Positions 1 through 64,000 of a DNA stretch of 64,000 nucleotides are shown one piece after another (position 1 is the stretch's first letter; each line of letters opens with the position of its first letter). Location of the stretch: contig JAHLWS010000077.1 of NCBI GenBank assembly GCA_019057795.1, forward strand, positions 134,766-198,765. The letters are read 5' to 3'. Below the pieces are notes generated by a model. It ran no database searches, was not told where the DNA came from, and was given only the letters and a program-made list of their open reading frames with translations. The stretch is from Promethearchaeota archaeon. GTDB taxonomy: Archaea > Asgardarchaeota > Lokiarchaeia > Sigyniarchaeales > SOKP01. Made by a program: the position numbers and the translations under genes.

Positions 1-533
1 CCTACTTTTCTATTAAAAATACTAATCTCTTACTCCCAAATGTTTTTATGGGAACTATTGATACTTTAAAAAATCAATTAAAAAAAACTGATTTACCCCT
101 TATTTCAAAACCAATTTTAGGCTCTGGAAGTAAGGGAGTTAAAGTTATTAATTCTTTTCAAGATTTTAATACTATTGACGAAGAGAGTTTTTATTTAGAA
201 AAATTTATTGAAGGCACTCACTACTTAGTATATTTTATAGCCAATGAGATCTGCATCTGTGAAAAAAAACCTTTAGCAAACGAACACAACAAGGTAAAAA
301 TAATTCATTCCGATGGTGAGATAGAAGAATATATAATGAAATGGAAGAATAAGTATAATCTATTATTTGGCCATCTAGATCTTGTAAGAGATAACAACAC
401 TGATAAATTATACGTTGTAGATGCAGGAACCTTTCCTGAATTTTCAAATTGGAAACATAATACTGATCCCGTGTCGAAAATATGTAATTTAATTTTGGAT
501 AAATATCAACAAATAAAAAATAAAACGGCGTAA
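1..533 (+). CDS. ATP-grasp (RimK-like) ligase, 5'-truncated by the window edge
   Basis: Frame is open from base 3, so the true start is upstream. Motifs PLISKPILGSGSKGV, YLEKFIEG and GHLDLV...YVVDAGTFPEF are ATP-grasp-like. Confidence 0.7.
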   Translation, partial: YFSIKNTNLLLPNVFMGTIDTLKNQLKKTDLPLISKPILGSGSKGVKVINSFQDFNTIDEESFYLEKFIEGTHYLVYFIANEICICEKKPLANEHNKVKIIHSDGEIEEYIMKWKNKYNLLFGHLDLVRDNNTDKLYVVDAGTFPEFSNWKHNTDPVSKICNLILDKYQQIKNKTA

Positions 534-570
534 AAGTTTAAAAAAGAGGTATAGAGTTTTTACATTAAAA

Positions 571-1563
571 ATGAATTCGGCCAACAATTCTCCTGGTTCA
601 GACGAATATGAATACGCAAAATCTTTAATATTCAAAAAACAAAAGGTTAAATTATACGAGATAAAACACTTTCTTTTTGATTTTGGAGGAGTATTAGTAG
701 AAAAGACATTTGTGTTAAATAATTTATTTGCTTTTATTGAGCATGATCTAAATATCAAAATTCCACCAAAAGAAATTGATCCATATCTCAAAAAATTAAG
801 ACGAAGGTTATCGTCTGGAAGGATTTCTGCTAGAACATTTTTAGAATCGATATTTGAGACATATTACATCCCTTTCCAAAAAAAGAATGAAGCGTTACCG
901 CCAAAAAAAGTTAATGTCGAGTATTACTTGGAGCTTTGGTTTAATCTTTATTCTCAAGTTACCCACATATCGTCTGATATGGCAGAAATTGTCGAGCGTC
1001 TACATTTAGCGGGGTATACTGTAAGTCTTTTGTCAAATACTTATGACATTCATGCGAAATCAAATGAATTAAAGGGATTTTACGATAATTTTGATAACGT
1101 GTTTTTATCGAACGAAATTGGATTAATTAAACCCGATATGGATAAATACATATATGTATTAAAAAAATTAGGTTCCAAACCAAAAAGATGTATTTTTATT
1201 GACGATAAAATAAGTAATCTTATTCCTGCACATGAATTAGGAATAATCGTTATAAAATTCGAATCTTTCGAAAAGTTTAAACAGCAATTAAACGATATAG
1301 GCATAAAAGATCGGAAAGAAATCAAGAAAAAGTATGAATTGTATAAAAAAAAGAAAAAGGAATATAACAAAATAAAAAGGGAATACAAGAAGGCTAAAAA
1401 AAAGTATCTAAAAAAGAGATATAGAAAGAAAAAATCGTTAAAGAGAAGGCTTGAATTCCAAAAAAAGCGAGCAGAATACCAAAAGAAAAAGATTGAGTAT
1501 CAAAATGAAAGGGATAAGAAAAAGGAAGAATTGATATCTAAAATTAAATTAAATTTTTTATAG
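571..1563 (+). CDS. HAD-superfamily phosphatase (YihX/HAD-IA-like) with a Lys-rich C-terminal coiled-coil tail
   Basis: FLFDFGGVL motif I, LLSNT motif II, KPD motif III, FIDD motif IV. The last ~85 aa are K/R-rich. Confidence 0.85.
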   Translation: MNSANNSPGSDEYEYAKSLIFKKQKVKLYEIKHFLFDFGGVLVEKTFVLNNLFAFIEHDLNIKIPPKEIDPYLKKLRRRLSSGRISARTFLESIFETYYIPFQKKNEALPPKKVNVEYYLELWFNLYSQVTHISSDMAEIVERLHLAGYTVSLLSNTYDIHAKSNELKGFYDNFDNVFLSNEIGLIKPDMDKYIYVLKKLGSKPKRCIFIDDKISNLIPAHELGIIVIKFESFEKFKQQLNDIGIKDRKEIKKKYELYKKKKKEYNKIKREYKKAKKKYLKKRYRKKKSLKRRLEFQKKRAEYQKKKIEYQNERDKKKEELISKIKLNFL

Positions 1564-1574
1564 GTTATTAACTA

Positions 1575-2711
1575 TTATTTATTTTCTTCTGTTTCGTTAT
1601 CGAGTTCTTTATTATAAGCTTCTACCTTTTCCATAACGGATTCCGCGGGTGTTGCTGTGGGAATTGACATTTTTTCGTAAATTTCAATAAATTTTACATC
1701 CCCTATATCTTCGCTCATATGGGTCTGAAGGTCCATAGCAAGACCAAATTTTAAGTAAGTGAGATTTTGGAACAGAAACATTTTAGGGACTGTAATTTCT
1801 AGAGTTTTGTCCTCGGCATGATTTATAATAAATTCAGCAGCGCTCTCTTTAGGAATCCCCTTTGAAATCAGGAAATATTCAATTTTTTCGTTAAAGTTTT
1901 CGATTTTATCGACAATCTCTAGGTTATAGTCGATTGATTGACCTGCCAAAGGATGGTTGTAGTCGATAATAACTTTTCCTTGCATAATGTTAGAAACTAC
2001 ACCTCTTTGACCTTTTTTATTGGTAAAATCTTGACCATATTCGGGGTTCTTGCCTTCATTTAATTTTCTAAATTTAGCGATGCCAATTCTTTCAATTTTT
2101 TGAGGGTCTCTTTTACCAAATGCTTTAGTAGGGGGTATTCTTACTGATTTTTTTTCAAAGTAATTCATTTCTTTAATTGTGTCAGTTAATCCCTCGTTTA
2201 CAAACCCTGGCTTTCCAACAATAATGAATTCTGGAGTGTAATAACCTTGTTTACCCTTTTCTTCTTCGTAAATCCCTGCTTTTCTTGCGTCCTCCTCGGT
2301 AGAAACTCTAAAAACTTTACCTTTTTGGGTTCTTGCTGTCATTTTTAAGAGTACAAAATCACCTTCTTCAACTTTTTTTCCTTGGAATTTCTTTTTCTTT
2401 TCTTCTAATTTCTTAGCTTCTTCTTGAATTCTTTTTTCTTCCTCTGCATCTGCATCTGCTTCCACTTCTGCGGAAATTTTATCGTTTTCTACTGTACTAC
2501 CATCTGAGGTAGCCTTATTTGAGTCACCTAACATATCTTTTGCGTTACTTACGAATTTCTCAGCAGTAGCCTTTCCAATACCTTTAAGTTTTGTTAACTC
2601 ATCTACGTTCGCATTTGCTAATTTCTCAACTGTATCGATCCCAGCTTCTATTAGAACTTCTTGTTTTTTGCCAACACCTTTCACATCTTCTAAATTCATT
2701 CCTAAAACCAT
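1575..2711 (-). CDS. Long-type archaeal FKBP peptidyl-prolyl isomerase (SlyD-like) with N-terminal helix-hairpin-helix domain
   Basis: IPPTKAFGKRDP and IDYNHPLAGQSIDYNLEIV are FKBP/SlyD motifs. N-terminal VKGVG...LKGIGKATAEK is an HhH pair. Start may be the second Met (MNLEDV). Confidence 0.88.
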   Translation of the reverse strand: MVLGMNLEDVKGVGKKQEVLIEAGIDTVEKLANANVDELTKLKGIGKATAEKFVSNAKDMLGDSNKATSDGSTVENDKISAEVEADADAEEEKRIQEEAKKLEEKKKKFQGKKVEEGDFVLLKMTARTQKGKVFRVSTEEDARKAGIYEEEKGKQGYYTPEFIIVGKPGFVNEGLTDTIKEMNYFEKKSVRIPPTKAFGKRDPQKIERIGIAKFRKLNEGKNPEYGQDFTNKKGQRGVVSNIMQGKVIIDYNHPLAGQSIDYNLEIVDKIENFNEKIEYFLISKGIPKESAAEFIINHAEDKTLEITVPKMFLFQNLTYLKFGLAMDLQTHMSEDIGDVKFIEIYEKMSIPTATPAESVMEKVEAYNKELDNETEENK

Positions 2712-2781
2712 TAAATATTATTAGTTAAGTTATAAACAGTTAGATTTTAAAATTTTTCATTACTTATTACTTTTTCTAAAT

Positions 2782-3894
2782 TTAAGATACTGGCTCATAC
2801 AAGATTCCTAATTCGTCAGCATAATTCTTAACATCATGCATTTCTTCTATTGAAGGTCTTCTGTTTATTTCTTTATATTTATGAGCTAAATATTCGGGGT
2901 GATATTGACCCATCAAATTTACAACACATTTCGGAATCTCTTTTGCTACATAATCTAATATTGGCTTAGAACAACATTCCACGTGATTAGGCATAATTAA
3001 GTGCCGGATTATTATTTCTCCACTACCTTCATCATGAATTCTTTTATGATTTCTGGCAATGACATCGAAGTAATTATCAATACCAGAGTATTTCTTTCCA
3101 CATTTATTATTTCCATACTTCCAGTCTGGGAGCCAGAAATCAATTAGATCTATAATTAATGATAAGGACTTGTTAGTAAGATAAAAGTTTGAATTCCAGA
3201 GTTGCGTAATATTTGATGTTTGATGGTGAAAACTACCTACAATAGTATGGAGGTTTGGGATAGGATCACCTCCTACATAATTGATATTTATAGCACCTTT
3301 CCCAACTAATTTGTCTGCAAGAGCGGCTAATTGAAAAACATCAACTTTTTGAGCTATATCTTCAATATTTCTTCGACCTTTCCAAGCTTGAGAAATGTCG
3401 TAATTTTGACAAAAGACGCAACCAAAATTACAACCTTGGAAAAAGATAGTACCGCTTGGTATCAGCGGAGCTTCTTCGCCCATATGTAAAAAAGCAGAGG
3501 AAACAAACGAATTTTTCGATATCAGACAAAATCCTTTTTCACCATCTATACGGTTAACCTTACATTGCCTTTCGCAAAAAATGCAGCTCTCAAGATATTT
3601 ATTTGCTAATTCTTCAGCTAGAGTAATATAACTTTTAGAGGCTATGCTACGATTTTTAAGAGCTTCAGTTGGATTTCTTAACAACTTATTAAATTCTACA
3701 GATTTTTTCTTTAACAAATTCTCTAAAAGTTCTATAGTATCTTTTGTATCGTATTCACATTTTATACTTTTTGCGATATTATACCTTGCAACTTCCTTAT
3801 TGTCAATGATCCCTCGATACCTAGGAAATCTTTTGAGCAGTTCTTCGTTTTTCCACACCGAAATTGAGTCTGGTCGAGAAATTCTAAAAACCAT
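2782..3894 (-). CDS. Radical SAM protein, PflX-like family
   Basis: CNFGCVFCQNYDISQ (CxxxCxxC), upstream CIFCERQC, GTIFF, IIRHLIMPNH and NLMGQYHP. Confidence 0.88.
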   Translation of the reverse strand: MVFRISRPDSISVWKNEELLKRFPRYRGIIDNKEVARYNIAKSIKCEYDTKDTIELLENLLKKKSVEFNKLLRNPTEALKNRSIASKSYITLAEELANKYLESCIFCERQCKVNRIDGEKGFCLISKNSFVSSAFLHMGEEAPLIPSGTIFFQGCNFGCVFCQNYDISQAWKGRRNIEDIAQKVDVFQLAALADKLVGKGAININYVGGDPIPNLHTIVGSFHHQTSNITQLWNSNFYLTNKSLSLIIDLIDFWLPDWKYGNNKCGKKYSGIDNYFDVIARNHKRIHDEGSGEIIIRHLIMPNHVECCSKPILDYVAKEIPKCVVNLMGQYHPEYLAHKYKEINRRPSIEEMHDVKNYADELGILYEPVS

Positions 3895-3987
3895 AATTAA
3901 TATATTAGAAACATTTTTTAATATGATTTTCGCTAAATTTATTTTTAAATGTAAGAATGAGAAATGGACGAGAATAGAGTTAAAGAA

Positions 3988-4716
3988 TTATGTTTCAAAT
4001 GACAACCATTTGATGATGTTTGAAAGAAATTTAATATTATCACCAGCATCTAATCCAAAATCATCTTCAATAAGCCAATCTGATGAACCTATAGTTACAC
4101 ATCTCCCGCTAAAAAACTCGGATACAACACAAATAGGCACCAGCCCAACTGCTTCTATATCGTCGTCAATTGCATATTTAAATTCTGCTTTTTCGGAAGT
4201 AACGATTAAATCCTCAACATCCTCTTCCGTTAGTGTAAAGAAAGTACAGTTTGGTAGGACTACTTCAGTAATTCCTTCAGTTATCGGATGGTTAAATAAG
4301 AGGTTTATTAGTACATTTTGTTTGTTGACTAAAAAATGTGAGTGTGATTCTTGAATTACGCCGTTCCAAAATCGTCGCACTCCCGTCATTTTATACAACA
4401 CCCGAATAGAACCTAGCTTCATAGGAATGTCATTATCGCCCCCACTTCCACTAGTTAAAAAAAGGCTCCCGCCACCCCCAACATACCGCTTAATTGCTAG
4501 TAGTTCGTCCTTAGTAAATTTATCTGCCTTTCCGTCTTTAGTATGCTGAATATTTCCCATAAATAGAATGTCATAATCTTCAAGTGTATCAAAATCTATA
4601 GGTCCTTCATTCTTGTCAATATAATCGACTTCTAATTCGTCTTCGCTTAAAGAAAAATCGGGAAATTCCTCTATCTTTTCTTTGTGAGATAAATCAACTA
4701 TTATACTATATGGCAT
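3988..4716 (-). CDS. Stand-alone GIFT (GldG/IFT52-like, DUF4350-related) domain protein
   Basis: IIVDLSHKE, KFTKDELLAIKRYVGGGGSLFL, HPITEGI and GRCVTIGSSDWL...DNIKFLSNIIKWL. Confidence 0.7.
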   Translation of the reverse strand: MPYSIIVDLSHKEKIEEFPDFSLSEDELEVDYIDKNEGPIDFDTLEDYDILFMGNIQHTKDGKADKFTKDELLAIKRYVGGGGSLFLTSGSGGDNDIPMKLGSIRVLYKMTGVRRFWNGVIQESHSHFLVNKQNVLINLLFNHPITEGITEVVLPNCTFFTLTEEDVEDLIVTSEKAEFKYAIDDDIEAVGLVPICVVSEFFSGRCVTIGSSDWLIEDDFGLDAGDNIKFLSNIIKWLSFET

Positions 4717-4956
4717 CTTAATGCTACTCCACGATCTAATTTGCTTTAATTTTTGATAAAGTGTATTTGTTTATCCTAAGTTGTTTAAAGTGTTAATTCT
4801 TCTAACTAAAATAATATAATTTTTATTTTTAAAGATATGTTATTATTTTTAAAGGTTTCTAAAAAAAAGAGGCTATTTAAACTTTATCCTTGAGTCATGT
4901 TTAAATATTTAGAGGTGAAAAGATAAGAGATAGAAAAGATAATACAGGTTTATTGC

Positions 4957-5652
4957 TTATTTTTTTATGGAAATGAAGTCTCTTTCTGCTTCTCCTTCTT
5001 TTTTGATGATGGCAATATCAATTCCATTTCCGGATGCCATATCTCTTATGATACTAGAGGAGATTGCTTTAATTAAAATTTGTTTTCCTTCTTTAATTGT
5101 TAAATTATCTTTATATTTAGCCTCGAGAACGCCGTATGAAAAATTTTGACCGCTCCCTACTGCGCAAAACTTGTCGGGCAAAATTGACCCATAAGCACCA
5201 ACATTCAAAAGAGTAGGCCCTTCTTCTTCGGTTACTCCCCCAAGTATGAGTCCAACTTGAAAAGGATACATTTTATTTTGGTATAAAATGTTGGACAACA
5301 ATTTCCCAGCGCTTTTAACTTTGATAGATTTTTCTCTTTTTAATTGATACAACGAAGTTTCAGCCCGTAAAACATCTATGAGATATTGTGCGTCTGCTAC
5401 GCCTCCAGCAATAGTCATATACAAGTGTTCTTGAATCATATGCAATTTCTCAGCAGTTTTACTAGCAACAAAATAACCCATTGACGTTCTTTTATCAGTT
5501 CCTAAGATTACTGCGTCTTTAACAACTAATCCGACTGTAGTAGTCCCAGTTTTGAAAGCTTGAGTTTTAAATTTTTGAGAATTATTGGCAGTAATATCGG
5601 AATCTCTTGAAAAAACCGACTTAGAGGGTATAATTAAATCTTCTTTTCTCAT
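4957..5652 (-). CDS. psmB: 20S proteasome beta subunit
   Basis: Propeptide followed by KTG/TTTVG (N-terminal Thr nucleophile), AGGVADAQ, GSG and RDMASGNGID. Confidence 0.95.
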   Translation of the reverse strand: MRKEDLIIPSKSVFSRDSDITANNSQKFKTQAFKTGTTTVGLVVKDAVILGTDKRTSMGYFVASKTAEKLHMIQEHLYMTIAGGVADAQYLIDVLRAETSLYQLKREKSIKVKSAGKLLSNILYQNKMYPFQVGLILGGVTEEEGPTLLNVGAYGSILPDKFCAVGSGQNFSYGVLEAKYKDNLTIKEGKQILIKAISSSIIRDMASGNGIDIAIIKKEGEAERDFISIKK

Positions 5653-5757
5653 AATTTCTTTAAAGGTCTCTTGTTTTAATAATTTTTTTTAATTTTTTAT
5701 AAGTCGTTATACTCTTAAACTGATATAAATATGATTGGTTAAAATTTAGATCGTTTT

Positions 5758-6180
5758 TTATTCAATTTTTCTTGAGATTCGTGAAAGGGGGTGCCCTTTT
5801 GCCTTGAGTTCAAGCTCATTGAACCACCCAAAAGGAGGTCTGAGCACATTGAATCCATTCTCAACTAACTTTTTCTCAAGATTCTTTAATGCTTTCAAGC
5901 CAAATTCAGGATTACTTAATTCGCCAAACAGATGGGCGAAAGAAAGTACAATTATGTTCGACACTTTGAGTTGAGTGGCAATTTTTTCGATTTCTTTTAT
6001 AGCTTTAGGAATGAACTCTGAACTATCCTCATCTCGTTTTTCTACGCTTATGTATAAAGCAATTACGTTTTCAAATCCACTTTCTCTATTTTCTTCTGTC
6101 AATTCTTCAAATATTTTTGAACGGCTTCTCTTTGTCGCCTTAAATCTGAAGTAATCGCAATGAAAAGAAAGAAATCTCAT
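5758..6180 (-). CDS. Free-standing archaeal-type threonyl-tRNA synthetase editing domain
   Basis: MRFLSFHCDYF, SVEKRDE, SFAHL and RPPFGW...KGHPLS. Only 140 aa, with no catalytic or anticodon-binding domain. Confidence 0.85.
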   Translation of the reverse strand: MRFLSFHCDYFRFKATKRSRSKIFEELTEENRESGFENVIALYISVEKRDEDSSEFIPKAIKEIEKIATQLKVSNIIVLSFAHLFGELSNPEFGLKALKNLEKKLVENGFNVLRPPFGWFNELELKAKGHPLSRISRKIE

Positions 6181-6211
6181 AATTTTAATAATATTTTAAT
6201 TTTTAATAACT

Positions 6212-7273
6212 TTAGGGATTGAATTTGGAAGTTAAAACATCCATTTGCCTTCCGCGATTGTTATTTAAAATTTTAATGGCTTTATCAGTATTGTTTTTAT
6301 CGTGTATTATTCCTGAGATTGCTAAAGCAACTGCTCTCGGATCGTCATCGCCGGGATACAATAAATTTCTTCCAGCTAAACACCCTTTTACATTTTTCCC
6401 AGCAGTCAATCCCATTTCAAGGATTTTAAAAAGATCTATGGGGTTACCAGTACTTTCACCACCTAGAATTAAAATAGGGTTGGTTGCACTTTTAGCAACA
6501 GATTCAAACTTATCAACATATGGCACTTTTAACCAAGTGTTTACCGAACACCCTCCTAATGCTGTTGCAATTCCAATAGTTTTAATCATTGCTTCTGCAT
6601 TCTTGTTAATTGTATAATTACTGTTTTGATCGCGTGTCACCGGGAGCGCTTCTATAAACGAGGGTATTTTGGATTCGTTACATAGCCTAATCATTTTTGA
6701 ACATAACGCCAAAGTCCTTTGGCTATATTTCGCCATTTTCGTCTCGAAATCTAACCTAACCATCATTTTTGCGCCGTCCAATTTTAATTTCCTAATATCA
6801 TCAATAGTATAAGCAGTCACAGGATCGTACATCTCGTAAGGCGAGCCTAAAAGACCTCCTCGATTTGTACTTCCTATAAGTATTTTGTTATCGAGGAAGC
6901 TCTTCCCTCCTAATTGTTTAAAAAGATAATTCAATATAAACAAATCGTCCATTATATCAGGAGTCGTCATGATACCATCTACTTGATCAAGCGTAAGAAC
7001 GCGTAGGATTCTCCCTAAATATTCGTGACGATCACCCATTGCCATATTATTTGAGTCAATCTTAGTAACGCCCCTTGCTGGATGATCAGCAGCAATCATG
7101 ACGAGATTTTTGTTCCAAGGATACTTTCTTTTAACGCGATTGTTATATTCCTCATCAAGAATTTCGTTTACTTTACTGAGTCTTACTTCAATTATCTTAT
7201 AAAAAATATCTTCTGGAAAAAAAAGTTTGGTCTCAAATTTATACGAACCAATGTCATTAGCCATTTGTTTCAA
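6212..7273 (-). CDS. Class I aldolase-like TIM-barrel protein (Cgl0159/DeoC-FbaB-like)
   Basis: IAADHPARG, GSTNRGGL, DGAKMMVR, WLKVPY, LILGG and GCLAGRNLLYP. Confidence 0.8.
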   Translation of the reverse strand: MKQMANDIGSYKFETKLFFPEDIFYKIIEVRLSKVNEILDEEYNNRVKRKYPWNKNLVMIAADHPARGVTKIDSNNMAMGDRHEYLGRILRVLTLDQVDGIMTTPDIMDDLFILNYLFKQLGGKSFLDNKILIGSTNRGGLLGSPYEMYDPVTAYTIDDIRKLKLDGAKMMVRLDFETKMAKYSQRTLALCSKMIRLCNESKIPSFIEALPVTRDQNSNYTINKNAEAMIKTIGIATALGGCSVNTWLKVPYVDKFESVAKSATNPILILGGESTGNPIDLFKILEMGLTAGKNVKGCLAGRNLLYPGDDDPRAVALAISGIIHDKNNTDKAIKILNNNRGRQMDVLTSKFNP

Positions 7274-7367
7274 ACCGATTCTTTTTAATTTAAAGAATGA
7301 ATGAGATAATATGAATTATCTGTCTAATTTTTTTTAAAGTCAGAAATTAACATTCTTAAATAGGAAC

Positions 7368-7703
7368 TTATAAATGCTCAATAGAATCAATTTCCCAGAG
7401 AAATATTTTTAGATCAATTTTGTAGTTATCTCTAATCACAACACCTTCTTTTTCTAACAAATGTTTTTGATACTCTCGATCATCAAAAGATTTCATGGAT
7501 ATTTTTCCTTGTGAATTTATGACTCGATGCCATGGTAAGTTGTATTTTTTTGTTGATGAGTGTAATAGCCATGAAACTTGTCTAGCAGCTTGCGGGTTAC
7601 TTGCTAATTTAGCGATTCTTCCATAAGTGAGTACCTTCCCACTAGGTATATTCTTAATTATTTTAACAACATCTTGAGTGAAATCGCTTGGTATCAGAAT
7701 CAC
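7368..7703 (-). CDS. Alkyltransferase-like protein (ATL/YbaZ)
   Basis: IPSGKVLTYGRIA and PWHRV, with Trp replacing the catalytic Cys of MGMT. Confidence 0.9.
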   Translation of the reverse strand: MILIPSDFTQDVVKIIKNIPSGKVLTYGRIAKLASNPQAARQVSWLLHSSTKKYNLPWHRVINSQGKISMKSFDDREYQKHLLEKEGVVIRDNYKIDLKIFLWEIDSIEHL

Positions 7704-7710
7704 CTTCTTT

Positions 7711-9174
7711 TCAATCAGATTCCCTTTTTTCTTGAATGACCTTAATAAATTCTTCTCTTCCTGATCGTTTTAATCTTCTAAGATAGGTATTTAACATTTT
7801 TCTTGTGTGATAAGGTCCGCCTTCTTCTATTACGGTCCACATTGGATCTTTAGGTGATGGAGATATTTTCATCATCTGCTTATGCCACTCATCAAGAAAT
7901 TGTAAACCAATTCCAACAATATCTGGTCTCTCCTCTGCAAGATTTTTAATCATGTGAAAGTCGTTTTCAAAATCGTAGAGCATAATCTCGGGATAGTCTC
8001 TTAACCCTGTATGATAAGTCCGAATCAAAGTCCAACTTCCAAACCTTACTGCACGCTGACAAGTCCAAGCACTTTGGCTAATTACGAGATAATTTCTTCC
8101 AAATTCCTCTCCATTTTCAATTTCTTTATATATACTCTTCCCATCCCAAAAATCGGGGACTTCTTTTCCAACCCCTTCAATTATAGTAGCAGCAATATCT
8201 GTAGCATAAATAAAAGAGTTATACTGTTTCTTCCATTTTTTCTGTGGCCATTTTATTATCATCGGTACTCGATTAACAATGTGGCAAGCTGTTGCGTGAT
8301 CTCCATACACATTTAGTTCACCTTGGCTTTCACCATGATCCGAACTAATAATTATAAGGGTATCGTCATATATCCCTAAATTTTTAATTAATTTAACTAT
8401 TTTACCTACAAAATCATCAGAATATCTTATTCCAACATCGTAGGCATTAATCCATCTAGTAAAATCATCAAGGTTTTCTATTTCCCGTATATTTTGTATT
8501 CTTTTATAGAACTGAGTGAGTTTCAACTTGTCAAAGCCCCCAATATCGCGTGCTGAGCGAGGACCATAGCTATTTCGGTGTACCTTAATAATATCTTCTG
8601 TTATCCAAGAAGGAGGGGGATCACTTTCAAAGGAAGGTTCAAAAGATAAAGGGGTTCGGTAAGGCGTGTGAGGGTCCCATAGATTTAGATGTAAAAACCA
8701 GTTATCTTTCTTCCCGTTATCTTCCAGCCATTTCTTTGCATAAGGAAAGACATCATCAGCTATTTCATGACCTCTTTTACCAGGATTGTACATTTCATTC
8801 CAACCAGAACAAAACCAAAACGCTGAATGTCTTTCCGCATAAGGAGATATTGATACGGTGTAATATTTTGCGCTTCTCAATGTTCCAATCCAGTTATTCC
8901 TTAAATATTTATCATCGAATCCTCGCTCTTTTCCAGTTAATCTTATATCTGCCGCGGTACCACCGTGACCGACTATACCAGTATGAATCCCAAATCTTCC
9001 AGTAAAAAGTGAAGCTCTAGAAGGTAAACAAGGAGCATCCGAAGTATAACAATTTGTAAAAATAGATCCTTCTACTGCAATTTTATCAATATTAGGCGAA
9101 GTGTTTCGATGATAACCGTAACATCCTAGATGGTCTGGTCTTAGAGTGTCAATATCAAAATAAATTATTCTCAT
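7711..9174 (-). CDS. Formylglycine-dependent sulfatase (S1 family)
   Basis: DIDTLRPDHLGCYGY, CLPSR (CxPxR) followed by ASLFTG, DPHTPY and SDHGE. Confidence 0.92.
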   Translation of the reverse strand: MRIIYFDIDTLRPDHLGCYGYHRNTSPNIDKIAVEGSIFTNCYTSDAPCLPSRASLFTGRFGIHTGIVGHGGTAADIRLTGKERGFDDKYLRNNWIGTLRSAKYYTVSISPYAERHSAFWFCSGWNEMYNPGKRGHEIADDVFPYAKKWLEDNGKKDNWFLHLNLWDPHTPYRTPLSFEPSFESDPPPSWITEDIIKVHRNSYGPRSARDIGGFDKLKLTQFYKRIQNIREIENLDDFTRWINAYDVGIRYSDDFVGKIVKLIKNLGIYDDTLIIISSDHGESQGELNVYGDHATACHIVNRVPMIIKWPQKKWKKQYNSFIYATDIAATIIEGVGKEVPDFWDGKSIYKEIENGEEFGRNYLVISQSAWTCQRAVRFGSWTLIRTYHTGLRDYPEIMLYDFENDFHMIKNLAEERPDIVGIGLQFLDEWHKQMMKISPSPKDPMWTVIEEGGPYHTRKMLNTYLRRLKRSGREEFIKVIQEKRESD

Positions 9175-9293
9175 AATTCATATTTTCTTTTCTTTATTAA
9201 ATAATATTAATTATAAAATTGTATAAATAATTGTGAAATGTTACATTTCTATCTCATCCTCAAATAGAAATAATCGAAGATAATTTTAACTAG

Positions 9294-12422
<3,129 letters not shown>

Positions 12423-12471
12423 GTAGCCCGAAACAGACCTCCTAAATTATAGAAAGAGTATTAATTTATTT

Positions 12472-13608
12472 TTACTCTGAAAATTTTTTAATTTTTATAG
12501 GTTTCCCTCCAGAACCCGCCGATTTAGAGGCGGCAATTCCCGATAGACAAAAATTAGCAGCTATTTTTGTGTGGATGACTGGTTTAATATTATTATTTAT
12601 TGCTTGTAACCAATCCTCCATAATACGAACGGAAGAACCGTAATATAAACCTTCAACTGGAGGTATTATTGTTGATAACTCGTTATTATCAATAATTTTT
12701 GATTTTCCTTTTCGATGACGACTCTTACTAATTTTATGTCCGTCAGTTAGAAATAATCGCCCTGGTTTCCCTATTTGATAACATTCGTATGTACCTAAAC
12801 GCCCTGTAACTTGAATAATAAGGCGAGAAGGTTCTCTGGCAAAAATATAGGCGTTAGCACATTTTGATATTGCCCCTGTTTCTGTTTTAAATAACCCTAC
12901 TTGAAACGCTTTAGCGGGATGGCAGATTGGATTTGCTTGATAACCTCCAATATCATTTGTGTAGCTTATAACTTCAACGAATGGCATAGGTTTTTTAATT
13001 CCACCTAATGCAACTTGAGCAGGACCAATTGTGTGGGCATACATTAATGGATCAAATGATTGATACCAAGAATCTATGCGTGGCGTGTCAACATCGCCAA
13101 AATTCCCTTCTCTCCACCTATAAGTTACATCGTGCAAATATTCAGATTCCGAATAAATAGTTGGCCCAATCTTGCCAGAAGATGCAAGATGCCCCGCAAA
13201 TAAAACTTCTGAGAAAAAACAGTAATTTTCTCCAAGTTGATAAACTTTTCCTGAACTCTCTTCAGCGTCTATAATTTTTTTAATATCTTTTTCATTAATT
13301 GCCATAGGAACTTCAGAGAAGACATGTAATCCCGCTTCTAGTGCCGCAACAGCTTGATCTGCGTGATATTGAGGGGGACTACTAATTATAACAGCATCAA
13401 GATCAGCTGTATCTAAAAGATCTTCAAAAGATTTTGCTACTTTTATACTTTTAACATTATTTAGCATCTGATTCGCTTTAGGATCTGGATCGAACCCAAC
13501 TATCCATTTTGTACGCCCTATTAATCTTGGATGATTTTTTAGCTCTGATGTATGACCCAACGCAGTGAGACCATAACCTACTAAGCCATATCGTAATGCT
13601 TCTATCAT
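12472..13608 (-). CDS. Gfo/Idh/MocA family NAD(P)-dependent oxidoreductase
   Basis: Rossmann GLVGYG, DAVIISSPPQYH and GLHVFSEVPMA. Confidence 0.88.
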   Translation of the reverse strand: MIEALRYGLVGYGLTALGHTSELKNHPRLIGRTKWIVGFDPDPKANQMLNNVKSIKVAKSFEDLLDTADLDAVIISSPPQYHADQAVAALEAGLHVFSEVPMAINEKDIKKIIDAEESSGKVYQLGENYCFFSEVLFAGHLASSGKIGPTIYSESEYLHDVTYRWREGNFGDVDTPRIDSWYQSFDPLMYAHTIGPAQVALGGIKKPMPFVEVISYTNDIGGYQANPICHPAKAFQVGLFKTETGAISKCANAYIFAREPSRLIIQVTGRLGTYECYQIGKPGRLFLTDGHKISKSRHRKGKSKIIDNNELSTIIPPVEGLYYGSSVRIMEDWLQAINNNIKPVIHTKIAANFCLSGIAASKSAGSGGKPIKIKKFSE

Positions 13609-13685
13609 ATTCTATTATATTATAAGGTAAGTGACATTTATCTAATTTGCGATATTTTCTTATCAAAATTAATGTAGGTAGAAGC

Positions 13686-15011
13686 ATGGAAAAAAGAATT
13701 GTTTTAATAGGGGCAGGTAGTTCTTCGTTTGGTCCTGCTACTTTGATGGATCTTAATCTTAGTTCTGTTTTATCAGGTTCAACTGTTGTTCTTCATGATA
13801 TTAACGAAGAGAAGTTAGAAATGGTTTATCAAATTGTTGTAAAAGATAATGAAAAGCTTGGTAATAAGTTCAATATTGAGCAAACAACAATTAGAGCGAA
13901 GGCATTAAAAGATGCGGATTTTGTTATTTCTGCCATTGAAAAGGGAGATCGGTTTGAATTGCGTTGGCAAGATAATACGATACCGAGAAAACATGGTTCT
14001 ACGGAAATGATGGCTGAGAATGGGGGCCCAGGTGGGTTTTTCCATAGCGCACGACAAATCCCTGAAATCATTAGAATTGCGGAAGATGCTGTAAAAATTT
14101 GTCCTAATGCTTTCTTTATAAATTACTCAAACCCCATGTCCAGAATATGTTTAGCAATTAAAAGAGCTGTTCCTAAACTAAAGTTTGTGGGGCTTTGCCA
14201 TCAAATAGAGTTATTAACAAATCACCATTTACCAAATATGTTAAATAAGGATATAAGTGAAATGCAATTAACTACCGGTGGTTTAAATCATTTTGCTTTC
14301 CTACTTGGATTAAAGGATTTAACCACTGGAAAGGATCTAATGCCAGAATTTAACTCAAAATGCTTAGAATATTTTAAAGACAAAAGGGATAGGTTTCATT
14401 ATAATGATTTAACTTTCGAAGTATACAAAAGATTTGGCAATTTTCCTTACGTGGGTGACAATCATATATGCGAATATATACAAATTGGGTCTCAATATAC
14501 AACAATCCAAGATTTAAAGGATTGGATTACAAGAATGGAACAAGTAAATAAAGGGAGTTATGCTAAGCTTTCTAGATATTATAAAAGGCTTAAGAAAGGA
14601 ACTTATCCTCGAAAAGGAATGTTTATGCGAGATCCATCTGGAGAACGGGCGATACCAATTATCGAAGCTTTAATTGAAGATAAAAATTCGTATGAAATTG
14701 CAGTTAATATACCTAACGATGGAATTATTGAAAATCTCCCTCAAGATTTGGTGATTGAATGTTCGGCAATTGTAAATAAAGAGGGCATACATGGAGTTAA
14801 ACTAGGTGAGATTCCAAAAAATATTGCTGCAATACTCCGCATAGAAGCCTCAATTCAAGATTTATGCGTTGAAGCAATTTTAAAAGAATCTAAGGATCTT
14901 ACTATAGCGTGTATCGCCATAGATGTTAATTGCGGTAGTTTTAAAATGGCAGAAGCAATATTTAACGAAATGACTGAACTTCAGAAAGAATACTTACCTA
15001 ATTTTAAATAA
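13686..15011 (+). CDS. melA: NAD+-dependent alpha-galactosidase/glucosidase, GH4
   Basis: IVLIGAGS, ENGGPGG, INYSNP, VGLCH and GLNHF. Start moved to ATG 13686. Confidence 0.88.
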   Translation: MEKRIVLIGAGSSSFGPATLMDLNLSSVLSGSTVVLHDINEEKLEMVYQIVVKDNEKLGNKFNIEQTTIRAKALKDADFVISAIEKGDRFELRWQDNTIPRKHGSTEMMAENGGPGGFFHSARQIPEIIRIAEDAVKICPNAFFINYSNPMSRICLAIKRAVPKLKFVGLCHQIELLTNHHLPNMLNKDISEMQLTTGGLNHFAFLLGLKDLTTGKDLMPEFNSKCLEYFKDKRDRFHYNDLTFEVYKRFGNFPYVGDNHICEYIQIGSQYTTIQDLKDWITRMEQVNKGSYAKLSRYYKRLKKGTYPRKGMFMRDPSGERAIPIIEALIEDKNSYEIAVNIPNDGIIENLPQDLVIECSAIVNKEGIHGVKLGEIPKNIAAILRIEASIQDLCVEAILKESKDLTIACIAIDVNCGSFKMAEAIFNEMTELQKEYLPNFK

Positions 15012-15139
15012 TTATAGCGCTTTTAACCCAATTTAGAAGGGTTAATTTTGGTTTTATAAAATTAGGTAAAAATAATAACACTTGTCAAATGATCTTCTTT
15101 AATCATTAGAACTTAATTAATAGGATTTGAAAATTAAAC

Positions 15140-16033
15140 ATGAAAAATCTTACGCTTATAGAAAAATTAGGGTTTGAAGCTTCAGATAGAGTTGTTATTT
15201 TCCATATTGACGATATAGGTTTCTCTCATGCCTCAAACTTAGCTTCATTTAAATGTTTAGACTTAGGAGTAGCTAGCTGTGGCTCTATTATTACCCCCTC
15301 ACCTTGGTTTTTAGAAGCCGCATCTATTTGCAAAAATAACCCTAAATATGATATTGGCGTGCATTTAACTCTTACATGTGAATACGAATTATATCGTTGG
15401 CGGGCATTGAGTAGCGTTGATCCTAAAACTGGCTTATTGGATTCAGAGAGTTCGCTCTGGCGTACTTCGGAGGAGGCAATTGAAAATGTAACTGTTGAAG
15501 CAGCAGAAATTGAAATGCGTTCACAGATTCAAATGGCTCTCTATAATGGTATTGATGTTACCCACATTGATTCGCATATGGGGACTGTAATGAATCCCAA
15601 ATTCCTTCCGTCTTATTTGAAGCTAGCTCGAGAATTCAATATTGTAGCTTTTTTACCAAAATTAACTAAAGAAGAATTAATTGCCATGGGACGAGGAGAG
15701 CATGCCGATGTTTACCTAAAAATGTTTGAAAATTTAGAGGAAAAAGGCACTCCTCTTATAAACCAGATTATTATTGATACACTGGGACCGCATCCTAACA
15801 AAGTAGAATATTATTGCAAAAGGTTTGCAGAAATTAAACCTGGTCTAACGCATTTCTTATTCCACCCCGCTAAAATGAGCCCTGAATTGAAAGCTATAAC
15901 CCCGGATTCAGCAAGTTGGCGAGACTTAGATTTTGGAGCATTCACTAATCCGCATATTAAAGAATGTGTTGAGAAGTACGATTTAAAAATAATTGGATAT
16001 AAAGAAATTCGTGATTATATTAGAAATCAATAA
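15140..16033 (+). CDS. YdjC/ChbG-like carbohydrate deacetylase
   Basis: HIDDIG, DIGVHLTL, THIDSHMG and FLFHP. Confidence 0.88.
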   Translation: MKNLTLIEKLGFEASDRVVIFHIDDIGFSHASNLASFKCLDLGVASCGSIITPSPWFLEAASICKNNPKYDIGVHLTLTCEYELYRWRALSSVDPKTGLLDSESSLWRTSEEAIENVTVEAAEIEMRSQIQMALYNGIDVTHIDSHMGTVMNPKFLPSYLKLAREFNIVAFLPKLTKEELIAMGRGEHADVYLKMFENLEEKGTPLINQIIIDTLGPHPNKVEYYCKRFAEIKPGLTHFLFHPAKMSPELKAITPDSASWRDLDFGAFTNPHIKECVEKYDLKIIGYKEIRDYIRNQ

Positions 16034-16052
16034 TGATTTTTATAAAGTGTTA

Positions 16053-17468
16053 TCAAATTTCACTCCTAAATTTTTCCGACTTACTACTCTCATAATTTTC
16101 TTTCTTCACTGCATGTAGTTTCACTAATTCAGATTGCAGTTTTTCTAAAGCTTCGCCGTGATAAGGAAATAGATATATAAAGATTAAACTAATCGCGTGC
16201 ATAAGGGTGGGCATTACAAATAAAAGGACCTTTATTCCGAGGAGAGCAGTTGCGTCTTGAGTCGTCGAACCTGTCACAAAACCGAACATAGTTAAAGTAA
16301 TTGTAGCAATTATTGGTCCTAAACTATCTGCTGGTTTAAACAAGAGAGAACTCGTTCCTTGAAATATACTTTCTCGTCGACTTCCATATTTGATTTCGTC
16401 TTCGTCAATTGCCATAGTTAAAAGTACAAAATCAAAGACTCCAAATCCAGATAAAATTGATACGAGAGCAACGCAAATCCATACTATTGTTGTCGATCCT
16501 ACTGCGGAGACTATTACAAAACTAATTAAATTTGCTATAATCAAACATGACTTAAGGATAAGAATAGTTTTTCGAATCCCCCATTTTTTTTCTAATTTCA
16601 TATAAATTATATTTGAGAAAAAGCCTATACCAAATGTAAGAAGCATAAATAATATGGGTGTTAGCGGTCCGGGGCCTAAGATGAATAAAAAGGCAAAAAG
16701 AAACGAAAATCCCATAGCCCTTGCACCAGTATTGAAAAAAATATAACCAGTGCGTGTCAAAAACGCTTTAGATTTAACAACCATTTTCATGGCTTGGAAA
16801 AAGGTATAGTCTTCTTCAACTCTTAATTCTGGTCTCTCCTTTAAAGTGCGAGTAACTATTATATATAATATAATCGAAATAATAGCAAGTACGCCATTAA
16901 ACATTTGAAAAGTTTCTAAGCTCGCATCAAATATAGATTGTGCGAAGACAACTGGAATTCCAGCAATAAATGTTGCAATGTTGGCATAAAAGGATAATTT
17001 ATAGCGAACTTTGATGTTATCAGACATTTCTGACATTAATGACATATATAATCCAATTACTAGAGAAAGAAAGGTATCAAAAATACATATACTTAATACA
17101 AATTGAAGAAATATTATAATTTGGTTGTCATAACTCCAAGGGAACCACATTATGAAGAAAAATATTGCCCATAATGGCCCGAACCATTTTATATAAATTA
17201 ATCTTCGACTGCCCCATTTATCAATATTAGTTTTGTCACTCATATGCCCAGTTAGTGGATCGTTTAGGGCATTAATCGTAGCATAAATTACCATCCCAAC
17301 GATAAATAATGAATCAATTAAACCTAAATAATTCCAAAAGAAATTAACATACATTAACATGAAAACTCCCGCAAGGAAAGTATTAGGAATATATCCTAGT
17401 GAATATATAAACACATCTTTTCTCGGCAATTTTCCAACAAAATCATTGTTTGTTTTCGATCTTTTCAA
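16053..17468 (-). CDS. MFS glycoside-pentoside-hexuronide (MelB-like) transporter
   Basis: About 12 hydrophobic segments, NALNDPLTGHMSD..WGSRR and IDEDEIKYGSRRES. Confidence 0.88.
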   Translation of the reverse strand: MKRSKTNNDFVGKLPRKDVFIYSLGYIPNTFLAGVFMLMYVNFFWNYLGLIDSLFIVGMVIYATINALNDPLTGHMSDKTNIDKWGSRRLIYIKWFGPLWAIFFFIMWFPWSYDNQIIIFLQFVLSICIFDTFLSLVIGLYMSLMSEMSDNIKVRYKLSFYANIATFIAGIPVVFAQSIFDASLETFQMFNGVLAIISIILYIIVTRTLKERPELRVEEDYTFFQAMKMVVKSKAFLTRTGYIFFNTGARAMGFSFLFAFLFILGPGPLTPILFMLLTFGIGFFSNIIYMKLEKKWGIRKTILILKSCLIIANLISFVIVSAVGSTTIVWICVALVSILSGFGVFDFVLLTMAIDEDEIKYGSRRESIFQGTSSLLFKPADSLGPIIATITLTMFGFVTGSTTQDATALLGIKVLLFVMPTLMHAISLIFIYLFPYHGEALEKLQSELVKLHAVKKENYESSKSEKFRSEI

Positions 17469-17695
17469 ATTATATCACTTATATAATTTTAACTTCAAAC
17501 TATTTTTGTATAATATTTCAACTACTCGTTTTATATACATTCTTTTTTTTATGTGTTTTTTATCAATATTATTCTAAAATCAAAACATCATGCGTTTTTC
17601 CTAATATAAAGATCTTCTTTTTGGTTCTTTTCATACTAGTTTAAATTTTAATAAGAATTATTCATTTTAATTTAATTCTAAAGAGGACACTTTAA

Positions 17696-19075
17696 TTGAG
17701 ATTTACGGATTACAAATCAGTTAAAAAACATAAAGTGCCAGATTGGTTTCATAATGCAAAGCTTGGGATTTTCATACATTGGGGACTTTATTCTGTGCCT
17801 GCCTTTGCCGTTACTGGCTTGGATTTAGTAGAATCCATGAAAAGAGGTTTGGAAGAACACTTCAAAAATAACCCCTATGCTGAATGGTATCTCAATTCTT
17901 TAAGAATTGAAGGAAGTCCTACTCAACAATATCATAAAGATATGTATGGTGAAGATTTTGTATATGATGATTTTATTCCTATTTTTAATGAAGAAATAAA
18001 GAAGTGGAACCCTAAAGAATGGGCAGAGCTATTCAATAAAGCCGGAGCAAAATATGTAGTTTTAGTAACAAAACATCACGATGGTTTTCTTCTATGGCCT
18101 AGTAAATATCCTAATCCAAAAAAACAGAATTATAAGGCAAGTAGAGATATCGTTGGCGAACTTTCTAAAGAAGTTCGGAAAAAGGGTTTAAAAATGGGTT
18201 TTTACTATTCTGGTACACTTGATTGGTCCTTTAAATTAGAGCCGATCAAAGATGGAATATCTTTTGTTGAAAATGGAGTTAGAACGCCTGAATATATTGA
18301 ATACGCTAATAACCACTGGTATGAATTAATAAACAAGTATAATGGCATAATTTTATGGAACGATATTGGTTATGTACCAACAAATGCATATGAAATTTTT
18401 ACTTATTTCTATAATAAATTTCCTGAGGGCGTAATTAACGATCGATGGAAATATACTAAAAAAAAAGAGGATAACTTTCGAGTCGCCTACCATCACGATT
18501 TTATAACACCAGAATATGAAGTACTTAAAAAAATTAAGAAGAAAAAATGGGAAACAAACAGAGGAATTGGCAATTCCTACGGTTATAACAAAATAGAAAA
18601 GGAAGAAGATTATCTCGATTCAGAAAAATTAATTAGAATGTTCATAGATATCGTAAGTAAAAACGGAAATCTCCTCTTAAATGTGGGTCCCATGGTAGAT
18701 GGTACGATCCCAGAAGTTCAAAGGAAAGTTTTACTTAATTTAGGGAAATGGCTTGAAATCAATGGGGAATCTATTTACAATACACGCCCGTGGGTAAAAG
18801 CAGAAGGGATAACAATAGATGGAGTAGAAGTGAGATATACCAAGACTCAAGAATCCCTTTTCGTAATATTACTTGAAAAGCCTGAGGAAAAGGAGTTAGA
18901 GATTAAATCTTTAGTAATCAAAGAAAATTCAACAGTTCAATTATTGGGGAACAATAATGAAATTGAATGGTCCCAAATGGAAGAAAATTTAAAACTAAAG
19001 ATTCCAGATGATCTTTTTAACTCACCAGCATATTCCTTTAAAATTACACCTAGACCAGATGAAGACATAAATTGA
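17696..19075 (+). CDS. Alpha-L-fucosidase, GH29
   Basis: PDWFHNAKLGIFIHWGLYSVP, YAEWY, TKHHDGF, LWND (nucleophile), VINDRW and DIVSKNGNLLLNVGP. Confidence 0.95.
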   Translation: MRFTDYKSVKKHKVPDWFHNAKLGIFIHWGLYSVPAFAVTGLDLVESMKRGLEEHFKNNPYAEWYLNSLRIEGSPTQQYHKDMYGEDFVYDDFIPIFNEEIKKWNPKEWAELFNKAGAKYVVLVTKHHDGFLLWPSKYPNPKKQNYKASRDIVGELSKEVRKKGLKMGFYYSGTLDWSFKLEPIKDGISFVENGVRTPEYIEYANNHWYELINKYNGIILWNDIGYVPTNAYEIFTYFYNKFPEGVINDRWKYTKKKEDNFRVAYHHDFITPEYEVLKKIKKKKWETNRGIGNSYGYNKIEKEEDYLDSEKLIRMFIDIVSKNGNLLLNVGPMVDGTIPEVQRKVLLNLGKWLEINGESIYNTRPWVKAEGITIDGVEVRYTKTQESLFVILLEKPEEKELEIKSLVIKENSTVQLLGNNNEIEWSQMEENLKLKIPDDLFNSPAYSFKITPRPDEDIN

Positions 19076-19138
19076 TTTTAGTAATTTAGAATAAGAAAAT
19101 AATAATTGAAATTTTTCAATTTTTTTTATTACATCGAT

Positions 19139-20386
19139 CTAAGCTTGTTTTAGAAGTGAAGAAATGTAATCCCATTTTTTGTTAATCTTATCGGAAGTTC
19201 TTAATCGATTAAATATTTTATATTCGAAAGCCCCAATAAGATTATACATAGATTTCACTTGTTTATATACTTCAAATTCTTCAAACTTTTTTATATATTC
19301 CTCTACATTTTCAGAGCTCCATATATACTCTTGATATTTGATAGAGTCCATAGTGCTATCAGAAAGTTCTTTCATTTTTTTCGAGATATTTTCAACCCAG
19401 AAGTGTGACATCGCCATTGAATAGTACAACCCTGAAGATCCAAACGGATTAACAAATCCTGCACTATCTCCAATAAGAACGACACCAGGACATGGAACAA
19501 AATTTTCGACCATTTTAGCGTTTGGTATATATGTTAATTCCTCGTAATCAATTTTAGCCTCTTTAAAAAACTCACTAAATCCTGGAAAACCTTTCTTCAA
19601 ATTTTCCCAAACCATCATGATTTCATCATGATCAGGTATATTAACGGTTTTCATTTGAGGGACTTGTGCCATTCGCAACATTAAACCCACTTCTGCTCTT
19701 TTCTTCTCTAATGGAAATACATACGCAATACTTGGAGGAAAATTAGGAGAGTAATCCAAATCACCGTTCCCGATGAAATAAAATTGTAAATCTGGAGTTT
19801 CGCTTATATCTATGTTAGCTTCGCTAATTAAGCATTTTATTATGGGACAATTTATCTCTTCGTCGTAAGGAACTCCATAATGGCTTCCAATAATGCCTGA
19901 ATATCCACTGCAATCTAAAAGTGCGTTTCCATACACTTCATTAAGATCTCCATTCTTATCTTTAAATTTTACGCCAATAATAAAACCATTTTTCTCAATT
20001 GGTTCTGTAACCTCAGCTTTTAAAAGGATGTCAACTCCTAACTCGCTTGCAATTTCTACAAATCTATCGATAAATTTTCTCCATTCGAAAAAATAATGGT
20101 CGTATTCTCGGTAGGTCGTTGTTGTTTGTAAATTTCCCGGAGAATGCCAAACTCTTCCTCCGTTGGATTTAATTCCTATAGAAGGTAAGAAGTTCTTTCC
20201 TAGAATAATATCAACAATAGGATAATGGCCCATTCCTTCACCACGAGGTTTTGGTCCAGCAAGTTCACCTTTTTCTAAAATCACAGCTTTAAATCCTTTC
20301 CTTGCAGCCACGATGCCCGCAGTTAATCCAGCTGGTCCAGCTCCAACGATTATAAAATCGTAATTCTTTGATTTTTTAATAGCCAT
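19139..20386 (-). CDS. Geranylgeranyl reductase-family FAD oxidoreductase
   Basis: IVGAGPAG, YVFP and LIGDSAGFVNPFGSSG. Confidence 0.85.
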   Translation of the reverse strand: MAIKKSKNYDFIIVGAGPAGLTAGIVAARKGFKAVILEKGELAGPKPRGEGMGHYPIVDIILGKNFLPSIGIKSNGGRVWHSPGNLQTTTTYREYDHYFFEWRKFIDRFVEIASELGVDILLKAEVTEPIEKNGFIIGVKFKDKNGDLNEVYGNALLDCSGYSGIIGSHYGVPYDEEINCPIIKCLISEANIDISETPDLQFYFIGNGDLDYSPNFPPSIAYVFPLEKKRAEVGLMLRMAQVPQMKTVNIPDHDEIMMVWENLKKGFPGFSEFFKEAKIDYEELTYIPNAKMVENFVPCPGVVLIGDSAGFVNPFGSSGLYYSMAMSHFWVENISKKMKELSDSTMDSIKYQEYIWSSENVEEYIKKFEEFEVYKQVKSMYNLIGAFEYKIFNRLRTSDKINKKWDYISSLLKQA

Positions 20387-20530
20387 AGTTTATAAATATG
20401 AATAGAATAAATTAATCATTTTTGTTGCAAATGCATATGAACAAGAAACAAATTAAAATTTCTTTTTATGAGGAAAATATAATTTTTAACGCTTTAACCA
20501 TTAATTAATTTATTAAAAAAAAAACAGACA

Positions 20531-21709
20531 ATGAAAATGTTTGATGTTGTTATATCGGGAGCTGGTCCTAGCGGTTCTAAATGTGCTCAAGTTCTTGCTG
20601 AAAGAGGATTTGAAGTTGCATTACTTGATAGAGATATTAATTGGCGAAAGCCTTGTGGGGGTGCAGTTAGTTCAAGAATCTTTAAATATTACCCACAACT
20701 GCGAAAATTAAATTATCCCCATAATACTGGAATAACTATATATTCTATGGATTATCATCAGATTAAATACTCTTGGAAAAATATTAGAGATTATTCGATA
20801 AATGTAGATCGCTTAGAATTTGATAATTTTATAAGGAATATCGCTATAGAAGCTGGAGCTCAATTATTTAACAAAAATATATCTTACGACTTTGTAATTA
20901 AAAATAGTCGCAGAGTTGGGATCAAAACAAAAACCCCCTCGGGGACAAAGGAATATCTCGGAAAAATTTTAATTATAGCGGACGGCATGAGCTCTAAATT
21001 AGCGCTTAAATCTGGTTTGAAAGGAAAATGGAAAATTGACGAAATAGGACTATGCAAGTGTGCTATAATGGAAGGGGAAAATTTATTAGAGAAAGATTCT
21101 ATGTCCTTATTTTTTAGAGCATATAAAGGGTATGGCTGGATATTTCCCTTAGATGACAAACGCTTTAACATTGGATGTGGCACATGGTTAGACGAAAATT
21201 TGAATTCTAATCTAAATCAAATATATACGGAATTTTTAAACGACCCCCACATAAAAAAGTTCTTTCCTAAATCTCATTATAAAGAAATATGGAAGGGTGC
21301 ATATCCAATTCCCGCATTAGGCGTGAAAGAGAAAAGTTTATATGGAGATAATATTATGATTATTGGAGATGCAGCAGGTTTTGTTTCTCCTATAAGCGGC
21401 GAAGGGATACATCCTAGCATAGTATCTGGAAAAGTTGCAGCTGAAACCGCTATTGAAGCCTTAGAGAACGACGATATATCTAAACAAAGCTTGAAAAAGT
21501 ACAAACAACATCCTAATATTAAAAAAATAATTAGAAATTTTAAAATGAAAGTTTCTATGGTTGAATTTCTTTTTGAAAATAACGGTCAGAATCTTTCAAA
21601 AATGTTTGAACTTGCAGATACAGATGATAAAATAAGAGAAGAAGTCATTAACATGTTCTTATTTTCCATACCACCATCTAAAGAATTGCTTTTAAAAATC
21701 CAATCTTAA
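20531..21709 (+). CDS. Geranylgeranyl reductase-family FAD oxidoreductase (DGGR-like)
   Basis: SGAGPSGS, KPCGG, RLEFD, ADG, GYGWIFP and IGDAAGFVSPISGEGI. Confidence 0.9.
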   Translation: MKMFDVVISGAGPSGSKCAQVLAERGFEVALLDRDINWRKPCGGAVSSRIFKYYPQLRKLNYPHNTGITIYSMDYHQIKYSWKNIRDYSINVDRLEFDNFIRNIAIEAGAQLFNKNISYDFVIKNSRRVGIKTKTPSGTKEYLGKILIIADGMSSKLALKSGLKGKWKIDEIGLCKCAIMEGENLLEKDSMSLFFRAYKGYGWIFPLDDKRFNIGCGTWLDENLNSNLNQIYTEFLNDPHIKKFFPKSHYKEIWKGAYPIPALGVKEKSLYGDNIMIIGDAAGFVSPISGEGIHPSIVSGKVAAETAIEALENDDISKQSLKKYKQHPNIKKIIRNFKMKVSMVEFLFENNGQNLSKMFELADTDDKIREEVINMFLFSIPPSKELLLKIQS

Positions 21710-21844
21710 TTTTATAGCATTTGTTGCTTCGTGATTTTTTCTTAGATATTTTTTGAAAAAGAATTTATAAATGATCGAGAATAGTCATATATACATTTTT
21801 GGTAATTATACAAAAATGTGAAATATATTAAGAGGTGAAATTAA

Positions 21845-22165
21845 ATGGTAATAGTTATTATGAAATTAATTCAAAGAGTAGCAAATGGTAAATGGGAAGA
21901 ATTAGAAGAGATCGAAAAAAAATTCAATGAACTCGAGGATAAATTAGGTTATCCTCCAAAAAAACGATACCGTATTCTATCGGGGGCTTACGATAATAAC
22001 GTAATTATTATTGAAAGAGAGTGGCAAAGCCTATCAAAAATGGAAAAAACTATGACAAAAGGTTTCTTAGACCCTGAATTGGTAAAATTATCTAAAAAAT
22101 TAGATTCAATTATCGAATGGACAAAAACAGAATTGTACGTACCTCATCCACCATTTCCTGAATAA
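21845..22165 (+). CDS. Small hypothetical protein (possible NIPSNAP/dimeric alpha-beta barrel)
   Basis: Preceded by GAGGTG. Pattern GKWEE...YRILSG...IIIEREWQSL. Confidence 0.6.
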   Translation: MVIVIMKLIQRVANGKWEELEEIEKKFNELEDKLGYPPKKRYRILSGAYDNNVIIIEREWQSLSKMEKTMTKGFLDPELVKLSKKLDSIIEWTKTELYVPHPPFPE

Positions 22166-22261
22166 AGAATATTTCTAGAACTTCAATTCTCCTTTTTTTT
22201 TTATATTATTGCGCTGAAATAATGTTTAAAGGGTTTATTATATTTTTCTAATTAAAGAACT

Positions 22262-22876
22262 ATGGAAAAACTAAAGATAAATATCCTACAAATATTGAAT
22301 TTTATACCGCGCCCGTTTTACGGGTTGTTATCAGCAATAGTAGGTATAGCTGGAGATATCATAGCTATATTACTCTTTCCTAATTTTGATTTAAGTTACA
22401 TGATAAGCGATTTAGGAACGAGTCCTGGCGCAATATACTTCAACATCGGGACGTTTTTATCTGGTGTTTTTGCATTATTAACATATTTACACATAGTAGA
22501 AATTCTTGAGAACGAAAATATCAATCATCCAAAAGTACTCAGAATCGGAAAAGTGTTTGCGATTAATTCGTGCGTTTTTTTTGCTTTAATTGGTGTTTTC
22601 CCATCGGTTAGAAGTAACATTTTACTTTTTATTGTTCACGGAGCGGTTGCGTTAATTAGTTTAGTAAGCGGTATTATCTATTTAATCGCTTTTAGCTATC
22701 TTTTCTTTAAAAGTGAGAAGTTTTCAGGGCTTGTTGGGTATCTACCTTTAATAACAATAAGCTGTATTGTCCCATTTTTGTTCTCATGGCACCCAATAAC
22801 AGAATGGATTATGACGTTTGGCATTACAATTTGGATTATCCTGATTTCTATCTATATGCTTTATCATAAAATGTAA
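22262..22876 (+). CDS. DUF998-like multi-pass membrane protein
   Basis: ISDLG, FNIG, GVFP and VHG motifs, with about 6 TM segments. Confidence 0.7.
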   Translation: MEKLKINILQILNFIPRPFYGLLSAIVGIAGDIIAILLFPNFDLSYMISDLGTSPGAIYFNIGTFLSGVFALLTYLHIVEILENENINHPKVLRIGKVFAINSCVFFALIGVFPSVRSNILLFIVHGAVALISLVSGIIYLIAFSYLFFKSEKFSGLVGYLPLITISCIVPFLFSWHPITEWIMTFGITIWIILISIYMLYHKM

Positions 22877-22953
22877 CTCTTTTTATCAAGACTACTTTTT
22901 CTTGTTTTAATTTTTAAAATAGTATTAAAACGATATTTAATAATTTTAAGTTA

Positions 22954-23889
22954 ATGCCCGAATTAATTGGATACATTTTAACGCTCGATGCGTTATTTAC
23001 TTGGGGAATAGCATCTTTAGTATATAAATATGGATTAGGAAAAACACAGCCGAAAGCGACATTACTTTTCAGAATTTTAATAGTTACACTTAGTACATTT
23101 ATTTTCGCGCTAATTTTTGGAGATTTCTCCTTTTTTTTTTCGTTTACTTCGCAAGAGCTTGTTGCTTTTTTAATTGTAAGTTTATTATCAGGTATTTCCG
23201 TAACAATCGGAGATTTACTCTATTTTAAAGCGCTTAAAAAGATTGATGCTTCGCGAGCTTATCCATTAACACAACTATCTTTAGTCTTCGTATATCCTTT
23301 AGCTTTTATATTCTTCGGTGAGCAAGTTACATTATCAATTCTTATTGGAGGGGGTTTTATTCTATTAAGCGTCTTCATATTAAGTACTAAAGACAAACCT
23401 AACATAGACATAAGTAATAGCGAAGTTATTCAAGAAGCCAATAAAAATTTACTTGTCGGAGTTTTATTGTCAATTGGAACCGCGTTTTTATGGGCAATTT
23501 CTTATGTTTCGTTTAATCAAGCACGAATAATTTCAAATGAGGTATTTGCCTCAAATTTCGTAAGAATAGCACTTGCTACAATATTTGTTGCGACTTTAGG
23601 ATTTTTTAGGCGCGATTACTATGAGGCCTTCAAGAAAGAAAATAAACCACATTTGAAATATTATCTTTACATCGGAATCGCAGGTGCGTTATCGCTAGGT
23701 TTAGCAGATTCACTTTTTATAATGGCAGTAGCAGTTAATGGGCTAGTATTAACCGCAACAATTACTGCAAACACGCCGATGGTCCAACAAACCTTATCAA
23801 TTCTAATTTTAAAGGAAAAATTTCGTAAAAGATTTATTATTGCAGTTTTATTATTGATTTTAGGCAATTACATAATTTTATTTTTTTAA
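22954..23889 (+). CDS. EamA/DMT family transporter
   Basis: Two EamA repeats (GDLLYFKALKKIDASRAYPL; ILILKEK) and about 10 TM segments. Confidence 0.9.
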   Translation: MPELIGYILTLDALFTWGIASLVYKYGLGKTQPKATLLFRILIVTLSTFIFALIFGDFSFFFSFTSQELVAFLIVSLLSGISVTIGDLLYFKALKKIDASRAYPLTQLSLVFVYPLAFIFFGEQVTLSILIGGGFILLSVFILSTKDKPNIDISNSEVIQEANKNLLVGVLLSIGTAFLWAISYVSFNQARIISNEVFASNFVRIALATIFVATLGFFRRDYYEAFKKENKPHLKYYLYIGIAGALSLGLADSLFIMAVAVNGLVLTATITANTPMVQQTLSILILKEKFRKRFIIAVLLLILGNYIILFF

Positions 23890-23911
23890 CTACATATAAG
23901 TACTTGATTTA

Positions 23912-24934
23912 ATGATTCAAATAGAAATTATTTTATTAACCAACAATATTGTTTTACCTTTTCAACAACTAAAACAAGATTATCAATTGGATTTTATCGA
24001 ACTGAATAAATTATTTGCTACTAAATCATTAGCAGAACACGGATTAGGATTCTTGATAAATGTTTACGAAGTTCAAGATTCTGATAATTTTACAAACTCA
24101 AAACTATTAAAAAAAATAATTTTTGATACTGGGGGGCCAAACTTAACCTTTTTACACAATTCAGATTTAAGGGGATACCAATTTTACGATATCGATATGT
24201 TAATTTTATCACATTGGCATTATGATCATAGTGGTGGATTACTAAAAATATTAGAAAGGATAGAAAAAGAAGTGCCTTTTATTTGCCATGAGAGCGCCAA
24301 TTTCGAAAGGTTTTTCAGGCGTGAGAAAAATTTAAAAATTGAAGATTTAAAAGGAAAGTCAAGAGAAGAGATTCTGCCATTGCTCTCGTCTTCAAAGATT
24401 GTCAATCAAGAGCCAATAGATTTAGAAAAAATAAAGAGTTTAAAAGGAAAAATTCAATTTACAAAAGATATTTGTGAAATCCTAAATATGGATGGGCTCA
24501 AAATTACCGTAAGCGGAGAAATTCCTAGAAATCACATTGAAGAAGATTTCAATAACTTCTTTTCGCTTCAAGAGGGCAATCTAAAGACGGATAAAATATT
24601 AGATGACAAATGTTTGATTTTAGAGTTTGATGAAAACATAGTTTTGATAAACGGTTGTTGCCATTCGGGTTTAATGAATACCTTAGATTACGTAAAGTAT
24701 TACTCAAATAAACCGATAAGTCATATAATAGGGGGATTTCATATGGCGGGAGCGTCTGAAGAAAGAATTAGAGTTACAATAGATTACTTAAACAAACTAA
24801 ATATGTTTGATGATACGCTATATATCTTTCCTATTCATTGTAGCGGAGAAAAAATTATCGAAATGGTTAATAAAAACAGTAATAGTAGAATTAAGGCGTT
24901 TAACACGAGTGTAGGGACAACCTTCAATTTTTAA
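23912..24934 (+). CDS. MBL-fold metallo-hydrolase (MJ0448/COG1237-like)
   Basis: AEHGLG, FDTG, LSHWHYDHSGG, GCCHSG, IGGFH and PIHCSG. Confidence 0.88.
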   Translation: MIQIEIILLTNNIVLPFQQLKQDYQLDFIELNKLFATKSLAEHGLGFLINVYEVQDSDNFTNSKLLKKIIFDTGGPNLTFLHNSDLRGYQFYDIDMLILSHWHYDHSGGLLKILERIEKEVPFICHESANFERFFRREKNLKIEDLKGKSREEILPLLSSSKIVNQEPIDLEKIKSLKGKIQFTKDICEILNMDGLKITVSGEIPRNHIEEDFNNFFSLQEGNLKTDKILDDKCLILEFDENIVLINGCCHSGLMNTLDYVKYYSNKPISHIIGGFHMAGASEERIRVTIDYLNKLNMFDDTLYIFPIHCSGEKIIEMVNKNSNSRIKAFNTSVGTTFNF

Positions 24935-25067
24935 TAAGAGTTTATCTCTAAATCAGTTCACAGATTTGTAAATTTGAAATAAATAATTAACGCTTTTCTT
25001 TAAATCCACAAAATTAAAAAGTTATATAATATTTTCTATTATATAAATTCTACTCGTATTCTATACA

Positions 25068-25601
25068 ATGATTAGGTTAAAAAAAGGCATAACTATTAAT
25101 CCACGATTGATTGCTTTTGTTGCAGTTATGAGCGTTTATATCATATTAGCCTTTTTTGATATTTTTAATCTTTTGTCAATGATAGGAATTTTTGTTTTTT
25201 TATCATTATTCAGTTCTTCATTAGCGACAATAATTTATTTTACATTGTCAAGAAGAATTGGTATTGTAGAAAAAGTTGTAAATGCTTTTTATTCAATTGT
25301 CGTAATTATGTTTTCAATAAATTCAATACCTCATGTAATGGAAAGTTCTATTTGTAATCTAAAAGTAATAGGTGATTTAATAGCACTTACTTTATTCATT
25401 ATAGGTTGTCCATATATCGTGTTTGCATTGATTAATACCGGTTTTCCAATGTGGTATCGTAAGTTCAATATTCTCGTTGGTGGTATTACATTACTCATTT
25501 CATTAATTTCTCTCGCTGCTCCTGTATTCGGATATGTGTTTCTTACTATTTTGTTATGTTTAATGAATATAATGAATAAAGTCTTAGAAGAAACCTTTTA
25601 A
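25068..25601 (+). CDS. Hypothetical multi-pass membrane protein
   Basis: Hydrophobic throughout, with a C-terminal motif shared with the next gene. Confidence 0.65.
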   Translation: MIRLKKGITINPRLIAFVAVMSVYIILAFFDIFNLLSMIGIFVFLSLFSSSLATIIYFTLSRRIGIVEKVVNAFYSIVVIMFSINSIPHVMESSICNLKVIGDLIALTLFIIGCPYIVFALINTGFPMWYRKFNILVGGITLLISLISLAAPVFGYVFLTILLCLMNIMNKVLEETF

Positions 25602-25729
25602 TTAATTAGATATTTTGATTAAACGTTATCGAAAAGATTTTTAATCTTTTTCAAAGGATTAGTAATTAAACAATAAAAGTTATAAAGTTAGGTATTAAAA
25701 TAAATCATAAAAACATCGATGATTGTATT

Positions 25730-26374
25730 ATGAGTATTCGGGTTTTAATGAATAAAGAGAAATTAATGGTTGACGATATTATCCTTGTTGTCCTGATAAT
25801 ATTATTTGGATTTTTAGTTATATATTTTGTATTAATTGCTATTATGGCACTTGCAGTATATCCTATCTCTGCATTGTTATTATATGGAATATATAAAATA
25901 CATAAAGGTATATTTAATAAGGAATTGAATGCTACACGTAAGGTAGTAGGTTTACTATTAGGAATAATGTATATTTCTTTTGCGATACTTATTTTAAGCA
26001 TAATTTTTACACAACCTCATATACCTGCGAGTTTTATTATTTATTTCTTAGCTATGCCAACATTTCTTATAGGCCTTGCGGGATTTTTAAAAGGGTTTAT
26101 TATTAAAGTATATTCTCCTCTTTTTCGAAGATTAAACATGCTAATTGGAGCAAGTACCATTATATTGACAATCATATCTATTGTATTTGCTGAATCAGGT
26201 TTTATATATCTTCTTTTTTCTCTTTTAATAGCGCTAATTCTTAATGGTATTTTAAGATCGGCATTATATCTGAGCGAATTTGGATTATCGCTAAACAGAA
26301 TTAGAAATTTAAAACTTGTCATTCTTATTATGAATTCTATAGATATGAAATATCCAGAGATTAATCAATTATAA
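25730..26374 (+). CDS. Hypothetical multi-pass membrane protein (HdeD/DUF308-like repeats possible)
   Basis: About 6 TM segments with repeated R..(G/N)..LG patterns. Confidence 0.65.
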   Translation: MSIRVLMNKEKLMVDDIILVVLIILFGFLVIYFVLIAIMALAVYPISALLLYGIYKIHKGIFNKELNATRKVVGLLLGIMYISFAILILSIIFTQPHIPASFIIYFLAMPTFLIGLAGFLKGFIIKVYSPLFRRLNMLIGASTIILTIISIVFAESGFIYLLFSLLIALILNGILRSALYLSEFGLSLNRIRNLKLVILIMNSIDMKYPEINQL

Positions 26375-26511
26375 TATTACCATAATATCTCTTGAATTTT
26401 AGTGCTTAAACTGAATGATTTAATAATAATAAAATATTAAATGATTATCCTTCATTAATATTTATTATAAAAATTTAATATTATCAATAATTCAAGGTTT
26501 TTGAATAGAAT

Positions 26512-27633
26512 ATGTCTGAAATTCACTTTAATAAAGAAGAAGGTTCCCAAATAAAATTATTCACACCTGGGCCCGTTTACATCCCAGAACGAATATTAAA
26601 GGAAATGGCAAAACCAAACGACACGCATAGGTCTAAACCATACGCAGAAATGCATCAACTTGTAGAAGAAGGGCTTAAAAAGCTTTTATTTACCTCTAAT
26701 ATTTGTTTAATTTCTACATCGAGCGCTACTGGATTAATGGAAGCTTGCGTAAGAAATTTAGTTAAAAAAGACGAGAAGGCTCTATTCTTTTCGATTGGAG
26801 CATTTGGAGATCGTTGGTACAAAATTGGAGTTTCAAATGGGAAGGTTGCTGTAAAAGAGGGCGTAGAATGGGGTAAACCAATAACTCCCGAATTTGCCCA
26901 AGAAGCATTGAATAAGGATAAATACGCTGTAGTTTTTATCCAATCAAATGAAACTTCCACAGGAGTTTACAACCCAATTAATGAAGTAATCCCAGTTATT
27001 AAAGATTTTGACGCTTTAGTATGCGTTGACGCAACATCATCAATGGCCGGGATTAAAATTGAGGTTGATAAATTAGGAATCGATGTGTGTTTAGCCTCAG
27101 TTCAAAAATCTTTTACAATACCGCCAGGACTGGCTTTATGTTCAATATCCAAAGCAGCAATCGAAAAAACTTCTCAGGTTAAAAACAGAGGTTTTTACTT
27201 TGACTTTCTTGATTTAGTCAAAAGATCTGAAAAACATCAAACGCCAACAACACCACCAATACCGCAAATTAGAGCTTTAGCGGCTCAATTGGATTATATC
27301 CTAAATCATGAAGGATTAGAAAAAAGATTTGAAAGACATGAACGATTAGGAAAACGTACTAGAATGTGGGCACGAGATATTAATTTTGAGATGTTTCCAG
27401 AGAAAGGATACGAATCCAATACAGTTTCTACTATGAAGAATTCGTTGAATATCGACATTGTGAAGATGGTTTCAACATTACTAGAAAAGGGTTATCGCAT
27501 TGTTAACGGCTATGGAGATTTGAAGAATAAAACCTTCCGGATTGGCCATATGGGTGAAGTGACAGTAAAAGATCTCGAAAACATGTTAAAGATCTTAACA
27601 GATATCGTTTCTGATTTAAGATTGAACCAGTGA
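26512..27633 (+). CDS. Class V PLP aminotransferase (serine-pyruvate/phosphoserine aminotransferase type)
   Basis: LFTPGPV, NETSTGV, VDATSS, SVQKSFTIPPG (PLP Lys), QTPTTP and FRIGHMG. Confidence 0.92.
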   Translation: MSEIHFNKEEGSQIKLFTPGPVYIPERILKEMAKPNDTHRSKPYAEMHQLVEEGLKKLLFTSNICLISTSSATGLMEACVRNLVKKDEKALFFSIGAFGDRWYKIGVSNGKVAVKEGVEWGKPITPEFAQEALNKDKYAVVFIQSNETSTGVYNPINEVIPVIKDFDALVCVDATSSMAGIKIEVDKLGIDVCLASVQKSFTIPPGLALCSISKAAIEKTSQVKNRGFYFDFLDLVKRSEKHQTPTTPPIPQIRALAAQLDYILNHEGLEKRFERHERLGKRTRMWARDINFEMFPEKGYESNTVSTMKNSLNIDIVKMVSTLLEKGYRIVNGYGDLKNKTFRIGHMGEVTVKDLENMLKILTDIVSDLRLNQ

Positions 27634-27711
27634 AATTATTAAATCTAAAATTTTCTTTTATTTTGTTGAATAATTTGCAAGAACAAGAGGAAAAGAGGAA
27701 CAAAACAAAAA

Positions 27712-27927
27712 ATGGAAAGGAAAAAAGAATTTAAAACACTTATCTTTGAAATAGTAATTGTTGAAGTTATATTGATACCTATTTTCATTATATTCTTGTT
27801 ACTCTATTTGTCAAGTATGTTTTTTCCTTTCTTTTTTATTTCTTTAGGAATTATTATACTTTTTAGTTTATTAAGCATTCTTCTGATTACGAATAAGATT
27901 TCGATAATTAAGTCAAAATCGATGTAG
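27712..27927 (+). CDS. Small two-TM membrane protein
   Basis: 71 aa with two hydrophobic helices and a GAGG upstream, lying between the aminotransferase and serA. Confidence 0.55.
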   Translation: MERKKEFKTLIFEIVIVEVILIPIFIIFLLLYLSSMFFPFFFISLGIIILFSLLSILLITNKISIIKSKSM

Positions 27928-28043
27928 AATATCGAATGGTACAATTAATTACGATATTTAAAGGGATATAATTAAATCAGCAAAAATTCTTTTATACATT
28001 AGTTTACTAAAAATATTATCCATTTATATAAAATTATAAAAAT

Positions 28044-28994
28044 TTGATGAAATTTTTGACAGGTAAAATTCTGATTTCGGACAAACTTCAAGAAGTAGGA
28101 GTGAAAATTTTTCAAGATAATGGGTTTGATGTCGTTAAAAACTTCGAAATAACCAATGAACAGCTTAAAAAAGAAATTGGGAATTATGATGGAATTGTCA
28201 TACGCTCTAGAACAAAATTAACGGCAGAAGTTTTAGAATACGCAAAAAACCTTAAAGCAATTGGCAGAGCCGGAGTTGGTTTAGATAATGTTGATAGGGA
28301 AAAAGCTGCGGAATTAAATATTGAAGTTTTAAACACGCCAGAAGCACCGTCCGTATCTGTGGCAGAATTAGCGTTAGGTTTAATGTTTACTTTAGCCAGG
28401 CATATCTCAAATGCAGACCGAACTATGCATAATGGAGAATGGAACAAAAAGCAATATCTTGGTTATACACTGAAAGGGAAGAAATTAGGCTTAATAGGGT
28501 TTGGAAATATAGCAAAACAACTAGCGAAAAAAGCAATAGCATTAGAAATGGAAGTCGGGGTATACTCAAGATTTAGCAAAGGAGCTGAAGCTGTGGAAGA
28601 AGCTAAAAACATAGGATGCAAGATTTATTCTTCTATTGATGATTTACTTCAAGAGTCACAAATTGTATCTCTACATCTCCCCGCAACATCTCAGACAGAG
28701 AATACTATTAATGAGAATAATATAAAATTGATGAAAAAGGAAGCTATTCTTATTAATACTGCCAGAGGAAAACTTATTGATGAAAAGGCTCTGATAAAAG
28801 CGTTAGAAAATAAAGACATAAGTGGTGCAGCATTAGATGTTTATAGAGAAGAACCACTGAAAGATATGGAATTAATCAAGTGCGAAGGGAACTTAATTCT
28901 TACACCTCATCTTGGAGCTCAGACCATAGAAACTCAAGTCTACGCAGCTACGAAAATTGCTGAAAAAATGTCAATTTACTTAAAAAATCTATAA
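28044..28994 (+). CDS. serA: D-3-phosphoglycerate dehydrogenase (short type, no ACT domain)
   Basis: IRSRTK, RAGVGLDNVD, SVAE, GLIGFGNIA, INTARG, ALDVYREEP and TPHLGAQT. Exact start is uncertain by a few codons. Confidence 0.85.
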   Translation: MMKFLTGKILISDKLQEVGVKIFQDNGFDVVKNFEITNEQLKKEIGNYDGIVIRSRTKLTAEVLEYAKNLKAIGRAGVGLDNVDREKAAELNIEVLNTPEAPSVSVAELALGLMFTLARHISNADRTMHNGEWNKKQYLGYTLKGKKLGLIGFGNIAKQLAKKAIALEMEVGVYSRFSKGAEAVEEAKNIGCKIYSSIDDLLQESQIVSLHLPATSQTENTINENNIKLMKKEAILINTARGKLIDEKALIKALENKDISGAALDVYREEPLKDMELIKCEGNLILTPHLGAQTIETQVYAATKIAEKMSIYLKNL

Positions 28995-29045
28995 AAATTG
29001 TTTTTTTTATTTTAATTTTACTTCTATTTTGAGACTCTTTAACAC

Positions 29046-31079
29046 TTAAATTTTAGATATTTTTACAATCACAGAAAAATAGGCTCCTGATAGCTGTGAT
29101 TCCTCGGGTTTTTCTGAAGTGAAAAAATTAACATTCTCATATAGTGTGTTAGCAAATGGTAAACCGGAATAAATTAAAGCAATTCCTGATTTTAAAGCAC
29201 TATTTTGATCTAAGATAAATTTCGCTTCACCAAATTTGTTAGAAACTAGCACATTTTCGTGTATTTTTAGCCCGACTGATTCAATATCATAGGGATTTAA
29301 AAAGATTTTGCTGAAAACACTCTCGAATTCTCTATGAATTTCGCCCATTTGAGAGTGTATGAAATATTTATGAGCAGGAGAGAGTAAATGAAACTCGTTT
29401 TGATTTCGATGTAAGAGAAAATCTAGCTTGGGGTCAAATAATTCCAAATCAGAATGTTGAATTTGAATTTTTCCATTGAAAGTTGGAAAGTTTAAATCTT
29501 CGAACGGAATATCATTAATTCCGAACGGGATAAAGTATCCATTTAGTTTTAAACTTTGTTGAGTTTTTTTAGGTAATAGTTCAACACACTTTTCGAAAAT
29601 CTCTTTTTGAGTTTCTTGAAGAAGCATGTCATCCCCCCATCCATTTTGCTTGGCTAATAATTGAAAAAACTCGTAATTTGATAAGCAATCCGAGTATGGA
29701 CATGGTCCTCCTTGATTTATCGATATCCCAGGTGTAAAATAAGGTGTTATTAAATCATAACATTCAAGGTCGAATTTTGCGGGGATAACAATATCTGCAA
29801 ATTTTGTTGTCTCGTTTAGAAACATGTCCAACACTACCACAAAAAGATCGTCCCGGGATAAAGATTTTCTTAATATAGTCTGATTTGGGAGAGAGTTCGC
29901 AGGATTAAGATTATATATAAATACAATCTTATATTTATTCGAAGTTAAAGAAGGACCTAGAGTTACCAGTGGAATCCTGTTATTTGGAGGGTATAATTTT
30001 GAATGGGTGATATAATTCATAAGTGGAGCTGTGAATTCTTTATTAAAGCCGCTTTGAGAAAATAAAAAACCCGTACCAAGTTTTCCAAAATTCCCTAGAA
30101 GGATTTGGATTAACGCAATTGCATTCAGATTTTTCCCACCGTAAAAATACTTCTGAGGTCCAAACCCTACAATGAACAGAGTTTTATGCTGAAATTTAAC
30201 AAGTAGGTTAGAAAAATCGTCCAAAATTTCACGGGTTAGACCGGATTGTTGAATAATTTTGTTTTCATCAATTATTTCAACCTTTGCTATAAGATTTTTG
30301 TAATTATCAACATGCTGGATAAGGAATTCTTGATCATATTTTTCGTTTGCTATGATTTTATTCATAATATATTTCGCAATTAGATAATCGGTACCTGGAA
30401 AAGGTTGTACAAATAAGTTCGAATTCTCAACTAATTCAGTTTTAATCGGATTCACTACGACGACAAGCGAACCATTTTTAATTGCTTTCTTAACTAAGAA
30501 ATAAGCGTGATTGTTTCGATCAGATAAATTACACCCCCAAACGACAATTAATTTATTGTTGGGATTGTAAATTTGGAAAGGATTTGTGGTGGAATAATTA
30601 CCAAACATTTGACTTAGCGCATGATTTCCAGCTTCATTACATATACCATCAGTTGTTACTGTAGCGCCAATTTTGCCGAAGAATCTAATTGGAGAAAATT
30701 GTGATATTAAACTGCTGTTTCCTGCATAATGAGCAGCTACAATAGACGAGGGTTCAAATTCGTTTTTGATTGTTGTTAGTTTTTCCGAAATAAGATTTAC
30801 CGCATTCTCAAGACTAATTGGTTTAAAGGAATTTGAACCTTTAGGACCTGACCGTATCAAGGCTGTTTTTATTCGACGAGGATGGTAAAGCAGTTTTTCT
30901 CTGTTATTTAATTTCGGACAGAAAAAGCCGTTAGTAAAAGGATGTTCCTCTAAAGGCTTGGCAGTTATAAGTTTTTTCTCGGGAGCTTGATCGTTCCATT
31001 CTCCCATAAATACACATGAACCGTAGCAATCTTTGGAGCAAGTTCCATACCTTTTTTTTAGTTCAAAATTATTACTCAA
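29046..31079 (-). CDS. Molybdopterin/tungstopterin oxidoreductase catalytic subunit
   Basis: CSKDCYGSC...HPFTNGFFCPK [4Fe-4S] motif, VWGCN, PGTD, NPANSLPN and DMFLNETTKFADIVIPA. Confidence 0.88.
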   Translation of the reverse strand: MSNNFELKKRYGTCSKDCYGSCVFMGEWNDQAPEKKLITAKPLEEHPFTNGFFCPKLNNREKLLYHPRRIKTALIRSGPKGSNSFKPISLENAVNLISEKLTTIKNEFEPSSIVAAHYAGNSSLISQFSPIRFFGKIGATVTTDGICNEAGNHALSQMFGNYSTTNPFQIYNPNNKLIVVWGCNLSDRNNHAYFLVKKAIKNGSLVVVVNPIKTELVENSNLFVQPFPGTDYLIAKYIMNKIIANEKYDQEFLIQHVDNYKNLIAKVEIIDENKIIQQSGLTREILDDFSNLLVKFQHKTLFIVGFGPQKYFYGGKNLNAIALIQILLGNFGKLGTGFLFSQSGFNKEFTAPLMNYITHSKLYPPNNRIPLVTLGPSLTSNKYKIVFIYNLNPANSLPNQTILRKSLSRDDLFVVVLDMFLNETTKFADIVIPAKFDLECYDLITPYFTPGISINQGGPCPYSDCLSNYEFFQLLAKQNGWGDDMLLQETQKEIFEKCVELLPKKTQQSLKLNGYFIPFGINDIPFEDLNFPTFNGKIQIQHSDLELFDPKLDFLLHRNQNEFHLLSPAHKYFIHSQMGEIHREFESVFSKIFLNPYDIESVGLKIHENVLVSNKFGEAKFILDQNSALKSGIALIYSGLPFANTLYENVNFFTSEKPEESQLSGAYFSVIVKISKI

Positions 31080-31110
31080 ACTTTTAAGCGCCCGACTTAT
31101 AGATTTTTGG

Positions 31111-32313
31111 TCACTCTTCTCGTAAATCGTGTAATACTAAACCGGATAAAAGCTTAGGGTCGAACCAGGTTGATTTCGGAGGCATTACTCCTCCAGAATC
31201 AGCAATTGATTCTAGGTCTCTTATATCGACGGGAAATAGGTTGAAGAAAATGTCATTTCCCTTATTTGTGATGTATTCTTCCATAATTGTTGGATCTTTA
31301 ATACCCCCAACAAAAAAGATGTTTTCATCAGCACGAAAATTTAAAATTCCTAAAATTGGCTCCAAAACTTTATCTTGCAGGATGGCTACATCTAAACTAT
31401 CTCTTTGTGAGTTGAAAGATTTATCTTTAGCAATCAACTCAAACCATTTTCCCTTAATGCAAATAGCAATTGTATTTTTCATATCGGGATTGAAAGCTTT
31501 TTTAACTTTTCTAACATCAAAAACATTTTCTAACTTCTCTATGAAGTCATCTTCATCATTCCTTAATTTCCTGATTACGCGATTATAAGGCAAAATCCGT
31601 ATTTGATCATCTGAAGCCACATAAGACAGTAAATATTGCCACGGAGCATTGGATTTATTAGTTTCAGTTGCTTTTTTCAACTGAGTTTTTCGGTATTCAG
31701 CTGCGCTCGCTGCGCGGTGATGTCCATCTGCTATGTAGACTTTTTTATCTTTAAAGAGATTTGATAATTGTTTAATAATATTCGGGTCTGTCTCTTGCCA
31801 GACTAAGTGGCGATAACCGTATTTTTCAAAGTCAAATTTGGGTTTTTTTTGTTTAATTTGCTCTATTAATTTATTTATCTCACGATCGGCGCGAAAAACT
31901 GACCATACGAGACCCGCTGCGACATTAGTCGCTACTATATGTTCAGTTCGGTCTTGAAGAGGTTTTTCGCGAGTATGTTCGTGCTTTACTATATTACCAT
32001 CTTCATAATCTTGAAGTGCGATTCCCATAATTAACCCTTGTTGACTAAATTGAGCGGACTCTTGACGATAAACATATATGCTTGGAGTGTCCTCTTGCAC
32101 AATAATGTTATTAGTTTTAAATTTTTCATAAGCGATCGAAGCATTATTATAAATTTCTTCGCCTTCACCATCAGGTAGTATAAGTTGAATTAACGAATTG
32201 GGGTTTTGTTTCAATTGGTATTCTTCTTCTTTTCCAATAACATCATACGGATTCGTAGTAAATTCGTTCGGGTCATTTGGATAATAGGGTCGTAGAGCTG
32301 AGATTCTAACCAT
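31111..32313 (-). CDS. DUF1015 family protein (ParB/Srx-like fold)
   Basis: PYDVI, KHEHT, YIADGHHR, ILPYNR and MPPKSTWFDPKLLSGL. Confidence 0.9.
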   Translation of the reverse strand: MVRISALRPYYPNDPNEFTTNPYDVIGKEEEYQLKQNPNSLIQLILPDGEGEEIYNNASIAYEKFKTNNIIVQEDTPSIYVYRQESAQFSQQGLIMGIALQDYEDGNIVKHEHTREKPLQDRTEHIVATNVAAGLVWSVFRADREINKLIEQIKQKKPKFDFEKYGYRHLVWQETDPNIIKQLSNLFKDKKVYIADGHHRAASAAEYRKTQLKKATETNKSNAPWQYLLSYVASDDQIRILPYNRVIRKLRNDEDDFIEKLENVFDVRKVKKAFNPDMKNTIAICIKGKWFELIAKDKSFNSQRDSLDVAILQDKVLEPILGILNFRADENIFFVGGIKDPTIMEEYITNKGNDIFFNLFPVDIRDLESIADSGGVMPPKSTWFDPKLLSGLVLHDLREE

Positions 32314-32372
32314 AATATGATTAAAAAGTAATTAAATTTTAAATTAGTTTCCATTATTTTGTAGAGATTAAA

Positions 32373-32960
32373 TCATAAAATACCTTCAATTCGAAGTAAA
32401 CTTCTTTTAAGATTTATTTGCCAATCTTCATCCATTTTTCCCATGAAGCCCCCTATTTTTCCATTCTTTTTTATAACTCGATGACATGGAATAATCAGAG
32501 GCAGTGGGTTATTTCTTAGAACGCTCCCTACGGCTCTATACGCTTTTGAATTTATCTTTTTTGCTAGATCTGAGTAAGTGGTCGATTCACCGGGTCTAAT
32601 TTTTATAAGAGAGTTTATTACTTTTTGGGAAAAATCCGTTTTAAACAAATTTGAAATATCTAACAAGATATCCATACTTTTCATCTCCTCGAATAAATCT
32701 ATTTCTGTACCCGTTAGATAATCGTTAATCGCGTTTTCCAACTGAAGCAGTATATTACATTCTTTAGCATCTTTATGGTTAGATACTTCAAATTTATTTA
32801 TTTTAATATACTCCAAAATAGCCGATTCGCTTTTGAAAAAGCTGATCTCGGTTAATTTGATTTTTTGCTGGTTCTTTAGATAATCATAAGATATGATTAT
32901 AAACGGATCAATAATATTCGGTTTAAAATAAAATACAGAAATTTCAACATACCTCCACAT
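32373..32960 (-). CDS. ogt: Methylated-DNA-protein-cysteine methyltransferase
   Basis: TTYSDLA, RAVG and NPLPLIIPCHRV (active Cys). Start moved to MWRYVE; the ORF is open to 33005. Confidence 0.88.
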   Translation of the reverse strand: MWRYVEISVFYFKPNIIDPFIIISYDYLKNQQKIKLTEISFFKSESAILEYIKINKFEVSNHKDAKECNILLQLENAINDYLTGTEIDLFEEMKSMDILLDISNLFKTDFSQKVINSLIKIRPGESTTYSDLAKKINSKAYRAVGSVLRNNPLPLIIPCHRVIKKNGKIGGFMGKMDEDWQINLKRSLLRIEGIL

Positions 32961-33141
32961 CTTTAAATATAACAAGTTCAGTATTAGACACAATATATAT
33001 ATCATTTCGATAAATATATAAATTGAATCTATTATCTCAATATTAATATTTATTGGTCTTAATAGATAAATAATAAATAGAGTTTATAATTATCAAAAAA
33101 ATTGAACTATACTTATAATTAAAGAATCGAGTAAATAAAAG

Positions 33142-34152
33142 ATGCCTAAAGATTTAAAAAATGTATTAGATAATATCGAATCGAGCGAAAAAGAAAGCGC
33201 TATTCTCCTATCTAAAATGGATAGGTTAAAAGAAATGATAGAAAAACAGAAGAGGGTTCTGACAGAGCATGAAAATATTATTGAAAAACAAAAAATAAAA
33301 ATAACAAGAATGTATGACATTCCTGAAGATGTCTTAGAACTAAAAGAATTAGTTGGAAGTCAAAGAGCAATGCTGAATCAAAGAGAAAAAGAGATTGAAC
33401 TCGCAAAAGGCGAAGTTCTTGGTATTCAAAAAGAATTAGAATTTATAAAGAAACAAAACATCCCCACTCAACGAAAATTAGAGGAAGGTTTTGAATTAAT
33501 TGGAAATTTAAAATCAGAACTTCTATTGAAAGAAGAAACTATTAAATCTTTACAAATTAAAGTACGAGAAATTCAAGCTTTTGCTGATAAAATTCAAGAC
33601 GAGCAAGTTAGATTGTTGACTGATATGGATCAAAAGTGGAAAAAAGAACTCGAGAAATTGAGATTGGAACATATAGAAGAGAAGAAGGATTTAGTTGGAA
33701 AAATTTCCGATTTAGATACTTTTTTACTTGATTCTAAACTGACCTCCACAGAGGCAACCTCTGAGGCTAAAGACCTTAAATCCAGGTTTGCAGATATCCG
33801 AACACAACAGGAAAATATGATTAATAAATTAGAGGATGCTTTAGACAAAAAACGTGAAGCGGATGAAAAGGTTAGAGAACTCAATAAGGAAATGGAAGAA
33901 CTTAGAATTTTCAGACAAAATAACATTAAAAAGATTACCTATTACGATAAATTAACCGAATTAATGGAACGCGAAGCACAATTTAAAGCATTCTTAATAG
34001 TAGAACAAGTAGGTTCAATGACATTAGATGATTTAAGAAATGCCTTAGGATCTCCTATCGTATTGGTAAGAAAAATAGTGCAAAATTTACAGGAAGTCGA
34101 TCTATTTGAAATTAACGATGCTGGTAAGATTTCTGTTAAAAAAATAGAATAA
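33142..34152 (+). CDS. Long coiled-coil protein with a C-terminal winged-helix-like domain
   Basis: About 270 aa of E/K/L-rich heptads, then FLIVEQVGSMTLDDLRNALGSPIVLVRKIVQNLQEVDLFEINDAGKISV. Confidence 0.75.
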   Translation: MPKDLKNVLDNIESSEKESAILLSKMDRLKEMIEKQKRVLTEHENIIEKQKIKITRMYDIPEDVLELKELVGSQRAMLNQREKEIELAKGEVLGIQKELEFIKKQNIPTQRKLEEGFELIGNLKSELLLKEETIKSLQIKVREIQAFADKIQDEQVRLLTDMDQKWKKELEKLRLEHIEEKKDLVGKISDLDTFLLDSKLTSTEATSEAKDLKSRFADIRTQQENMINKLEDALDKKREADEKVRELNKEMEELRIFRQNNIKKITYYDKLTELMEREAQFKAFLIVEQVGSMTLDDLRNALGSPIVLVRKIVQNLQEVDLFEINDAGKISVKKIE

Positions 34153-34263
34153 CTCTAATTTAACAGAATTTTATTCTTATTTTTTAATAATTGTTGAATT
34201 AAAGTTTAGCAAACCTTTATTAGACGTATAGTTAGTTGGTTTTTACAAAATATAATTTGAGAT

Positions 34264-34641
34264 TCAAATCTTTGCTAAATCTCTATATAAATCGGGTAAA
34301 CGTTTCATAAATTTTCCATCTTGTACCAGATTGAGTATTTCTGCTGCTATCGTTTTTAAAATTTCTCGATATTTATTTGGTTTCTCATCTCTACGCAATA
34401 ACAACGCAACTACATAATTCTCCACGCTAATATAGTCATCCCCTACGCCAGAAAAGAAAGAAACCACTTTATTGTTCTTTAGGGAGATACTAGCAAAACC
34501 AGGTTTGAGCGATTGATATCTATGTGAAGAATACACCTGCGTGAGCAAGTTATTCGTTATTTTCAGGTTTTCGGGGTAAAAACCCTCGTTTATGGGGCCT
34601 ATTTCATTGTCCCAGCGAATAATTAGAATACCTACAGGCAC
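34264..34641 (-). CDS. Stand-alone uDENN/longin-like domain protein
   Basis: GTG start with GGAGG upstream. GILIIRWDNEIGP..GFYP hairpin motif and a beta-beta-alpha-beta-beta-beta-alpha pattern. Confidence 0.75.
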   Translation of the reverse strand: MPVGILIIRWDNEIGPINEGFYPENLKITNNLLTQVYSSHRYQSLKPGFASISLKNNKVVSFFSGVGDDYISVENYVVALLLRRDEKPNKYREILKTIAAEILNLVQDGKFMKRLPDLYRDLAKI

Positions 34642-34868
34642 TTTATAATTCCTCCGTCAACCTCCTTTATGATCTTTAATTTTTGAAATTTAATTAGGAA
34701 AATCTATTTATTTAATAACTAATTAACTAAATAATTAAAAATTATGTTTATAACATTTTATATTTAATATTTTATATTGTTTTATTTTTGTTTTTCTTTC
34801 CAGATTTTTTTTATTCTACTTATGTTTTAATCGCTTCTTCAATCATTAATGTTTTCTATCTCTTTATA

Positions 34869-34945
34869 ATTTAAATTAATATGTTGATATCTTTCAATTA
34901 ATAGAGAATAACAATTAGAAGGCTAATCTCTATAGTAAAAATTTA
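34869..34945 (+). repeat. 77-bp direct repeat, copy 1
   Basis: 73/77 identical to 35853-35929 by manual alignment. Its last 3 nt form the methyltransferase stop codon. Confidence 0.93.
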
Positions 34946-35746
34946 TTTTAACCCTGTAAAAATAAAATACCCAAAATTATCTCCCTTTAAGACTTTTTGG
35001 AATTTTCTCGCAAATTTCAGGGTTGGAGATAATTTATGTCGAATTTCTTTATTCACTATCATATGATAAAGCATTTTAAATATAATTTTTACCAGCTTAC
35101 CGAATGAGTAAGCCCTTTTAAAGAGATCATCATAATAATCGAGTAACTTAATGTCGTTAAATCCAGATTCATTGAGAATTTGTTCCCATTCTTGAAAATT
35201 TCTGATTTTAATCTGTGTTCCAATAACATTGGACATGATTTCATTTGTCTCTTCCATAAATTCATCACTGAGAGATTCATTCATAAATAAGTCTAAAGTA
35301 GCTATCTTGCCATTAGGTTTTAAAACTCGTAAATATTCATTGAGAACTTTGATAGGATTTGGTACTAATGCAGTTATCGCCTCACCGTATACAATATCGA
35401 ATGAATTATCAGGAAATGGCAGGCTTTCTACATTTGCAATTTGAAAAGTTACATTTGTTAGATTTGATTTATGCGCTTCTTCACGAGCGATTTCTATTAC
35501 AAGATCCCCTAAATCAATACCTATTATCTCGCAGTCGAACTTACTTGCAATATATCTGGTAATATACCCTGTAGAACATCCCACATCTAAAATTTTTGGT
35601 TTCTCAATCTCTTTTATTTTCAATAACTCAATTAACGTGTCAGTTCCTTTCCATCCACCAAAAGTAGGGCTTGTCATGGCACCTATATATGCTTGAAATT
35701 CGTAAATTCCGAGTTTTCCAATTTCTTCTTTAGATAATTTTTTCAT
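34943..35746 (-). CDS. Class I SAM-dependent methyltransferase (Methyltransf_11-like)
   Basis: ILDVGCSTG motif I, GIDL, LPFPDNSFDIV and RVLKPNG. Confidence 0.9.
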   Translation of the reverse strand: MKKLSKEEIGKLGIYEFQAYIGAMTSPTFGGWKGTDTLIELLKIKEIEKPKILDVGCSTGYITRYIASKFDCEIIGIDLGDLVIEIAREEAHKSNLTNVTFQIANVESLPFPDNSFDIVYGEAITALVPNPIKVLNEYLRVLKPNGKIATLDLFMNESLSDEFMEETNEIMSNVIGTQIKIRNFQEWEQILNESGFNDIKLLDYYDDLFKRAYSFGKLVKIIFKMLYHMIVNKEIRHKLSPTLKFARKFQKVLKGDNFGYFIFTGLK

Positions 35747-35852
35747 TATATACTATCACTTTAAATTTTACATGTCATGAATAATAAAATTAGTCACATA
35801 AATTATATAATATTATTACGATTTTTAATTTGAGATCATATGGTTAGTTATT

Positions 35853-35929
35853 ATTTAAATTAATATGTAGATATCTTTCAATTAATATAGAATAACAATT
35901 AGAAGGCTAATCTCTAAAGAAAAAATTTA
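35853..35929 (+). repeat. 77-bp direct repeat, copy 2
   Basis: 73/77 identical to 34869-34945. Confidence 0.93.
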
Positions 35930-36030
35930 AATTAAAACTATAACTTTTCAATATTACAGTTAAAACCTAATTGGTTTAATAAAAAACATCTTAGTATTAT
36001 AAAACATTTAGTATCGTAGCATAAAATTTT

Positions 36031-36180
36031 GGCGGGATTACCGAGTCTGGTCAAAGGTCTTATGGTTTAGAAGGGTCAAGACCGATTATAGGTGCTGGAC
36101 TTAAGATCCAGTGGCAAAGGCCTTCGGGAGTTCAAAATTGTTGGGGGATTTACCTAATAATGAAACTCTCCCTCCCGCCA
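36031..36180 (+). tRNA. tRNA-Leu(UAA) with two non-canonical introns (36055-36089 in the D-loop; 36137-36166 in the T-loop)
   Basis: Acceptor stem GGCGGGA/TCCCGCC plus discriminator A. D stem ACC/GGT. Anticodon arm CTGGA-CTTAAGA-TCCAG, with TAA at 36102-36104. Variable arm GGC-AAAG-GCC. T arm GGGAG-TTCAAAT-CTCCC after splicing. Both inserts fold into BHB motifs. Mature length 85 nt; CCA not encoded. Confidence 0.93.
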
Positions 36181-36392
36181 TCTTCTTTTTACTTTTTCCC
36201 ACCGCTCTACTCTCATTCTATAGATATTACTAATCCAGTATTCGGGTATGTTTAAATAGGGGCTATTCTGTAATGACTTCATTTAGAAATTACAAAAAAA
36301 ATAAGTAAGTTTGATAAAATCTAGGATAGAATATTAATAACTGCATGATTTCTAATTAATTATTATTTTAGTAAAAATCAAATGAGATTAAT

Positions 36393-37697
36393 ATGAAATT
36401 AATTGAAATTATTGGTTTAGAAGAAAAGCACGCTCAACTTTTAGGAAAAGCAGGTATAAAGGAAGTAGAAGATCTTTTGGCTCTTAGTTACTATCAGATT
36501 AAACAATTAGCAAGAAATATAGGCGTGACGGTAAATAGACTTGATACGTGGCAAGAACACGCCGATCTAATGAGAATCGAGGGCGTGAATCCTGAAATAG
36601 CTAACGCTCTAAATCTAATAGGTATCGATTCTGTCAAAGAATTTGCTTACAGAAATTCTAAAAATACAGTTGAAAAGTTAAAACTGTTAAAGAAAGACAA
36701 TCCAAAAGTCCTTACAAAGCTTCCAACGCTTAAAAACGTAGAAGAGTGGACTAAAAACGCAAAAAGTTTAGCAGAAGTGCCAAAAAAGGATGGTAAACCA
36801 AAAAAGAAGCCATCACCTAAGAAAAAACCCTCACCTAAAGAAAGACCATCCTCAGATATACCGATTATAGAAAATTATAAGCCTTTTGAAAAATTCGAGA
36901 AAGATTATGGTAAATTTGGTCCAGGTTATTGGAATAACAAATGGAAAACGGCACCAATTATCTACACTGGAAGAGCTTTGAGAGGAGAATCGTACAAAAA
37001 ACAAATCGATGTAGATGTGAAAGCGTTCATGAAGGATAACGACGCAATATTATGGCACGTTATAACTCAACTTGATCTAAGGAAAGAAAGTCCAAACGAA
37101 ACAGCTTTAACGATCCAAAATTTCGTGTGCAATTTTCTAAAATATAAGTACGACGATATCGCGTCAGAATGTCCCGAATTCTGGTTATTTCCCTTCGAGA
37201 CAATTCAATCAGAAATCGGGGATTGTGAGGACGGAGCCATCCTCATCGCTAGTCTGTTAATTAATGCGGGCATTCCTTCATGGAGAGTTAAAGTATGCGC
37301 CGCTCAAGTAATGGCCGATCCGGTATTTGCTCCTTCAGATTCAGAGTTAGGAGGGCACGCGTATTGTATATATTTGGCAGATCGTCCAGAATCAGAACGA
37401 AAACTAGAGTGGTTAATACTAGACTGGTGTTATTTGCAAGATCCTGAGGTTCCAATTGAAGAAAAACCCTTAGCGCGAGATGGTGGGCAGGGAAATGCTT
37501 ATCGAAACATTTGGTTTACTTTTAACGACGAAGAATCGTGGGCGCAAAGTAGTTTTGAAGTCAAGGAAGGACGAATTAGCCGGAATCGCACGGCACAGAA
37601 AGACGAGGTTTTAGCGCCTTTAAAAAACATCTTAAAAAGTCTAGCGAGCGAAGAGCTCGAAAAAATATTCAGGAAATTAAATATTGAGATCGAATAA
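36393..37697 (+). CDS. DUF4332-like tandem HhH protein with a Lys/Pro linker and a C-terminal transglutaminase-like cysteine protease domain
   Basis: IIGLEEKHAQLLGKAGI and ADLMRIEGV..IANALNLIGIDSV (DUF4332-like). Triad motifs GDCEDGAILIASLL, GGHAY and ILDW. Confidence 0.82.
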   Translation: MKLIEIIGLEEKHAQLLGKAGIKEVEDLLALSYYQIKQLARNIGVTVNRLDTWQEHADLMRIEGVNPEIANALNLIGIDSVKEFAYRNSKNTVEKLKLLKKDNPKVLTKLPTLKNVEEWTKNAKSLAEVPKKDGKPKKKPSPKKKPSPKERPSSDIPIIENYKPFEKFEKDYGKFGPGYWNNKWKTAPIIYTGRALRGESYKKQIDVDVKAFMKDNDAILWHVITQLDLRKESPNETALTIQNFVCNFLKYKYDDIASECPEFWLFPFETIQSEIGDCEDGAILIASLLINAGIPSWRVKVCAAQVMADPVFAPSDSELGGHAYCIYLADRPESERKLEWLILDWCYLQDPEVPIEEKPLARDGGQGNAYRNIWFTFNDEESWAQSSFEVKEGRISRNRTAQKDEVLAPLKNILKSLASEELEKIFRKLNIEIE

Positions 37698-37736
37698 ATT
37701 TAAACTTTAATATTGATCTTTTATTTTTTACTTTTT

Positions 37737-38378
37737 TTAAGTATCTCCTTCTTTACTGTTATCTTCCTTGAATAATGAAGCGCTACAATAGGGACAAAAA
37801 CGAGCCCCTTCGCGACCTACTTCAGAACCACAGTTAGAACATTTTATTTTAAAGTCAACTGAAGAAGGGATCGTTTCAATTACATATTCGGTAATTTCCT
37901 TCATTAACTTCTGTACTTCCGTGATTTTCTCTTTTTTTACTTCTTCGGGAAAAGAATTAATGTAAATTGAAGAAAGTTCAACTAAAACATTTCGAACAAA
38001 CTTAAGTTGGTCAAAGAAATTTTTATTTATCTTTACTTTCAATATTTCTTCTCCAGCTTCAGATAGAGAATACACCTTTCGAAGCGGACCAACCTGAGTT
38101 TTGACGGTCCTTACTTTTAAGAATCCATCTCTCTTTAACTTGGATAGAAGCGGATAAATGGTCCCCGATTGGGCTTCCCATGTCCCCGCAAAGTGTTCGT
38201 TTAAAACCCTGATTAAATCATAACCCGAGATTATTTGGTTATTAAATATGTGTTCTATAATCGTAAATTCTAGCGGTGTTAATCTTCTCTTTTTAACATT
38301 GTCAAAAATTTCCCGTTTAAGTTTGGAACGTATTTCCGCCATATCTTCTTCGAGATCTAGAGATTTCCCTAACCACAT
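37737..38378 (-). CDS. PadR-family regulator with C-terminal zinc ribbon (copy B)
   Basis: SGYDLI, SGTIYPLLSKL, RKVYSLSEAG and CSNC...FCPYC. Confidence 0.9.
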   Translation of the reverse strand: MWLGKSLDLEEDMAEIRSKLKREIFDNVKKRRLTPLEFTIIEHIFNNQIISGYDLIRVLNEHFAGTWEAQSGTIYPLLSKLKRDGFLKVRTVKTQVGPLRKVYSLSEAGEEILKVKINKNFFDQLKFVRNVLVELSSIYINSFPEEVKKEKITEVQKLMKEITEYVIETIPSSVDFKIKCSNCGSEVGREGARFCPYCSASLFKEDNSKEGDT

Positions 38379-38407
38379 TCGGATTTTACCATTTACAATT
38401 CTTTTAA

Positions 38408-38935
38408 TTACGCACTTTTTTTTCTCAATTTATTCATTTCCTTTTCAATTGCTCGCTCCATTCGCGTTTGTTTTTCGCCTTCTTCATAGAGTTTTTTATT
38501 ATAAAACCCTTTGTATACAATATAGTGTATTATCAAAGCCAAGCCCCAAAAGAAGGCGGGAAAAGCAGACCACAAAAACCAAGTTTGTACATTTGGCATA
38601 GCGTTAATGAAGTTATTAATAATAAACAAAAATAGTATTACAACAATATATGATACGGTGTTAAAGATTACACCTCTTTTAGCAATGGGGTAAACACCTC
38701 TCGCATAAACTAAATATGCGGTTATATGAATAACCAATCCTATCAACCAACCAAAAATCGGAAATATAACCCATGCAAAGAATGGAGTAAATAGCACATT
38801 TACTGAAATTAATAATACTATCGTTAATACATAGGCGGTTAAATGAATTTTAACTGAAAGTCGAAATTTTATTTTCAAAGCGGCTATACGGCGGAGATTT
38901 TCTTCTGAAAAACCATTTTCATTAGACTCATTCAC
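38408..38935 (-). CDS. Membrane protein with two tandem 2TM domains (copy B)
   Basis: Two H..Y...N...W..FP..(G/F)W..GL..H units and a C-terminal ERAIEKEM. Start set at GTG 38935 by alignment to the paralog. Confidence 0.85.
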   Translation of the reverse strand: MNESNENGFSEENLRRIAALKIKFRLSVKIHLTAYVLTIVLLISVNVLFTPFFAWVIFPIFGWLIGLVIHITAYLVYARGVYPIAKRGVIFNTVSYIVVILFLFIINNFINAMPNVQTWFLWSAFPAFFWGLALIIHYIVYKGFYNKKLYEEGEKQTRMERAIEKEMNKLRKKSA

Positions 38936-39166
38936 GATTATTCGTCCCAAGTAATTTTAATTTTATTTATTATCTTTATATGATTTCTGTATTTTTTTAT
39001 GATGATTAACTTATGATTTGCTGATTATTTAATAACTTTAATTATTTAAAAATTTGTTGATTCTACATAGCCATAGGAAATACATCTTGTTTAGACTACT
39101 AAAAGAATTTCTTGAAAAAAAATAAAAAGAATTTTAAAGTTAATTTAAACGCTATAAGAAGCGATT

Positions 39167-39817
39167 TTATTCTTGTACATTTGAGTTTTCTACTTCTCTT
39201 TCTTCCTCAGGAGCTAATTGAGTCCCACAGAAAGGGCAGTAAGCCACTTTCCTACCGATTTCATTACCGCAACTTGTGCACTTTGCTTTAAACCTAAGAG
39301 TTGAGGGGATACTATCTTTTATCCTTTCGAAAGACTCGTTTAAGGTTGTTAGCACATCATTGATGATTTTTTTCCTTACTTGTTTAATATGTGATTTCAC
39401 ATAGATGGAAGCTAGTTCTATGATAAAGTTCTCCAAAAACTTAAGTTGGTCCAAGAAATTCTTATTAACCTTCAATTTTAATATTTCTTCACCAGCGTCA
39501 GTTAATGAGTATATCTTTCGGATCGGTCCAATTGGACTTTTAACCATTTTAGATTTTAAGAAGCCATTTCGCTCCAGTTTTGACACAATTGGGTAGATAG
39601 TACCAGACCTAGCTTTCCAGGTTCCAGCAAAGTGTTTATTTAATGTTTGGATAATATCATAGCCTGAGAGGGCGTTACTATTGAAAATTACTTCGATTAT
39701 AGTGAATTCGAGAGGAGTTAGCTTATTTTTTTTAATTTTTTTAAAAATTTCTTGTTTGATTTTGGATCTCAACATTTCAATATCGTCTTCAAGATCTAAG
39801 AATTTTCCCAGCCACAT
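39167..39817 (-). CDS. PadR-family regulator with C-terminal zinc ribbon (copy A)
   Basis: SGYDII, SGTIYPIVSKL, RKIYSLTDAG and CTSC...YCPFC. Confidence 0.9.
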   Translation of the reverse strand: MWLGKFLDLEDDIEMLRSKIKQEIFKKIKKNKLTPLEFTIIEVIFNSNALSGYDIIQTLNKHFAGTWKARSGTIYPIVSKLERNGFLKSKMVKSPIGPIRKIYSLTDAGEEILKLKVNKNFLDQLKFLENFIIELASIYVKSHIKQVRKKIINDVLTTLNESFERIKDSIPSTLRFKAKCTSCGNEIGRKVAYCPFCGTQLAPEEEREVENSNVQE

Positions 39818-39835
39818 TTTAATTTAGCTCCTCAA

Positions 39836-40351
39836 CTATTCCTTTTTTAATCTACTTTGCATTTTTTCCATTTCTTTTTCAACAGCACGTTCCCTTCTTG
39901 ACTTCAATACACCTTGATCATCAGTCGTAGGTCGATGATAGATGTAATATGTAACTAAGTGAATTACTAATCCTGTACCCCAGAGAAACGCCGGAAAAAT
40001 TGACCAATAATAAAAAGGTGAATTGAAATAATTAGTTACAAATAAAAGCAACATTACGAATATATATGCCACTGAATGATAAATTGCGCCTCTCTTTGCC
40101 GACGGATATACTCCTCTCGCATATATTATATAAGATGTGATGTGTTCAGCTACGCCAATAAGCCATCCAAAGATAGGAAATAACACCCACCAAAATGTTG
40201 GTGTAAAAACCAAGTTTATACCGCTAAGAAACGTACAAACTGTAATGTATACGCTTATGTGTATTTTTACAGACATTCTATAATTCACTTTCCGGAGGGC
40301 TATACGACGAAGACTATCTTCCGAAAAACCGTTATATTTATGTTCATTCAT
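39836..40351 (-). CDS. Membrane protein with two tandem 2TM domains (copy A)
   Basis: HISVY..N..WWVLFPIFGWLIGVAEH, HSVAY..N..WSIFPAFLWGTGLVIH and ERAVEKEM. Confidence 0.85.
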   Translation of the reverse strand: MNEHKYNGFSEDSLRRIALRKVNYRMSVKIHISVYITVCTFLSGINLVFTPTFWWVLFPIFGWLIGVAEHITSYIIYARGVYPSAKRGAIYHSVAYIFVMLLLFVTNYFNSPFYYWSIFPAFLWGTGLVIHLVTYYIYHRPTTDDQGVLKSRRERAVEKEMEKMQSRLKKE

Positions 40352-40640
40352 ATTTTTTGTTCACTTCACTTTAAATTTTGCTTAATTCTATTTTAAATTA
40401 ATATTTTTTAATTACAAATAATATAAAGAAATAATCATTTATAAACCTATGTAGACTTGACAATAGTCATTTGTTATAGAACAATAATCGTTTGTTGAAA
40501 AAACTTAGTAGAATAAAAAAAATTATTCGATTTTTATAAATCTTATCAAGATGATTAAAAGTATCAAACTTATGATGTGTATGAAAAAGTTTTAATACCA
40601 AAATTTACGATTATCCCCAATCCACGATCTTAATTGTATT

Positions 40641-41294
40641 ATGTCGTTGTTTTCGGAATATATTGAAAAAATTGAAAAATGGGACCGCAAAGCGTTCCTT
40701 AGTTTATATAAGAGTGATTTTTCTAAGCGAACAAAACAATTTGCTAACATTTTTAGCTTTTTTGGAAGCTTGCATTTTTGGGGGCTTGTCTGGCTCTCTT
40801 GGTTCATCTATGGTTTCTTCACAAAAGATTATTATCTCTTAGTATTGTTCACAGGAGCGTTTGACCAGTCTGTCATCATACATATAATTATTCGCTATGG
40901 AATTGTTAGAAGAAATAGACCTTACATCAAGCTTAAGACTGAAGGTGTTGAGCAACACGACGATTTTATTAGGATCCCATATATTATGTCAGAATCTGAA
41001 GCAAAATCTTTTCCAAGCGGTCACGTTACGTTCTTCCTTCTCTTTGGAATTGTTTTTGCTTTTTATTTTAATAGTTGGATCATTTTTTTGATATTTTTAG
41101 GATTAGACGTAGTGATGGCTTTCTCGCGCCTGATTTTGGGAGTCCATTTTCCAAGCGATGTGATTTTTGGCTTTGTATTTGCATCCCTTTACGCATTGTT
41201 ATACCTTGGATTTACCTACACCTTTTGGGTTGATCTTTATTACTTTCTCGGGCCTATAGTATCGCGAATTTTTCTTTTCTGGTTGTATATATAA
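40641..41294 (+). CDS. PAP2-family membrane phosphatase
   Basis: RRNRP, SFPSGH and SRLILGVHFPSDV. Confidence 0.92.
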   Translation: MSLFSEYIEKIEKWDRKAFLSLYKSDFSKRTKQFANIFSFFGSLHFWGLVWLSWFIYGFFTKDYYLLVLFTGAFDQSVIIHIIIRYGIVRRNRPYIKLKTEGVEQHDDFIRIPYIMSESEAKSFPSGHVTFFLLFGIVFAFYFNSWIIFLIFLGLDVVMAFSRLILGVHFPSDVIFGFVFASLYALLYLGFTYTFWVDLYYFLGPIVSRIFLFWLYI

Positions 41295-41600
41295 CATAAA
41301 GGTAGAGAAATGTTTTAATAAAATTCTCAATTTTTGTATTTTTTTCTTAAATTTTCACTGTTTCGTCGTATTTTTCTGTTAAATGAGGTTTCATTATATG
41401 AACGAAGATTATCTAAAAGGGGATCAAACACAATTCGACTACAATTGATATCAAAAACGGAGCTCTCAATCCAAGGGAATCTAGAACTATCCCGCTCTAT
41501 ACGAAATTTAACTCGGGAATTAGCAATTAACAAAAAAGGAAATTACTTTTTTAATGATCATAACGAATTAGAAAATAGGTTAATTAAAAAATTAAAATTG

Positions 41601-42311
41601 ATGTTGAATATGACTAGAAATGATAATGATCCTACATGTCATAAATGCAACTCTATAAATTATTGTGCAGTTGGAAGGGCTAGCAAGATTTTAGATAATT
41701 GTCCCATGAAAATGCATCCCGATATTGAGAAAAAAGCAAAAGAACTTTATAAGAAAGATGAGTTTGTTAAAAGATCAACGGGAGTTGCATCTATTGTTGA
41801 AGCAAAAGGGTATATTCACTGGCCTCGCTTAAAGGATACCATAGAATATGCGAAAGGAATGGGATATACTAAATTAGGTTTAGCTTTCTGTGTAGGAATG
41901 ATTGAAGAAGCAAAAAGAATTGCAGAAATATTGGAAAAATATGGATTTGAAGTCGTATCTGTTTGTTGTAAAACTGGAGCCGTAAAAAAGGTAGATGTGG
42001 GCGTACCTGAAGAATACACTATGATTTCCAAAACAGGCTACACGATCGGGTGGATCACTTGTAATCCAGTAGCTCAAGCACTTCTATTAAATAATTCTTC
42101 CACCGATATGAATGTTCTCGTTGGTCTCTGTGTCGGACACGATATAAACTTTACGCGACTGTCGGAAGCGCCGGTAACGACTTTAATCGCAAAAGATAGA
42201 TCTTCCCCTCATAATCCTGCAGCTATTCTGTTTTCCCACTATGGAAAAGAGTTCTTTGCTGCTGAGCTTAAAAATATAAGACGCTTAGAAATGAAAAAAA
42301 AGAAAGAATAA
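41601..42311 (+). CDS. DUF1847 family Cys-rich metal-binding protein
   Basis: CHKC..C, GLAFCVG, SVCCKTG, CNPVAQA, GLCVGHD and KDR..HNP. Probable start is 41601 or 41610; the frame is open from 41334. Confidence 0.85.
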   Translation: MLNMTRNDNDPTCHKCNSINYCAVGRASKILDNCPMKMHPDIEKKAKELYKKDEFVKRSTGVASIVEAKGYIHWPRLKDTIEYAKGMGYTKLGLAFCVGMIEEAKRIAEILEKYGFEVVSVCCKTGAVKKVDVGVPEEYTMISKTGYTIGWITCNPVAQALLLNNSSTDMNVLVGLCVGHDINFTRLSEAPVTTLIAKDRSSPHNPAAILFSHYGKEFFAAELKNIRRLEMKKKKE

Positions 42312-42356
42312 TGAATAATAACTATTTTTTATTTTTAATTTTTTAACGAAATTTAA

Positions 42357-42887
42357 TTAAAACCAATCTATAAATTCGTCTATCGCTCTTCTTTCCCTTT
42401 CGTCTGTGCTTTTTTCTAAAGCGTCGTCAATTAGTCCTGCAGTAATTATGCCCATTAATTCGTATTTATCATTCGATAGTTTGAAGATTTCATTAATTTT
42501 TTCTTTATTTTTTAAGATTTCGCCTATCCAAACCGCTCCTAATCCCTTAGCGTGAATACATAAAAGCATGTTTTGAATAAAAGCTCCCATCGCTAAAACA
42601 TCCTTTACACGATCGTAAGCTCTTTCTAAGTCTAAGAAGACAACGAAATTAAGATAAGCGCTTTCAATAATTCCTCCGTACTTCGATTGTTCTGCAATCA
42701 TACGCTTAACAGTGGGATGTGAGACAATACAAACTTTCCAAGGCTGGCTATTTTGACCAGAAGGCGCCCATCGACCGCAATCTAATATCTCTCTTATCGT
42801 GTCGTTATCAATTTTCTTATAAATAAAATTTCTGACTGATTTTCGCGACTTAATCAAATCCAACAAATTGTTTGTTTTTGATTCCAT
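42357..42887 (-). CDS. Nitroreductase family protein
   Basis: SRKSVRNF, WAPSGQNSQPW and QNMLL..HAKGLGAVWIG. Confidence 0.92.
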   Translation of the reverse strand: MESKTNNLLDLIKSRKSVRNFIYKKIDNDTIREILDCGRWAPSGQNSQPWKVCIVSHPTVKRMIAEQSKYGGIIESAYLNFVVFLDLERAYDRVKDVLAMGAFIQNMLLCIHAKGLGAVWIGEILKNKEKINEIFKLSNDKYELMGIITAGLIDDALEKSTDERERRAIDEFIDWF

Positions 42888-42996
42888 ATTTTAAGAATTT
42901 GTTATAAAGAAATTTATACTTTTGCTTAAATGTTGTATGAAACATGAAACAATCAAATTAAAATAAGTATAAATGATTCTACAATTTGATTTTAAT

Positions 42997-44676
42997 ATGG
43001 CTGAATGGAAGTATAAATGGTGGCAAAAAACTACAGTATATCAAATCTACCCTCGATCATTTAAAGATAGTACTGGTAATGGTATTGGAGATTTACAGGG
43101 GATAATTTCAAAATTAGATTATTTAGAAGAGTTAGGCATAGAAACCATATGGTTTAGCCCCTTTTTTGATTCTCCTCAACAAGATCACGGTTATGACATT
43201 AGAGATTTCCGTAGTATCGCACCGGAATATGGGACATTAAAAGATTTTAATCAACTCCTAAAGGAAATGCACGATAGAAACATGAAAATGGTTTTGGATT
43301 TCGTTCTTAATCATACATCTATTGATCATCCATGGTTCATTGAATCTGCTTCAAGTAGGGACAATCCAAAGCGTAATTGGTATATATGGCGTGATGGCAA
43401 AAAATCTGGTGGTAGGAAGCCACCAAACAATTGGACTACAATGACTGGAGGTTGTGCTTGGTTATATTACGAAAACACTGATCAATGGGTTTATTTCCAT
43501 TTTTTGCCGAGCATGATTGATTTAAATTATCGTAATCCTGAAGTAAAGGAGGAAATGTTTAATACGATGCGTTTTTGGTTAGATAAAGGAGTTGATGGAT
43601 TTCGATTAGACATTCTTCATGCTATTTATGAAGATGAACATTTAATAAATGATAAATTTAGTTGGACAATCATTCCTTCAGACAAAAAAGTGGATACGCT
43701 TTTTCATAAGCACAAATACGATTTAAACCTACCTGAAACCTTTGATTTTGCTCTGGAATTAAGAGAAGTAATGGATGAGTATGAACCTGAAAGATTTCTT
43801 GTAGGTGAGGTTTTTGGTTCCATTGAGGAGATTAAAAAGTATTATGGCCCTAATAACAATGGATTGCACATGTGTTTTTTATTCGAGTTTGCTTCAACAC
43901 CGTTTGACCCAAAAAAATACATAAGCTTATTATCAAGGATTGAAAAAGCATTGCCATTTCCGTTTACTCCAACTTTTGTTTATGGAAACCATGATATAGA
44001 TCGTTACATATCTCTTTTAAAAAACAATTTTCATAAAGCAAAAATTCTCGCAACTATGCAATTAACCTTAAGAGGTGTTCCATTTATTTATTATGGGGAA
44101 AAGATTGGGATGCCCAACGTTAGGTTCAAGCTAAAAACTAGTGAGGATCCAATTGGACGTAAATTTTCATGGTTTCCAATGCCGCAATTAAGTAGGTTAA
44201 TTGGTTTTTCTTTAACTCGAGATCGCTGTAGAACTCCAATGCAGTGGAATAATGAGAAAAATGCAGGATTCTCCTCTAATATCGAAATCGAACCTTGGTT
44301 AAAAGTTTCAGATACTTTCGAGAAAATAAATGTTGAAAAAGAACAAAAGAATCCTGCTTCATTGTTAAACTGCTACAAAAGACTATTAAAAGTTAGAAAA
44401 GAAAATATAGCATTACAAGAAGGTGAATTGCAGCTTATTGAAAATGAGAAATTGGAGAGGACTTATATTTCTTATACTAGAGGCCATAAAACTCAAAAAA
44501 TCTTTATATATTTAAATTTTACAAAGAAAGAATTATTAATAAAAACTCCTATAGAAAAACCAGAACTTTTATTCTCAACATTATCGAATAGAAAAGGTAT
44601 AGATACTGAAGCGTATAATGGAAATATTAAATTAACTCCTTTAGAAGGTATAATTTTTAAAAAAAATAAAAAATAA
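42997..44676 (+). CDS. Alpha-glucosidase/oligo-1,6-glucosidase, GH13
   Basis: WWQ..VYQIYPRSFKDS.GNGIGDLQG, DFVLNHTS, GVDGFRLD, VGEV, NHD and RDRCRTPMQW. Start set at MAEWKY; the ORF is open from 42973. Confidence 0.93.
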   Translation: MAEWKYKWWQKTTVYQIYPRSFKDSTGNGIGDLQGIISKLDYLEELGIETIWFSPFFDSPQQDHGYDIRDFRSIAPEYGTLKDFNQLLKEMHDRNMKMVLDFVLNHTSIDHPWFIESASSRDNPKRNWYIWRDGKKSGGRKPPNNWTTMTGGCAWLYYENTDQWVYFHFLPSMIDLNYRNPEVKEEMFNTMRFWLDKGVDGFRLDILHAIYEDEHLINDKFSWTIIPSDKKVDTLFHKHKYDLNLPETFDFALELREVMDEYEPERFLVGEVFGSIEEIKKYYGPNNNGLHMCFLFEFASTPFDPKKYISLLSRIEKALPFPFTPTFVYGNHDIDRYISLLKNNFHKAKILATMQLTLRGVPFIYYGEKIGMPNVRFKLKTSEDPIGRKFSWFPMPQLSRLIGFSLTRDRCRTPMQWNNEKNAGFSSNIEIEPWLKVSDTFEKINVEKEQKNPASLLNCYKRLLKVRKENIALQEGELQLIENEKLERTYISYTRGHKTQKIFIYLNFTKKELLIKTPIEKPELLFSTLSNRKGIDTEAYNGNIKLTPLEGIIFKKNKK

Positions 44677-44695
44677 AATTGAGTAAGAATTAAAA

Positions 44696-45235
44696 TTATT
44701 CTTTTTTTATTTCAATATCCTTTGCATCGTCTTCTAAAACATCATAGTATTCAATATCGCCAAAGCCACCAGTTGTAACGTCCTTCCAATGCACTTTTAG
44801 TGGCATGCCGATATATGCGTCTTTAAAGTCTATATTGGGTTCTAATTGAGACATATGAGTCGTGTCAGAACCGTCTTGGTGAATACACACTATTGGTTTT
44901 TCTAACACTTCCCCCGTTTCAGGATCTTTGAGATATATAATTGTATAAGTGGCCACTCGAGCAGTATCGCGTAAATCTACCCATCGATCAGGTTTAACCA
45001 TACACTTTCCACATACTAATCTGGGGGGGAAAAATACTCTATTGCAACTCCGACATTCGTTTCCTACAAGTTTCTTCTGTTTTAATTTCTCTAAAAAGGG
45101 AGTCATATGAGTAATGTTAAATTTAAATGTGTAACTTGCCAAGTACCACTTGCCTGGCATCGTTCTAGTTCTAACATAATCCTTTTTTATATAATCCATA
45201 GATTTTCTTTGTGTTTGTTTTGACACTTTTTTCAA
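44696..45235 (-). CDS. DUF35 Zn-ribbon/OB-fold acyl-CoA-binding protein
   Basis: CRSC..VFFPPRLVCGKC and IGMPLKVHW. Confidence 0.88.
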   Translation of the reverse strand: MKKVSKQTQRKSMDYIKKDYVRTRTMPGKWYLASYTFKFNITHMTPFLEKLKQKKLVGNECRSCNRVFFPPRLVCGKCMVKPDRWVDLRDTARVATYTIIYLKDPETGEVLEKPIVCIHQDGSDTTHMSQLEPNIDFKDAYIGMPLKVHWKDVTTGGFGDIEYYDVLEDDAKDIEIKKE

Positions 45236-45244
45236 CCTCCAAAT

Positions 45245-46492
45245 TTATTTAAATTTACGAGCTGGTTCATCTGACATCACCATCATTGTAATTAAATTAA
45301 TAATCCCACCCCAACCGTGACCTAAAGCCGTATGAACAGTTTTAGGGACTTGGTTACTGGCTTTTCCCATTATCTGGAGAGCTGCTTCAGCTGGTCTTTC
45401 CATCGCTGAAGCCCCTATAGCATTTGTTGAGTTTACTCCACCAGAGCAATTTATTGGAAGTTCTCCGTTTAATGCAGTTACTCCACTCTCATACATAGAA
45501 GAAGCAGTATTTTCTTCAAATAAACCTAACCTTTCAACCCACATTAATTCTTGATTGGGAAAGGGGGCATAAACTTCAGCGTAATCAATTTCCTTATTAG
45601 GAAAAGAAATTCCAGACTGATTAAAAGCTAATTCTGCTGACTTCATAGCGCCTAGTTGTTCCGAAGGATCTAATTGCCCAGCACCACTTCCATTATATCC
45701 TAAAATAGCAGTTTCATGCGAAACACTCGCAACACCATTTACATAAACGGGAACATCACACATATCTTTAGCTTTTTCCTCTGTTGTAAACAACATAGCA
45801 CAAGCTCCATCTGAGGCAGGACAAACCATACCGTATCTTAAAGGGAAAGATATGTAAGGTGTGTCTAGTACCTGTTCAATTGTAAGATCTGGCATTTTTA
45901 AGTGTGTCCACCAGGTTTTTGCAGCATTATGACGGTTTTGGACTACAACTCTAGCTAAATCTTCTTCAGTTATACTGCTTCTACGCATGTAATTCGCCGC
46001 TTGATATGATGCGATACCGATCGCAGCGCCACCAGATAACAAACGTGTTAATTCCTCGTAAGGCATACCTAATGAATTAAGGACAGATATTTCACCATAT
46101 GCTACACTTGCTAACCCTACGCTCGTAGTGCCTATGGATTGCTGTTCAAATGCTACTGCTAAAACAGTATCAACGCCAGGGATACCTGCTGTTACATTAT
46201 AATATCCCGAAATGGCCACCGATCCTCCAGTTGTCCCTCCAGTTGTCACTCTCATTAATGGTTTATTCCTTGCTCCCATCCAATCCGTCATCCAAAGTTC
46301 TGGAACGTTAGCGCCTTCAAATGCGGGCATATTCCCATTAACAAAAGCATCAATATCTTCGATTCCCACACTAGGGACATTCTTTAAGCAATCAAGAATA
46401 GCTTCACTTACTAGTTCTGGCATACTTACATCGGTGCGTTTTGAAGCATGTTCACTAAAACCAGCCGAAACTACAGCTACTTGTCTCCCCAT
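45245..46492 (-). CDS. Thiolase-fold protein, Ltp3/SCP-x-like
   Basis: RVTTGGTTGGS at the usual Cys position, CPASDGACA, AEVYAPF, PINCSGG, NAIGAS and LGHGWGG. Confidence 0.85.
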   Translation of the reverse strand: MGRQVAVVSAGFSEHASKRTDVSMPELVSEAILDCLKNVPSVGIEDIDAFVNGNMPAFEGANVPELWMTDWMGARNKPLMRVTTGGTTGGSVAISGYYNVTAGIPGVDTVLAVAFEQQSIGTTSVGLASVAYGEISVLNSLGMPYEELTRLLSGGAAIGIASYQAANYMRRSSITEEDLARVVVQNRHNAAKTWWTHLKMPDLTIEQVLDTPYISFPLRYGMVCPASDGACAMLFTTEEKAKDMCDVPVYVNGVASVSHETAILGYNGSGAGQLDPSEQLGAMKSAELAFNQSGISFPNKEIDYAEVYAPFPNQELMWVERLGLFEENTASSMYESGVTALNGELPINCSGGVNSTNAIGASAMERPAEAALQIMGKASNQVPKTVHTALGHGWGGIINLITMMVMSDEPARKFK

Positions 46493-46494
46493 TT

Positions 46495-47637
46495 TTAATT
46501 ACCTCCCTCCAACACATATATTATATTATTTTGAGCACACATTCCAATTTGACCAGAAGCAATAGCCTTTTTAGCATCTTTAACTTGATATCCGTTAGCT
46601 TCTCCTCTTAATTGTTTAACTGCTTCTATTATTCTTATTAAACCTGTTGCACATGGAGGGTTACCTCCAAGAGCGCCTCCTGAAGGATTAATCGGAAGAT
46701 CTCCATTAATCTCATAGTTTAGATTGCTCCCCTGACCTTTTTCTGCTAATCCAAGAGCTTCACTAAAAATGAGTTCTTCGTGAGCGTACATTTCAAATAA
46801 TTCAGCCACATCTATTTCATCTTTGGGGTTCTTTATTCCTGCAGCTTTAAACGCCATCTTTCCAGCTAATTCCATAGATTTAGAAGTAGATAAATCTCTA
46901 TCGCCTAGATAATATGCCTCTTGATTGTATCCTACTCCAGTAATCCAAACGGGTTTGTCTGTAATTTTCAAAGCTTGTTTTTCTGGAGCTAATATTAAAG
47001 CAGCTACCCCATCACAAGGAGGAGATACCATAAGTCCAGTGACAGGATCTGCATAATTATCAGATTCTAAAACATCCTTCGTTGTCAAATTTGGATATCG
47101 AGCTTCTTTTAGAGACGAAGGGTTTTTAGCAGCGTTCTTTCTATTATTTACTGCTACTTTAGCAATGTCTTCTGCAGATACGCCATATTTTTCCATATAT
47201 GCTCTCATTTGGAAGCCTGCCGATGTGATATCGTTTACCAAAGCATTAGGTCGCTCCCAAGTTGGGTCCGTTTCAAATAACCTGGCAGAATGGTAAGGAA
47301 AGCAAGATGCCATACTTCCCCCCCAGATCACTGCTAATTTGTGGTTCCCAGATAAGATCCTCATTAAACCATATAAAACAGCGTGGGCCCCATCCATTTC
47401 TACTTTTGATTCGTCAGCTAAATACGCACCACCCACTTCTACAGGAAACGCATTAGAGATGGTTCTTCCGTCGTAATAATCATTAGTGCAAGATATGACC
47501 GTAGTAATTTCCTTCTTTTTTAAACCAGCGTTATCTAAAGCGCCCCTAACTGCTTCAAAAATAACCTCATATCGACCATAATTAGATTCTGACTGCAGTT
47601 GTACTTGATAATAACCTACAATTCCTACTTTTTCCAC
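46495..47637 (-). CDS. Thiolase-fold protein, Ltp4/SCP-x-like
   Basis: DYYDGRTIS, ESKVEMDGAHA, PPCDGVAA, DVAEL and INPSGGAL. Confidence 0.85.
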   Translation of the reverse strand: MEKVGIVGYYQVQLQSESNYGRYEVIFEAVRGALDNAGLKKKEITTVISCTNDYYDGRTISNAFPVEVGGAYLADESKVEMDGAHAVLYGLMRILSGNHKLAVIWGGSMASCFPYHSARLFETDPTWERPNALVNDITSAGFQMRAYMEKYGVSAEDIAKVAVNNRKNAAKNPSSLKEARYPNLTTKDVLESDNYADPVTGLMVSPPCDGVAALILAPEKQALKITDKPVWITGVGYNQEAYYLGDRDLSTSKSMELAGKMAFKAAGIKNPKDEIDVAELFEMYAHEELIFSEALGLAEKGQGSNLNYEINGDLPINPSGGALGGNPPCATGLIRIIEAVKQLRGEANGYQVKDAKKAIASGQIGMCAQNNIIYVLEGGN

Positions 47638-47652
47638 TTATCATCTCACCTC

Positions 47653-48114
47653 TCAAATTTTAACGAAACCCTTAATATCTGAAGGGTCTCCTTTAGGTTT
47701 TTCGCTCCATTCTATTTTAACCTTCATCCCAATTTTAACTTCCTCTGGTTTTACGTTTAACAATCGATAAATTATTGCTGTATTGCTCCCATCAATTTGT
47801 ACCATGCCAACAACTTGAGGTTTAGCCTTTCTTGAAGTTCTATCGTTAACTCTATATGGCGTGATGGTATAATTCTTTAAGATACCCGTATCAGGCAAAT
47901 CAACCCAATTCTCTTCTAGTGGAATTACTATGTTACATTTTCCACATATCTTTCTGGGAGGAACAAAAACATCACCGCATTTTTGGCATTTATTACCAAC
48001 TAGTTTCTTTTTTTCAAAATTATCGTAAAATTTGTCCATGTATCGACCGACCCAGAAGTTAAAATCTGCCCGAACCATACCCTTATTTGCAACAATTACT
48101 TTATTTTCACTCAT
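47653..48114 (-). CDS. DUF35 Zn-ribbon/OB-fold acyl-CoA-binding protein
   Basis: CQKC..VFVPPRKICGKC and VKIGMKVKIEW. Confidence 0.9.
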   Translation of the reverse strand: MSENKVIVANKGMVRADFNFWVGRYMDKFYDNFEKKKLVGNKCQKCGDVFVPPRKICGKCNIVIPLEENWVDLPDTGILKNYTITPYRVNDRTSRKAKPQVVGMVQIDGSNTAIIYRLLNVKPEEVKIGMKVKIEWSEKPKGDPSDIKGFVKI

Positions 48115-48309
48115 TTTGATTTCGGTTTTTTTTTAATTATTATAACGAATAATATGATCAAATGTATTAAAAACTTTTTTTCTGAATTTTTAAAAAAATA
48201 ATTATCTAAATAATATAATATCTGAATGTCATAATGTTTAAAGTGAGCTTATTCATATTATACTCCCAACAGCAAGATGATTTAAAAAAAAGTTGGTCGT
48301 GATAAATAA

Positions 48310-48651
48310 TTGGGTAGATTATGGAAAAAAGAAGAAAATCAACTTTTAGGTTCCCCAGAAGAAACCATGGGGTTTTCCCGAGAGTTTTCTTCGTTTAAAC
48401 AAAGTTTTGTCATTAAAAAGTATGATTTCTCTTCTCTTGAGCAAGTCGAAGAAATTAAAAAGGAACTTCTCGGCAAAAGAATTCTAATATTAAACGCGAA
48501 AGATATTCTTCAAAATATTGACGTCACTCAACTAAAAAGAGGGATTGAAGATTTAAAATCGTTTTTAAGAGAGAATGGTGGTTCTATGGCCCGTCTTGGA
48601 GACCAGTACTTAATCCTAACTCCGAACTCTTATGTAAAGATTTCAAATTAA
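48310..48651 (+). CDS. sepF: Archaeal-type cell division protein SepF
   Basis: SLEQVEEIKKEL..KRILILN, LKRGIEDLK and GGSMARLGDQYLILTP. Confidence 0.78.
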   Translation: MGRLWKKEENQLLGSPEETMGFSREFSSFKQSFVIKKYDFSSLEQVEEIKKELLGKRILILNAKDILQNIDVTQLKRGIEDLKSFLRENGGSMARLGDQYLILTPNSYVKISN

Positions 48652-48718
48652 TTTCAAAAGATTTTATCTTCTTTTCTTCTTTAGATTTAAGGAATTTGCT
48701 TTTTAGGAACCTTTGTTT

Positions 48719-49759
48719 TTATAGATTAAGGTTAACATTGATTAGACGGATGACTATATCTTTTAAAATAGGTGTGAGATCATTTTTCAAAGCTTGTCCA
48801 TCTAATTCTAAATCGGAATTTCTTGTATTATATTCCATTAAAGCATTGGAAATTAGTGTTTCTAGATGATCTTTTTGTACTTGGTTTTTTACATTATCAG
48901 TTAGTCCACTAATTATATCCTCTGCAAAACATTTAATCATATTATCTTTAAATTCTGCGAATTTATAAAATGAGCCGAATCGAAGATAAGACGATAAGAA
49001 TTGACTAACTGCTTTTTCAATTTCACTGGGTAAAATCTGTTTTTTAATAATACAATAAGTTTTAATCATTCTTTCTAACAGAGAGCCATGAAATTCGTAA
49101 ATTATTTCTTTTTTAGATTTAACATTTTTAATTAATTGCTTATTTTTCATTACTTCTTCTTCTTTTCTTGAAAATAAGACATCTTCATAATCTTTTACAA
49201 TTAGATTTGACAGAGCAGAACGCAAGATTATAATATTTACATCAATTTTATTACTTCCTTGGAAGTGTGTAGGAACATTATGCATGTGTCTAAGCAAAAT
49301 GTCGTCTATATTTAGGTTTTTAGTATCATAAGGACTAAAAAATATTTCATATAAGGCGCTAAAGTTATATTCTTGAATATTTTTTTTCATTAATGTTCTC
49401 AAATATTTATTAATATCAAGGAAAAATCGAAAAATGCAATCGTCAATAGCAAGCGCTAAGTTGTTTTGTGGATATTGCGCTCTGATAAGATATTTCTTGT
49501 ATTCTAATCGGATTTTTTGAGCCCTTATCCATTCTATAGCGAAATCTAACAAACCTTTCCCGATTATAATTTTATCTTTAAAATACAGAAGAATACCATA
49601 AAGTTCTTCATAAGACGACCCAATAGATTGATTGAAAAGAAATTTTGCTATCACGTTTAATTGGTCTTGATCTTTAGACTGCCTTTTAATCCTGTTGTAA
49701 TAAGAAATCAGTCTTTCTTTGTCAATTTTGTACCTGTTTTCAAACTCCATACATTCCAT
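48719..49759 (-). CDS. Hypothetical, predicted mostly alpha-helical protein
   Basis: 346-aa ORF with no recognised motif, 23 bp downstream of the co-oriented upstream gene. Confidence 0.7.
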   Translation of the reverse strand: MECMEFENRYKIDKERLISYYNRIKRQSKDQDQLNVIAKFLFNQSIGSSYEELYGILLYFKDKIIIGKGLLDFAIEWIRAQKIRLEYKKYLIRAQYPQNNLALAIDDCIFRFFLDINKYLRTLMKKNIQEYNFSALYEIFFSPYDTKNLNIDDILLRHMHNVPTHFQGSNKIDVNIIILRSALSNLIVKDYEDVLFSRKEEEVMKNKQLIKNVKSKKEIIYEFHGSLLERMIKTYCIIKKQILPSEIEKAVSQFLSSYLRFGSFYKFAEFKDNMIKCFAEDIISGLTDNVKNQVQKDHLETLISNALMEYNTRNSDLELDGQALKNDLTPILKDIVIRLINVNLNL

Positions 49760-49782
49760 TTTTTTTATTATTATTATTATTT

Positions 49783-50811
49783 TTAATTATCAAGGTCTGC
49801 TTCCAACTCGTTAAGACTCTCATTAGAAAGAGTATCCCATCTTTTAAATCCAAAACTAGGATTTATTTTTACCATTATATCATGAACATCCTTGTTACTA
49901 TCCAAAATTAATCGTAAATTTTTTCTATAGAAAGCAATGTTATTCAAATTGTTAAAAATTTCATCATCTTCAATTAGAATAACGCCATAGCTCTTTTTTA
50001 TATTTTTTTCAACAACATATTCTTCTAAATAAATCACTTTTTTCTCATGAGAATGTAATTTAATTAATCTAATATTAGGATATATTGTGGTGACATTGAA
50101 TAACTTTAAAGTCTCATCTATTAACTTTTCATAGTAATCAGGTAAAATCGCCATAATATAATAAGAAGGGATAAATTCTAAACATTTCTTTCTTAACAAG
50201 TTATCCTTATCAAAAGTAAACAAATTTGATGCTTTATAGTATTTAGATACTGTCCTTTCAATTAATCCTACACAATAATAATTATGTTGTTCTTCCCAGT
50301 ACACTTTTCTTGATGATCCAAGAGAATAATCGATTAAATTTAAACCTCGGGTTAATTCTTTCTGGATAAATTTAGAATACTTAAATTTGCTTCCTAAAAA
50401 ATTCTCCTCTACAATCTTTCCTTGCATTATAGCAGGGAGGATATATTCACTTAATTCGTCACCAATCTCCTTAATATCTTCTGTGTAAGGAGATGCTATT
50501 AATGCTGAAAGATTAGCTACCCCATCTTCACTCTCATTCGAAACATTTATATTAAAAAAGGATTGAAATGTTTTCTCGTTATATGAGCCTAGATTCTGTA
50601 AAAGTAAGGCCGATTCAACTAGATCAATATTCCAAGGATTTCCTTTATTACACATTTCAGTTAAAAATACAGGTCCTAAATATTTAAAAGAGAGCATTTT
50701 CAAATTATTCTCTCTTTCTTCAGTTAGACCCTCAGAAATTTTGATTTTATCATAAACCATTTCATTTTCATTTGCGAAAAACAATCCTAAAATTGCATTA
50801 ATATTATTCAT
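49783..50811 (-). CDS. Hypothetical protein, possibly tandem longin-like domains
   Basis: 342-aa ORF. The hydrophobic pattern suggests two beta-beta-alpha-beta-beta-beta-alpha units (inference). Confidence 0.65.
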   Translation of the reverse strand: MNNINAILGLFFANENEMVYDKIKISEGLTEERENNLKMLSFKYLGPVFLTEMCNKGNPWNIDLVESALLLQNLGSYNEKTFQSFFNINVSNESEDGVANLSALIASPYTEDIKEIGDELSEYILPAIMQGKIVEENFLGSKFKYSKFIQKELTRGLNLIDYSLGSSRKVYWEEQHNYYCVGLIERTVSKYYKASNLFTFDKDNLLRKKCLEFIPSYYIMAILPDYYEKLIDETLKLFNVTTIYPNIRLIKLHSHEKKVIYLEEYVVEKNIKKSYGVILIEDDEIFNNLNNIAFYRKNLRLILDSNKDVHDIMVKINPSFGFKRWDTLSNESLNELEADLDN

Positions 50812-50992
50812 TTATAAGAGACAAATAACTATTGGTTAATTTTAATTCTAATATTAATTACTAATTCATCACTTTATATCTTGGTTTTAAATAACTTGAT
50901 TGTACTATAATCAGTAACAATTACTATGATAAAGGTCTATAAAAATTTATAAGAATCTAAAGTAGAAATAAAATTATTTCTTGGAATCCGTT

Positions 50993-51805
50993 TCACTCAA
51001 AAATCTTTACTTTCTTTTTTGAACGAGGAGGAACGCGATAATACTTGTTATCCGCATATCCAATTATAAATGCAGTTACCAGACTACCTTGTATCTTGGC
51101 CAATTTTTTTAGCGCGGGATTCCTGTGAAATGCTAAGTGGGTCCAGCCATTCCAACAAGTGCCTAACCCGAGCGATTGGGCAGCTAACCTCCCGTAGGTG
51201 ATAATATTTCCAATATTAAAACCTCCCATCATCATGTTGAGATTTGAGGACACGAATATCACGTGAGGCGCGTCAAAATAAGCAGGGCTTCGCATCTCTT
51301 TTGCGAGAATTTCTAGTTGTCTGCTGAATTGCTTCTTTAAAGAGGGATCCTTGTTGAATTCTTCTACAATCGCATCAGACATCTTTTTAATCAAATCTGA
51401 ATCGGAAATTAAAACAAAATTTTCAGGTCTCATGTTAGCTGCTGTGGGAGCATATTCCATCGCCTTAATAACTTTATTCAAAATTTCTATAGGCACTTTA
51501 TCTTTCTTATATCTACGAATTGAACGATTTCCTGCGAGAAACTTGAACATATTTTCATAAGGTACAAGGGAAGAAAGCTCGCCAATTTCGCCGAAAGTGA
51601 AACTTTCTCCCATGTTTTCGTAAATTATAGCATCTTCAGGGCATTGTGCAATACATTGCCCACATAATATGCATTTTTTCTCGGGATCAAAAATGATCTT
51701 ATTATCTGCTTTATTGCTTTTGGAATATACTTCTAAGGACGGACAAGCACTTATACAAATCTCACAACTGATACATTTCTCGTAATCAATCCCAATTATT
51801 GGCAT
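50993..51805 (-). CDS. Nitroreductase with N-terminal 2x[4Fe-4S] ferredoxin domain
   Basis: CISCEICISACP, CILCGQCIAQCP, RSIRRY, APTAAN and GLGTCWNG. Confidence 0.92.
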   Translation of the reverse strand: MPIIGIDYEKCISCEICISACPSLEVYSKSNKADNKIIFDPEKKCILCGQCIAQCPEDAIIYENMGESFTFGEIGELSSLVPYENMFKFLAGNRSIRRYKKDKVPIEILNKVIKAMEYAPTAANMRPENFVLISDSDLIKKMSDAIVEEFNKDPSLKKQFSRQLEILAKEMRSPAYFDAPHVIFVSSNLNMMMGGFNIGNIITYGRLAAQSLGLGTCWNGWTHLAFHRNPALKKLAKIQGSLVTAFIIGYADNKYYRVPPRSKKKVKIFE

Positions 51806-51936
51806 TTTAACACACTCGAAAATTTATTAAATTTTATTAAAAATACAATTTTAAAGAATAATTCTAAATGAATTAATCAACCTTTAAATTTTATTGTATA
51901 ATATTTTATATCAATTAGATGTTTTAGAGTGATTAA

Positions 51937-52797
51937 ATGGAAACTCGAGTTTTTGGTAAAACCAAAGCTAAAATTACAATAATTGCGATGGGAGGATGCG
52001 GGCTCGGGTATGTTGATCAAATTGAAGCCGATAAGGCCGTAAAACTCGCAATGGATCATGGAATTAACATGATAGATGTCGCTCCAACCTATGGTAAGGC
52101 AGAAGTACGACTTAACCCTTGGATACAAAAATATAGGGACAAGTTTTTTCTAGCTGAAAAAACATTGAAAAGAACAAAGAAAGGGGCTTGGAGACAGCTT
52201 AACCGATCGTTAGAACGTCTGGACACGACATATTTTGATTTGTACCAGTTTCACGCGGTCTCGATAATGGAGGAATTGCATCAAATCCTTGGAAGAGATG
52301 GAGCCATGGAAGCTTTCAAAGAGGCTAAGGAAACGGGTTTAATAAAGCATATTGGTATTACAGCACACAATGATGTAAGAATATTGCAGAAAGCACTCAA
52401 GTTATCCGATGATTTTGACACTGTTCTTCTACCTGTTTATGTTGCCTCGCTTGTAAACCCTAATCCCGTCAACGATTTTAAAAAGGTTCTTCAAATTGCT
52501 CGAGATAAGAACATTGGAGTTACAGCTATTAAAGCCATTTCTAAAAACAGATGGAAGAGTGTTCCTACATACAAAACGTGGTACGAACCTCTTGATAAAC
52601 AAGAACTGGTTAACCAAGCCGTGTGGTTTACATTGTCACAAGATGGAGTTACAACTTATTCCTTACCTTGTGATGTGAGATTATGGCCATTAGTATTGAA
52701 TGCCGTTAAGCGATATAAGAAACTTGATGCTGAAGAACTAGAAAAGATCGTTAATATGGCAAGAGAAAATGAGTTTCAACCTCTATTTCCAGAGTAA
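51937..52797 (+). CDS. Aldo/keto reductase
   Basis: RVFGKT, IDVAPTYG, LAEK, SLERLDTTYFDLYQFH and HIGIT. Confidence 0.92.
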   Translation: METRVFGKTKAKITIIAMGGCGLGYVDQIEADKAVKLAMDHGINMIDVAPTYGKAEVRLNPWIQKYRDKFFLAEKTLKRTKKGAWRQLNRSLERLDTTYFDLYQFHAVSIMEELHQILGRDGAMEAFKEAKETGLIKHIGITAHNDVRILQKALKLSDDFDTVLLPVYVASLVNPNPVNDFKKVLQIARDKNIGVTAIKAISKNRWKSVPTYKTWYEPLDKQELVNQAVWFTLSQDGVTTYSLPCDVRLWPLVLNAVKRYKKLDAEELEKIVNMARENEFQPLFPE

Positions 52798-52830
52798 TTA
52801 CTTTGTAAAATAAAAATCAATATGATGCCA

Positions 52831-53277
52831 TCAATTTTCCATTTCTTTTTGAAGATAATTCTCGTAAAATTCTTTAGATGTAAAGACAGAAATAAAATCT
52901 TTTGCATTTTCAAACCCTCCATCATTTGTTATTAAACAAGAAGCACCTTCTAGTATTATACTTGCAGTTATAATGGAATCTGGTAGTTTTAGATTGCTCT
53001 TATTTTTAATCTCTCCAGCTTTATCCGCCACTTTTAAATTCATTTCAATCATATTATAATTCTTATTTGAATATATTCCTGCTATGAATTCATCCTTGTC
53101 AATTAATTCATTTTTTCTATAATATCCAACACATAATTCAGCAATAGATATAATAGAAATAACCGCTTTCAACTCCCCTTCATCAATTGCGTTTAATATG
53201 GCTTCAGAATATTGATAAAAAGGTTTTTCTTTATTCTTAACGTTAAGGAAGATATTTGTATCTAATCCAATTTTCAT
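52831..53277 (-). CDS. vapC: PIN-domain toxin (VapC)
   Basis: LDTN, SIAEL, LKLPDSII and ITND. The ATG at 53277 overlaps the antitoxin stop (ATGA). Confidence 0.9.
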   Translation of the reverse strand: MKIGLDTNIFLNVKNKEKPFYQYSEAILNAIDEGELKAVISIISIAELCVGYYRKNELIDKDEFIAGIYSNKNYNMIEMNLKVADKAGEIKNKSNLKLPDSIITASIILEGASCLITNDGGFENAKDFISVFTSKEFYENYLQKEMEN

Positions 53278-53507
53278 TCCCACTCATCACGCAACTTTCT
53301 TTGAAATTCAACGCTACTAATTTTCCATGGCTTTTGATTTTTTAATATTTTTGATACTTTATTAGTTCCTGTTTTTTTGATAATAATCTCATTACCCTTT
53401 AAATCAAAGACTAACCTATCTCCTTGAACAATACCCAATTTATCTCTAATCTCCTTAGGGATGGTAACTTGACCCTTCTCACTAATAATGGATGTTCCAA
53501 CAATCAT
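53274..53507 (-). CDS. vapB: AbrB/MazE-type antitoxin (VapB)
   Basis: SEKGQVTIPKEIRDKLGI..GD.L and a C-terminal RKLRDEW. Confidence 0.92.
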   Translation of the reverse strand: MIVGTSIISEKGQVTIPKEIRDKLGIVQGDRLVFDLKGNEIIIKKTGTNKVSKILKNQKPWKISSVEFQRKLRDEWE

Positions 53508-53538
53508 GGTTGATAACCTATTGATTCCTACTATTTAA

Positions 53539-53552
53539 TAAAGATTTCTTTA
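53539..53552. promoter_or_regulatory. Candidate vapBC autoregulatory operator
   Basis: Inverted repeat TAAAGA-TT-TCTTTA about 32-45 bp upstream of vapB. It is short and AT-rich, so it may be chance. Confidence 0.3.
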
Positions 53553-53729
53553 CTTATATGTTTTACTTTTTCATTAATTCATTTTAAAATTCATAAAGTT
53601 ATTTCATATTTCCTCAGATGAATTCTCATATTTATCGATTATATTGAAAGTTATTAATGTAAGATACTTATTTATTCTCTACATCAAATTTATTGATATT
53701 TTAATCAATTTACCCATTAAAAAAAGTAA

Positions 53730-54989
53730 TTAATGTTTTTTTCTTTGACGCAGAATTTCGATGAAGCTCTCGATTTGATTAATCACTTGAGTCTCATTTA
53801 GCTTTCTTGGGTCGTTCATGTCGCTTGTAATTATTAAACTAGGAATATCTAATTCTTCCATTAATATACGCTTCAAATCGTATTGTCCACACGAATTTGG
53901 TCTACATGACATGTTATTATGCAAAAGAATTCCATCAATTTTCCATTCTTTAATCGTTTCTTTGAATTTTTTAACCCGAGTTTCAAGATCGTATATATAC
54001 CAAAAACTTAAAACTAATTCTGCCATTGATTCTACTGGATGATTTAAAACATCGTCTTTTGTGATATTCGGATTTGTATATTTACTAAACGCGTAAACGT
54101 AAGGTTCGTAGACTATCATAGCGTTCCAGCGTTCCAAATTCGAAAAGAATTTTAAGTTGTACCAAAAAGGGATACCTTCCCACATGAGTCTAAATTCTTC
54201 GTTTTCAAGCGCACCTATTCCAGCATCTACCCTTGCTTTTGCTTCTTTGTACATTCGCTTGTATAATTTAATCGGAGACTTTAAACCAGGCATTGTAAAT
54301 AATGGAAAGAGTCCTCCAAAAGTGTCACGCGTAGATATTGGACTGGGAACATTTTTTCTTAGTTCAAAAATGTCTTGCCATATTTTTCCTAATTCATAGG
54401 AATTCGCAGCAATCTCTCTCGCTTTTTCTTCGTTATATTCGTGACCAGTTACTTCCGTAATAAAATCTAATAACTCCCAAAGCTGTTCTTTTATGTATTT
54501 TTTAAAGTAAGCTCTTTGCCTATTATTTGTATTACTAACTACATGTGGTATGTCTAGCGTGAAGTGAGGTACATTTAGTCTTTCTGCTTGGACTTGAAAC
54601 CAATTAACATGAGTATCGCATATCACATCGCTTGATACCATAAAAGTTGGTTTTCTAGTTCCACCAACACTCATTTCAGCCTTACTTGACACGACACCAA
54701 CACTCGTTTTGAAATAAGAGCATAAGTCATAGGAATATCCTTGATCTTCGGCGATTTCAATAAAGTTTTTCGATTGTTTAAGCGCTGCCGTTATCGTTGC
54801 TGAGTTTTCAGGCATCATTACCTGAACATCCATCGCGTATAAAAGTTCAACAGGAGTTCCTGCAGTTGCCCAAGCAGTTGGCTTTCCATCTCTGTACGCT
54901 TGTTCAATTGCTAGAAAATGCCTTCCCATTTCATTTTTAAGCTTGTTGGTTGCGTTTAACATTATCCCACTTTTCTTATCTTTTGACAT
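53730..54989 (-). CDS. 2-hydroxyacyl-CoA dehydratase/benzoyl-CoA reductase family subunit (HgdA/BcrB-like)
   Basis: PVELLYAMD..MPEN, DLCSY, ICD, SCRP and SDMNDPR. Start set at MSKDKK, which has GGAGG upstream. Confidence 0.88.
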   Translation of the reverse strand: MSKDKKSGIMLNATNKLKNEMGRHFLAIEQAYRDGKPTAWATAGTPVELLYAMDVQVMMPENSATITAALKQSKNFIEIAEDQGYSYDLCSYFKTSVGVVSSKAEMSVGGTRKPTFMVSSDVICDTHVNWFQVQAERLNVPHFTLDIPHVVSNTNNRQRAYFKKYIKEQLWELLDFITEVTGHEYNEEKAREIAANSYELGKIWQDIFELRKNVPSPISTRDTFGGLFPLFTMPGLKSPIKLYKRMYKEAKARVDAGIGALENEEFRLMWEGIPFWYNLKFFSNLERWNAMIVYEPYVYAFSKYTNPNITKDDVLNHPVESMAELVLSFWYIYDLETRVKKFKETIKEWKIDGILLHNNMSCRPNSCGQYDLKRILMEELDIPSLIITSDMNDPRKLNETQVINQIESFIEILRQRKKH

Positions 54990-54993
54990 TTTT

Positions 54994-56043
54994 TCAATCC
55001 CTCCTTTCAATAATCTCTCCAAACGCTTCGAATCTTGTTGCTAACTGCTTATAAGACTCTCTATTATATTCTGTTTCAATAAAAAGATATGGTATAGCTA
55101 ATTCTTTAAATTTTTTGTTTAAATAAGGATGGTCGAATAAAACTGGTTCGCAAAACTTATGGGCAACGTTTATAATTCCATCCACATTATAGCTTTCAGC
55201 CAATTTTTTAATGACGTCAAATCTCTCGTAAGATGGAAACTTAGTCGAATGAATCGGTTTTTCTAAATGATATTTGGCTAAAGCTTCGATGGGCTCCTTA
55301 TTTTCGTCAACTTTATTCCAAAAATATTTTGTACCTATGCCTAAATCGTCGATAACTATTTGAAAGCCGAGATTTTCGATATACTCAATGAATTCCGTAT
55401 CGTCTAAATCTGAACCTGTTAACAGAATTTTTTTATATTTTTTATTAATTATGGGTTTTCTGGCTTTTAATTCTTCCAATTTAGCTTCAAGTAGTTTTAA
55501 TGCCTCGTTCTTTTCTATTTGTTGGACTTCTTTGACGAGTGCGTGAAATTCTGATCCTTTCAATACCATTTTACTTCGAAATTCGGAAATCTCCATTAAC
55601 AAGGATCTAACTTTGTTCATCAATTTAATTGCTTCTTTGATTTTTTCAGAAGACACTTTAACGCTAAAACTATCTTCTAATTGAGTTATTAACTCTTTCA
55701 TATCGTCTATAAAGAATTTTAAAGCTATTTTATGGCGTTTGAAGGGAGAATTCAAAAAAAACATGAAATCAAGGTTAATACACTTTAACCAAATATCAAA
55801 CTCCCGATTGGTTCGATCGCAACCATGAGTCGCAATTATCCCTACAATGTCTTTATCAAGGCCTTTTATTACTTGTTCTAGGAGGTTCCGTGTCCAAACG
55901 CAATGAGTTGGCGGGATATGCTCGTTGGCTTTATCTGGTTCGATAGTTGGATCGCCAAAAAGCCTATGAGAGACAAATCCAGCGGCAAGAATTATTTCTT
56001 CTGGTGTGTCAACACCACTATCAAAAATCCCAATTTTTTTCAT
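54994..56043 (-). CDS. 2-hydroxyacyl-CoA dehydratase/benzoyl-CoA reductase family subunit (HgdB/BcrC-like)
   Basis: PEEIILAAG, HC, HGCD, LLTGS, KFCEP and TRFEAF. Confidence 0.88.
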   Translation of the reverse strand: MKKIGIFDSGVDTPEEIILAAGFVSHRLFGDPTIEPDKANEHIPPTHCVWTRNLLEQVIKGLDKDIVGIIATHGCDRTNREFDIWLKCINLDFMFFLNSPFKRHKIALKFFIDDMKELITQLEDSFSVKVSSEKIKEAIKLMNKVRSLLMEISEFRSKMVLKGSEFHALVKEVQQIEKNEALKLLEAKLEELKARKPIINKKYKKILLTGSDLDDTEFIEYIENLGFQIVIDDLGIGTKYFWNKVDENKEPIEALAKYHLEKPIHSTKFPSYERFDVIKKLAESYNVDGIINVAHKFCEPVLFDHPYLNKKFKELAIPYLFIETEYNRESYKQLATRFEAFGEIIERRD

Positions 56044-56174
56044 AGTTTGCTTCCATATGAAATTGATTACAAATCTAAATAGTATTGCGAAATTAAATCT
56101 TTAAGAATAAAAAAATATTTATATTTTAACTACATTTTATAGAATATTCTATAAGTAATTACAGAGTTTTTCAA

Positions 56175-56522
56175 ATGTCGCAACAAACAATCTCAAGAAC
56201 TTTAAGTAAAGCGATTTTAAAGGATAAAGTTAGAATCAAATTAAAGATTTGGAACACTTATTTGACAGGGAAGCTAACCCAATTTGATGGCTACATGAAT
56301 TTAATAGTAGAGGACGCCAAAGAAATATATTTTGGTCGGGGTGGAAAAAGAAGCAAGAGTCTTGGGACCGTTATGATTAGAGGGGCTTCTATCGTTTTCA
56401 TTGGGCAGGATAGAAAGAAATTGATTTTTTCTAATAATGATACTGATTCTAAAGATGAGGATGCGGTTGAGGAAGATTTACACGATAAATTGATGCATAG
56501 AAAGGAAGCAGAAGATAGCTAA
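56175..56522 (+). CDS. Sm-like archaeal protein (Lsm/SmAP1) with an acidic C-terminal tail
   Basis: Sm1 GKLTQFDGYMNLIVEDA and Sm2 GTVMIRGASI, in the conserved position upstream of rpl37e. Confidence 0.92.
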   Translation: MSQQTISRTLSKAILKDKVRIKLKIWNTYLTGKLTQFDGYMNLIVEDAKEIYFGRGGKRSKSLGTVMIRGASIVFIGQDRKKLIFSNNDTDSKDEDAVEEDLHDKLMHRKEAEDS

Positions 56523-56542
56523 AAAGAGAAGAGGTTGAAATA

Positions 56543-56743
56543 ATGGGTAAAGGAACTCCGAGCAAGGGTAAAAAAAATAAAGCAGCAAGTCATAAAACAT
56601 GTAGAAGATGCGGAAAACATAGTTACCATAGAAGAAAAAAGTTTTGTGCTTCTTGCGGATTTGGAAGAACAGCTAAGTTGAGACAACCAGCTTGGAGAAA
56701 CAGATATAGAGCTTTTAACAAAAATAAAGGCTTCTACGCTTAA
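56543..56743 (+). CDS. rpl37e: 50S ribosomal protein L37e
   Basis: MGKGTPS.GK and CRRCG..SYH....CASCGFG. Confidence 0.97.
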   Translation: MGKGTPSKGKKNKAASHKTCRRCGKHSYHRRKKFCASCGFGRTAKLRQPAWRNRYRAFNKNKGFYA

Positions 56744-56808
56744 ATTACCTTTTAGTTTTGTGCGTTAATCTCCTTTTTTTAAAGAACTTGTAGTTAGATT
56801 TTAAAATT

Positions 56809-58278
56809 TTATTTTGTTATAAAGAATTCTTGGATTAAACTACCGTTATCTCTTATTGCCTTAATGTGTAAATTATTTCCGTTTAATTCAAAATGCATAA
56901 AGTGATGAGTCAATTCTCCATAAATCTGATAATTGCGAGTAATATAATCGTTTTGATAAGCTTCAATGGATGCGTTATGCCACAATCTTTTCCAGGGATC
57001 TCGATTGCGATGCATAATAAATTCGTCGAGGTCTCCTCCACCACCAGTTACAAAAAAGTATGTACCTCCCCAGCTTTCAGTGCGATTAGTCCAAAAAGCT
57101 TCGTAATGATGGTCGTGTCCCGATAATACTACATCTACTTGATTTTCGTAAAAAATTGGGGCTAATTGGGTAGCTAACTTTTCATGCATGTTAAAATCCC
57201 CAGTACTATAAGGTGGTGCGTGAAGAACAACGAAAAGCCATTTGTCTTTATTTAGCGCTAAATCTTGCCTAAGCCACGCTTCTTGAGCTTCTAATAGAAA
57301 ACCACCCCAATCGAGTTGATTTTGAAAAACATCAATCATGACAAAATGAGCGTTTGAATAGTCAAAACTGTAGTAATGACCCCAATCCTCAACATAGCTA
57401 TAAGGAAAAAAATATTTGAAATTCCGAGCAAATATATCAACACCGTATTCATGGTTTCCAATTGCAACCATATATGGGCTAGTTGAAGCGTGTCTTTCCA
57501 TGTGATTAAAGAATACATGCCATCCGTCTAATTCTTCGCCTACATAAGGGCCAAGATCCCCAGCATGTATGATAAAATCGTATTGATACGGCGTCATTGC
57601 ATCTGTAACAGCCCCGTATTCGCTTGGGTCTAGACCTGCATGCGTGTCGCTTATTGCAGTAAAATTAAAAGGAGTTATAGCCGAAGGGGCGGTGGTAAAA
57701 TTGTAAATAACAGTTGAGAAATCGGTTATTTTATAATGGTATAATGTTCCAGCTTTTAAATTCCTAAGTTTTGCTACATGTCTTTTTTCTAAGACGGATA
57801 CTCGAAAGGTTTCCATATCTCCAATAGATTCGCCAAAATCTAATACCGATTCGGTAGGATTTTTCGTATGCCAGATAATTGTCATCGTTGTTTTTGGATC
57901 GTCGTTCCACAACAAGTAAGGTCCATCGTCATAATTGTATAATTGTGCATTAGGAAAAAAGTACAAAACGAATGCCAAAATAGAAAGAGACCAAACGAGG
58001 AATGTTATAAAGAAAGAAGCTATAAGATATTTCTTCGAAATTGTAAGCCTCTCTTGTATTTTAAAATTCTTTGCTAATTTAACGATAGATTTAATAAAGA
58101 AATATAGCGGAATTATTATTAGAAAAAGAATTGGTATAAAAGATAATAAAAACGTTAAAGGATTCCATATGATGTGGCTTTTTGTCAACCAGAAGATTAA
58201 GGTCCCCCAAATTATCAATAAAATGGAATTTAGTAGAAAAAATAAAAACCAAATTACATTTTTTTTCTTTAAATCCAT
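56809..58278 (-). CDS. Membrane-anchored purple acid phosphatase-like metallophosphoesterase (3 TM + FN3 + calcineurin-like domain)
   Basis: Three N-terminal TM segments, FN3 (MTIIW..LKAGTLYHY), and SDTH, HAGD, GNHE, HAPPY, SGHDHHY. Confidence 0.9.
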   Translation of the reverse strand: MDLKKKNVIWFLFFLLNSILLIIWGTLIFWLTKSHIIWNPLTFLLSFIPILFLIIIPLYFFIKSIVKLAKNFKIQERLTISKKYLIASFFITFLVWSLSILAFVLYFFPNAQLYNYDDGPYLLWNDDPKTTMTIIWHTKNPTESVLDFGESIGDMETFRVSVLEKRHVAKLRNLKAGTLYHYKITDFSTVIYNFTTAPSAITPFNFTAISDTHAGLDPSEYGAVTDAMTPYQYDFIIHAGDLGPYVGEELDGWHVFFNHMERHASTSPYMVAIGNHEYGVDIFARNFKYFFPYSYVEDWGHYYSFDYSNAHFVMIDVFQNQLDWGGFLLEAQEAWLRQDLALNKDKWLFVVLHAPPYSTGDFNMHEKLATQLAPIFYENQVDVVLSGHDHHYEAFWTNRTESWGGTYFFVTGGGGDLDEFIMHRNRDPWKRLWHNASIEAYQNDYITRNYQIYGELTHHFMHFELNGNNLHIKAIRDNGSLIQEFFITK

Positions 58279-58445
58279 GTTTTAAATTACATCTAGGTTT
58301 TGATTCATTATTGACTTGAACATATATTCAGTCTTTGAGTTATTAATAGTTATCATTAAAAATAAAGAGAGTGCGTAAATTAATAAATTTAAAAAGAATA
58401 ATTAAAAATAAAGAGAATTAAAAAATAAACAATCTCAATAAAAAG

Positions 58446-58817
58446 ATGGAATCTTTAAAAACTGAAAGCGTCAATAAGGAACTGGATAGATTAGAATTAG
58501 TAAATGGAATAATCGGTACCGCTATAGTAAATAGAAACGGTTTAACAATTATCTCCCGGTTGCCTAGATATGTTGAAGAGCGTAAATTTGGTGCGATGGC
58601 CGCAACCATGTTTGGAGCCATGGAAACAGCTATAACTACGCTACAAGATAAAATCGTTAATTTGACGGTAGAATTTAACGATTATCAATTAATTGTTTTT
58701 ATAATTAGTACTGAAATAATTTTTGCAGCAGTGCTTGAACTTGACATTGACTTAGGGTTACTGCTTATTGAAGTTGAGGAATGTGTTAAAATTATTAAAA
58801 ATATATTAGAGGTGTGA
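58446..58817 (+). CDS. Roadblock/LC7 (MglB-like) domain protein
   Basis: GIIGTAIVNRNGLTIISRLP, FGAMAATMFGA and DLGLLLIEV. Confidence 0.88.
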   Translation: MESLKTESVNKELDRLELVNGIIGTAIVNRNGLTIISRLPRYVEERKFGAMAATMFGAMETAITTLQDKIVNLTVEFNDYQLIVFIISTEIIFAAVLELDIDLGLLLIEVEECVKIIKNILEV

Positions 58818-59557
58818 AAAAAATTCTTACTGAAAGTCAAAAAAAGAGATATTCAAGGCAGATATTATCCCCTTCTATTGGAGAAGTTGGACAAGAAAAA
58901 TTGTCGAAAGTTAGAGTATTACAAATCGGTGCGGGAGGTTTAGGTTCTCCTTTTGCTCTTTATATTGTTGCTGCTGGAATAAAAGAATTGACTATCATTG
59001 ACAACGACACTTTATCAATTTCCAATCTTCAACGACAAATACTTTACAATGAAGCCCAAGTTGGAAAGGAGAAAGCGTATGCTGCAAAAGAGAGGTTATC
59101 TAATCTTAATTCTGAAGTAGAAATTAAAGTATTTAACGATTATTTAGATGAAAATTCTATTAAGAAGTATGTTAAAGACAAAGATTTTATCGTTGATTGT
59201 AGCGATAATTTTAAAACTAAATTTTTAGTCAACAAAATTGCAATAGAATATAACATTAAAGCCATAATTGCCGGAATTAAAGATTTTTTCGGGCAAATAA
59301 TTACGATAGACCCTAAAAAAACTGCTTGTTATGAATGTGTTTTCAATCAACCGGACACTCTTGATTCTTCAGAAGGTCCTTTACCAGTAATTGGCGTTAC
59401 TCCAGGCATTCTAGGCACTTTAGAGGCTTTGGAGGTAATTAAAACTACTTTAGGGCTACCTAATTTAGAAAATAAGCTCCTTATAGTTAATCTTTTAGAT
59501 TTAATGTTTAATACAATAGATATCGTCAAAAGCGAAAATTGCATGTGCTCAAAATAG
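58814..59557 (+). CDS. ThiF/MoeB/HesA family E1-like adenylyltransferase
   Basis: RYSRQI, GQEKL, IGAGGLGS, SNLQRQ, DCSDN and CYEC. GTGA overlap with the Roadblock stop. Confidence 0.92.
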   Translation: MKKILTESQKKRYSRQILSPSIGEVGQEKLSKVRVLQIGAGGLGSPFALYIVAAGIKELTIIDNDTLSISNLQRQILYNEAQVGKEKAYAAKERLSNLNSEVEIKVFNDYLDENSIKKYVKDKDFIVDCSDNFKTKFLVNKIAIEYNIKAIIAGIKDFFGQIITIDPKKTACYECVFNQPDTLDSSEGPLPVIGVTPGILGTLEALEVIKTTLGLPNLENKLLIVNLLDLMFNTIDIVKSENCMCSK

Positions 59558-59615
59558 GTTAAGAAAAAGAAAAAGAGAAGAGAAAAAAAATTAATTTTAA
59601 ATTTTAAATACGAGT

Positions 59616-60140
59616 CTAAAAACCTTTTTTAGTGATTATGAAGGCTACACCACCATAGAACAAACCATTAGCAATTCCGGCTATAATAACAACCAAAATG
59701 GTACCTAATTCACCGTAAATAGCTACTTTAGCAGCCCAAACATTCGCTATATTGGGAGAGAGCAATGGACCTATTCCTAAAAGTAAAGCATATCCTACAC
59801 AAGTTATTAAGGCAGTTAAGATCCAGGCTCTAAAAACTATTTTTTTACTATCTCCTAAGAATGAAGCGACGATTACTGTAACTAATGGAGGGACTATTAA
59901 ATTTAGAAATACCATAAAATCAATGAAAAATTCAGTAGAAGTAAATAATGGTAAGATCCCGTTTGTGGACCAGGCAGCTCCGGGGAAGGTAAAGATTGGC
60001 GCGAAAATCATGTTTGTAATTACCATAATATTTATATGGAAACCAGGGACTGTAAACATCGCAATTAGCGTAAAGACTGTATTCAATCCCGTATAGATCA
60101 CTAGAGAAATTATAAAAGTTTTTAATAAATTCAAATTCAT
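59616..60140 (-). CDS. Hypothetical multi-pass membrane protein
   Basis: 174 aa with about 4-5 hydrophobic segments. Confidence 0.7.
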   Translation of the reverse strand: MNLNLLKTFIISLVIYTGLNTVFTLIAMFTVPGFHINIMVITNMIFAPIFTFPGAAWSTNGILPLFTSTEFFIDFMVFLNLIVPPLVTVIVASFLGDSKKIVFRAWILTALITCVGYALLLGIGPLLSPNIANVWAAKVAIYGELGTILVVIIAGIANGLFYGGVAFIITKKGF

Positions 60141-60341
60141 TTAAATCAAGCTCATTTTTTTTAATTAAAGATTCCTATATATTAAATCTTAGTTCATTTA
60201 AGTATATAAATATTTTAGAGCTAGTCTATTTTCAATTAGAAAGAATATTAAAATAATGTAATATCAAGGTAGGATTAGACAACAAAAGAAAAATGATTAA
60301 AAGGAATTAAGTAAAAAGAAAAAGTTTTAGAGTTTAATATG

Positions 60342-60875
60342 TTAAGAATTCTTTTTAAAAAATTCTTTAAACAATTTGCCATTGTCGGCATAGACGCCAG
60401 CAGTTTTCATCCCCTCCAACTTGCCAGTTTGGGGTAGCTGTTTCTTAATTTTGGCGGGAACTCCAACAGCTAAAGTTCTAGGGGGAATTTCCTTTCCAAC
60501 TAAAACAGCTCCCGCGCCTACGATCGAGCCGTCCCCCATTTTAGATCGATGTAGTACATTAGCACCTATTCCAACCAGACAACCTTTCCCAATTGTGCAA
60601 GGACCATGCACCATAGCGTGATGTCCGACTATACAGTTATCGCCGATTTCTACAGTGGATCCTACTTCGTTGTGAATAGTAACATTTTCCTGTATACTTG
60701 TATTTTTTCCAATAATAATTGTACCCCAATCTCCGCGGAGGACTGCTCCAAACCAGATATTACTTCCTTCACCAATCGTAACATCTCCAATAATGACTGC
60801 AGTTGGTGCTATGAATACTGATTCGTGAATTTGGGGTTCTTTTCCCGTTCTAGGGCTTGGTATAATTAATGGCAT
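60342..60875 (-). CDS. Gamma carbonic anhydrase-family (YrdA/CaiE-like) hexapeptide-repeat protein
   Basis: IAPTAVIIGDV, IWFGAVLRGD, IQENVTIH, VGHHAMVHG (three metal-binding His) and GVPAK. Confidence 0.93.
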   Translation of the reverse strand: MPLIIPSPRTGKEPQIHESVFIAPTAVIIGDVTIGEGSNIWFGAVLRGDWGTIIIGKNTSIQENVTIHNEVGSTVEIGDNCIVGHHAMVHGPCTIGKGCLVGIGANVLHRSKMGDGSIVGAGAVLVGKEIPPRTLAVGVPAKIKKQLPQTGKLEGMKTAGVYADNGKLFKEFFKKNS

Positions 60876-60973
60876 TATCTCTTCACAATTTTATTGCTTT
60901 TTGAAATTGTAGAATTAAAGCAATTATAATAAGCTTATTGTATTTTAAAATAAAATAAATAAATAAAAAAAGA

Positions 60974-61948
60974 TTATTTTAAGAGCTTTGCGTCTTCAAG
61001 AATTTTTTTATGATCGAAAGCTAAATCGATATCTTTCAATTTTTCTTTGGGTATTATCTCAACTTTCTTAGAGTCGTCTCCGCTTCTCAATTCGGAGATA
61101 TCGCCAATAATAGTACATTTGTAAGCTATTGAATGAATGTTCCCTCTTGGGTCCCTTCCTTTTTCAGTATAAATACCAATTTTATATTTAATCTCTACTT
61201 TTAGATTAGTTTCTTCCTTAACTTCCCTGACCAAGGCGTTGATTGGTTTTTCTCCTTTTTCGATAAATCCACCAGGGAGTGCATAAAAATTCTTGAACGG
61301 CGGATATTTTCTCTTAATTAAGATAACATTTCCTTCTCGATCCTCGATTACAGCGTCAACAGTTTTCCCAACTTCTGATTTTTCCGTTTGTAATCTTATA
61401 TACAAATAATAGCTAATTGTAACAATTAAGATCCCTATTATAATCGCAGCGATGGATCCATTTAACACGGAAGTAATAAAATTCCCTTCTTGTAGATTTA
61501 ACCATATCATTACAACTCCAGCTAGGTCAGCTAAAATTCCCGCCCCAAAAAGTAGGTTTAATAAATTAAGACCTCTCTCAGTTCTTTCTTGATTTTCTTC
61601 GCTTTTTTTACGGTGTAAATCTTCCATTACATCGTATATTGAATTAAATTTTACATTTATGCGATTAACAATATTAGTTACTTCAAATTCATTTAATAGA
61701 TGTTTCAGCACGCTGGTATAGTGTTGTCTTCTATTATAATCTAATTCGTTATATATTGCGCTTAAGGTCGTTTGAATCATACCCCTTTGTGTCCTTAAAT
61801 TCCTAATTTTTTTCTGTATTGTGTTTATATCTTGAAACGCTTGCGTTTGCGTTTTTAAAAACAGTAAATCTAGCGATTCATTTATCGAACGCAGCGAAAA
61901 TAATACTGCTCTCATTTTTGGAGTAGGATCAAGTACAAATTCTTTCAT
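60974..61948 (-). CDS. C-terminal part of a CorA-like stalk + 2TM + Nudix (ADP-ribose pyrophosphatase-type) fusion
   Basis: Long amphipathic helices, two TM segments (aa ~127-150 and ~158-184), Nudix box GGFIEKGEKPINALVREVKEETNL, RDPRG and LAFDH. In frame with the upstream ORF. Confidence 0.85.
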   Translation of the reverse strand: MKEFVLDPTPKMRAVLFSLRSINESLDLLFLKTQTQAFQDINTIQKKIRNLRTQRGMIQTTLSAIYNELDYNRRQHYTSVLKHLLNEFEVTNIVNRINVKFNSIYDVMEDLHRKKSEENQERTERGLNLLNLLFGAGILADLAGVVMIWLNLQEGNFITSVLNGSIAAIIIGILIVTISYYLYIRLQTEKSEVGKTVDAVIEDREGNVILIKRKYPPFKNFYALPGGFIEKGEKPINALVREVKEETNLKVEIKYKIGIYTEKGRDPRGNIHSIAYKCTIIGDISELRSGDDSKKVEIIPKEKLKDIDLAFDHKKILEDAKLLK

Positions 61949-61954
61949 ATAGGA

Positions 61955-62665
61955 TTAAAAGAATTTTTCGTAATTTTCTTCAGCCATATAAACAAATCCA
62001 GAGTTCCTTCGTATAAAATGTAGTTCTGAGAGCCTGTTAGATAAATTATTTTGGATTCGTTTGTTAAATAAAGTATCCGAATAATCATCCCACTGCCCCG
62101 AATATATTTCTGTCCAATACCCTATTACCTTCTTATATTTTTCAATATTTTCTGGATTCCAAATTATATCGCTGGGTTTAATTTTATTGGAAGTTAGAAA
62201 GATATAAATAGGGCTTTCTGTATCAAAATATAATCCCGTGTTTTCAACTTTATTAATAAAACCTTTTAAGGTTTTTAAAAGAATAAATGGTACTTGTTGA
62301 ATTAGCATCGGCTTTATGGATTCTTTTTTAGAAGGATTATCTTTATAATATTCTACTTCAAATTGGAAATATCCTAATGTATTATAGTCTCTTTCAGAAT
62401 TTTCGTCCTTATAGGGAAAATTAGATAAGCACGTGACCCAACTACATTTAATAGAAATATTCCTAATTAATTCAAATAAATCTTCTTTAAGTTCTTTTTT
62501 GTATATATCCTCGTCCTTTAAGTTTTGGAATTTATTTTTAATAAGATTCTCAATTTCTTTACTTTTTAATTCAGTATTAATTTTAGCAGTATTAACGAAC
62601 GCACTAATGAACCAAAACTCTTCTTTATAGATAAATTGCAGAATTTCACTCATAATCTCCAACAT
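61955..62665 (-). CDS. N-terminal part of the same CorA-like/Nudix gene, separated by an in-frame TAA
   Basis: Reads EKFF-TAA-SY-MKEF in one frame into the downstream ORF. Confidence 0.7.
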   Translation of the reverse strand: MLEIMSEILQFIYKEEFWFISAFVNTAKINTELKSKEIENLIKNKFQNLKDEDIYKKELKEDLFELIRNISIKCSWVTCLSNFPYKDENSERDYNTLGYFQFEVEYYKDNPSKKESIKPMLIQQVPFILLKTLKGFINKVENTGLYFDTESPIYIFLTSNKIKPSDIIWNPENIEKYKKVIGYWTEIYSGQWDDYSDTLFNKRIQNNLSNRLSELHFIRRNSGFVYMAEENYEKFF

Positions 62666-62791
62666 TAAAAATATTATAAATTCAATTAAATTATATTAAA
62701 TATTTCAATTTTTATTAGGTAAAAAAATTACTTTAAAATACCAGAAAATAGATTAATTCCTAAATCTTGTGTATATATAAATAATTTTTTC

Positions 62792-64000
62792 TTAATTAAT
62801 AAAATTGCGCACTTCGCATCCAAGCTGTAATTGCAAGCGATTTACAATGTGAGCGAGACCTTGTCGATTCAAACTTGCTTTAAATGGCGCTTTCACGCGT
62901 TTATTGAGCCATTCCAGGTTTGCCCGGCAGGCTTTCCCTAATTCTGGATGTTCGAGAAAGACTCTTGCAAATGCTATTATTTCCGATTTATATTTTTTGA
63001 GAGTCGTTATGGCAGTGTTTAATTTGTCAGAGTAGTTCTTTTTTTGAGTTAAGGCGTCTATTTGCCGACCATCTACAAGATTATAGGACTCCCGATAAAT
63101 CTCTCCGATCATGAGCGTCATTTCTCGATATTTCCTGAGAGTTGGATGTTGCTTTAAAAACTCTTCTATAAGTGTTTCTGCTTTAGGAATCACCTTTTCT
63201 GGTTGTTTAAAAAGAAGAAATTGCTTTTTACTGAATTCTCGTGCCTCTTCTTTTAGCGGTTTTCTAAATTTTAGACAGAGCGTTTTCAATTTTTTTAGAA
63301 GTTCTCCTTGAACACGGTTGCGTCCTTTAATCGTAAACTTCCTTTTTGGAAACTTCGAGCGCAACGTATCGCAAAATTCCTTTAAGATTTCGCCGTATTC
63401 TTTTAAAAGCTTTTTAAGCTCCACGTCAAAAGCAATAAAAAAAGAGCGAGGATCTTGTGTGGTTAAAAGGAAAAGGAGCTGTTTTATGACTTCGTTACAC
63501 TTTTTTGCGCCTGAATGGGAAGGGTTAATCTTTTTTAAAGGAGGAATGCTATCAGAAGTGAGGAGGTCGGCGTGTTTACGCTTCTCTTGGAGAACATTAA
63601 GGTAAGTACGAAGCCCTAATAATTCGTTTATTTCATCGCGATAAAGCTTAGCCCTGTAATATTTGAAATCTCGTCTTATTCCGTTATTTAGTGTTTGCAT
63701 CACGTGAAAGCCGTCGATTTGAACGGCAGATTCTGGAAAAATCGCTTTGATTGCGGCGATTAATGCGGGACTAAAATCGCACGTGATAATATAAGGGTTA
63801 ATGGGTGCTTTTTTTCTTACAGCAAGTAAAGAACGACAGCCATTCTCAAAGTCTTCTATTCCCACCAGGTCAATAAGTATATTCCGTTTGATAACTTGAC
63901 TGCCGATGCTAAGGGCACATTTTTTTTTTTTCCTAACAGTTTATTTCCTAAACTAAAACCCGTTCCATCGATTGTGAGTGCTTTATACGCTTCTAATGCC
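62792..64000 (-). mobile_element. ISL3-like insertion sequence transposase, truncated by the window edge, in two frames joined at an A12 run
   Basis: ITCDFSPALIAAIKAIFP.SAVQIDGFHVMQ (ISL3-type D..D.FH), LEWLNKRVK, and LTIDGT in the upstream frame. GC is higher than the flanks. Termini not identified. Confidence 0.8.

Follow-up and report, generated by a model that had tools for sequence, protein, structure and literature searches.

A CorA-like membrane module fused to an ADP-ribose-type Nudix domain in Lokiarchaeia: a putative nucleotide-gated pore that may remove its own ligand

Do two adjacent ORFs of a Lokiarchaeia genome encode a single protein, and could this protein be a channel joined to an enzyme that destroys its signal? 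The question was raised by a preliminary description of the window, that is, the whole stretch of 64,000 nucleotides analysed here (assembly GCA_019057795.1, contig JAHLWS010000077.1, referred to as C77), in which the two ORFs were read through one stop codon. As shown in Table 1, the minus strand can be read from position 62665 to 60974 as 563 codons, interrupted only by an in-frame TAA at codon 237. ORF calling splits the gene into a 236-aa ORF and a 324-aa ORF, the second of which starts at Met240, 6 nt past the TAA. The relatives bore out the reading as one gene. A homolog search returned 540 proteins at E<=1e-3, and the best 120 of them are nearly all 555-568 aa in length with both parts; orthologs fusing the two parts thus exist, and the close relatives are free of the stop. 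An intact homolog, P0002, shares 94% identity with the window's fusion protein, and the codons of the closest relatives at position 237 are one base from TAA.

Table 1. Features of the fusion gene and its flanks in the window (positions of the window; aa, residues of the fusion protein)
Feature	Position	Strand	Remark
Whole CorA-like/Nudix fusion gene	60974..62665	-	563 codons + stop, one nonsense codon within
Premature TAA, codon 237	61955..61957	-	AAA or GAA in closest relatives
Cytoplasmic alpha/beta head domain, aa 1-236	61958..62665	-	now a separate 236-aa ORF; model pLDDT about 90
Most conserved family segment, about aa 184-222	62000..62116	-	in head; mean conservation 0.71 vs 0.43-0.46 elsewhere
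Helical hairpins and long stalk helix into TM1, aa 240-366	61568..61948	-	H247-272, H280-310, H329-388 in model
TM1, about aa 367-389	61499..61567	-	conserved intramembrane N370, G374, D/E380; no GMN
TM2, aa 396-423	61397..61480	-	poorly conserved; basic stretch after
Nudix domain, NadM/NrtR (ADP-ribose) clade, aa 431-563	60977..61375	-	box at 61202-61270
Gamma-carbonic-anhydrase-like hexapeptide gene	60342..60875	-	conserved downstream neighbour, 40/61 clade A loci
8-bp target-site duplication	62743..62750	+	identical 8-mer flanks other IS end, contig C74
ISL3-like element (about 1.8 kb; its other part is on contig C74)	62751..64000	-	in roughly 100-bp divergent spacer between fusion gene and nadA

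The stop at codon 237 is unique to the window's copy when the full-length matches from 60 related genomes are compared. The TAA recurs, with the same IS end, in a Logan contig, an independent assembly that may derive from the same sample or reads. An assembly error was rejected because the second assembly shares the TAA, with the reservation that the reads are possibly the same. An alternative genetic code was rejected because neighbouring genes end in TAA and the relatives carry sense codons. Comparison with three relatives gave a dN/dS of 0.13-0.20, and the changes private to the window's gene are 16 synonymous against 7 non-synonymous. Thus, selection operated until recently, and a long-standing pseudogene was rejected on the same figures. 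Judging from these alignments, the stop is a recent, strain-specific lesion, and it is quite probable that the window's copy has recently been inactivated as a full-length protein. Since the TAA falls in the helix connecting the head to the stalk and Met240 lies just 6 nt on, a headless membrane-anchored Nudix protein could still be made. Such a split product, arising by restart at Met240, has a small chance of being real, and readthrough of the TAA is highly improbable. In another close strain, the fusion is seemingly split elsewhere, into 305 and 268 aa, on contigs of equal size.

What is the C-terminal part? Pfam finds NUDIX at residues 434-558 (E 1.4e-17), which is the sole match on the whole protein, and databases label the fusion protein as a Nudix hydrolase only. 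All the motifs named in the preliminary description were found: the Nudix box (G466-E485, with Asn487 in place of the usual Gly), RDPRG (504-508), and LAFDH (548-552). The catalytic signature residues G466, E472, R480, E481, E484, and E485 are present; of the 210 full-length homologs, 200 keep the whole signature and 206 have RDxRG and LAFDH-type motifs. The best solved relatives are Aquifex 2yyh (the top match, labelled as an 8-oxo-dGTPase domain), NrtR proteins, and NadM, while NUDT9 is absent among the solved Nudix matches listed. The NrtR structure with ADP-ribose (ADPR), 3gz8, aligns with Z 19.7 and an rmsd of 1.9. ADPR contacts were mapped by alignment to Shewanella NrtR using the contact list of PMC4666351, which includes R41 and R98. 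These two correspond to the invariant R452 and R507, phosphate and ribose contacts were mapped, and the ribose contacts of NrtR/AraR fall on R504 and H552; all four residues are invariant or nearly so. The position of NrtR N43 is Tyr. The earlier assignment to the ADPR-type Nudix clade was thus upheld, and the conserved residues make ADPR hydrolysis by this domain likely. AraR of the same Nudix clade binds arabinose (PMC4666351), so that the clade is able to change its ligand.

The N-terminal part has no solved relative detectable by sequence profile, and the fusion protein does not reach the Pfam cut-off for CorA (PF01544). An alignment-based model of residues 1-430 of P0002 (pLDDT 90.6, pTM 0.82) begins with an alpha/beta head and two hairpin helices; next comes a helix of 60 residues that extends through TM1, followed by TM2. 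In structure searches, the full-length model returned Nudix matches only. With the Nudix domain removed, T. maritima CorA ranked first in Foldseek (E 4e-3, probability 0.90), at TM-scores of just 0.2-0.3. After realignment, 13 CorA entries were at the top (Z 7.6-8.6, 210-245 residues across about 11-425, rmsd 5.8-8.2 A), and ZntB, Mrs2, and CmaX ranked below them. In an unbiased search, spectrin-like bundles tie with CorA; the only row in which most of the model is aligned end-to-end is that of M. jannaschii CorA (Z 7.5, 234 aligned, residues 12-421). No CRISPR-CorA structure is among the structure-search matches. Clusters named "CorA-like protein" in the Atlas reach a TM-score of 0.62; the Atlas also rates the MJ0711_N family as similar in shape, although the profile comparison of an MJ0711_N protein with the present family was negative. 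The head, stalk, and two-TM architecture proposed earlier thus survived the Foldseek comparison with CorA and ZntB as a weak match, and the model indicates that the N-terminal 430 residues have a far-diverged CorA-like fold. This part shares with CorA, ZntB, and Mrs2 (the 2-TM-GxN proteins) the alpha/beta head, the helical hairpins, the long stalk continuous with TM1, and the short TM2, but its TM1 does not end in GxN, its head is larger, and it carries the fused Nudix. According to the Atlas, similar CorA-like modules are joined to unrelated enzymes (amylase, GNAT, GGACT); thus, the fusion need not imply gating.

Could this membrane module form a pore? Its sequence has two hydrophobic stretches, at about 371-389 and 396-423. 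The absence of the GMN filter, noted before, was confirmed at the outer end of TM1, which is variable. A GLN at residues 365-367 (GMN in some homologs) was rejected as a CorA filter because it lies at the cytoplasmic start, the wrong end, of TM1. Inside the membrane, N370 and D/E380 are both polar in 98% of 66 diverse homologs, and D/E380 is acidic in 76%; the conservation moment of TM1 was non-significant (p 0.19). The charge bias across the TMs (-1.3 in the loop and +2.8 after TM2) agrees with the predicted topology, in which the Nudix domain is cytoplasmic and on the same side as the head. A four-copy complex prediction for the stalk and TMs (aa 229-430) scored 0.17, a "no answer" that counts neither way. 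The most conserved segment lies in the head (W184, Y188, S189, G190, D194, Y195, R203, L208, S209, R211, E214, H216, and S222). It is conserved in Nudix-bearing and Nudix-less relatives alike and is a candidate ligand or subunit-interface site.

Intact fusions of 556-600 aa are common in Lokiarchaeia, and the named homologs are mostly from Promethearchaeota/Lokiarchaeota, with Loki_b31 (92%) among the closest. The N-terminal module is present in 129 of 400 Asgard genomes, including 38 of the 41 genomes of the genus and 88 of the 134 genomes of the family, mostly as a single copy. In a tree of the CorA-like part alone (midpoint root, quick search), all Nudix-fused copies group together (SH-aLRT 99), separate from two Nudix-less Asgard groups. 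The tree indicates a probable single origin of the fusion, within Lokiarchaeia. Many homologs from other Asgard lineages have no Nudix domain, and most of these also have no NAD-related neighbours. Thus, the membrane module can do without the Nudix domain, and its head may answer to another signal. Among the outlying records, P0180 (Logan SRR30952584) is a divergent, compositionally odd 556-aa Nudix-less homolog next to a gene for the complex I 30-kDa subunit and is perhaps eukaryotic. In three cases (L049, L106, and L117), the contig with the Asgard gene belongs to a MAG assigned to Nanopelagicaceae, Deferrimicrobium, or Woesearchaeota; these assignments look like errors of labelling or binning.

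A whole-library profile search yielded 116 representatives, including a small bacterial clade and, at the margin, a CRISPR CorA. The latter, P0236, is the weakest profile match (E 6.6e-4); it matches the PADLOC CorA with E 5.5e-52, and its gene adjoins csx3 and cas10. Its hhalign comparison with the family gave a probability of 93.5 over 313-391 (79 columns, stalk/TM1 only). The window's fusion protein itself has no direct PADLOC CorA match, and no cas genes were recognised among the annotated recurring neighbours of fusion homologs. The bacterial homologs match the family with an hhalign probability of 98.6, seemingly have just one hydrophobic segment, and, in two of four checked cases, are encoded immediately after a SAVED gene. 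These two-gene units (L125:609-2494 and L128:564-2335) consist of a stand-alone SAVED gene followed by the CorA-like homolog, L125 also carrying a convergent MJ0711_N gene. No cyclase was found in their available flanks, and they are possibly an undescribed signalling module. The window's genome has two Cas10 genes of type III CRISPR (C29:7235-7639 and C83:8112-8588), which are unlinked to the fusion.

Which genes accompany the fusion? The clade of the window's ortholog is called clade A here, and its paralog clade is called clade B. In clade A, nadA is directly adjacent in 32 of the 57 loci with upstream DNA, almost always head-to-head; for the most part, this arrangement is a single synteny inherited within one family. 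The window's region 56175-60875 is conserved, with genes for Sm-like, L37e-like ribosomal, metallophosphoesterase, roadblock, ThiF, 174-aa membrane, and gamma-CA-like proteins. None of 61 clade A loci has a TIR neighbour. In clade B, a TIR gene is adjacent in 9 of 17 loci, in varied orientations and architectures (WD40-TIR and others); by alignment these TIRs fall into three subtypes, all with the catalytic Glu. A gene of a third clade, in genome G042, has a TIR gene on each side. Genomes with TIR-adjacent copies have 2-8 TIR genes, and I estimate the chance of TIR adjacency at ~0.2% per locus for about 4,000 genes; once kinship among the TIR-adjacent loci is allowed for, about four independent associations are left. 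Some clade B genes fill the same gamma-CA to nadA interval, and one locus (L109) has TIR, fusion, TIR, and nadA together. Thus, the search for NAD-related neighbours gave a positive answer in both clades.

Several other arrangements were noted. In two loci (L035:5902-9467 and L050:5659-9175), a clade A and a clade B paralog occur tail-to-tail between WD40-TIR and nadA. The Lokiarchaeia WD40-TIR proteins (L035:2246-5827, L109:3519-7781, and L113:6062-7615) are 500-1,400 aa long, have the catalytic Glu, and belong to several subtypes. In the complete genome G050, a 940-aa SIR2-like (ThsA-like) gene is directly downstream of a Nudix-less homolog (L022:7757-10576). P-type ATPase genes flank two fusion copies (L028:3565-12132, on both sides, and L026:8170-10167).

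The whole fusion was also found in two red-algal (Porphyridiophyceae-like) records, P0139 (an MMETSP transcript) and P0238 (JGI contig L041), which are about 36% identical to the nearest Asgard proteins. In this copy (L041:175-3045, JGI 3300016809), the Nudix box is decayed while the ligand motifs are kept. Its neighbours, Pho88 and CYP97B, have similar GC, and the best matches of the CYP97B are from Timspurckia, Porphyridium, and Erythrolobus (69-70%). The algal copy nests inside the fused Lokiarchaeia clade. Vertical inheritance was rejected for this single record nested among Lokiarchaeia copies; since no other eukaryote is among the best 120 matches, lateral transfer to one porphyridiophycean alga, possibly from an archaeon, is likelier. 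The two records represent one source, which may be a chimeric transcript assembly.

The reading that I prefer, with a probability of about 0.45, is a putative nucleotide-gated CorA-like pore whose Nudix domain removes an ADPR-type ligand, convergent with TRPM2 and not homologous to it. Subunit assembly would follow CorA, through the stalk and TM1, and N370 and D/E380 would point into a cation pore. ADPR or a close NAD breakdown product, supplied by TIR or sirtuin NADases or by ordinary NAD turnover, would bind the head segment 184-222 and/or the Nudix domain and open the pore. The Nudix domain would then split the ligand into AMP and ribose-5-phosphate, which would close the pore and supply NAD salvage. 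Precedents for a pore with a signal-degrading enzyme are known (PMC10600005; 10.1101/2023.03.16.533055). The weak CorA match, the missing GMN, the Nudix-less homologs, and the ligand switching in the Nudix clade count against this reading. So do the non-significant conservation moment of TM1, the single-family origin of most nadA adjacency, the lack of TIR neighbours in the window's clade, the 8-oxo-dGTPase label of 2yyh, and the joining of similar modules to unrelated enzymes. The window's clade looks like a housekeeping NAD/ADPR sensor, while a role as effector in signalling or defence is likelier for the TIR-linked paralog. The antiviral role suggested earlier found no support for the window's ortholog: with no TIR at 61 loci, mostly single copies, retention in 38 of the 41 genomes of the genus, and a stable housekeeping neighbourhood, NAD physiology fits better. 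It is doubtful whether the whole picture can be drawn further, to an ADPR-gated, self-terminating cation channel on a CorA scaffold in Lokiarchaeia, fed by the cell's own TIR NADases, with one copy in a red alga whose Nudix is a non-catalytic sensor. If the TIR-fed channel is true, it would constitute a prokaryotic pathway from TIR through ADPR to ion flux, parallel to animal TRPM2 and plant TIR signalling.

Is coupling between the two parts needed? It is rather unlikely, given the CRISPR-CorA link and the recurrence of TIR and SAVED genes nearby, all of which indicate nucleotide signalling, that the protein is an uncoupled fusion of a divergent metal-gated divalent-cation channel with an independent ADPR pyrophosphatase for NAD salvage. 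Nudix-less forms and the single origin of the fusion would suit such a protein, as would its mostly single-copy, highly retained distribution, the P-type ATPases beside two copies, and the lack of a canonical CorA in the window's genome and in G028; the Nudix domain alone would account for the nadA linkage. On the other hand, GMN is missing, canonical CorA and the fusion coexist in G034, and the Nudix box has decayed in a few copies, such as P0139, whose ligand motifs are intact, a pattern that a sensor would show. An activator other than ADPR is a weaker candidate. A TIR-made cyclic ADPR isomer, a cyclic oligonucleotide, or another dinucleotide would bind the head, and the pore would act as a depolarising defence effector like CRISPR CorA. 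The SAVED-linked bacterial relatives, the relative at a CRISPR locus, the TIR-adjacent paralogs, the polar head segment conserved independently of Nudix, and the two Cas10 genes elsewhere in the genome all speak for it, but the window's clade resides in a stable housekeeping region without defence genes, the fusion protein has no PADLOC CorA match, and the Nudix domain keeps ADPR-specific contacts. Less probable again is a poreless scaffold tethering an ADPR or NAD-cap hydrolase to the membrane, for although the filter motif has disappeared, the structures match weakly, and the bacterial relatives apparently have one hydrophobic segment, the buried polar/acidic TM1 residues are 98% polar in 66 diverse homologs, and a conserved 430-aa module that persists without the enzyme is too large for an anchor.

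How does the proposed nucleotide-gated pore compare with known systems? TRPM2 is a six-TM tetrameric TRP channel with NUDT9-H. The TRPM2 chanzyme of choanoflagellates and invertebrates (10.1101/2023.03.16.533055, PMC6461439) resembles the fusion in having a C-terminal cytoplasmic ADPR-hydrolysing Nudix on a channel, where both channel and hydrolysis are predictions for the fusion, and catalytically decayed versions exist in both. In contrast, the fusion has a CorA-like body with two TM segments only, not a six-TM TRP pore domain, and a Nudix of the NadM/NrtR clade. The preliminary description as TRPM2-like therefore stands for the combination of a channel-shaped part with an ADPR-type Nudix, as an analogy, and fails as homology. 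With NadM-Nudix and NrtR (PMC2330246), the fusion shares the Nudix clade, the ADPR-contact residues, and the association with NAD biosynthesis genes, while its output module is a membrane protein instead of an adenylyltransferase or a DNA-binding domain. The CorA of type III CRISPR (B. fragilis; PMC10600005, PMC11229360) likewise has a divergent CorA-like stalk, C-terminal TM helices, and a large head, and it is paired, sometimes fused, with a signal-destroying enzyme, namely an NrN/DEDD phosphodiesterase or a SAM-AMP lyase (PMC10600005, PMC11229360). The likeness to the fusion is a CorA-like protein with an enzyme that destroys, or is predicted to destroy, a nucleotide signal, and a weak sequence link in the stalk/TM1. 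The fusion differs in having no cas10 locus and no PADLOC CorA match; its enzyme is a C-terminal Nudix pyrophosphatase, pointing to ADPR and not to SAM-AMP, and NrN, DEDD, or SAM-AMP lyase is neither adjacent nor fused. Moreover, its clade has seemingly been kept vertically in Lokiarchaeia.

The literature searched contains no description of CorA, Nudix, and Asgard together, and the joining of a channel-shaped membrane part to a probable ADPR hydrolase in many Asgard archaea suggests an undescribed self-resetting nucleotide-gated pore. If the gating is true, this would be a second, independent origin of an ADPR-gated channel-enzyme, in archaea related to the eukaryote ancestor; to my knowledge, none was known earlier from a prokaryote. 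It would also extend divergent CorA effectors beyond CRISPR and provide a candidate downstream output for Asgard TIR proteins. Moreover, a compact one-gene model would become available for the regulation of CorA pores by signal-degrading enzymes, a question left open for B. fragilis CorA/NrN (PMC10600005).

In the window's genome, nadA is the head-to-head neighbour of the fusion gene and is separated from it by the ISL3-like insertion, which lies 85 bp from the start codon of the fusion gene and 21 bp from that of nadA. Contig C74 carries nadA at its end and shares a 99-bp overlap with the end of the window (C77), within the element. A loss of the nadA linkage was thus rejected in favour of an IS insertion with a contig break. 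The element probably cuts nadA off from its promoter; a sigma-70 promoter scan was uninformative for the archaeal host. Copies or fragments of the element are also found on C21, C58, C20, C52, and the start of C77. In the window, a run of ~12 A on the minus strand (about 63920-63931) joins two transposase frames. The C21 copy, too, has such an A run and is likewise not one long frame, and both observations are in keeping with programmed -1 frameshifting.
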